Part shown: positions 1-64,000 of the stretch, in pieces | How positions within the stretch are numbered: position 1 is the stretch's first letter | Layout of the letters: every line of letters starts with the position of its first letter | Source of the DNA: Kudoa neothunni | Lineage: Eukaryota; Animalia; Cnidaria | Direction: 5' to 3' | Assembly (NCBI GenBank): GCA_964304625.1 | Contig: OZ199838.1 | Coordinates: 13,927,002-13,991,001 of the forward strand | Length of the DNA: 64,000 bases | Notes under the pieces: model-generated | What the model saw: only the letters and a program-made list of their open reading frames with translations | Databases searched by the model: none | Told to the model about the DNA's origin: nothing | Made by a program: the position numbers and the translations under genes

Positions 1-3000
1 TCGCTGTATTGGGTGTACTTTGTTGAGTAGCGATACTAAAGCAACAACAATGAGATTGCTGCGAATCTTTTAATCTTTTAATTTCGTCGTTCTGTTCAAC
101 AACAGTGCTACGTAGTTTGATTAGTTGTGAATTGATAGTATCAATTTGAGAGTTTAATTCATGTAGCGAATCACTGACAGTGTTGAGAAATGGTGAAACA
201 AGATTCTTCAACTTGAAGAATTGTTGATGGAAATGCTCCATTGTTTGGTCCCCATTAGTCATTGCTCCAACAGCTGACGTGTTAGCATTGCTAGTTCTAC
301 TTTTGGTGGTAGTAGTGATATCAGTGTGGCTCGGATTGAGACTTATATAGGAAGAATCATTTGATGTAATATTTCCAAGATGACCGTGGATAGGGGGGGT
401 TTGATGTAAAGGAGAATTTTTATCGGTAAAACTATCAAAATTTTGATCTGGAATGGATTTGGTGGTGGTATTGTCAGCATCAACACTAATCAACACATGG
501 TGATCCTTAATGTGCTGGATCAGTTGATGAATGTACTGAAATATCGTTTCATCTTTCTTTTTGGAACAATCATTCCAACAGCAAACATAAGCCACTTCGC
601 TATTGTCCATATTCTCAATGATGTTTGCTGATGAACGTTTAGGCGAAAATCGATGAATTTTCATAATATGATCCAACGTTTGATCGTTGGTTTGAAAATG
701 GGTGTTACAATTATCCCATTTACAAATGCAGCTGAGAGTGTCCACCTGTGGCTCATAAGTGGTTGAATGAACCTGACGTTTGGCGGGAACTGAATAAGAG
801 TTTGAATTACCAGTTGTATCAGCAGATGAGGTATATTGAGAAGATTTTGGGGTGGATATTGATAGAATTGATTTTCTATGGGTGGATGAACGACGTTTTT
901 TGTTGCCAGTAGCGCTAAGTGTGGAATCATCATTTCTAACTTCCGAGTTAGGTACACTTGCTCGCTTTTCGTTAATCTTGAGAACCTCTTTAAGCAGAAA
1001 AGGTGAGGGTACTTTGTAGATTTTGTCTGTGTCTTCTGATTTCAAAGAAATGCACTCATCATAAATCATATGAGGATGTGAATGGATTTTATTTCGAAAG
1101 GGTTTGCTCTTACGTATTTGGTTAGTTTGTAGGTTGTATGATGATTCGCACAGAAAAACGTCAGATGCATTATGCAAGATTGGATATCGAGAGTAGTAAT
1201 AATTGGGGTGGATTACAAAACAATTCGAATAGATACAATCAATATTTTGTATCACTTCCATGTTAGTTTTGAACACTTCGTTAGGGTAGAACATTCGAAA
1301 AGCTGTGTGTTTGAAATCGTCAGGAAAATACAAAATAATAGCTTTGAACATGTATTGGCCCTGCTTGTCCTTCCAAATGTCGATAATTTTGCCAACAGTG
1401 AGTTCATCTTCTTTATCGTAGAGATAGACATATTGATCTTTGCGATAGAAGGTGTCATTCCAAGCAACTTGAAGGTAATGAACTAGGCCATCATCACTCG
1501 TCAATCCTGTTGTGATATCTTTAATTGAACGAGCATTGTTAATCGTAAGAGAATTTTTCAAGTTAGAGACATCGTAGGTATGTATATTTTGAGATTTTCG
1601 GTTGGTGGCTTCTAACGTAACGCAGCGATTGAAACGATCGGCAGATTTAATTGCTTGATCATGAGTAGGATCTTGGTTAGTCGACGATTTTGAAAAATTT
1701 TCAATAACTGGTGCAGGAGGATTCACAAAAAACTGATGGATGAAAAAGTATTCGTCCGATTCATAGCTGTAAAAATGATCGTAAAATGACACATCGGTGT
1801 AGGTATTAGGCAGAAGCATGTGGAATGGAGAGTAAAAGATATTATCAACTTTTGATTCAATTTCAGTCACTGGATAAATCACGAGATGATCAGTCACAAT
1901 CAACTCCTAGTTTACTAATCAAAACACCACAAAGAACACGCTTATAAACATACCGACTTAAAATAGTTGCGGGTGTATTTTCGAGGTAAATCCACATAGT
2001 TCTTTAATGGAGAAACAACACAAATCTATAATCATTATCGAAATCACTCTCAATACTAACAGCAAATAACTCTATCTTCTTTAGTATCCTCAAGAAATCT
2101 TAACAGCAACCAAATCTCATCGCTGTTCCTATCAGAAAACATTCGTTATTTTAGATGGATACAATTCGTAAGAGTTGAGATCAGTAACGATTTTCGCACA
2201 ATTGATTAAATAGTTTAAAATAATTTAAAAAAATACATAAATTATATCAAGCTTCGTTTCTTAACTCAAATCATGATCATATAAATTCAATGTGAAATGA
2301 ACGTCACATTTAACTTTTGCAGCCAACAAAAATAACTGTGATAAAAGAAACTCTTAAATATTAAGACAAAATTTAATAATATTAGAAGAGTTTTATTATA
2401 TAATTACATTTCATGTTTAAAATATTTTCCTTATTTTTATCAAGGCTATTCATAAAATAGCTCTATTTAAAGTAGAGTTAAGATTAAATTATGGAACAAA
2501 ATTCTCTCAGAGAATCTATTAATATTTAACTTAATATACATATCGTACTTATTTCGAATGTTTAACAGTTCAAATTTTAACTTTAACATTTTTCTATAAA
2601 TAATGCTATCGAATAATTTATTTAAATGATAATTATTCTACAATATATCAAGAAATTGAGGGAGAGATAAATTCAAACTTATGCTTTTGTTAGAGTAGGA
2701 AAGATAAAAGAGCGTCAGATCAGTTACTAAAAATTCCAGTGTAATGTATTACGCGGTGTGGATCCCGCATTCTCAATTCGAAGTCTTGTACAAAATGTTG
2801 TATCTTATTTAATATTGTAAATAGAGAATATATTTAGAATCGATCATAATAAATGAGAGTTTAGTGGTGCATGCGAGGAAACAAATTATAGACAAATCAA
2901 TATGAAGTGGTCGATTTTTGGAAGAATATAAAAAAATTCAGGTTGGTGAAATCAAATTGTGCTTAAAATAAGGAGGAAATGGTAATTTGGGGGATTTTCG

Positions 3001-6000
3001 GGTAAGGGGAATACCTTATTCTGTATTGGAACGGAAGGGTTAATTATATAAGTGTAGAACGTGAGCCCATTGAGGATGTTATTGTATTTTTTGCTAAAGT
3101 TGTGCCATTTATCCGTGAATTGTTTTAGATGACGAAGGAATGGAATAACAAAAAAAGCTTCTATGCATCGTCCATAGAAATGACTAATGTAGAAAATGTA
3201 AATTTTTCTGCGTATTGTACTAAAAATATTTTTTTGAGACATTCTTGACTTGGATACGTAAAACCAACATTTATTGGAATAATGTAAAACAAATATCAAC
3301 CAACTCAAATTTTACATATTAAATGCAAAAAACCTGAATAACAATAATGCGGAATTTTTCCAGCAATAAATATATAGACAAAACTTATATAGGCAAGCTA
3401 GGTAACCGATAATAGATCAAATAAAAGTAATAGGATTATGGTTTATCGATGAGTCAAATAAAGAATAGTTTAATTTTGTAGCTTAATTATTTATTGTGTA
3501 ACTATGATGAGCCAATTGATTTTAACGGCCAAAAGTGTTGCTTTAGAACAAAAAGTATGCGATTTGGTTACTGAAAACATTTAGCCCAGTCAACAAAAAA
3601 ATATAACAACTTCATTCTCACAGCGTCTCCCTTTCGATATGTATTCAATCCAATGTCTACACCGTCAAAGTAGTCTTGGACGAATTCAATTCCCTATTAC
3701 AACAAAATTTTCACACATATATCACTTTTTTTCCTATCATAACGCATACTCTGTAATCTTTGTAATTCTGACACAAAGGAAGCGTAGTAATGTCAGCTGA
3801 GAAATAGTTCTCGAGAAGGTTAACTCGAAGAGCAACAGGATAACGGAAGGGAGCAGTATTCAGCTGACTATTCAAAACAGGTGCATTAAAGTTGTAGGCG
3901 TTCGTATCGAGACCAGAAACTAATTTATCCCTGGCATCAATAAACTGACGCAATAGTTCAATAACGTCTTGATGCGGCTAATAATAATAACGATTACACA
4001 CGTTCATTAATTATAACAAACTGCCGAATGAAAAAATATATATGTTCATACCTCAGTGTAGACATTGGTTGTTGATCTTACGTGAGAACAAAGATCAACA
4101 AAATCATTTTGAAAGGTTTCAAAGCTTGTGTATATATTCTAAATTAGGTCAAGTTACACAAAAAGTGATTGATTCGTTAGTTGGATGTAACATTACATTA
4201 ACAACACAAAAATTGATAAGATCAAACGTTATAGATCTTTTGATAGTTTCGGTAGGTTTCTCAATAACTTTCTCCACGCAAAAGCACGTTAACGAGTAAT
4301 GAAAAACATGACCAGTTTGGTCCTACAGCCGTCGTTAGTCTTGAAAAATTAGCAAACAATACCTCATGATTTAGAACACTATCCCACACTGCTGTGATAA
4401 AATTCAATAATTTGGTCAACGGCTCCATTTTCGGCGTGTGCTTTGCTAACGAAACGTTAACTGAAATTTATTATACCACATATTTACTCAAATATGGGGT
4501 TATAAAGCGGTACAATTGATAATGAAATAAAACAGCATCCTACAATGATATATATATACATATATATAATATAGACATGTGAGTTATAGTCAATGTAAAG
4601 AAAATGAATTAAAATTAGCCAATATACCTCGTAAAAATTTAAATCCGTGGGATTCTTCGAGCAAAAGTTATCCAAAAATGAATTTATCTCATCAAAAGCA
4701 TCATACACAGTGGTGTTCTAATAAAAATGCAATTAGCATTTCTTCCTATTTCAAATTAGCGGAAAAAATTATACACTCAGATTTTTCTTGATATCATCTA
4801 AAAGCTAAATAGGATATTATTTCGAAAAAATCAACAAAAATCAATATTACTTTATCTAAATGTAAGGAAGGCAAAAGGCGCTTTCCGTTGGTATCCTAAT
4901 TTTTTGCTGGTAAAAACATACATGAAACAGCATAAATACAGCAATCTCGGTAACAAACACCAGCAATGATTTAATAGCTTGTTTCTCCGTCGCATTCACG
5001 TCCAGATAAGATTGACTCTCAGGAAGAAGCTCAATGGGATCAATTTCTGTGAATTTATCCGTGCCATCAAGGATTTGTTTTAACGCTAGATTTATCAGTT
5101 GATGTTAACTAGTGGTCAAATCAAGAAATAACATTTTAATTGAAATTCTTCGAGCAACTTATTCTCAATTGTAACAACATTCTAAATAATTGATGAAATT
5201 AAAATAAATGGCGTATAATAAACTACTTTTTGCATAGGACTGTTTCTGATGGTTAAACTTTTGATGTTGTTGATCAAGAGTTTAAAATCGCCAAGAAATT
5301 GTTCATAATTTGAGTACTAAATTCACCCGTGTATATTTAATTGTCTTAAACTTGTTTAAAGTACAATAGCACTCGCGAATAATTTAAAATTCAATATCGT
5401 TAATTCAGATGCTTTCATAAAAAATATAGATTATTTTTCTGTCTTATACATAAATGATCAAGGTGCTGATGATAACTAAACAATATAAATTTTTAAATAT
5501 TGATCATAGATACGGAGAAATGTCTCTACATATTAGATTTTAAAACTGGTTGTCTGTAAGTGCAGCGAATACTAATATAGAAATAAAGCGCCTCGTTAAT
5601 GCGAACCTCGAAACCTTTTAACTGCTGCAAATCTATAAATCTAATATCTAAAGAAATAAAAAAATTAGTACAGATTAATTAAATTAGGGGTTCTCAACCG
5701 GGGACAAATATTAAATTGCATGGTGTAAATCAAGTAACATCAAAATTGGATAGGGGCAATTTTTGCATAATGGGGTTTCCGACACATTTAATGATTTCTA
5801 CGGAATTATATTATTCGGGGTTATTAATCTAAATTAATATGTTGGTCGAAGTGATTGAAACGTTTGTAGGAATAATTAACAACATTTTATAAAATTATAA
5901 TCAATCTCTTTCTTTTATGGCTCTTTTATCTTTTGGAAATGTAGCCTAATAATAATACGTAAAATGACTATTTTCGTGGTAACTAATATTTATGCGTCAC

Positions 6001-8836
6001 TAGTTTTGACTATCTTTAATTATTTCGGTTCCTCAGTTTCGCTCAGGAAATCAAAAATAATTAAATATAGCAGATTCTAAATAATTAAATCCGTATATAG
6101 CTTGTGATTAAGGGCTGATGGGATTAAAAGTTGTCAGTACGCAAACTTACATGCCTTTTAAGACAAGGCTGCTAGGGCTTGGGGGTTTTTCATTTTTTTA
6201 CAAAATCTTGGGTTTCTATTGAAGAAATTTAAATATTGAATAATAAAACAATTTTTTTAAGTGCGATATTAATATTTATATTTTTAATAACGTATCCTAT
6301 TTAGGTTATGTCATGCAGGGTTTAAACATTTATGATATTGACTGACAGCACGTTAGATTGTTTCACGTTACACGATTACATAACTATTCAGTAAACATTG
6401 TCGCACATTATTAGAAAATTTAAACGTTATTTCGAAACAAGTCTTGAACTATGAAGTAATTAATTGTAAGTATATTTGTCTATACTAGACTCTAAGTACG
6501 AGTGGGCGTTCGCGCCAAAAAATTTCAACAATACGACAAGAAATTTAAATTTAATATTTGAATTCGTAATTATAGAACGGGAAGAAGATTAAAAATGTTA
6601 ATAGATAGAATTCTATGTTTTTTGTATGTTAAAATAGCGTCTTTCATTTAAATTTGAATTTTGTTATCATCCATTCTTGGGTTTTTAAATCCTTCTAGCA
6701 ACCATGCTTTAGGACTAGAATTTACACTGTAAATAGCCTCTGCCATAGCTAAAACAATACAAAGCCTTAATGTAAATATGAATTTGGTTTCCAAGTTAAG
6801 GAGGTAATTTAGATTTTTAATCAGGTCAAGGGAGTAAATTTGAAAAAACGGTTGAGAACCCCGGGCATACAGGACAACTATAACCTCTAAAATACAGCGT
6901 ATGCGAGGGAAATAAGATTACACAACTTTCAACCTCATATACAAATATTTCCTTAAATACGATTAATCAATAAAAATAGCCGAGAATTTAACCAAACCTA
7001 TTATCTGTTATCAATAATATTTGGGATTTGGAGCAAGTTAGATATACAAATTGATAATGAACGAATTCAACGATACACGCAGAAAATTAATAGATTAAAA
7101 GGTGTGATTGATCTTAAGTAGAAAATTCTTAACATAATATTTGAAGTAGTGCACACAATTCATATTGAATATCGCATGTGGCTTATAAGGACTGTATTTT
7201 AAAATTAAATCACGAGCACTTTTGTACTATACTAATTTGACCGTAAGTACTTTGAAACGTTTCAATCTTTTGAATATGGTAGACATATCGATGGGGTGCT
7301 CAATAACTTCATAATACTCTGGGTTGAGGAATGGAGAAGGACAAAACAAAAAATCATAACACACAAGCATCGAACTTTCGCCATCATTCATCTATTTCAT
7401 AATGTTGAATTGATTTGATCAAAATATGGCTAATAATAGCTACTTTCAAATCACGCAACATCTTATAGACAGAATTCAATTTGGAGTACAATTTTTTGTG
7501 GTTTGAAACGAAATCCTGTACAGAAAAGTCATGCAATTCAAGCTTCTCGAATGAAACGTCTTTTCGGCTCTTATCTTTGTGTTTGGATCTTTTGGATAAC
7601 AGCAACGTTGGCACGTCGAATCTAGAACTTAAGCTGTTGGTGGATTTTCTTGTAACACGTCGTTTGGGAGAAAATGACTGATTTAAATTGGCGGTCGTTT
7701 CTGAGACAGTGGAAGAGGGTGACCATAGCTTTTCCACGTATTTTTTCAGGGTTTTTGCATTCTAAACCAGCCGATTGGTTTAGAATGTGTAAATTCAAAA
7801 ATTCAAACTTTGTGTATATCCGAAGATGGTCGGTTATCTTTCATAACATTATCAAATAGAGTGTTCAAATCGGCCGCTAATTCATCCACAGAATTTAGGT
7901 GACCAGCTTCAATTTTAGCTCTTATATCAGAAAAGGTTTTTGGATATGTGGATACGTCCTCAGCAACACTGTCTGTAACTTCTTTGTCTGAGAGAGTGCT
8001 TCCAAGGTGGAACGATAAAGGGATAGTTTCGCCGTTGGGATCCTCATTTGAAGCAGTATAATTGGTGACATTATCCAGAAAATTATAAAGATTATTTCTT
8101 ATCTCTGAAATTGTATTGGAGTTGCTTTTACGTTTTCTCGCTGGAGATTAAGTATTTAAAAATAGAATATCGAAACAGAAATGGATTTACTTCCATGGGA
8201 AATTGGAGACAACGTGGTCTCTATAAATAGATAATTGTCCACAGCAAATATTTACGAACATAACTACCAGCTTCTAGTTTAATATCAATTTGAGATTCGT
8301 CGGCTAGATTTTTCATATTTGAAACCAGACGTTTACGATTCTTCGAAAGGTATTTAAAGAATTTATCGGCACTCTGTTGCAACCATCATTAGATCAATAA
8401 ACATATATAAAACCAAAACTATTCTAATCAATGTTGTTACCTCGTACAACAATGAAGATGGATCATTGTATATGAGGGCGTTTTTCGTCATCAACTCCAC
8501 GTCGTTAAATAATTCATTCGCGGAACTGTACTTGCTTTTCTAAAAATCAATAATTCACATTAAACGAATTGATCAAATATTTGTGTCTAAAAACCTTGAT
8601 TTTTTTATCGATTTTCACCAAATCAACAGGATTTTTTATTACTTCATAATAATGGGGAAGTTGCTACTCCAAATGCATCAGATGGTCAGTAAATAACAAA
8701 TAATTACCTTTTTTGTGGGTAACCTTCTAAAACTTTCAATCGATGCAATTTTATATTTGACCGCAATCGTTTCTAACTTATTTAATAAATCCTTTAATGC
8801 CAATTCCATAGTGGAAGTTTTTTCTGTGTCAGCCAT
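1..8836 (-). CDS. PBRM1: Polybromo-1 / BAF180-like PBAF subunit: 5 bromodomains, 2 BAH domains, 2 C2H2-like fingers and a coiled coil; 3' end runs off the window
   Basis: Manual splicing from ATG 8836 (MADTEKTST) gives bromodomain motifs FRRLPTKK|QLPHYYEVIKNPVDLVKI...NALIYNDPSS and PEYYEVIEHPIDMSTIFKRLKRFK|YSNYEQFLGDFKLL. A segment resembles PBRM1 BD6 (SVLNHEDQTG...ITFDLI...FQNDF...HQDVIELLRQFIDARDKL). BAH1 is split by an intron (NTYRKGDAVRMK|NSDEIW), and BAH2 reads YRKDQYVYLYD...KIIDIWKDKQG...RMFYPNEVFKT...DVFLCESSY. The fingers are CKWDNC..H..H and CCWNDC..H..H. Exon 1-1906 appears stop-free to the window edge, which is why the ORF track omits it. Long introns are 2129-3610 and 5317-7250. 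Confidence 0.88.
2880..3200 (+). pseudogene. Highly decayed Tc1-like transposase remnant inside polybromo intron 2129-3610
   Basis: Scattered fragments DFWKNI..KKFRL, GGFSGKG and ASMH resemble the Tc1 SDEKKF, VMVWG.FS..G and QQDNAP.H regions. There are many stops and frameshifts. Confidence 0.4.
5685..6864. mobile_element. Non-autonomous hAT-type element in polybromo intron 5317-7250
   Basis: TIRs ggggttctcaaccg (5687-5700) and cggttgagaacccc (6849-6862). No clean TSD. Carries nested elements. Confidence 0.7.
6164..6706. mobile_element. Nested TIR element (MITE); second inverted, truncated copy at about 18961-19546
   Basis: Ends caaggctgctag / ctagcaaccatg with degenerate 8-bp flanks ttttaaga / ctttagga. 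The internal sequence (aaatgtttaaaccctgcatga, taggatacgt.attaaaaatataaa) recurs inverted at 19.0-19.55 kb. Confidence 0.65.
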
Positions 8837-9876
8837 CTATCAACAAGCAACATATTAAAATAGTTGCATTTGGCGTAAAACAAAAAAAGTACTTTGGCGC
8901 GATTATAATTTCTTTTAATCTATGGTATGGCAATACTAATTTTAACAGCACTACAAAGAACAAACGATTCTATTAATTGTGTCACTCCCCTAGGATACAG
9001 AAATTACGCTCTCAACGAAACACGTCGACATCCACACGCCTGCGCGAAGGAAAAATCAAAGTTACATTGTTTTCTAGCAGTATAACAAATTTTTCTACGA
9101 TAAAAGAACATTTTCTAAATAAATACTATAAAGGTTAAATGAAATTAAGAAAATATCTCTTTAGAATTATAAATGGTCGGAATAAATGCGATAGTTTTGA
9201 CCATATGACTTCACAGATAAATAATAAATAAAATTGACGGAAACGAGTTGAGAGATATTTGCAAATGTATTAGATCATAATAGAAGGTATACGTTTTTAC
9301 TGGTTACCCCATCTGCGAAATTATGCTAAGTCAAAGGGCCGCCATTTCTATAATCCAGCGGCAAATGCTAATTTATTATGTAACAGACTTGTGAAAGGTT
9401 TAGCAGAAACATTGAATGGATTAACATTTTTGTTACATAATAAATAATAATAAGATGGTTAATATGTTTATAGTCTCTTAAAATAAATATTGAATTTTTG
9501 AGGCGGGAAGATAACAATAATCACTCTTAAAGTATTTAATGTTACACTTTTCCTGTATTTATATTTCTTAGGTTAATGTGTTTTTTATTGTTAGATGAAG
9601 CGTTTTTTTCTTAATTCAATTAAAATGTGATCAATTTATCCTTTTTTAAATAATACGAATATGTAACATTGTGTTTACTATTGGTTTTCGAACATTATAT
9701 TTTTTTATACATAATTAATTGCACGTATGAAACGTGGTAAGTCAGTAATATTTACGACAAATAAAACTTTTTGATATAATCCTAATCTTATTCATGGATT
9801 GAAAATTATAGACGATTCATAAATCATATGATTGCTATTCTTCGTTAAGATTTTTTCAAATACCAGAGCAAGTGAA

Positions 9877-11313
9877 ATGAGATTCCAACTTTATAAAATA
9901 ATATATATTATATCCTTATCTTATTCCCTAAATGGTAATTGCCACATTAAAGTAATCAATCTATCTACTTATTAGATCCAATTTTACCATCCTACGAAAG
10001 AGATGAAGGTGATTGGCCTATAGGTGCTACTAAAAGCATGAACAACGTCATCGACCGTTGGTTTATTGATATCAATGACGCTAAATGCAAACCTCTAGAA
10101 TATCGAGGTATCAAAGGGAATTATAACAATTTTGCATCCAAAGGACTTTGCGAAATGCACGGTATGTCATATATTAAAAGGTGTCATATTAAGATTCTCT
10201 CAAGGTAGGTTGACCGAAAGAGAAAAACTTCAGGGATGTAAAAAACCAATGCATCCAGGACATTGTGTTAAAAATTCCCAAACATCACAAAAGTACTACT
10301 TTGATCAAACAACTGCCAGATGCGAAACTTTACATTATAATGGGTGTGGTGGAAGTTTTAATAGATATGAAACTGTCACTGAGTGCTATCTTTATTGTTT
10401 AAGTAACCTTCATTAATCCTAATTTGATAAATTATTCAATACCTTAAATTAGATAAAAAGAATGGAGGACTCACAAATGCTGATGATAAAAAAATAAGCA
10501 GTCTTGAGAATAATGACAAATATTTGGTGCCAAACACTTTGGACTGTACACTAAGACCCGATGTTAAAGATAAAGATCCAAGCACTGCCATTATTGCCGA
10601 TACCAACAACAATAAGTGTGCTTTTGCTGCTGCATCAATAGATTCGAACACAAGAGGAACGTTTGGCTCGTTTGCTGAATGCGTCACTACATGTTTTCGT
10701 ATGCTAAATATTTGATTTCGTTATTTTTATTTTTTTAGCACATTCCAGCACTGCTGGCATCAGCGGTGATATAACTGCGAGAAATAAGAAAGTCGCTGCT
10801 TGTGAGGGTACTCCTTTTCAACGTGCTAAATCTGGAACAGAAGAACAAAATACAATTTTTAGATATTATTATGACACTAACACAAAAGTATGTAAGCGCA
10901 TGGAGAGTTGGCCCATTCCTAGCGGGACAGATGAATTCAATCGTGAGCAAAATGACTTCCCTACAATGGAAATGTGTCATAGTTATTGTGGCGCTGGTAC
11001 GAATTGATTTTCATTTTGACATAAAAAATCATAATTAAAATTTATATTAACTAAAATAATTATAGAAGGCTACAAGAAAGAGATAAAAATCGAAGAAACA
11101 TGTACCTTAAATAAAGCAGGTGAATGGTCTAGTGGGAATTTTAAAGAAAAAAGATTTTATTATAGTTTAAGTGAAAAAAAATGCAAATATTTTTGCTACC
11201 AAGGATATGGTGGAAACTCTAATAACTTTAAAACAAGTGAACAATGCCAAAAGATATGTGGGGACGTCTATAACGAAGACGAAAAAGCTACAAATGAAGA
11301 TGGAAGCTGTTAA
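9877..11313 (+). CDS. Secreted multi-Kunitz/BPTI-domain protein (5 domains, 6 exons)
   Basis: Short hydrophobic N-terminus MRFQLYKIIYIISLSYSLN, then five Kunitz-like units: RWFIDINDAKCKPLEYRGIKGNYNNF; CKKPMHPGHC...YYFDQTTARCETLHYNGCGGSFNRYETVTECYLYC; CTLRPD...NKCAF...FGSFAECVTTC; CEG...RYYYDTNTKVC...NDFPTMEMCHSYC; CTLNK...RFYYSLSEKKCKYFCYQGYGGNSNNFKTSEQCQKIC. All five short introns keep frame. Stop TAA at 11311-11313. Confidence 0.88.
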
Positions 11314-11584
11314 CTGTCGATTAAATATAAAAACCATAATTAATTATCACATGGATGAAAATTATTTTTTTGAAAAAATTTTTAGTCAAATTTTTCCCAA
11401 ATTAATATAAAAATCGCGTCATTTAATAAGTACAATTTGTACAATTAATTGAAAAAATAAACAATAAAAAATCCCACGTCTACATTTATTTCAACCAATA
11501 TAATATCTTCTAAAAAAAGTGAATATTTCATGTTCTAATATCGTATCTATATAATTCCTATGTGCATTACTGTTTTTATAAAAA

Positions 11585-13406
11585 TGACACAGCTAAAACT
11601 ATTCGGAGAGTATGCAATTCTCGATTTCAACTAAACCGTCGATTTTATCAGGGTGGTTTGAAGTCTATTATTCCGTAGTATGTTGGAAGGAGCGCATGAA
11701 TAACTATGGGCAGAAAAAGAAAAATTTGGAGAATTATATAGAGGGATGGGTTGATTTAGAATTTATCGAAAATGAGCTTCTTTTCAAATATTACATGTTA
11801 AAATTACTTTCAAAACAAACCGAATTCAAGAACATTTTGCGTCATTGAAGCAATACTCAATAGAAGAGTCATTAAAGCACGTCTTTCCTTTGCCTGTTTC
11901 CTCATTCAGAGATCGCAAAAATCAAGAAGTGGAGGTTTACCTTGTTTCAGCTGTAGTTTATGATGGACTAACATTTATAACAATAGATGCTAATACTGGA
12001 CTTAGAAGTTTTGTCTCAAAATATTTCTTTACAGCGCAGCGCGTTCACTTTCTAATGGTAGAAGTTTGGTTGATAAACGCCTATTTACATTATCTGAAAA
12101 AGCGTGGCGGCTTTGATCGTTATATTATGGTTTGTTCGATATTCATTGTTAATCGACGAGTCTCCCGATTTCAAAAATAGATCAATGTTTCACGTTCTCG
12201 TTTGCTTCTATGATAAATCAAGCCAGTAGATAAACATTTATGTTGGACACCACCATAATAACCGAATATAATTTAGTCATTACTGCAGGATATGTACCGG
12301 AGTTTTTGGCGAGATAAACTTGAAGAAAGGAATTGTTTAGCGATAATATCAAACTCTGCTTCATACATGAAAAAAATATTAAAGAGTATTTCGTTGATGC
12401 ATAAGAATATTATTCGGATACCCTGCTCCTCTTACTTGATTTATCTTTCTGTCAAAATAGTTGTTGATCAAGTTTTCCTAACAGTGAAATTTTTCTGCAG
12501 GAAATTCTCCTCGCTTCGTACCAAAAACAGGGCTGTCAAAACAAAGTTTACTTCGCTTCTTAGAAAAAATAATATATACGATCCGAAAGAAATACCAGGA
12601 GTCAACGATTCAAGATGGTATAACTTATATAATTGTATTGAAGTAACATTGAATTATTTGCAAGCGATCCTCGATTCCTTTGTTAAAGAAAATTCTGAAA
12701 AAATCGAAATTTAAAGATCTAATTAACCTAACAATAACACTCCTTAACGAATTTTTTTCTTTATTTTCGTATAATCCATTCAACTCTCAGTTCTATTTAT
12801 AAATTTTCCAATTTTATTGGAGGCGATACTGAAACGTCTATCATCCGGCTGTTTAATTTTCTTCCCTTTAATTTTCAGAGGGATACGTCTGATATGATTT
12901 TCTCTTAAGAAACTACTTTGTAACGTGGCCACTTAATGATAGGGATAGAATATATTAAGTATTTATCTGTCTTATTAACATATTAAGTTTAAATTGGAAT
13001 GAAATTATAAAAAATAATATTGTCTGATGTTTACCATCGGATACATTCATTCAGACAGTAAGTAATATTAGCCTTTCGAAAAACATAAATTTTAATTCAT
13101 TAATTCCCAGCGATCTGACCCATATTTTTGGGACTGAAGAGAAGGCGATTTTTGAGGAAGAGCATAATTTTATTGTAACATTCAGGAATACTTTGAACGT
13201 TAATGATGGAAATTGAAAAAAAAAAGATTTTAGAAATGCCAACTTGGTCGGCAATTTTTATGGATGTTTTAAACATATCATTGTCTTCAATCGAGGTGGA
13301 AAAAAGTTTTTCTGAGATGAGACATGTTCTTTCAAAAGAGGGAACATCGTTTCCGAAAGAGAAAACCCTCGGTGATATCTCGATTATATCACTATGTGGA
13401 AATTAA
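11585..13406 (+). pseudogene. Decayed hAT-superfamily transposase
   Basis: Fragments FITID, IISNSASYM..IPCSSY (D-NASYM / C..H region), SRWYN (RW motif) and C-terminal SSIEVEKSFSEMRHVLS (hAT dimerisation-like). Multiple stops and frameshifts. Confidence 0.72.
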
Positions 13407-13418
13407 AATATAATTATA

Positions 13419-14481
13419 CAGTCGAACCCCCTTTATCCGAAAATCGAGCTATCCGAACGAATTTTTAAAATTGATTCGAAAATGATGTATATTCTAAGTA
13501 AAAAAAATTCGTTTAACCGAAACTTCGGCGACCGCAATCCGAAAAAAACTTGTTGCTGGAATTTTCGGATTAAACCGCCTTGAAATCTAGATTAGTGCCT
13601 GGCTAAAATGGCATCTACATTCATTTTTTTGATACATACGTTCATTATTTATTCAGTTAAGTTTATGTTTTATTATTAGAAACAACGTAACGTAGATAAT
13701 ATAATATTTTACATTCAAAATGCAATTACATTGATGATAAACGGATAAATCTTAGGTAAAGACAAATTCCCTTATACATTTTCATGTGTAATCTAATACG
13801 AAAAATGGAATTTATGGGACTATTTCATCATGAATTAGCAGTGAATTCATAAGCCAATTTACCCATTGAATTGACCCAATTCAACAATGTTCACACGTCT
13901 CTTTTTCCCCTAACACCACCACCTTTAAATCTTATTGAGCCGTAGCAATCAATAATCAAAATTAAATTGTTGGAATAAGACATATCTAAATTAAAATTGA
14001 AATTCTAAATATTGTTATGGAGAATTTTGAAAAAATACTCCTCATTGTTGCTTTAATTATTCTTACTATCACTATTAGAAAGACTCAAAATACCCAAATA
14101 ATGAAGAAATTATAAAAAATTAATAATAATAATAATAATAATCCATTTTTTAGAATCTAGAATGTATCATTCCAATATGATTCTAATATAGCGCAGTGGC
14201 GCTGAAGTCGCACATATCGGTAGCACGCGTGTGCCAACTAAGTTGGATCTAGAAGAATTGTACCTTAAAGTAATTTTTTCACATTTTAATCACTAGAATA
14301 ACTTATATACAGTAGATTTGTCTTTAATAATTAAAACCGAACATTGAGTAATGAAAATAAAATATGTAGTCAACCTACAATTCTCATCGTGCGCGTGAAT
14401 CGAACTTCGTTTAACCGGAATTTTAGTGTCCGAAAAAAAAATGTCAGGGCTGAACTTTTTTGGATAAACGGATTTCGACTG
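13419..14481. mobile_element. Non-autonomous pogo/Tigger-type (Tc1/mariner) element, copy 1
   Basis: TA|cagtcgaaccccctttatccgaaaa ... ttttggataaacggatttcgactg|TA. Colinear with a second copy at 47289-48333. Confidence 0.85.
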
Positions 14482-14615
14482 TATCAGATTCTATGTAATG
14501 TTAATTTGTGTTTTAATTTGCGGCATAGGTATAATTGCGCGGATTAATGTATAAGCCTCATTATGCATAAAAGTGTCGAAAAACTTGACGTTTATTAATA
14601 AACGGTTCTTTAAAC

Positions 14616-15149
14616 CAGGGGTCGGTAACCTTTGGGAGTGACGAGCCGAACAGACTTACCCTAACTCTAAGGCGGGTCGGGCCGTATTACAATCAATCTA
14701 CTAAAACGTTAAATTATTCTTAATTCACGTTTTGAATTTAAAAACATAAATAAGAATTTATAAAAGTCATTTAACGTATAAAATTACGTCCAATCAAAAG
14801 TATTATATTCAAATAATGTTCACTTGCAGTGTAATCAACTAGTGCTAAACTTGTGAATGAACGATCTATTGGATTAGGTCAAATAACATAAGATGTACCC
14901 ATACGGCTTTTTAAAAATGTTTTATACATACATTAAAATAATTTTAACGTTATTTAACAGTCATGTTTATTTGAATTTTCTGATTTAATGAGAATGAATT
15001 TTAGTCAACTAAAATGTTTACATCGACAATATATTAACATTTAGAAAAACGATCTAGGTAACAACTTAAAAAGTATTTGGTTATTTTAGATAAGAAGGAA
15101 ATTTTGTATGTCAGTCAAAGCATGACGGTTCGTATGTTGCCGACCCCTG
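14616..15149. mobile_element. hAT (Buster-type) MITE
   Basis: TIRs caggggtcggtaac / gttgccgacccctg. 8-bp TSD ctttaaac / gtttaaac. Confidence 0.85.
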
Positions 15150-15578
15150 GTTTAAACCGTCGATTGTTCTAAAAATAAAAGTCTGAGTTGCATGCCGTAG
15201 TTATTGCATATCCAAAATCAACATTAGGCATGAAATTAACTACGATTTTTTAATGAGAGTGCGGTCTTAAAATATGTAAGGAGGCATTACTCGGATAAAT
15301 TTATTAAAAATAAAATTTGAATAAGTTTGTCACTTTTTGAAGAAAACTGCCAAAACAATACATAATAATGTAACTTTTTACTCATATTATTTATATAAGA
15401 AGACATTAATTTTCTTCATTAGAAATTAAGAATTTTAAGGGGTTTTATCCAAAAATATAAAAGTCTAAAAATTGGTTGGCAAGTTTTTTTTAATTTCTTC
15501 CATCATTTCAATAGTTATCAGTAATGGTCTGAAAAATTCGGATAGTCAAACAAGAATAGATCATATTGGGTTGTTAAA

Positions 15579-15821
15579 GGAAGTGACTATTGGCATTGCA
15601 AATAATATATCAGGTGGCGCTGGTTTTGACTATATTTAATTATTTCCGATCCCAAGATCGAAGCGAAAGGCTCAAAATAATTATATATATAACGGATCCT
15701 TAAAAGTAATTCTATTAACAGCTTGTACGTAAGAGTTTCTGAGATTAATAATTATCAGTGCGCGTGCGTGTAAGCGTACGTGTCGTTTAGAATTAAGTTT
15801 GCCATGCCAATAACCTCTGCC
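15579..15821. mobile_element. About 240-bp MITE with Mutator-like ends (other copies at 29467-29706 and partial at about 5990-6140)
   Basis: Ends ggaagtgactattggca / tgccaataacctctgcc. Shared core aataatta.atata..gatt/cc...agcttgt...gattaa in all three copies. Confidence 0.65.
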
Positions 15822-16290
15822 TAAAATAAAGCGGATTATGGTCAGTCCCACAAAACTTCAACATAATCAAATTCCTGGTGAGATCAATCTTATATTTGGT
15901 AAAATATAATAATAATAATTCATAGCATTCTGTTAATGATATTAGACTCTTCGTCTGAAATAACCGAAATTTTAGAAATATTGTTTGAAATTAACGCATT
16001 TAACATTAAATGATTTAAATAATTAAAAACACTAAAATCTCACAAAAGCAAAAAGTAAGAAAGACTCAATTAACATGAATTCTTCTTCTAGCCTGGAGTA
16101 CAGTGCATCCAGTGGCATAAAAATATTAGATCTCTTTTTTATACTTTATATAGATATTATATTGGAGAAAATAATTTATTTCATCAAAATTTTTGGAAAA
16201 AAAACGTTCCCCAAACATAAGCTAATATTGGTTTTGTTGAAAAGGGGCGCTCACGAGTCATAAAATCGACTGATTATAATTAAAATTAGG

Positions 16291-18956
16291 CACCTTCCGA
16301 GTAACAATGGGGTGAAAAATGATCCCAAAGGTTTTTTGCATGTATCAAATCATTAGGTTATTTACTAACCAAAAGTGAAGTAAAATTGTAAAATTTCTAG
16401 GTTTTCCGTATTATTTTCACGTTTTTTATTTATCCGCGCATGTGCGTATGTACATATCGTCTATGTAAAGCGCGATTGTCGAAATTTAAAATTACTGTTT
16501 CTAGAATTCTCTTAAGATCCTCAGAAAATGTAAAAAATCCATTAAACTATAATTGGTTTATTGAAAAAAAATAAATTATTCTATTTCTATAATGTAAAAT
16601 TGACAATCTAAGCGCGCAAAGCAGTAAACTACACAGGCGTTCATTTCATTAAATAATTTCTATTTTTATGCCATTATTTAGGAGTAAATAAGTTAAGTTT
16701 AAAAATTATTTGATATATAGAAAACAATTGAACAATTGTAATAAATTAACATATAATCTTGTGAACACACTAATCGAAATTCTTGATATAATTATAAATA
16801 ACTATAAAGAACAATCTTTGCAAGAATAAGCTGCATGTCCTCTGCAACATGGACGCCTACAGAGATCACATGTGATGGTTGTTTTTTGCCTTTGTCTCGA
16901 CGACACCAGATACCAGATACATCTTTTTTTGAAATATTTTCCAGCAGAATGTCGAGGATTTATGGAATCTGTATGCTCTATGATGTGTGGAATTTTGTTC
17001 TTTTAATATCTGGGTCGTTAAATATCTCATTTTAAACTACAAATTCATTCACAAGTGAGATATCAATCATGTTGTAAAACACAACTAACAGCCATCTTCG
17101 GTGAAAAGTCTCACTGAGACCTATGTCAACATACGATCTACAGTGTCAACTCCTCCTTTAGCAGCATTATACCGTAGAATAACATCTGGCTTATGAGGAA
17201 ACATTCTACAAAGTTTTGTGTTATGGTTGGATGTACACAATATGGGGACATTCTTGTTTTCTTTGGAGTGAACGATACCAATATTATCTTTCTGTTGGAA
17301 ACAAATTTTGATTCATTCACTTGGGTTCTTCTATTAGGGAGGAGGAATGGTGGTATATTTCTTTTATTCTTACGAAATGTACCAACTATAGTCATTCTTT
17401 TTCTGATTAATTCATCAGCCAAAGAAATTGATGTAAAATAATTATCGCAAACCAAATTACATCCTGAACCAATTAGATTTTCAATTAATTTGAAAGCAAT
17501 ATTCTTACCAGCATCATAAACTTTGACATCAGTCGAATATTTTTTACCAATATATGCATCCATATTTAATACATAGAAAGTTTGCTGATTTATTATTAAA
17601 AAAATTCTAACCCGTATTTCGCAGGTTAATTCTTTATGTATTGTGTGAACGAGCAGTTACCCCTAAAGGATACAAACTGTTCATCAAGATACACATCAGA
17701 TCCAGGATTAAAACTTTTGCTCGCAATATTGACCCAACTCTCTCGAATGGGGAAAAATTTATCCAGTAATTTTCTCTGCTCTCTTGTACTTGCGCCGTCA
17801 AAATGGATCACTCTAGTTATTGTCTAAATCTTCGCCGAGAAAATAAATCTTTGTATATTTTCCTGCCTTCAGTAGAACTAAACAAATCAACTAATGGTTC
17901 TTGACGATCTTTATGGATAACCATATATAAGATACGGCAAATAAAACCATGTATTCCATCGTTATCAACATTTCCCTGTTTTTTCCCATAATGATTATTT
18001 CCAACGGGAACAAATAGTGAAAACATCCAGCGATACTAGGAATTCGTTGAATGGCGTATGGGATCACACCTTGTTGAAAATTTACTATGTTTTTCGCTGC
18101 ATCTTTTGTTTTTCTTGGTTTCACGACGCTCGACAAATTATTATTTTTATCAGCGAGGGAATCAGCATATTCGCTAATCATGGTATCATCCTCAACGTCT
18201 TTACTATCAGACTCCCTCATGTATACCAAATCCAATGTATCGAGGTCAGATTCATCGATATTATCATTGCCACCTGCTAAAGATATTCCATCGCCTCTAA
18301 AACAATGTCTCGCGCTTGCGCCGTCAGGTTTGAAGTATTTGTCATTTTTCGACATGAAAATAACGTTCAATTTAAGTTTTCTTTCATAAGTGGAGTAATT
18401 GAATTGTATAGTATTTGTAACATGTGGATTATATAAGGGTTGTAATCCACCAACCATAGATGCGCGATCGAGAGCAGTGCGGTATGGCACCACCGCCCTT
18501 TAATACAAAGAACCCAGGTTCGGACCTTGTGTTACAGTATTGAAACTTTAAATAAAAACCTGGGGTCTTTTTTCACCCCATTTGTTTTTGTTACTCGGAG
18601 GGTGCGTTTTTTCAAATCTTCGCCATGTTGATTTATAATTTTTTCGAAAATATTTATCAATAGGTATTTGAGTTATAAAAACATGGCTGAAATCTTGTTA
18701 TTGAAAACTTTCTGGTTTTAGAGAAAACCGAAGTGTAATTTCTTCCGGGGTCATTTTCCACCCCATGTTATTTGGTGTATTTTTATTGTTTTAATATTAA
18801 TATAAAATATGAAAATCTCTTTAATTATTATTTTTATGTAGATGTTTGTGCTTTGGAGAACAGTAGAAATTTAAGCTTTGGTAATTATTTCAATTTCGAT
18901 AAAATCGCGTTTCAAATCGCAATGGGGTCCTTTTTCACCCCATGTTACTTAGAAGG
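16291..18956 (-). mobile_element. Decayed piggyBac transposon; transposase pseudogene on minus strand, about 16800-18350
   Basis: Fragments HFDGASTR, DEQFVSFRG, CDNYFTS, VGTFRKNKR and GVDTVD cover the DDD triad regions. Inverted subterminal repeats ccttccgagtaac..ggggtgaaaaa / ttttcacccc..gttactcggaggg. Right end ...agaagg followed by ataa (degenerate TTAA). Confidence 0.88.
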
Positions 18957-19258
18957 ATAAAAAAACACTTGTTTAACATACAACAAAAATAGAATCGTAT
19001 TAATTAAAGTTTTAAACATTCTTCCGATTCAATAATTCCGTCCTCGGACATTAAATTTAAATTTATCGTCGTATGATTGCAAAGTTTTGGCACGAACACT
19101 CACAATTTATTACTTCGTAGTTCAAAATATATTTTGAACTAACGTTTAAAGTTTCTAATAACGTGTGACAACGTTTACTGAGTAATTATGCAATCGTGTC
19201 ATGTTAAACAATCTAATGTGCTGTCGTTCAATATCGCAAATGTTTAAACCCTGCATGA

Positions 19259-19401
19259 CAATGGTTCCCGCATTCCTAAGGGTATGAACTGTGGGCTTGG
19301 GGTGAGAGATTCGATCACAAAATAATTTCTGAGAAATTTGAGTCAGTTACACCTTATCGTATGCAAGCGGGTACGAGTCCAATTTTAGTTGGGAAGCGCT
19401 G
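19259..19401. mobile_element. 143-bp hAT-type MITE inserted in the 18961-19546 element
   Basis: Ends caatggttccc / gggaagcgctg. 8-bp TSD ctgcatga / ttgcatga. The empty site is visible in the paralogous copy near 6310. Confidence 0.75.
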
Positions 19402-19554
19402 TTGCATGATATAATCTGAATAGGATACGTCATTAAAAATATAAATATCCTTTAATGTTTACATGTTTTCAGTAGAATCTAATATTTTGTATTAAATGAA
19501 GAAAACTCCCAAGATCTTGGGGAAAATCCCAGACACTGGCAGCCTGCCTTAAAC

Positions 19555-22500
19555 CAGGGCGTCCAATGAGACTATCGGACAAAACCCAAGGTCGCGAAGA
19601 AAACTCAATGGTATTATTAAATAACAAAAGTTTTTATTTTAACCACATTTTCTAATTATTATCGTCAATTGAATCGCCTTCATCATCTTAACAACCCTCA
19701 GTTAGGAAGGATGATCTATTTTTCAATCGCTCAAGGTATCGTTGGCTCACAACACCGCTGCTCACATCGTGTATTAGTTTACTTGTTGGTTGCGACGTCA
19801 AACACGTGTTAATATTTTTTCTGATCAACTTCTTTGCGATAGGTTTACATTTTACAGTTTCAGCCTATAATGAGTTTGTTTAGTTTTTACTGTGTTCATT
19901 AATAAATAAATAATTTCAACATTAGTAGTAGCTGGAATTTCTGTCCTTAGCATATTGATCAAGCCAATATTTAAAATCTACATTTAACCAATTTTGATCG
20001 GAGCATATATTACCTCACGCTCTTTTTTGAGCTCCGTTTGAAATTTCACACATACTTTAAAATAATAAACGCCAATAACTTCAAAATATGTTATTAAAAA
20101 GGCAGTGTCTATTGGCCCGAACAAATTGATTTTTTTAATTTTCGAGCTTTTTATTATAGTAAATCTGTGTTGTCTGATATAAAACAACTTGCAAGTGCTT
20201 ACTTAATTTTTTTATCGAGTTATATCGGTTAAAAATATTCTGTATTATGTAATATGGTTTCGACTAAATGGACCGTAAAAAGTCTTTTTATTGAGTTTAT
20301 GAGTTATTTATTTATTCAAATGAACATTTTTAGTTCTGATTAAATTTTTAACTATCTATGTAACTAAAATTTTTATTTTAATAGTTTTAATTTTATTGTA
20401 ACGTGCGTTGATTTGATTGTAATCATCCCCTAATGTTGTAATACAAAATTATTGTAAAAAAATGTAGGATTTTTCACCAGACCAAAAACATAAAGTATAT
20501 AGTTGTTGTATTTGAAGATATTTGGTTATAGCAAAAGAAAAATTTTGATTTTACTCCTACGCGCGTGTTTACGAAATGGGATTGCCTGAACTTAATACGA
20601 TTTTTCAAACCGGAAATACTTTTAGCATTTTTGGTGAGTTAAAGTTGAAAATAGAGTAATATGAACAAAACTCCACTGGTAGTTTATCTATATATGACTC
20701 TTAAACCATCAAAAGAACTTAGAAGCGATGCAATAAAACGTTAAATCCAAGACTTTGGTTTTATCATATAAAATACTGCTGGGTTCATCGCGACAAAAAC
20801 TTAATTTCTTCAAAAATTTAAATAAATTTTGTATATGCATTCAAGTTTGAAAACACGCAGTCGTTATTTTAGAGAAAACGATCTGTTGGTAAAAGAAATT
20901 CGAATTCTTATTACAAAGCATGTCCATTGTTTCTAAAATTTTCAATCACCGCCGATGTAAAAAAATTCGTGTTAAACTCCTTTGACTTATCGCATAACCA
21001 TGATTCTATGAACTTTCCATCACAATATTTGCATAGTTGAAATAAAATATCAAATGATGAAAGTGATCTTATCGCTCAATTTGTTGAAGTTGACGGAAAT
21101 TCCAAAGTAATCCAAGAAAAAATATTACGAGAAAGGGGAATTTTGTTTCATTGAATAAAGTGTCTAACATGAAGCACTCTTGTAAATCACATACAAAGAG
21201 CCTGCAATTTTAAAAAAATTCAAATAAAAAAGGAAGGTATTTAGAGATATGGGAAATCAACAATGAGATTATAGGCTGCGACATATGTCTTCAATCGAGC
21301 TATTTTAAATGCCAACATATTAAACTGAACCCGTCATCAAAATATTAGAGTTGTATGAATTGTAAAACAGAAGAATGATAGTAAGAGAAATTATGATAAA
21401 AAAGCTTTCGTTTTAATTCATATGCTATTTAAATATATCTTATACCATCATGAATATGTATTTTACCCATCCATAAGATGGTATATTATGTTACAATAAT
21501 TTAAATGGATTTTTCTATCAAATACGTTCAATCAATTTTACAAAATTCATATGGTCATATAGTAGAATTCATGAGAACATCTGAGTGATACATGGCTTGG
21601 TGAAAAAAGTCTAAGTCCAACATTTTTTGAATAAAATCACCAATAAAAAGTTATATTTTTAAACGTTGAAAATAATGGTCCAAATATGAATAAAATTGTT
21701 ATAGTGGATAATAAAAATTAAATATTTTAATTGAGAACATTAAATTTCAACCAGTATCGTCAAAATTCAGTTTGTATGCGAAGTCTAAATAAGGGAGTAT
21801 GTGAAGTGTCCTGATTAGGTATAAATCAATAAATTGGATTTATTTTCAAATAAAAAATCCTATTCATAACATTTATTTACATTGAGTGATTTGATACCGA
21901 TATTATAAAAAATATCAATGTCGGACATTTGACGCCATTTGGAGTTTTGGGTTTACGACGACCATTTATATGGATGAAATCAATTCAAAAATATTGAAAA
22001 TAGCAAATAACATGATTACAACAGTGAACTCATTTAAAACTATGAATATAACAAGGATATATCATATCAGAAAATTATTATTACACAATACGTGGAGCGA
22101 ATAAATTTCTTACTGATGAAAAATCATAAAAACATTTCATTCAAATGTTAAACAAGTTTATGAAGAAAATAGAGCATTTACAGCGATAAATTACAATAAT
22201 GATGAGGATGGGTCTTTCCTAAGTAACGCCTTATATCACAGATTCCTGGGGACAAAATTCTTTTATTTTTTTTTCACATTAATATATAATCCATTTTAAT
22301 AATGTTTTGACTCATTAAAATTTAAAAAGAATCCCCTAAATAGGTAAAAACAATTTGTTCGGGCCAATAGACACTTCCTATTAAAAAAACCAGAAAATCT
22401 TAAGACAGCGCTGAAGTAACCAAATACAATCAAATAATAATAAGATCAATTGATTAAATAACAACTATTCAGGGGTTGGAAATCAGTGCGTTGTCGACGA

Positions 22501-22669
22501 CCGTGATATCATTAAAATTACGAATAATTTTAATTCTCTCCGTTACTAAAACAATAAATATTATTATTCTACCTAATTCTAAAACTTATTATTTATAAAC
22601 TAGCCTCAAAGAATTCAATAATCTAAAAGTTTTGTAAATAAACAAAAATTCCAAAGTTTTGACGACCTG
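19555..22669. mobile_element. Non-autonomous hAT-type element hosting a Mutator insertion
   Basis: Ends cagggcgtccaa / tttgacgacctg. 8-bp TSD ccttaaac / ccctaaac. Confidence 0.7.
20101..22378 (+). mobile_element. Mutator-like element (MULE) with heavily decayed interior
   Basis: 28-bp TIRs ggcagtgtctattggcccgaacaaattg / caatttgttcgggccaatagacacttcc. Perfect 9-bp TSD tattaaaaa. G-initiated TIRs plus a 9-bp TSD are typical of Mutator. Strand is a guess from decayed coding-like sequence. Confidence 0.8.
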
Positions 22670-24675
22670 CCCTAAACGGTACGTTCGCATGCGCAATGGA
22701 AATTTTTAATCTCCGCAACTCTTACTTACAAACTGTTTACAGATGTAATTTTTTTATCTGCTATATATAATAATTTCAGGTGTTCCACTCCGATCTTAGA
22801 GGCTAGAGATAATAAAATATAATCAAAATTAATGCCCCTGAATATTATTTGCGATGCCGATAGCCATCTCCTTAAAATTATCAAGCTGTTAATGAAAATT
22901 TCAGTTAACTTGTTCACGTACATAAATTAGTGAAACGTGTAAACCAGTTTTAAGCATAATTATTTAAATGGATTAGAACAGCTTTGAACGTGTACAATTT
23001 GGTAATGTGTTCACAAAGTTGAGATCAATTTAAAACCCAAAAAATTTTCAAAAAATCGGTTAAATTCATAAAAACAAATAAAAATAATAGTTTTTTCTTA
23101 ATGGAATCTGTTATCCAAATGACTGCTGTTATTGATTGGCGGTGGTAATCAATAACAGTTATTGTGTAATCGGAAAAAAACAACTTAAGTGCTAAGATCT
23201 AGATGATAATACCAATCCTAATTGTATTTATGGATAACGGCAATAATATGACGCGACACTTTCGCACATCGCTTCGAATAGGTTAATTCAGTGAACAGCT
23301 TTTACGGAACATTAAGACCCAAGTTTTAAATAAATTCGCTACACAACATTTAATTCGAACCACACTAATTCATTCCAATTCTCATAAACACTTAGTGTAG
23401 ATACCACGAGACTATTAAAATTTGAATATTCTCACACCCGTTGACGCCCATCCAAACTTTGTAGCATAGAGATTAGAACAAAGATTAGATTTTGTGGGTA
23501 GATGGGAAAAGTGTGTTCAACCTGCATAAACAAAAGGCGACTAAGATAAAATGTAATTCATCGAATTAATTTGAAACAATCGAAAACAATTAGAAAATTT
23601 GATAAAGTATTGAATTCGAGATTAACGAATCACCTACCGACAAGGTTTAACAATGATTATCCAAACAAACCAATTCGACGAGTAATACACTTTTCAATAT
23701 AGTCGGAAAACTCTAATTTAGTTATTCGCCTCAGCGTAGATAATGGCATAGTTTTGGTGTATATTGTAATATGGTGGTTTTAGTAGGTAGGTATCTAACT
23801 AGAAAACATTTTACACCCACAGGATTTAGTTAATCTCATAGTAACCGACATGCGGCCTAGCTGTTTTCCGATTTAACTTGCGAGGTTTGTTGGTCGATCA
23901 TCTTGGGTAGATTAAAGAAATTGAAGGGCCTTTTTCATTATTTCTCTGCATAGATCGACTGTTTCAAAGGTAATTTGTATACTAATCACAACCTATTAGG
24001 TTAAGGTTAAAATCTCAGGCACCGGTTGGACACCTAAACTAGATTGAGTTTGATTCGAATTTCTTCCGTTTAATGGCCGGCTTCTGTTTGTAATTATATG
24101 TATATATACATATAATTGATTCTGAGTTCTTTACACAGAGCTTCATTAAAGTTTACATCATTTAAGGAATGTATTAGATTTGTTTTGATGCGAGGAGTAC
24201 GAAGTATGCATTAGAAAGCTCTATTAAGTTATTATCAGGGAGAAGTTGGTATTTGTTGGGTTAAGCGAAAATTTCAATAATAAGATTTAGCACACTTTAA
24301 ATTATTAAAAATGAATACACGATGGAATCATGCGTTAAGTTTAACAATTATTCAATTGAAAGTCATTAAACTTTCTCTGCGGTGTATGCGCGATGTAATA
24401 ATTAATTCCTATGAATAGAGTTTTATTTAAGCACGAAGATTATTTGAATAGGGTATTAGAGTTTGACATAGGATATCGTTGTTGCGAGATTGGTGACGAT
24501 AGTGTTATCTGTTGGGAGGCAGGTTTGAAGTTATTATAGAGGTTGAACTTAAGTTGCAATTTTATTAACTGGTTGAGATACTTAACAAACTGGGTGATAA
24601 GTGTTTTCTCAAAAACACGTATATTCGTCTATGTGAATTATATCGATAATGTATGTGTTTGTAGATAGGCTGGCA

Positions 24676-26812
24676 ATGAGAAACAGATCCAGACATCACA
24701 CAAGGAATACATCGATATCAACATCGAAACAATTTGAACCACGTAGAGTGGCAGCAATGGAGTCTCAGCAGAATTCTACAGGTCACGACATCGTATCCGA
24801 CGAGAACAACTTTTTCTCACCATACATGTCATCAGATATACAACACTCAATACGAAATAATAAAGATGTTGATTGTGATTTGGATTGTCACACTCAAGAA
24901 ACTTATTACGACACTGAAGAGCCAAATCATCGTAGTGCCGATTGGGGAGAGATTGTGAATAGCACGAATTTGATTGCCGAAAGTTTGGGTTATTATCACC
25001 ATTATCCAGTTGTTATGGATAATAATATTGGTGTCGTTGGATCAATTAGTGGAACTACTGCAGTGGAACATAAGCGACAAAGCCAAGGACTTAATTTTGC
25101 TGTGAGCAATGCAGCAACAGCAGCAGCCACTACTCCACATCCATCAAATGGTCAACAATCTTTTCCTGTACTCACCTCATCCAGTTATTATTATGCTTAC
25201 GCTTCTGCAGCTGCTAATTCGGATGGTACTCAAATGTACAGTTGTCCTCCTGCACATGCACATGTGCTTGATTATAACGGAAACAACATTCGTGGTCTAC
25301 GTAATAGGGATCAACGCCAACTTAATCCGGATACATTCTATGCCCATCATAACAGTGTATGTGTATTTGTTTAGAATGTTGGGTGTTAGTCGTTGTGGCA
25401 AGCAGCATCATATTTGATACAGATTTATCGGTCGTATTCGCATTAGATCGAAATTTAAAATTATCAATTATTTTATTGTGATTGGCGGTTTTTGTTCAAT
25501 TTGTTTTGTATTTAGTATCCACAACACAATAGCGAGAATTTAATGTCCCCAGAAACACCCGAAAAAAGCTCATCACCATCAGCACAATTCAATAACAACA
25601 ACACATATAACACACGGAACAAACCACCAGTTCCAATTCATTCATTAACCAGTGTTGATATTCTTCAGTTTGAATCCAAACTTCAACCAAACGGTAGTAA
25701 ACTTAATCAATAATAGGAATATTTGTTTGCGTGTGATTTCCCAAGAGTAATTTGTTATTCTCTATAGAATCGAATGGGTCTTTCAATCATAATACCTTCT
25801 ATAATATGACATTTGAGAAGGCTGGCTCCAACCCTAATACCGATCCCATTGATAGCAATTCCTATCCATCCAGGAAATTAGTGAAACCTTTGATGGTAGG
25901 CCATTCCAGTGAATATGATCATCAATCGTTATCGACAACCACAATCAACAATGTAATCAACCTGTCATCAATCCAATATTATAATTGTTTTTATTTACCG
26001 AATAGATAATAGAACGACCTTTCAATACACCTGATGTGTCAAGTGATGTTATTGGAGCTGCAAAAGATAAAACCAACGCGTTGATCAACTTGTCATCAGA
26101 GCTTGCGCACTCTCAAGATTACACCCAACACAAAGGTTCACTCTCGTCGTCGACGACCATCAACTTTAATTCCGCCGTTGGTATGAATGATAAGTCGGCT
26201 TCTGCAACACCCATAAACAGTTCTAATCATAATATTATCAGTACTATAAGTACATCGTCGTCGTCGACAACATCGGTTAACTCCACTGTTATTCCAATTG
26301 TGCAATCTAATACTGACTCACTACAGAATAATAGTAGAGGGAAAAAAAGTGAAATACATGCGGAGTATTCTATGTCTCATGATACCAGTAGTGTTAGTAC
26401 GTCCAATCTTCCTATTGATCGAATCAATCCTAATATCGCCACTCAAACCATGCAGAATTCTATGGGTGGTAATATAAAAAATAACGAAAGACTACCTTCC
26501 ACCTCTAATCTCAACAATACTAATGTCGATAGTTCTCGACGTGTGCCCACCGCTACTTCTGAATTATCATCTAGGATCGATGATAATTCTAGTAGTATTG
26601 AAAAATTAGGTCATCAACCATCATCAGTAAACTCAACACCTTCAAAAGTTGCTCCCGTTTCCATGGATTCTAAAGATTATAAAAATGTCGAGAGTATTGT
26701 CAACAAAATACTTGTACCTATCACCTACAGTTCCTACAATGATATTATTGATATGGATAATCAATTTTATAAACTTAATCTTGATAATATCAATGAAAAT
26801 TATTATCAGCAT

Positions 26813-26859
<47 letters not shown>

Positions 26860-28838
26860 AAGCACGTCCAATTTCTATCATAATCCTCCAGTTATGAACG
26901 ATTTTTCGAACAGTCCTCATAAAATATCAACTATCGGCTCCTATAGTAAAAGCAATTACTCCTTGGTGACACCAATCACAAACACAAATATTTCCAATAC
27001 TTCTGGTGGCGTTAATAATTCTGTTTTGGGAGTAGCTACTACCTCAGGTCCATCTGCTTCAACTACTACTAACACGGCTGCTACTATTGCTAATAGTAAC
27101 GGATCAATTGTGAACACGTCTACAATGACCAATTCATCGGGTGCCACATCAAGAAGTGTTAACAATAGTAGTGGTGGAGGTGGTAATAGCGGCGGCGGCG
27201 GTCATTTGCCCACCACACCATATCCCAATCAACCACCTACTACCACCCCCAACCAATATGTAGGTGCCCAACGTAAATTAAAGTATAACATCCCTGGAGG
27301 TGTTACACCCATTTCCACACCACATCAACATTCACCAATGATGACATCAACACAAATGATTCACATGCAACCACCTCAGCAATCGAATTCTAATGTTAAT
27401 TGTGGAGTTGTCGGGGTAAATAGTGGTTTGAGTGCTTCTAGTGGTGTTTTGGCGATGAATCAACAGCAGCAACAACAACAACAGCAATCGTCGCCACAAC
27501 AACCGCCACCTAATGCGGCGTACCTACCCCCACCTGGTGGACTTATTAACCCTATAAATCCCAATAATTGTTATGTCGTTGGAAACAGCATGGTTAGTGG
27601 GGGAGGAGGTGTTGCCGACCTCAAACACAACCATAACCTACCACCACAAATCCTGGAAAAGGTAGTGGTGAATAAGTTGGAAGCGTTCCGCAATAATATC
27701 ACCTCTTTCTCAAATATGACACTGAAGGATATACAAGGCTGGATCGTGGACTTCTCTAGAGATCAACATGGTAGCAGATTTATCCAACAAAAAATGGAAA
27801 AATCTGTCAATGGTGTGGATAGGGATATTGTTTTCAAGGAGATTGTTTCGAGTGATACCATACTTTACACATTGATGACGGATGTGTTTGGCAATTATGT
27901 GGTTCAAAAAATGCTCGAATACGGCAATGATCAACAGAAACGAGTGATCTCGAGCCATTTGAAAGGTCGAGTTCTGGGACTCACCACCCAAATGTACGGA
28001 TGCAGAGTGATACAAAAAGCCATCGAATGTATACCCAAAGACATTCAAACCGATCTCATACATGAACTCGATGGACATGTGCTGGAATGCGTGAAAGACC
28101 AAAACGGCAACCATGTCATTCAAAAATGCATCGAACATGTTCCCGCCAACAATCTTGATTTTATAATCAACGAATTCAATGGGCGGGTTTACGAATTGTC
28201 ATCACATCCGTACGGTTGTCGAGTTATTCAACGCCTGATGGAACACTGTGCTGCCAATCAAACCCAAAGTCTAATGCTGGAAATTTTTGAAAATCTACCC
28301 TCACTCGTAAAAGATCAATACGGAAACTATGTCATTCAACACATACTCGACCACAAAAAACACTTTGACTTTCCTTCTCGTATTGTACATTATGTGTTTG
28401 ATAATATCTTCACGCTGAGCGCCCACAAGTTTGCCAGCAATGTGGTGGAAAAATGCGTCCAATTTTCCACTATGGCTCAAAAAGAAGAACTTATCAAATT
28501 CATATTGCGCAATAGTGATGGTGGTTGTAATGACAATCTCTATATGATGATGAAAGACCCGTTCGCAAACTATGTTGTACAGAAAATTGTTGATAGTGTT
28601 AGTGGTGATATCCGGAAACAATTGCTACTAAAAATGAAACCCTATTTTATCAACCTCAAAAAGCTCACCTACGGTAAACACATGATCAACAAAGTGGACA
28701 GATGGCTCAAGGAAACAGAAACAATGTATTTGATTGATCAACTAATAATAATAATATTTTTTACATTGTAGGACATCATTTATTAAATGTGAAGAAGAAT
28801 TCCCTTCGCTTAATAGCAGCACCCGGCCTTCTGGGTAG
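24676..28838 (+). CDS. pum: Pumilio (PUF-family RNA-binding translational repressor), 5 coding exons
   Basis: Eight PUF repeats with canonical recognition residues SRFIQ, NYVVQ, CRVIQ, NHVIQ, CRVIQ, NYVIQ, SNVVE, NYVVQ, after a long S/N/Q-rich N-terminus. Exons about 24676-25356, 25516-25693, 25768-25952, 26006-28725 and 28772-28838 splice in frame. The start codon is less certain. Confidence 0.93.
26811..26860 (+). repeat. CAA/CAG trinucleotide tract encoding poly-Gln in Pumilio
   Basis: caacaacagcagcaacagcaacagcagcag... A second, shorter poly-Q tract lies near 27461-27487. Confidence 0.85.
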
Positions 28839-29056
28839 CTATGCTGTATACAATTTCCTCTACTATATAGTTGTAGCTTACGATTTTTGTAGTTCTTTCG
28901 TAGCTGCTCTACGAGTTGTATACTCTTACACAAATATTTCTAATGTATTGTTATGTAGTTATTTCTATTGCTTATTGATATTATTATATTTTTTGCATTA
29001 GTCGTATGAAGCTGGCCATTCCTCTTTCTTTATAAGGTGCTGCTTCTGCAGTTTCT

Positions 29057-29080
29057 CTCTATCTATCTATCTATCTCTAT
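29057..29080 (+). repeat. (CTAT)n microsatellite in the Pumilio 3' UTR; AATAAA follows at about 29166
   Basis: ctctatctatctatctatctctat is seen directly. Confidence 0.7.
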
Positions 29081-29466
29081 TGCTCAGCCAATCTTATTCG
29101 CACATATAACATTCATAACAATTCATATGGTTTTCTTATTCTTTTCGAATTTTGCTCTATGAATTAATAAATGTATTATCTTGTCAATACGTGTATTATC
29201 TCGTGATGATCTTTCAAATCTAGCGCATTACAATTGTGTTGTTGTGTTAACAAGGTGAAATGAGCCTCAATAACATATTTTTAAAATTTCTTAAGTTGCT
29301 GGATGATTCGTAACCTCATACTTTAATAATAAACTATTTATATGATTTAATAATTCTAATTTTATTTTTTTGTATGGGGTGATTTTTAATTTGATTTTTA
29401 TTTTATGAAAATTAAATTTTCAACGACAAAATTATTATTAATACCAATAATGGTGAAGTATAAATT

Positions 29467-29706
29467 GGAAGTGACTATTGGCTCGATAAATAATATTCGT
29501 GCGTCATTATAGTTAAGACTAATTGTAATTATTTCTGTTCTATCGCTTCGCTTTTAGGAAATAGGAATAATTAAATATAGCAGATTCTAACAAATAAAAA
29601 CTGTTTATAGCTTGTAGGCAAAAATTACTGGGATTAACAATTTAATTGCGCGTGCGTGAGTGAGTGTATATTCAGATTAAAATTCCCCGTGCCAATCGCC
29701 TCTGTC
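29467..29706. mobile_element. MITE of the same family as 15579-15821
   Basis: ggaagtgactattggc ... gtgccaatcgcctctg, colinear with the 15.6-kb copy. Confidence 0.65.
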
Positions 29707-32105
29707 AATCAATATGTTGTTTTGTCAACTGACTTAGGATTACAAGAAAAAGCAATTACTCGTGTTGATCTCGCGATTCAATCCCAAACTATGAATCATT
29801 ATGGTTAGTAATGATTCTACGAAAGTAAGTCGACATAATTAGGTCTTGCAATTATCGACTTTTATATTTGTTAAAATCGACGAATATTTATGAGGGTCGA
29901 ATTGTCGAAGATTTTCCATAAAAACGGAATTAGGTACAAGATTTTTCGAGACATACTTGCGCGCTCATTAATGATTATTTAGGCTTGTTTGACTCATTAT
30001 TTTAGCATTTTTTCATATAACCAACATTTGTATAGTATTAATTAAAAAATTTATTCGATTCTCAACGCTTGCTTAAACTTACACATTATAAATTATTCGG
30101 TCAATATTTATCTTAACTTTGTATTGAAACAAATTTACGCTAGCACAAAAACACAATTTTAAAGCCCGGCCAATACATAACGAATATTTTCGTTTTAATC
30201 TTGTTGACTAACAGTCAACAACAATAAATATCTCAAAATAAAATTTTTCCCATTTGAAGTAGAATTCATGCCCATTCAAAAGTATTGTTTATATTACCTT
30301 ATTGAATTTAAATTTCGCTTACTTTATAAGTAAAGCCAATACAGTAGTGGACCGGTATTATGTGCATTAGTTATTTTACATATGAAAAGTTTCACCCATA
30401 TTTAAAGTGATGTTAAAAATTATATAATCTTAAAATTACTCGATTAAATAATTTATAAGCATAATTACTATGAAAAATAAAAAGTCACGTGAGGAACGGT
30501 CGTACGTACCCTTTTGCTTGGACCGTGTGATTAAATTTAGCTTTTTCTTTCTTTTTTCTATCACAGTTAAATAATTAATAAGTTTTTATAGTTACATCAA
30601 TGTGGTGGCTGGTTGCAAAATTAAGGATAAACGTAGAAACATGTTGTAGATATATAGTAGTGTGGTTTATAGTTACCTCCTCCCAAATTCATAGTAATAA
30701 TGATGGTGTAATGACGATCCCTCCCTAATAATTCAGAAACGAAAGATATCCTTATTTTATTTAGAAGAGCTTAGCAACTATTTTAAACATCATGGCTCAA
30801 AGAAGTGAGAGTGAATATCTGATTTTATTTTGGATGTTTATTCATTTTTAAAGCATATCTTTATTTGAAAAACAGTCAAACACGAACGAGGAGGTTTCGC
30901 TGGAATTCAGCTAATACGCTCTTCATTTAATAAAATACATCAAAAAGACATACAACGTTTAATAAAATTCAAAATAGGTTTACATTTATCATATAGAGTA
31001 AAAATCACATGTTCTCATTTCAAAATAAATTACTGTTCAGATATTTTATTATATTTCTATTTCAGTTTATTATCATTTTTTTAGTTGCTTACAAAATATA
31101 TGATAAATATGAGGGAGCAATATTATGTAACAAATGATTGTTTTTAATAAGTCTTTCGATTTACATAATAAACCTAATAAAAAACGCCCACTCAGATTGA
31201 TATTCTCTATGTCAGTGGTGGGCACAACTTATAGGGATGCGGGCCGCATTGTTGATTAAGCGTTTTTTTGATAATTTAACTACCTGTTGGTGGCTTTTTT
31301 TAATATTTTTGACACAATAAAAATAGTAAATATATAGATTAAGTTGAAAATGCTTCCAATTAGTGTAACTTAATAAGGAATTAAATAGATTTTTTAAATA
31401 TAGAAATTTTGTGATAGGCATACTATTGTATGCTACGATTGAAATGATAGGCTCTATATTTAATAAACTTTAATTTTATCTGAAGTTATGAAAATTTAAT
31501 AATATTCATTAAGTAAACATGAAATATATAAACAATGACTCCGATAGAATTATTTCATAGTCATTTTAAGCATGATATTCAATATATCATATCATACTCT
31601 AAAAGAGGCACAAGTTATAAATATGAGTAAAATAAAGTTAACCAAAAAAATTACATTTATTATATTTCATATTACACAAAATTTGTTGTGACCTAAATAT
31701 CACGATCGCATTGAAGTAATTTTCTTAAAATTTATTACGAAATATTTTAATTCCAAAGTATAATATAAATAACTTTAAATTACAAAAATCGTAATATTTG
31801 GTTATTATCATAAATTATTATTTTTTACCCTTAATTATTTCTTTCAATTTCATTTATTTATATCAATAAATAAAAGAAATTTTTATCATTAGGTTTTAAG
31901 TTTGAATTGATTGGTGTTGCTTTTTATAACCTTCAAAGAATATTTTCTCTTGATTATTATATCCAACGGTGGTATTTCGTGCCGCTAGACTCTAGCGGCT
32001 AGAGGAATGCATTGTGAACATCAAAAAATTACTACAACTGCACGTGTTTGAATTCACAGTATAGCGTTTCATCTACACACTCGACAGGATAACGCAGAGT
32101 ACTGC

Positions 32106-35100
32106 ATGGAAGAGGAATTTCGACAATATCCCAAATATTTTTTGAAATTTGGATGTACTCCTGACCAAAACGGTGAAACAAGGCCTTTCCGTCTATTATG
32201 CGATCGGTTATTAAGTGATGAGTTAATGAAGGCAAGTAGACTGTAATCGTACACAAAAGTGAGACACTCCAGAATAGATGAAATGGAAAGAGATGTGGAG
32301 ATTCAACTAAATGAATAACTGAATAACTGAGGGGTTAAAATCTCGAAAATTTTGGCTACAGTTGGATGAATCGACAGTTTGAGATAACGAAGTTTTGTCA
32401 TTGGCTTTTGTACGATACACTAAGATGAAGTTTTTTTATGAGAAACAACAATTGAAAGAGATATTCACGCCTAAGTTAAAAATTATTTAGATTCAAATGA
32501 AACTAGTTTCAAATTTATTATCCTACGTAGCTGGCGGTGCTGCAGTTATGATAGGCGCGAAAAATAAATGTCTGAAATTGTTGAAAGATGAGAATCCAAA
32601 TATGCTAATAATTCATTGTGTGATTCACCGAGAGCATTCAGTTGCGAAGAATTTGTCTTCCGTTCTTAACCCATTCCGGGTTTTCGTTCCCTTTTCGGCC
32701 CCCATAGTCGCCTCTCTAGGAATGTTAATAATTCGTCAATGAGTATTACATCATAATATATCATGTATTAATTCATTTTAAATTTAATTAAAAGTTAAAT
32801 TTCAAATATGAATTCACATCTTTTGAGGTTACGTACTATATAGTAATTATGTTATACCGAGGTAGTAATTGAACAGCAATTTCGTAGAAATAATAAATTT
32901 AAAATTCTCACGCTAAATTATAATTTTAGAAGCTTAGTTAAATAATATTTTTTCAAAATAGGTCAAACCGTTACAGGGTTCAAAAAATATAAGCAGTATA
33001 GTACAGTGCCGAAAAGGGAATGAAAACCCACTGACGTGCTACGTTCCAATTAATCGGTTACTTGACCTGGGTGCTTACACCTTCACAACGGCATACGAAA
33101 ACATAATTGACACTGGTGGTGATGGTGAAAAAAATGTTGGTATTTTGACTGATGAAGAAGACCCCTTTCTTTCATGAGATTATGACAACACTGGCATCAG
33201 AACCATCCAGAAACATGCGGTGAAGTAGAAACTTTGTCATATATTAAAAATGAACCATTAATATTAGTTATCGTGCCACGTAATGTAAAATATCCCAATC
33301 TAAAAGTTCATTTGTAATTACCGTACAGTTAGTCAAAATAAATGTGGCATTATATATGAGGTTCAACAAGTAGGTATGAATGTTATGAAGTATTGTAAAA
33401 AAATCTATGAACTATAAAATATTCTAATTGACAAAAGGGTAAATTCACGTTAATAATAATTTTGAGCTTGATAAAGATGATAAGCTGTTCAAGGCGAGAT
33501 CAATCAATAGAAGATTGACTAAAATTTAGATATTTTCACAACATCTTATCCGTTGATGAACAGGTGTCCCCGTATATTGGTCATCATCCGTGAAAATTGT
33601 ATATGAATAGAAAGCCCGATCGTTTCGGTTTAAACATTGAGATTTAGCTTCTTCTGATGAGAGTATTTATATTTTCAATGTATATACAGAAAAGGCAGAA
33701 ATATACACCAAGAATTTTGTCAAGCTATCCAACGACAATTCCAAAATTAATGAGGAAAAACCACCAAGGCTACTATGAATACTACAAATATTTTTTAGGT
33801 CGCACAATTGTTGTTAATTGTGTTTAACGGAATAGTACAGGTCCTGTCACTTTTCTTAGCACTTCACTTATTGTTGAACCAATTCTACATGTAACACGTT
33901 ACAGTAGGGCAAAAAGCGCAATGTGTCGGTCGAACATCCCCAAATTTCATACGTGCGACATGGATATGGGCAGTGTTGAGAACTGATAACGTAGAGAATT
34001 TTGTCTCTTGTTATAGAATAAGAAATCGCTCTAAAAATAGTAGTGACCTCATTTCACCGGCATGATATTGCTGGCAGAAGTTAACTCTTGCGAAATGCGT
34101 ATTTTTCAAAAGAAAAACTATCTACTAAATCATATTGGATAAATTGTAGCCAATTTGATGGTGCAAATTATTTTTAAATAAATTCGACGACTATCCATCA
34201 TCCACCACAAATATTCATGTTGTGTCATTATATAGTATTATGTAGTCGACCTGTGATGAGTACTAATGCCGAGAAGAGGAAACGAAGATGAGTTGTACGC
34301 CAAAAGAAGACTATCTATTTTTGTCAAAGTTTCCCAAATTATATTCAAGTTTAAAGTTGGAGAGATTTTCATAATCAACAATAGTTTTTACTCTAATTGA
34401 TATAAAACCACTTATTTTTCACACATACTCTGACACAACGTTTAATTAAAAAGTCGCACGTCGGTGGGTTTTCATTCCCTTTCGGCCCTTTGATAATTAT
34501 TACATTTTCCTATGAAAATGTAATTTTTAATCAATAATAATTTGGATAAGTTATAAAAATATAGTTTCCAACTTATATTTTAAATTTTTGAAAAATTTGA
34601 ACATTGGACCCGGAATGGGTTAATGAAAGTTTAAAAAACGTAGTCGGATGTGTTCATCATATCAAGACGGAACGAATATTCGAACTATTTTGTAAGAAAA
34701 AAACGTCTGATTTTATTCGTTTATCACTTTATATGGAAATGAGGTATCTATCAAGCAGAACTTGTTTGCAGAGATTCATAAAACTATTTGATCTTTTTGT
34801 TGAATTTCTCAAAAATAAACTTGAAATGAGATTTTTGGAATCATCATTACTTTTTAGTCGTATCAAAAAATGTTATTCAATGTAACTTTGGTCATTTATA
34901 TTGATTAAGTAAATGCGAGGTATCTCATCATGCATTGACCGTAATTATTGACCATGTGAATACCCTGATTACGGAATTCACTGAAAATTTTGGGGACTTG
35001 AAAAATTTGACCTTGCCAAATTAATGATGGTTAACCCAACCGTTATTAGTTGACCTTTCCGAAGCGGTGTTGAAGTAAAAGCAGGGATTATTAGAAATAA

Positions 35101-35390
35101 AAAATGATGAATGCATCAAGTGATATTCAAGCTAAGAGAATGTATACGTGGCTATCAGAGAATGCTGGAAAGAAATATCCAAGGATTTCTATGTCAGTAA
35201 AAAGCGTTACGGTTTCCTTCACTCATCATTTTTTGTGGAATGCAGACTGAATGCCGTTGGAGTATTTTTAGACATTAAAGCAAATCCTCTTGATTTAACA
35301 AAGCGAGGAGACCTGTGGCTTAAACTATCAAAAATTCGCCTCGAATTATGGAATTGCGCCAATTACATCAAGGCCAGGATTCTCACTGCA
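32106..35390 (+). pseudogene. Buster/SCAND3-ZBED8-type hAT transposase pseudogene split by a piggyBac insertion
   Basis: MEEEFRQYPKYFLKFG, CLLCDRLLSDELMKASRL, LQLDEST, HCVIHREH...NLSSVLN|ESLKNVV (contiguous once the piggyBac is removed), then SSFFVEC...LDLTKRGDL.LKLS. Candidate hAT termini at 31213 (cagtggtgggcacaac) and about 35853 do not pair convincingly. Confidence 0.82.
32670..34619 (+). mobile_element. piggyBac (PGBD2/3-like) element with decayed transposase
   Basis: TTAA|cccattccgggt ... acccggaatggg|TTAA. Internal fragments SVDEQ and KP.RFG. Same family as the element starting at 48907. Confidence 0.9.
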
Positions 35391-36393
35391 CGATTCGAGG
35401 TAATATAATTATTCTATTTAAATAATTTATAAAAATCTAGGGTTATTGATATGAACCTAATTATATATTTCCTTGACTTGTTTTTTTATAATGATACATG
35501 ATATTTTTTTTACGCACTTGACAATTTAAATATAAAATATTGATAAAAGATTCCAATATAAAACACAGCAATTATTCGTAACAGCACGAATTAGTTTTAA
35601 TTATTTAGAGATGATAAAATAACAAAAAGTTTTTTTATCAAATGTATGATCTTGTGTAATTAATACTTGTCAGTAAACTTTAATACTTTAGAGTTTTCTA
35701 TTAACATCATTCAAATGTTATTGTGATAGGAAACTTGATTCAAAGTTGTAATAAATTTTGGTTAGAAAATCAATACTTTTGACAAAAGTGGGGAACAGAA
35801 CTTTTTTTAAAAAATAATGGGACGTGATAGAAAAAAAAGTTGGGGATACCATTATAAAGCATAATTGGTTAAATATAACGTGAAAAGTTGCAACGGATCA
35901 ATTTAACAGTGGATGCTTCATTTAAAATGTGTAGAGGAAAAAAGTTTATGAATAAATATAAAATTACTAAAGAGAGAAACCAATGAACAACACATGATCT
36001 TTAATAATTATTATAATAAAGATCATTCCAAATATTACACATAGCTAAAGCCTTCTCCATTAACTGTTTAAAGAGAATCATTAAAAGTTAATGATTAAAG
36101 GTAGGTCATAAAAAATAATTTATTTTAAAATTAAGAATTAAAAAGTGATTCAGTTTAATCAAAAATAATTTAAGAAACAAAATTATGTTAAGCCTAAAAC
36201 TGGTGTTTCATTATATTTTTCGCGCTTATCTCAACCCCAGTTAGCACAGAACAGTTTCAAAGACATCTGTAGTACAGTTCATAACAAACCAAACAAGAAA
36301 ACATATTTTTTAAGTAGACTAGCGGTTCGTGTGATATTGAAATAAAATAATTAAATTATAGGTTTTTTTGTTTGCGAGAGACCGGTTCAAGTT

Positions 36394-37567
36394 TCACACA
36401 TTTGGATAAATTGGGGAAAGGGTGAGACCACAATTATTTGTAGCTGAAATTCGGACAAACCCATTTTCTCCCCACTCTGGCCCCCAACTAATTTTAATTC
36501 AATGTTAAATAAAAGTATCAATAAAAGTCTGAATTATTAAATACCTATTTTGGAGAATAAAATATTCTTCTTGGGTTTCGTCGTTACTTCCATATCCCAC
36601 CAGTGTCATATAATGGGAAACCTCAACGAAATCTTCTTCACACGTGTAATCGTTGTATATGCCATTCTTATAATAGAGAAAACTCTTAAGATTAATGGTA
36701 GTTCCGACAATGATTGGCCCATGTGTGTCAAGAAAGTTTTTTATTGTCGTTATGTCATTTTTCAAGAAATCATATCCTTGGATTTTGTATACAGCATCGT
36801 ATTCAACGCTCATTTTGTATTGATCTCCATCACAATCTTGAACCTGTAGTTACAATATGAGCTTATAAAGAGGAATATACCAATTACTTTAGCCTTATAC
36901 GGCTTATATAGTTTCTCTTCCAACAGACCTAGATGTGTAGCGAACATTAAGACAATTTCAGGGAATCCACCCTTGCATCCATGAGTTATGTATCCACAAT
37001 CAAGAATAAACTGCGGGCTGAGCGATACATTGATATTTTTCTTCAAATAAAACTGGTATTCCATTGTTGTCATCTAAGGGTCAATTAGAAAATTTCTGTA
37101 ATCGATTTATACAGCTGCCATAAACCAGCCACCATTGCAAAATCCTTCATCCCTCATGACAAATGGAACATGCTGCGAATAGTCAATGTGGTTAGCAAGT
37201 TTTTCAATCTTATAACTGTTGACGTGCTGAGGGTTTGTGAAATTTTTAATGCGATTTTTGTAGCTAACTTTCTCTCTCAATAAAGTCTCTTCGTCGTTCT
37301 AATAAAGAAGTAAAAAAACCTCGCTTAAATTGGTGTATTCACCAAATGGGCAAATTTGTTTAGTTTTAGCTTTAGTTTATCGTTTTTTTTGTTGAAACTA
37401 GTAATGTAATTTAAATTGTTCACAAATGTGTTGTATCGACGTTGATCTTCCTCAGGATTAAACTTCAGAGAATATTGTTGCTTGTAACCTTCCCATAACA
37501 TATTATGAGGTCGACAGGCACTGTTATGAGCATTCAACCAAATAACAATTCCAGTCAGTACCAACAT
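36394..37567 (-). CDS. Cathepsin-L-like papain-family (C1A) protein, predicted catalytically inactive (Cys25>Gly, Gln19>Glu)
   Basis: Five exons (37567-37343, 37298-37113, 37073-36888, 36843-36545, 36487-36394) give an uninterrupted ORF. It has a signal-like N-terminus, an ERFNIN-type prodomain (EDQRRYNTFVNNLNYITSFN, LNKFAHL), active-site region RDEGFCNGGWFMAA, LSPQFILDC, GCKGG, SHYMTLVGYG and LQNSWGPEWGENG. Confidence 0.88.
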
Positions 37568-40500
37568 CAATTTTTAAAAATGATACGATTAAAATTTAAT
37601 AATATTAAACATAAATACACAATATCTGGTAGTTAATCCGTTATTAAAACTGATAATATTTTATATAGTAACTTACTAACACTATTGGTTAAAATGTAGA
37701 ATACTGGCCACATTTTCCGATTAAAGATAATAATTGGTTCGTAGATTAATCCTGAATTTTTGATGTTAACGTTATGCATTTGATACAATTTAACACCTAA
37801 TGCTTGCAGAAAATATGAATTTCTTATTCTTATTCTTATAGACATAGAATTAATAATAGACGATCGCTAGTGATGAAATATGACAATCAGTAAAAAATCA
37901 TAGTCATCACACTTAAATTTTAGGATAAATAAAGCATGCTTTACTCCATCGATTAAATGGTGTGGCCTGTGGAAATAACTACGAGGGGCTAGCAGTTATT
38001 TAAAGAGTATATTACAGCAACTATTATCGATAACAAATACTGTGCCGAAAATAACCTTCCGGTGGTGAAACGATGATAAATACAAAAAGTTAGAATAATC
38101 AACAGGTTCGATTTATATCGTGGTCGCTGATTTGGATTACGGCCATTATTCTACATCTTAACCTCAATATTTAATATAACGCTTCATTTTTGAAATTTCA
38201 CTTCTTTTAACAACTATATCAACGTAAATAATGTTCAGGTAAAACTGTCATAAAATACCTTAATCAATACGAACAAGCGCTGATTTTATTGCTAATATGC
38301 CATCCTATTCACTATCCGATACTTTAACGTACAAAAGAATCCAATATCAGCCTAAAATGTAAAAAATATGAAATAACTGCATAACATGTGCTGAGAGGTA
38401 CAAAATTTAAGCAGTAATAAAATGAAATATTGTTCTGATCCAACCTAATTTAATGATACAGTTTATATTTTTGACAAGCGTATAAAAAATCCACTACGTG
38501 ATTATAATCAATATTATTTATCATTAGGCGTATCTATTTATTTATATAATTAATACTGTTGGCATGGGTGTAGTTTAAAAGTTAGTCACGTTATTACGGT
38601 TCCTAATGTAGATGGAGAATACAGATAAACATCCATCTGATTTAAAAAATTTACTTTTTCTCATATCAGTGGGAGGTATTTGAAAGGCGCTGCCTATTGA
38701 CACGGATGTTTTTAATCAGAAATGGCAACAACGCTTGTGCACTGTCCATTTTTAATCCCAGTAACCTCTATTTATGGTCGATTTATAAAGTCCATCTTTT
38801 TGAATCTGCTGAATTTAATTATTTTTGGTCCATCGCTAACGCTCCTAGGGCTAAAAATAATGAAATAAAGTCAAAACTATACCTACTTGGATATTGTGAT
38901 CCCTATCAATAACCACTTCCTATTTGAATTTGGTAAAAATGGTTTTACGATTAGTCCCGACATTTATCAATTTATTTTATCACGCCAACATCCTTTTTCC
39001 TAATGTCATTAGGGAATAATTTGTGTTAATCCTAGCAAACAAATCAAAACAATTAATTTATAAAAAAATCTTGTTAAATTAGATTTTATGACTTTTTCCA
39101 TTGGAGATAAAAATTAATACAGATTGCTAATATAAAAAAATTGAACCAATAGAACATTTCATTCGCGACTAGAGAATCTAGTAACAGAATTTATATTGTA
39201 GCATTAAAATACCGAAAATAATTATATTAATGAAATAATAACAATATTATGTTCACATTGGATAGGCCAGGTAGAACGGAGAATCAATCTAAAGGTTGCG
39301 GAAAAGTGTATTTCGAACAATTTAAAAGTTTAAAAAAGTCATGGAAAAATAGTCGAGGCAAGGACAAGAAACCATATTTTATTCAATAAATGGGCCTAAA
39401 CCAATAAGCCTGAAGAAACGTTTTATATTTATTATACTGATCCAGTGCAAGAACATGAAAAATGGTACATTTTAATAAAAATTCTTAACTTAATTGATTA
39501 AATTATTTCTGAAACTAATTTTCAAAACTCAAAGTAATAAAATTCATCCCGTGGTAAAAATGGTGCTGAATGAGTTTCTGTGAAGCTATTACGAATTAAA
39601 AGCTGTGAGCGAAATACTATTCATCAATCAAAAGCTATATCGGCATATGCATCAAGCAGAACCATCCTCTTTAAGGAACAGTCATTAAATTTCTTTAGTA
39701 AAGTTAAGTTCGATCAAATAGGTGGCAATATGCAAATTGATCTTTAGGAACATTGAGACTAAACCCTTCATCCAGATAAATCAGACATCAAGTCCTTCTA
39801 GTTGCAATTTTTAACACTATAAATATATATTTTCTGTTTATTATTAAAAATGTTAGTATTGTTTTATTTAAATCTATTAGCCAATAAAAATTCAAAGAAA
39901 TATGCTGACTCAAAAATAATATGAAACTTACTTAAACAGAGAAACATAAAATGTCGTTTTTTGGTTTTAGTTTTAATTATTATTTTGTTTTTGAAAATAT
40001 CACAGATTACTTTATCGATAATAATTTAGACGAAACGAAAATTTTCTGTTAGGGACAGGGCGAATCGTCAAATTAATGCAATAATATCACAATAAAATTC
40101 AGTCTATTATGTTGATTTAATTTGTTTTTTTAAGAAAATTTGAATACAGTTTCCAGTTGCAACTAGGCTAAAGAAGTTTGCTGAAACTGTGAATTGAATT
40201 TCAAGTTGGAAGAATAAATTGTTATAACATTGAAACGGCGATGTACACAACTCTAGAAAAAACTAATAGAGAAAATCCGGCTTCCTAAAAACGTGATGTT
40301 TCTTATATTGCAATTTGACGTATAGAAATGATTAAGGGTGTGTTTAAATTAGTTATTGACATTGTTACTCCCACCTATCGAAGTACAAAGTATAATTTGA
40401 ATATTTCGAACGATATTTAGATTTAATCTCAAAAAATATTATATGTTGAAGCAGTAATTGTTAAAAACATATATTACTAGAATTTAGCTGTTACATTAGA

Positions 40501-40615
40501 CTACAAGAAAAAAGGACCAGTCGACGCAAAAAATCCCAATCTAAAGTTTGATGAAAATCGTAATAATGTAATTCCATAATTTTTAGTTTAAAAGATGATT
40601 AGATACAATATTTAA

Positions 40616-41821
40616 TCACACAGGAACAGTAGGTAACATATTAAAACCACAAAGATTTTTTGCAGATATTTTTCCAAATCCGTTTATTCCCCAATCTCTT
40701 CCCCAACTAAGTTGCTCAAATAGAAATTCAACACATTAGATGAATGATTACCTATTTTGGAAAATGAAATAATGTTCTTGATATTCCTCGTCGAAACCAT
40801 ATCCAACTAAGACCATTGCATGGTTGGTATCTTCGAAATCAGTGCTACAGGTATGATTGTAAATACCACCACTGTAGAAAAGGAACGATTTGGAATTGAT
40901 AGTGGAGGCAATGGACAATGGACCGTAATTGTAGAGCATACTCTTGAGTTCATCGACACTGCCACCTTTCACTATGTACCCAGATATATTGTAGAAAATA
41001 GCCCTGCTTAAATAAGCGTCGTTACATACCCCATCCTACAACCAAACATTATCAAATATTTATTATATAAATTTAAAAACCTTCATCTGATAAGGGTAAA
41101 CGTTCTCATTAACCAATCCATTGAGACGAGCGAAATCAAACACCATAGAATACTCACCACCATCGCATCCGTTATTTTCAGGCTCACAATCCATCACATA
41201 TTGTGGACTTAATGTGACCAGCTTGTGGTGGTGAATAGCATAATAGTATTCGATTGTAGTTATCTATCGTTTTAATAAATATGTGAATATACTGAACCAA
41301 GATTTACTCCAGACATAGCCCAGCAGGATCCGCATGATCCCTGATCACGCAAAATCACCGGAAATCGCAATGCCCAGTTCAGGTGTTTTGGTACTTTTTT
41401 ATACAAAGAAAAATCCTTATTTTCATAATACAATTTTGAATAATGTGATGGGTGCGTGTTTAAAGGTTTTCTCCGTCTTTCACCGAAAACTTCACTCAAT
41501 TCCTAGAGGAAGGTTAAACGTCGCCAGGACTAGATAATTCGTTGAAAACAATACCATATGCGCAAATTTGTTCAATTCGACGTCACTAGAGTGATTTCTT
41601 AAATTAAAATCCTCAATAAATTTTCTGTTGGAGGTAAAAATTTTGTATCGCTTCACTTCTTCGTTTGGGTCAAACACCAGTCCATGCTTTTTTTTGTGTA
41701 TTTCCCAATGGGCATCAAAAACGCACCACGCGGAATGGCACCAAACAGCAGCGAGCAGAATAGTTATTAGCAGCTTGTCCGTGTCAACATATTTCGTCGC
41801 ACCAACCATCACTAATATCAT
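40616..41821 (-). CDS. Cathepsin-L-like cysteine protease (papain family C1A), catalytically intact
   Basis: Five exons with the same intron positions as the neighbouring copy. ERFNIN-type prodomain (EEVKRYKIFTSNRKFIEDFN, LNKFAHM), RDQGSCGSCWAMSG, LSPQYVMDC, GCDGG, NHAMVLVGYG, FQNSWGRDWGING. Confidence 0.92.
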
Positions 41822-42520
41822 TCACCTCGTAAAATATATTTAATAATATCAGGTACTTAAAAATAATAGTTTTAAAATAATAGTCAGTATATTAAATGTT
41901 AAGAGCATTATAACTATTTCAGTTAGGGTACCAATAAGAGAGTAATCCGTGGGTGAACATATAAAAATATTCCTAATTTTAGAAAACATAACAGACATGA
42001 CATATGGTGATTTTCATTGGTGAGATATAGGTTCAAACAGACACACTCTATCAAGGATTAATTTATTATTAATCTAATACGGTAGATAATCGATTTTCCG
42101 TAATCCCCCCGGGACCAGAGAAAAGTTACTGAAAATGCATCACTGATCGATTTTCCGTACTTTTTTGATGCATGCACAAACAATCAAAATATTTCGTGTT
42201 GATGTATGCAGAGGTTACCTCCTAACTATTGTTGGGTGATCGTCGACGACGATAACCAGTTTAATAAAGTATTTTTCTAGCGACTTGCTACAATGTAATA
42301 TAATTAAGTTCACTATTATTAACTTTTCGAATTTTTTTATCCTTTTAACATTAATTTAAGAAAATCTGGTGGATATGCATTCAGATTGCTATCATTTTCA
42401 ATTACGCAGTTTTTAACCGAAATACTTTTGTAATTGGACTTTGAAAAAATTATTTTTTTATTGAGAGATAATAGTTAACTTGATGAATTATTTGAAAACT
42501 TCATGAATGACGTTATATAA

Positions 42521-45500
42521 TAGAGCTGGCCAAACCGTCACTCTTTGAACGTTATGGTGTGGCTCTCGAACAAAAATTCGTTGATTCAACATTTTTTAAT
42601 TTCAATGATTGCTTTAGTTTAGAAAAATCCACAGTTGGAGCTATTTAATAGACTGAAGAAATGAACTCTTTAATTGTAACCTAGATAGTATTTTTGTCTA
42701 GGAAACATAGTCCCGAACACTCATACTGTTTCAATATTTGATTCAAGCTAGAATTATTACTACAGTCGAGATTGGATATTGCGTGGGTTTCTGGGACAAA
42801 AAAAACCCATGCAATAACAAATTTTTACGCAATATCCAGACCCTTGCGTGCGCACTGCGCGATAAAATACGATTTTTTCGTGTTTACGTCCGATGCCAAT
42901 TAGTGAAAATCAATTTTTTATATATATAAATATATTATTTAATTAAATGAAATGTGATTTATCAAATTTTGTCGAAAAAGCTTGTAATTTTAGTTTGTCG
43001 GAATCTTTCTCTTGATATTTTTAAAACTCGGTCCATTATGGGATGTAAATCAAACAATTCCGTCGGATCCTCTTTAATAAAAGCTTCCCTCAGAACGTTC
43101 ACTGCATTTTTCATTTGATTAATTGAAATTTTGATGTCTTCAATGATTGATTCGCTATCGTCAGATTCGTCACTTATGGGCAATAAGTCCTCATTATTTT
43201 CTTCCTCACATGTTGCTTCATAATCGTCATCAAACATATTTTCTGAATCTTCGATTTCATCCAGAAAAAATTAATTACGTATACGTTAAATATTACCTTG
43301 AGAACAGTTGCTGATTTGAGGTATCTCACTCACATCTTCTTGGTCTATAAACTGATAATAACTTTATTGTCGGAATTTTATTTAATACCTCCAAATATTT
43401 TTGATTTTTTAAAGCAATTAATAATAATTTGCGGCGGAATAATGTCCCAACATTTAGTTAATGTTATCATTGAGTCAAGGAATGTATATTTTTTTATGAT
43501 AGAATCTTCGCATAAAACCATTCGCTCGGTCATTGAACTTTTGTACCTGCTTTTAAGGCAGCGAATGATGCCTAAATCAAGGGTTTGTAAAATACTAGTT
43601 GTATTTTTAGGTAAGAACAAAAATTTGATATTTTCAAAGCAATCAATATTTTTGGATGGCCTGGACATTGGCCCAACAAAATTAAGACTTTTCTATTCTG
43701 ATTTATCATCCTTCGGTTAAACTTTTTCATTATTTCTATAAATATACTAGAAGTCATCCATGCATTTTTTTGTGCATAATATTCACATGGGAGGTGTTTG
43801 ACTCTTTTAAAACATCTAGGATTTTGAAATTTTCCGATAACAACTAATGGGAACTTAACCCATTTAAAGCTGAGGACAGTAAAACAGTCACCCTTTTTTT
43901 GGATAATTTTTTCCCTTAATCCCGACTTCCTCCTTTAAAACATAACTACTATTTTGTAACTGCTCATAATAAAGAGCAGTTTCGTCGATGTTAATAACGT
44001 CTTTTGGATTATATGCTCTGATCAAATCAATGTTCTCAATAATCCATGAGTCGACAGATGCAACATCTGCACTCGCAGCCTCGCCATGGAACTTTTTGAA
44101 AACTATCCCATATCTTGACTTGAACCCTGCAAGCAATCCCTTGTTGGCTTTAAAATTGGAAACTTTGTTTTCATTTGCAATATAAGAAGCCTTTTTGATA
44201 ATGGCATCTCCTGACAGAACGTTACCATTCGACCGTTGTTTAACAAACCAATCATACACTTCATCGTCTATATTTTTGAATTTATCTTCGTGCGAAAGAA
44301 TTCTATCAAGTGTTGAATGACCTTAAATGTGATTTTACAATACTATTCAATAGAAGACTACTATAGCACTCAATTTAAACTTGGAAATTGTCATTGATTT
44401 CGCACCCTTCAACGTTTTTATTGAATTGTAGTAATGGATGATTTCCATTTTCTCTGAAATATTGCGTTGTTCACGGGACATAATGAAAAAACACTATCTG
44501 AATTAAACCAATTGACCACAAAAAACCACGCAATAAAAAATTTCCACGCAATAACGAGACTTTTTGTATTAATAAATTTTTTTAAATTTTTTGTTAACAA
44601 ATATTTTTACATTACAATAAGATAATAACAATTTGAAAAAACTAAATTTCTCTCTTTAAAGGATAACTTTGAAAATCTCTAATTACGCAATATCCAGTCA
44701 CGCAGTATCCAATCTCGACTGTGATGTTTTTCCATTACCAAAGTGATGGATATCGTAAGGATAAACACGCATTAAAGCTTGAAAAAGGAGGGTAGACAAA
44801 TGTGAATGAGAATGGTCACAGACTGGCTCTTTGGTTAGTTTAGAAATGACCCAACTCGTCCCTCGGTGCAATTAAAATAACTCGACACGCGCTGTCTCGT
44901 AGCTGCGCCAATTATTTATTAGAATTGGAGCTTAAGTGACAATTCAAATATTATTATTGTATGAAAAAAGTTATGGATTCTTCAGATAAAAAAAACGAAA
45001 ATATGATGACGGCAAAAGAATATTCAATCCAGAATGGGAAGAAGAACTTGCCTGTACCGTGATGAAGGAGGGGGGAGCGAGCCCTTGTGTCTTATTTACA
45101 ATATGTTTTTAAATCACAACAAAGCATTTAACCTGAAACGACATTATGAGAAAAATTACGGGAAATTTTCTCGTGATTATCCTTGAAGTCTCAAATAAGA
45201 ACCAATAAGCCATGTTCTTTTAAGTCATCATTAAATAACCACCGGTCACTTTTGACGACATATTCCACCGAATCTGCTGTATCAACTGAAGCTAGTTTTA
45301 TTATTTCGTGGAATATTTCTCGTGAAAAACGTCCATATTCTGATGGAGAATTTGTCAGGAAGAATATTGCTGAAGTTGTTGCAATTTTAGATCCTAAAAA
45401 CTGATGACTTCAACGTTTGATAGAACAAACACTAGTTTCTCGTCACACTATAGAAAGGCGAATCTCTCAAATTAGTGCTGATGTTTGCGATAAACTACAA

Positions 45501-47285
45501 AATGATCTGAAGAATTCGGTTGCTTTTAGTTTAGCTCTCGACGAATCAACGGACATTCAAAACAATCTCTAATTGGCCATATTCATTCGCTATGTTTTAT
45601 ACGACCTAACTATTAAGGAGGAATTGTTGGATTTGGTGACATTGAAGGAAACTACCCGTGGCGTTGACGCTAAAAATGCACTTGATACAGCCTTAGCAAA
45701 TGTTGGCATTCAATTATGTAATCTCGTTAGCACTTCGACAGATGGAGCCTCTGCGATGGTAGATAAGAATGTAGGCTTAATTGGACTCATGAAAAATGAT
45801 CCAAAGTTTGGAAAACTTATCCCCCTACATTGCACTATTCATCGCGAACATCTGGTTGCAAAATACTTCAAATATGAAGATGTAATGAAGTGTGTACTCG
45901 AAATTATCAATTATATACGATCAAATGGGTAGACTCGTCGACAGTTCAGAAATTTTGTTGAAGAACTTGATATTGATGATAAACTTAACGATGTTTCATT
46001 CTACTGGATTGTGAGATGGCTGTGAATTAGCAATGTCTTGAATAGGTTTATGAAACTTTTAGAACCGATTAGTTCATTCCTTAAAAAAACAAATCATACC
46101 CTCAACTTGAAAATAATTAATGACTCTACGATTTGACGTTTTTTATCAACGTAATGAACAATCTTCAAAAACTCAATTTAGCATTACAAGGAAAGAATAA
46201 ATTGGTTTCCAATCTTGCTCAAACAATTTTCAGTTTCGCGAATAAAATACAAGTTTTCCGACGAGACATAATATCAATAAACTTCATTTATTTTCCAACT
46301 CTCAATAGACAACGAAATTCGTTCCCTGATGATGCAATACAAAATGAGAAATTGGAAGAATATAGAGACAAATTAGTGCAACTTATGAATGACTTAAAGA
46401 TCGTTTTGATGATCTACGGAAACTGAAACCATGATTTTTGTTCCTCATCAACCCATTTGTGATCAATGTAGTTAATGATGGTGTAAAAATTTTGAACCGC
46501 TGGTCACCGATTTTTCAACTGTGGAAATGGAACTAATGGATTTTCAAGAAGGTCTAATTTTAAAGATGATTCATAACTCCAAGTCACCAATAGAATTTTG
46601 GAAAAACGTATTAGGAATGAAATATCCCAAATTGAAAGAAATGAGTGTCAAACTTATATTTTTGGAACAGCTCATTGTTGTAAATCCCTTTATTCTACGA
46701 TGAAGTTTGTAAAATCGAGGCATCGCGGATCCCTCACAAACAAACACTTGACGGAATTAATTCGTACGACTGTAACAGCATATGAACCAGATTTCCGTCA
46801 GCTCACTGATAACATGAAAACACATAAAACTTGTTTCATTAGAAACAATTTATAAAAATTTTTTTACGAATGCATTGATTTATTGTGTTATTACTTTATT
46901 CACAAATATTTTATTTAATTTTTTGTTAGACTATCATATACGATTGAATATGGAAAATATTTTATTACTTTTGCGGCCTTTTTCAGAGAGAAAGCATTTC
47001 TTGGATCATTAACTACTAATATACTTTTCTTGAAAAACTATCATGAATTATACCTGTAAAAATTATATGTAAGTTTTCCAATGACTAACTGAATAGGAAA
47101 ATAATTTAAAAATCTTTATTTATAATTCTACAACATTTTGCATCAGGATGTGCCAAAAGTTCCCAGGAGTGTCAGTTTTAAATAAGAAAGAGATACATAA
47201 AAAGAATTTATAACGCCATGCGACTCTTTAAAATTTGGGCACCTTTAAAGTTAGCTCCCATTCTAGACAAATCTGGTCACTCCTG
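42521..47285 (+). mobile_element. hAT element (GTF2IRD2/SPIN-like transposase pseudogene about 44973-46855) with nested Tigger
   Basis: Fragments KRPYSDGEFV, ALDESTD, STDGASAMV, HCTIHREH, VRWL and FGTAHCCKSLYSTMKFVKSRHRGSLT. Degenerate ends tagagctggccaaa / atctggtcactcctg. Confidence 0.82.
42763..44721 (-). mobile_element. pogo/Tigger transposon with decayed transposase (about 42962-44400)
   Basis: TIRs cagtcgagattggatattgcgtg / cacgcagtatccaatctcgactg, flanked TA / TG. CENP-B-type HTH (WFVKQRSNG...FKANKGLLAGFKSRYGI), NIDETALY, AWMTSSIF and FLPKNTTSILQTLDLGII. Confidence 0.9.
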
Positions 47286-47288
47286 ATA

Positions 47289-48333
47289 CGATCGAACCCC
47301 GTTTATCCGGAAATCACGTTATCTGAACTGTTTTTTAAAATTTATTTGGAAATAATATAGATGATAAATAAGAAAATTTCATTTAACCGAAACAACTTTT
47401 TTCTAGAATTTTCGGATAAAAATGTCTTGAAATCTGGATTAGTGTCTGGTTAAAATTGCACCCGCATTTATTTTTTTGACTCATATATTCATTATTTATT
47501 CAATCTAAGTTTATGTTTGATTATTAGAAACAACGTAACGTATATAATATAGTATTTTATGTTCAAAATGCAACCAAGTTAATGATGAACAAATAATGTT
47601 GGGTAAAGACAAATTCCCTGATATCGTTTCGTGAGTAATATAACATAAAAATGGAGTTTATGTGATTATTTAATCACAATTTAGCAATAACTTCATAAGA
47701 CTAATTTATCCACGGAATTGGTCCAATTAAACAATGTTTGTTCACAAATTTGTTTTTTCCCATAACACCTCCATCTTTAATTCCTATTAAGTCGTAACAA
47801 TCATTAATCAATATTAAATTGTTGGATTAAGGCATATCTTAATTAAAGAGGAATCTCTTAATATCGTTATGGAGGACTCTGAGAAAATACTTCTCATTGT
47901 TACTTTAATTATTCTTACCGATATTATTAGTACAACTCACAATATCCAAATAGAGAAGACATTATAAAAAAATTAATAACAAAAATATTCAATTTTTTAG
48001 AATCTAGAATGTATCTTTCAAATATGGCGCAGTGATGTCAAGGTCGCTAATATCAGTAGTACGCATGCGCAGATTACATGGGATATCGATTCTAGAAGTA
48101 CTGTATTTTAAAATATTTTCACATCTAATTCATTATTATTACTTATATGTAGTAAGAATTGTCTTTAGAAATATATAAAACAAATATCGACTAGTGGAGA
48201 ATAAAATATGTAGTCAACCTAGAATTTCCCCCTCGCACACGCGCACCGACACCTAACTTGGTTTAACCGAAATTTCAGTATCCGAAAGGAAAATGCCAGG
48301 TACAAACTGTTTTGGATAAATGGGGTTCGACTG
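47289..48333. mobile_element. Non-autonomous pogo/Tigger-type element, copy 2
   Basis: TA|cgatcgaaccccgtttatcc ... ggataaatggggttcgactg. Colinear with 13419-14481. Confidence 0.85.
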
Positions 48334-48906
48334 TTGATAAAGTAGTAATATTCGCGCGTGTGTGTTTGTTCGTTTAGGCAAGTGCGCATAATTTTTTTTA
48401 TTGATCGAAGCATATACGTAAACTTTTAAAGGTGTTAATATATTTAAACATTAATATGTTAAAGTTTACGCATGATATAGATTCATAGTCATTTTATTCT
48501 AGGGTATATAGCTAATTTAATTTTATCCAATGTATTAAAAAAGTGATTAAAACCGTCATTTAATGGATTAAGTCGACCAAAACATGCAGGAATAACTTTG
48601 ATTGGTTAATTTTATTAACTTACTTACATTTATGTCTCATTTTTCCTTATAATACGTTTAAAATTATAAAATATTAATAATTTCGCTCGCTGGGTTGCAA
48701 TATAAAGGTCAGACTCCTATTTTTGAAGATAGGCGTGTGAGAAAACTAGAATAGTTCGTAGATCACTGATAAACTGGTCACTAAATTTTTCGCCTACTTT
48801 TAAATGATATATACTTAATTACATTAATCTTAATTTACTTTCTTGAACTTTATAGAAGCCAACAGATGTATTTTGTAAAAGATATGCTACGAATGTTTCA
48901 TTTTAA

Positions 48907-50852
48907 CCCATTCGGGGCGGGGGTCCGGGTCCAATATTTAAATTTCCTTAAAATTCAAAATATATGTTGAAAATAATCTTTTAATAGCGACATTAAATTA
49001 TTATTATATAAAAATTAAATTCTTATAGGAAAATGGCAAAATTACCAAGGGAACGAAAACCCACCGACGTATGATTTTCTAATTGAACGTTGTGTTACAG
49101 AGTGCGCGAAAAATAAACGGTTTTGTATCGATAAGAGAGCAAACTACTGTTGATTATGAAAATCTATTGAGCATTTAATGTGAATATAATTTGGGCAAAA
49201 GTAGATAATCTCCTTTTAACACACAACACATCGTCTCCTTTTCTCAGCAATAGTACTCATCATAGGTCGGCCTCACAAAGACGTGGCATGAATATTTGCG
49301 ATGGATAATCGACGGGTTTGTTTCTCCGAATTTTTTATACTGATCAAATTGGCAACGATGTATCTAATGTGATTTTATAAGCTGACTTTTTCTTTGCTTC
49401 TATAATTAAACATTCCCCATGAATTAAATGCTGCGAGCGATATCATGTTAGTAAAAAGAGACCAATACCATTTTCTCGAGCGCATTCTTATTCTGTAGCA
49501 AGATACAGAATTGTCTACGGTATCAATACCACCCGTATACTCATTGCACATATGACCAATTTGAGGCTGTTCGATCGATACATAGCGCTTTTTTGTTCTG
49601 CAGTAACGTTTCAGATGTTATATTGGTTCAACAGTAAGCGAATAACTAAGAAAAGTAACAGGCTTTGTATCATTCCTTCGAATACAGTTGATTTCAGTTA
49701 TAGGATCTTTGAAATATTCATAGTAGCCTCGGTGGTTTTTATTCATTAATTTCGGACTCGTAAAAGGACAGTTCGAAGTTCGGTTCATCCTCACTGTTCC
49801 AATAACATTAACACCTCTTCGTTTGAAATCAATCAATAATTTGTGAGAGGCGAAAAAATTATCGAAATTGACATAGAACATACCTCTATCCTTTAGCTCG
49901 TCGACAAAATTTAGCATGATGCTTCCACCTAGGCCAAAATTCTTGTTGTATAATTCTGCCTTACCTATATATACACTAAAACTGTACACATATCCAACAG
50001 AAGACGCCACAACCTATTGCTTGAAATTGAAACGGACGGGTTTTCCCTTCATATACATTTTGCAGGAGTGGTGACCGGTATATGAAATCATCTGTTCATC
50101 AATAGATAAGTTGTCGCAAAAATTTCCAAATTATTTGAAATTTTCGAATTATTGGCCTTATCTTGAAAAGCTTATCGTCTTTATCGAGTTTTGAAGTATT
50201 ATTAAAGTGGAGGTGTCGTTTTATCAACTTGAATCTTTTCAAGGTCATAGACTTTTTACAATTTCAACCCCAGGATCCATTGGAGTTTCCCAATACATAT
50301 GTTGCTGAGATAATCGATTGTAACCCAATAATTAATAATAATAATAAAATGCCAATAAAATATTTAAGTTCTTTTACGGTTAAGTGAAACGTGTGATCAT
50401 TCTTTTGTTGTGCATAAATATTTATTTCTTTAACAATATGTAAGAGAAAATTTTCATCGAAAAGTCTTAAAAATGTTTCTTAGGATTCATATCTAGTGGC
50501 GGAGTCATCATGCACAATAGTATATTTATTTTTAGGAACTGTATGGCATTCAGTGGCAATTACAGATGAATCGTTAGATTGAGATATTTTACACCATGTA
50601 GCACAAACATTATCAATTAATGGTTCATTATCAACATATGAGAAAGTTTATATTGTACCGAATATTTCTTGGACGGTCCCAACGTCAATCTTGTCACATT
50701 CCCTTGAAACAAAAGGACCTTCTTCATCAGTCAAGATATCAACATTATCTGGAGGTAACGTCACAAAATCAACCGGGTTTAGAACAGCGTTTTCCTTTGA
50801 TTTTTCCCCCGCATCCCCAAACGATTATCAAGTTCATTCTCGCACCCTTATG
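48907..50852 (-). mobile_element. piggyBac (PGBD2/3-like), 5' end interrupted, decayed transposase
   Basis: TTAA|cccattcgggg terminus. Fragments SIDEQMI, FDNFFAS, GTVRMNR, GGIDTVD and a Cys-rich C-terminus. Homologous to 32670-34619. Confidence 0.85.
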
Positions 50853-50856
50853 TTAA

Positions 50857-52260
50857 CCCTTAAAGGACAACCCTGGGCTCCACGAGCCCATATACACTAA
50901 CCGGATTAATTATAGTATTAATGTGTTAATTAATGCATTAATTCGTGGTCTCTCTTAAAGCTAGCTGTGTTGTATAATAACTCATTGATAAGAAAAACAA
51001 TAAGAATAAATATTCTACTAATTTTTTGAGATACAATTAAAACAAGTAACGTTCCTCGCGGAATGCTCGCTACATACACTTTTTTTGCAAAGGGAACACA
51101 CTTGCTTATTCCTACGAATTATGTGGCTTGGACCAAAGTGACATCGCGTTCGTCTGTTATCTTCGCAGAGTTGGATTTGGTTTGATACATTATTGGAAAA
51201 TTGATATCCAATAATTTCCATCGAGCGTTTCAAAGAGGGTTGGGTAGAAATTAATGGATTTTTGAATCTTCTTTCTTGTTCACCTTTTATTAACAAATAA
51301 GACAAATCCAATAGAAATCTTTGTCTTCTACCAAATTTATCAGTCCTCATGTAGGTAGGATTTCTATTTATGAAAATTACATATGCGTTGAATGCAGCCA
51401 CATCTAATAATTGGCAAAACACCGCGAATGGCCAACGTCGACATTTTCTCTTGCAAGAATATGTTGAAACACATTGATCTAATGTGTCAACGCCGCATTC
51501 TTTTTTGTTGTAGTCTAAGATTGCCTGAGGCGTAGCATGGTATTCTTTACTTACATTTTGAGTGTGGTGTTCTGATGAAAGAATAACCACTGCCTTATTT
51601 TGACGCGGAACATACGAAATAAGGGTGAATACTTTGTAAAAACCAAATAGCGATGAAAACATCTTTCTTAATCTATGCGCCAAAAATTCTGGGGGTATAA
51701 AAGTTCTGCATTTACGCACAGTTACAAGAATTGATGTTTTCCTTTCATACAAATATTCAGCCAGTTTCCACGAAGTAGAATAATTGTCGAAGGTGATACT
51801 ACGACCCGCATCCAAAAGGTGATGTGTTAAATTTACCACAACATTAAAAGGTAGGTTGGATTCACGGTAACTGTCAATTTTACCCAAATATGGAATTATG
51901 TTTGAAACATAAAATGTGTCGCTGTCGCAAACAATCCAGAATTTCAAATTTGTAACGAAATTGCTATCTATTTTAATTTTTTCGTCTGTTAAATATTTTT
52001 TATAAAAGATTCATAACAGGATATAGAGAAAGAAAGAGAATAAGGCCGAAGGGTTTTCTAATTGTGTTAGTGGAAACATTTAGTCGTTTCCTTGAAAATG
52101 TTTGTTTTCGAATTCAAAGTCGTGGTCTTCATTGAAAACAAGAATTCTTAAGTTATGTATATCATAGATTTCAGATAAGTTATCATGAACAGTTTCAGCT
52201 TCTTCCATATCATAAACATCACCGACGTCATCTAAAATAATCGAAACAAACAACAACTGA
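50857..52260 (-). mobile_element. piggyBac (PGBD4-like) 3' portion inserted at a TTAA; partial transposase ORF 51018-51947
   Basis: TTAA|cccttaaaggac terminus at 50853-50868. The ORF has KFWIVCDS, FDNYSTS, YNKKECGVDTLD, RRWP and a C-terminal cysteine-rich domain. The N-terminal half is deleted; the right boundary is approximate. Confidence 0.82.
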
Positions 52261-52329
52261 TACCATCAATAATTTAATAATTTTCTTAATTAGAACCAAT
52301 TATAGATTTACTATTAAATATATTAAATA

Positions 52330-52980
52330 CTAGCGCAAAAGCCCCGCTTCGCATGGGTTTCCTTGCCCAGCTAAGTAGACTAAGGCCTTGAGTAGGCCAA
52401 GGTCATCTTATGTTCAATGTCAATTTTAATTATTTATCGTCCTTTCTATAACAGTCTCGGCCGAAATAAACAGAAATAACCCGATCATCTTCACTTTCTT
52501 ATTTATTGGACTTTATTTTCATTTAGAAATCATAAGTTTTTTCAGCTCATGTGGCGAATTAATCACATTAACTAACTAATCTAATAGTATGTTAACAATG
52601 TTTCATTTAATTATAATGTTCTAACATCCTTTTATGTTTATTTAAAAAATATTTAAAACTTTTTATCTTTAATCAAACGTGCAAAGTAAATAACTTTTTC
52701 CCGCATATTAATCCCCCGTTTAAACAATGAATCTTCGTATACACCGAGTTTCCGCCTACGCACGAACTAATGTTGTAGAACTTATTAACTTAGTTTAAAG
52801 TGTAAAAAAGAGTAAAGTTAAAGTTGCAATTGTATTTAAATAATATAAATTAAAGTTATCTACTCATATCACAGAACATTATAGCGAATCACGTGCAATG
52901 GTAATCTCATTATTATCAGCGCTAATCTATTTACAAAAAGTTTACACTACAAATTCACCACTTTATAAGAAAGTATACGA
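52330..52980 (-). mobile_element. Non-autonomous Helitron-like element
   Basis: On the minus strand, the 5' end is A|TCgtatactttcttataaag and the 3' end is a GC hairpin cccatgcgaagcggg followed by ...gcgCTAG|T. Confidence 0.55.
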
Positions 52981-53084
52981 TCCCGTTGTATTTTTGTAGT
53001 TAATTTTGTACTTTTTAAAGTATTAAAATAATCTCAAATACTAAAGAAAGTCTCTGCATGAGAAGAAGATTTGTGTGTACACAC

Positions 53085-64000: not shown

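What the first reader, a model, noticed from the sequence alone, without database searches (positions are those of the whole stretch)
36394..41821. Tandem active plus catalytically dead cathepsin-L pair: an intact pseudoprotease next to its live twin
Seen: two same-strand C1A genes share four intron positions, so they arose by duplication. The 40616-41821 copy has DQGSCGSCWAM. The 36394-37567 copy has DEGFCNGGWFM, so the nucleophile Cys25 is Gly and the oxyanion Gln19 is Glu. It still keeps the prodomain, structural cysteines, catalytic His and Asn, and an unbroken frame despite deep sequence divergence. Known: inactive papain homologues exist (scabies mite SMIPP-Cs, soybean P34 with Cys>Gly, mammalian testin). 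Inference: this copy is maintained as a secreted non-proteolytic protein, for example a decoy for host cystatins or a ligand binder.
Basis: partly seen in the sequence, partly recalled or inferred. Interest (0 to 1): 0.8.

Follow-up and report, generated by a model that had tools for sequence, protein, structure and literature searches.

The report
Dead cathepsin-L copy beside live sister
A fish-muscle parasite genome (earlier notes say Kudoa) carries an intact but catalytically disabled copy of a secreted cathepsin-L-type protease next to its working sister gene, a known kind of "pseudoprotease" that is one of at least four such dead copies in this genome.

Summary
Two minus-strand, five-exon papain-family (C1A) genes lie at 36394-37567 (A, 329 aa) and 40616-41821 (B, 339 aa). 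B has the canonical DQGSCGSCW motif. A reads DEGFCNGGW: Cys25 is Gly (GGC, 37128-37130), Gln19 is Glu and Gly23 is Asn. A keeps the I29 propeptide with a full ERFNIN motif, six structural cysteines, His159, Asn175, four GT-AG introns and an open frame.

A and B are sisters (100/100 support) but only 39% identical, so the duplication is old. The four shared intron positions also occur in a third paralogue 1.16 Mb away, so they do not prove it.

A keeps 20 of 24 columns that never vary in live enzymes. Three of the four changes hit the catalytic site. A neutral-decay simulation makes an unselected open frame improbable. A is therefore most likely a maintained pseudoprotease.

Expression, orthologues and ligand are untested: RNA runs held no reads of this organism, and no orthologue was found.

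Four of nine C1A genes here lack Cys25, through three independent losses. The scan noted this site twice, and the Cys-to-Ser pair on another contig. Gly-His-Asn cathepsin-L-like transcripts were mentioned and set aside in Sphaerospora molnari. This is a new member of a known kind.

The parts
37343..37567 (-). Gene A exon 1: start codon, hydrophobic N-terminus, I29 propeptide with complete ERFNIN motif (37450-37391)
37113..37298 (-). Gene A exon 2: pro/mature junction and the altered active-site helix DEGFCNGGWFMAA
   Evidence: no Pfam match for this exon
37128..37130 (-). GGC codon: Gly at the position of the nucleophile Cys25
   Evidence: read contig with no differing letter
37146..37148 (-). 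GAA codon: Glu at the position of the oxyanion-hole Gln19
37134..37136 (-). AAT codon: Asn at the position of Gly23, which never varies in the live rows
36888..37073 (-). Gene A exon 3: Peptidase_C1 positions 34-94, DC...GCKGG motif kept
36545..36843 (-). Gene A exon 4: Peptidase_C1 positions 108-188, His159 (36613-36615) and Asn175 (36547-36549) kept
36394..36487 (-). Gene A exon 5: SWGxxWGxxG motif, last disulfide cysteine, TGA stop at 36394-36396
41555..41821 (-). Gene B exon 1: hydrophobic N-terminus and I29 propeptide
41308..41502 (-). Gene B exon 2: canonical DQGSCGSCWAMSG, Cys25 codon TGC at 41323-41325
41081..41263 (-). Gene B exon 3
40752..41035 (-). Gene B exon 4 (His159 and Asn175 kept)
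40616..40706 (-). Gene B exon 5 and stop codon

Best explanation
Gene A is a real, intact non-peptidase homologue of the papain family (C1A, cathepsin-L-like with I29 propeptide). It arose by an old tandem duplication of the ancestor it shares with the live gene B. It lost the nucleophile (Cys25 to Gly), the oxyanion Gln19 (to Glu) and Gly23 (to Asn). It has since been kept under purifying selection on its fold. Shown: gene structure, substitutions, sisterhood with B, retention of fold-defining residues, single copy. Inferred: it enters the secretory pathway through its hydrophobic N-terminus. It cannot activate itself, so it either stays a propeptide-bearing latent protein or is trimmed in trans by a live C1A enzyme such as B or L001. 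It then acts by binding rather than cutting, through a remodelled cleft. My preferred ligand class is members of the cysteine protease/inhibitor network: host cystatins or stefins, the parasite's own stefin, or substrates of B. In that role A would tune or shield the activity of its live relatives, as other parasite pseudoproteases do. I give about 0.6 to 'selectively maintained, non-catalytic protein' and only about 0.2 to the specific inhibitor-decoy mechanism.
For: The frame is open and 4 GT-AG introns of 39-57 nt are intact. I29 and Peptidase_C1 match exon by exon. A+B is a 100/100 clade, with terminal branches of 1.38 (A) and 0.75 (B) changes per site. The relative-rate excess of A is modest: 41 vs 22 unique changes, chi2 5.7 with L001 as outgroup and 2.0-5.2 with others. 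This looks like relaxed constraint rather than free drift. A keeps 20 of 24 columns that never vary in 12 live C1A rows. The four changes are Q19E, G23N, C25G and a conservative L to I. In the 13-codon motif, 17 of 39 nt differ from B, and G23N needs at least two base changes. The inactivation is therefore not a single recent hit. In a neutral-decay simulation the ORF stays open in 7% of runs at 5% divergence and 0.6% at 10%, with substitutions only; with indels it is 0.15% at 5%. GC3 is 0.37 in A, like B (0.39), and above introns (0.25) and spacer (0.285). Hydrophobic N-termini occur only in A, B and L001. Precedents are SMIPP-C pseudoproteases with both Cys and Gln mutated, expressed and binding host proteins (PMC5956821, PMC7815109), and SERA5 (PMC4671257, PMC5500368). 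Gly-His-Asn cathepsin-L-like transcripts have been seen in another myxozoan (PMC7296530).
Against: There is no evidence of transcription or protein: three RNA runs held no reads of this organism, which is no test. No orthologue was found, so conservation of Gly25 and a proper dN/dS are unknown. dS between A and B is saturated. The date of inactivation is inferred only from multiple hits in the motif. A dispersed repeat sits 117 bp upstream of the start codon and could have damaged the promoter. No structure or complex model of the spliced protein could be made. The ligand is pure inference.
Confidence: 0.6

Rival explanations
1. A is a silent or dying gene: a once-active divergent protease that lost its function fairly recently and has not yet acquired a stop or frameshift. 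It has no present role.
For: No expression data. No orthologue to show conservation. A has the longer branch of the pair. A transposable-element-like repeat lies 117 bp upstream of the ATG and the neighbourhood is rich in transposon remnants.
Against: Three invariant catalytic-site residues are replaced, needing at least 4 base changes, while only 1 of the other 21 invariant columns changed, and conservatively. Simulated neutral drift closes the frame quickly. All four introns keep GT-AG. GC3 has not decayed to the intron or spacer level. The rate excess over B is under two-fold.
Confidence: 0.15
2. A is maintained, but as an inward-facing regulator of the parasite's own proteases rather than a host-directed decoy. 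For example, it could be a permanently latent zymogen whose I29 propeptide or body binds and restrains B or L001, or a chaperone or sorting partner for them.
For: The I29 propeptide with a complete ERFNIN motif is retained. A cannot process itself. It is linked in tandem with B. Myxozoan stefins are reported to regulate parasite cathepsin L (highlights of PMC13233802, seen), so endogenous control of these enzymes exists.
Against: The propeptides of A and B are only 30% identical (32 of 105), which argues against tight cognate inhibition. No co-expression or interaction data. The complex prediction could not be run on spliced models.
Confidence: 0.17
3. A has acquired a different catalytic chemistry, using for example Glu19 with His159, or is still a hydrolase with a non-canonical nucleophile.
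For: His159, Asn175 and Trp177 are kept, and a carboxylate now sits at the oxyanion position beside His. Ser-His-Asn cathepsin relatives such as silicatein do have new activities (a cathepsin-silicatein chimera is among the PDB matches).
Against: Gly cannot act as a nucleophile. No precedent is known to me for a Glu-His papain-fold hydrolase. Gly23 to Asn and other bulky changes alter the cleft.
Confidence: 0.05
4. Artefact: a sequencing or assembly error at the codon, or a wrong gene model hiding a canonical active-site exon.
For: Only one sample's reads were checked, and they may be the assembly's own source.
Against: The read contig is identical over the whole gene. The motif differs from B at 17 of 39 bases, not one. 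No alternative exon with a canonical motif occurs in any frame of 36300-38200. Exon junctions fall at the same columns as in B and L001.
Confidence: 0.02

Closest known systems
SMIPP-Cs (scabies mite inactivated cysteine protease paralogues), PMC5956821 and PMC7815109
   Same: Papain-family paralogues of a parasite with signal peptide and propeptide. Both the catalytic Cys and the oxyanion Gln are mutated. Disulfide cysteines are kept. They occur alongside active paralogues of the same family and are proposed or shown to bind host proteins without cleaving them.
   Different: Independent origin: A's nearest relative is B in its own genome, not a mite group-1 allergen homologue. SMIPP-Cs are a five-member expansion with shown expression and localisation. 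A is single copy and its expression is unknown.
Plasmodium SERA5 and the Ser-type SERA proteins, PMC4671257 and PMC5500368
   Same: Papain-fold pseudoprotease encoded in tandem with active (Cys-type) paralogues. It is secreted and has a non-enzymatic regulatory role.
   Different: SERA5 has Ser, not Gly, at the nucleophile position. It is a large multidomain protein processed by a subtilisin and has no I29 cathepsin-L propeptide.
Soybean P34 (Gly m Bd 30K), rodent testin, silicatein
   Same: C1A homologues with the nucleophile replaced (Gly in P34, Ser in testin and silicatein) that are stable, secreted, functional non-proteases.
   Different: Unrelated lineages and ligands. None is paired in tandem with a live sister in a parasite.
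Cathepsin-L-like transcripts with 'Gly-His-Asn' or 'Ser-His-Asn' triads in Sphaerospora molnari (PMC7296530)
   Same: Same phylum-level group (Myxozoa), same family, and the same two kinds of nucleophile loss as seen here in A (Gly) and in L002/L010 (Ser).
   Different: Those were only mentioned and excluded from analysis. No sequences were available here, so orthology to A is untested.
Solved cathepsins S, K and L (e.g. 4bpv, 2xu1, procathepsin L 1cs8; Fasciola procathepsin L 2o6x)
   Same: They are the best sequence matches of exon 4 among solved structures (E 1e-6 to 5e-5). The architecture is the same: I29 propeptide plus C1 domain.
   Different: All are active enzymes with the Gln19/Cys25/His159/Asn175 set. 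Identity is only about 30%.

Membership tests
Peptidase family C1A (papain family), cathepsin-L-like subfamily | Peptidase_C1 domain recognisable by sequence | tested here: met
   PF00112 matches exons 3, 4 and 5 of A (E 2.9e-8, 2.4e-12, 1.5e-4). Exon 2 gives no match.
Peptidase family C1A (papain family), cathepsin-L-like subfamily | I29 propeptide with ERFNIN motif | tested here: met
   PF08246 matches exon 1 at E 3.5e-11. All six ERFNIN positions are present in EDQRRYNTFVNNLNYITSFN.
Peptidase family C1A (papain family), cathepsin-L-like subfamily | Catalytic nucleophile Cys25 | tested here: not met
   Gly (GGC, 37128-37130) in the alignment column where all 12 live rows have Cys.
Peptidase family C1A (papain family), cathepsin-L-like subfamily | Oxyanion-hole Gln19 | tested here: not met
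   Glu (GAA, 37146-37148).
Peptidase family C1A (papain family), cathepsin-L-like subfamily | His159 and Asn175 | tested here: met
   CAT 36613-36615 and AAT 36547-36549 fall in the invariant columns.
Peptidase family C1A (papain family), cathepsin-L-like subfamily | Three conserved disulfides (22-63, 56-95, 153-200) | tested here: met
   Six cysteines stand at the aligned positions (aa 129, 163, 170, 203, 267, 318). Bond formation itself was not tested.
Functional pseudoprotease (SMIPP-C / SERA5 kind) | Catalytic residues lost while frame, splice sites and fold residues are kept | tested here: met
Functional pseudoprotease (SMIPP-C / SERA5 kind) | Transcribed and translated | tested here: inconclusive
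   Three RNA runs labelled with the same species held no reads on the stretch. The organism may simply be absent from them.
Functional pseudoprotease (SMIPP-C / SERA5 kind) | Inactive state conserved in orthologues under purifying selection | tested here: inconclusive
   No orthologue was found by the word search or by phmmer against 1.84 billion representatives. dS against B is saturated.
Functional pseudoprotease (SMIPP-C / SERA5 kind) | Non-catalytic binding partner | not testable with these tools
   The spliced protein has no reference, so the fold and complex tools could not be used.
Decayed pseudogene | Stops, frameshifts or lost splice sites | tested here: not met
   The 990-nt frame is open and 4 of 4 introns keep GT-AG.

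The most novel reading that the evidence does not exclude
The parasite has turned at least four of its nine papain-family genes into non-catalytic proteins through three independent events. The secreted A/B pair would work as a two-gene module: the dead sister, trimmed by the live one, soaks up host muscle cystatins (or the parasite's own stefin), so that live cathepsins can act. If so, A would be a controller of the muscle-softening proteolysis for which Kudoa is known.
Probability: 0.1. Interest if true: 0.7.

Novelty: new member of a known kind. Interest (0 to 1): 0.42.

Why it matters
Kudoa cathepsin L is held responsible for post-harvest softening of fish muscle, and C1A enzymes are proposed drug targets in myxozoans (PMC7296530, PMC8777295). 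If nearly half of the family in this genome is non-catalytic, counts of 'proteases' from domain scans overstate the active arsenal. The dead members also become candidates for host-binding or regulatory proteins, as in scabies mites and malaria parasites. The A/B pair is a convenient natural matched pair for testing what a papain fold does once catalysis is lost. The case is not surprising in kind: pseudoproteases next to live paralogues are well known in parasites.

Tried and rejected
(1) The word-index protein search with exon 4 of A found nothing. It only sees proteins of 55-173 aa, so this says little.

(2) phmmer of exon 4 against 1.84 billion representatives gave 258 hits at E up to 0.001. 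The best was a fish cathepsin at E 1.9e-12 and 32% identity. None of the sequences I read or placed in the tree groups with A/B. No orthologue is available, so there is no dN/dS by orthologues.

(3) dN/dS of A against B: dN is about 0.6, but dS is saturated or undefined under four methods, so it is not usable.

(4) RNA runs X10-X12 gave zero reads, which is no test of expression.

(5) A second myxozoan-like scaffold was found inside a fish assembly (L027). It holds only the L001 orthologue, and that assembly cannot be searched with these tools.

(6) The supplement of PMC7296530 holds primers only, not the Gly-His-Asn sequences.

(7) The contig of P0014, another Gly-type dead C1A, gave no DNA.

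(8) Left out: any search, structure prediction or complex prediction with the joined (spliced) protein of A or B, because it has no reference. Searches were done exon by exon. The joined models were used only inside local scripts for alignment, tree and simulation.

(9) The idea that shared introns prove the A-B duplication is rejected, because L001 shares all four.
Full report
WHAT IS THERE

The stretch holds two genes on the minus strand. I rebuilt both from the raw sequence.

Gene A has five exons: 37567-37343, 37298-37113, 37073-36888, 36843-36545 and 36487-36394. They give a 990-nt open frame of 329 aa. The introns are 44, 39, 44 and 57 nt long, all GT..AG.

Gene B has five exons: 41821-41555, 41502-41308, 41263-41081, 41035-40752 and 40706-40616. 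They give 339 aa. The introns are 52, 44, 45 and 45 nt long.

Scanned exon by exon, Pfam finds the cathepsin propeptide domain I29 in exon 1 of both genes. It finds Peptidase_C1 in exons 3-5 of A and exons 2-5 of B. Exon 2 of A carries the active-site helix and is the only exon that no longer matches the family profile. Among solved structures, the best matches of exon 4 are cathepsins S, K and L.

THE ACTIVE SITE

B reads DQGSCGSCWAMSG and A reads DEGFCNGGWFMAA. In A:
- the nucleophile position is Gly (GGC, 37130-37128);
- the oxyanion Gln is Glu (GAA, 37148-37146);
- Gly23 is Asn (AAT, 37136-37134).

His159 (36615-36613), Asn175 (36549-36547), Trp177 and the six cysteines of the three papain disulfides are kept. 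So is a complete ERFNIN motif in the propeptide.

A Logan contig of run X1 covers 36300-37759 with no differing letter. That run may be the source of the assembly, so it is not independent support. An error is in any case excluded by the motif itself, which differs from B at 17 of 39 bases. No other exon with a canonical motif exists in any frame of 36300-38200.

RELATIONSHIP OF THE TWO GENES

All four intron positions and phases coincide in A and B. They also coincide in a third paralogue, L001, which lies 1.16 Mb away and is a canonical signal-peptide cathepsin L. A four-intron cathepsin L is also reported in Ceratonova shasta (PMC8777295). The introns are therefore ancestral and do not show that A and B duplicated from each other.

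The tree does show it. I used 16 rows: nine paralogues of this genome and seven library sequences. A and B are sisters with 100/100 support. They sit on a long common stem of 1.39 changes per site, with terminal branches of 1.38 (A) and 0.75 (B).

Identity between A and B is 39% overall, 30% in the pro region and 42% in the mature part. The duplication is therefore old. "Twin" overstates the likeness.

IS A MAINTAINED OR DECAYING?

Direct tests were not possible:
- The three RNA runs carrying the same species label held no read on the stretch, which is no test.
- No orthologue was found. The word search was blank.
- A phmmer search of exon 4 against 1.84 billion representatives gave at best a fish cathepsin at 32% identity. 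None of the hits I read or placed in the tree groups with A/B.
- A is single copy in its own genome.
- dS between A and B is saturated, so dN/dS is meaningless.

The indirect evidence points one way:

(i) Of 24 alignment columns that never vary in 12 live C1A rows, A keeps 20. The four changes are Q19E, G23N, C25G and a conservative Leu to Ile. B keeps all 24. The losses are aimed at the catalytic site while the fold determinants are spared.

(ii) Those three catalytic-site replacements need at least four base changes. The whole motif has diverged as much as the rest of the gene. The inactivation is therefore not one recent hit.

(iii) In a simple neutral-decay simulation on A's own coding sequence, I used the window's base composition and kappa 2. 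The frame stays open in only 7% of runs at 5% divergence and 0.6% at 10%, with substitutions alone. With a modest indel rate it is 0.15% at 5%. Splice sites were not even counted.

(iv) A's excess of unique changes over B is less than two-fold: 41 vs 22 with L001 as outgroup (chi2 5.7), and chi2 2.0-5.2 with other outgroups. This is the signature of relaxed constraint at some sites, not of free drift.

(v) GC3 of A (0.37) resembles B (0.39), not introns (0.25) or spacer (0.285).

Together these make a maintained, non-catalytic protein the best reading. I put it at about 0.6, because expression and cross-species conservation remain unshown.

CONTEXT IN THE GENOME

A six-frame search of the 40-Mb assembly with PF00112 finds nine C1A genes. 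Earlier notes of this scan call the assembly Kudoa, probably K. neothunni; I did not verify that.

The genes fall into two groups:
- Three have hydrophobic N-termini: L001, A and B.
- Six start directly with the propeptide and have no signal-like segment: L002, L003, L005, L006, L010 and L011. This fits the cytoplasmic cathepsin L described from Kudoa thyrsites (my own knowledge).

Four of the nine lack Cys25:
- A has Gly.
- L002 has Ser (FGTSW).
- L010 has Ser and also has His159 replaced by Gln.
- L011 has Leu, with most disulfide cysteines gone.

On the tree this needs three independent losses. The scan had already noted the L002/L010 pair on another contig and had noted A's active site a second time.

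[quoted passage not shown] Dead C1A copies are therefore probably a general, unstudied feature of myxozoans.

HOW IT MOST LIKELY WORKS

Shown: A is a prepro-cathepsin-L-like protein without a nucleophile.

Inferred: it enters the secretory pathway like B and L001. Because it cannot cleave, it cannot remove its own I29 propeptide. It therefore either remains a latent protein with its cleft occupied, or is trimmed in trans by a live enzyme, B being the obvious candidate.

Once trimmed, it offers a papain-type cleft in which His159, Trp177 and a Phe-Pro S2 wall are kept. Asn23, Phe27, Tyr160 and a carboxylate at position 19 change the floor. Such a cleft could bind, but not cut, peptides or inhibitors.

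By analogy with SMIPP-Cs, I favour a binding or titrating role in the cysteine protease/inhibitor network. SMIPP-Cs have the same double Cys plus Gln knockout, are expressed, and bind host proteins to alter clotting (PMC5956821, PMC7815109). SERA5 has a non-enzymatic regulatory role (PMC4671257, PMC5500368).

The network could be outward-facing (host cystatins or stefins) or inward-facing (the parasite's own stefin or its live cathepsins). Myxozoan stefins that inhibit parasite and host cathepsin L are described (PMC13233802, highlights seen). A weak cystatin-like match exists in this genome. None of this is tested.

WHAT WAS LEFT OUT

The joined (spliced) proteins have no reference. No database search, structure prediction or complex prediction was therefore run on them. 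All searches used single exons by reference, and the joined models were used only inside local scripts.

VERDICT

The finding is a new member of a known kind: a papain-family pseudoprotease beside a live paralogue in a parasite. It is of moderate interest, raised somewhat because it belongs to a genome-wide pattern of 4 dead copies among 9, from three independent losses, in a parasite whose cathepsins matter economically.

Noticed in passing
window 37684-38163: A dispersed repeat of about 480 bp lies 117 bp upstream of gene A's start codon. At least 40 copies at 80-91% identity are spread over three contigs of the genome, and read depth here is 140-360 against about 6 for the genes. It is probably a non-autonomous transposable element.
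   Followed up: partly
window 38731-38917: A second stretch in the A-B spacer has raised read depth (about 120) and several variant letters. It is presumably another repeat family.
   Followed up: no
window 43888-44259 (-) and 45573-45932 (+): These open frames match a Tc5/pogo transposase DNA-binding domain (E 1.2e-10) and, weakly, DUF4371 (E 1.2e-3, below cut-off). The cathepsin pair sits in a transposon-rich neighbourhood.
   Followed up: no
L002 and L010 (G000:C2:9279636-9285191): A tandem pair of C1A genes without a signal-like N-terminus, in which Cys25 is Ser (FGTSW, RSNSW). L010 has also lost His159 (Gln) and several disulfide cysteines. This is the pair already noted by the scan on another contig.
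   Followed up: partly
L011 (G000:C1:8337332-8337702 and upstream): A very divergent C1A gene (terminal branch 2.9 changes per site). Leu stands at Cys25 and Ile at Gln19, and most disulfide cysteines are gone. The frame is still open and His159 and Asn175 are kept. This is a fourth dead paralogue.
   Followed up: partly
L027 (GCA_042242105.1, JBCEDJ010000171.1, 43.9 kb): The RefSeq protein 'cathepsin K-like [Pempheris klunzingeri]' (XP_070712365.1) lies on a 27%-GC scaffold. Its matching segments fall in five blocks with gaps of roughly 40-55 nt, like L001's exons. It groups 99/96 with Kudoa paralogue L001. The scaffold is probably from a myxozoan parasite, not the fish.
   Followed up: partly
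P0014 (Logan contig of SRR23617205): A 302-aa C1A homologue of unknown organism also has Gly at the Cys25 position (DCYSGVAY), and by eye Arg where His159 would be. It is another Gly-type dead papain homologue.
   Followed up: no
L028 (G000:C2:10893038-10893220, -): This is the only cystatin-like match in the genome (PF00031, E 0.03, below cut-off). It is a possible stefin exon and a candidate partner for the cathepsin family.
   Followed up: no
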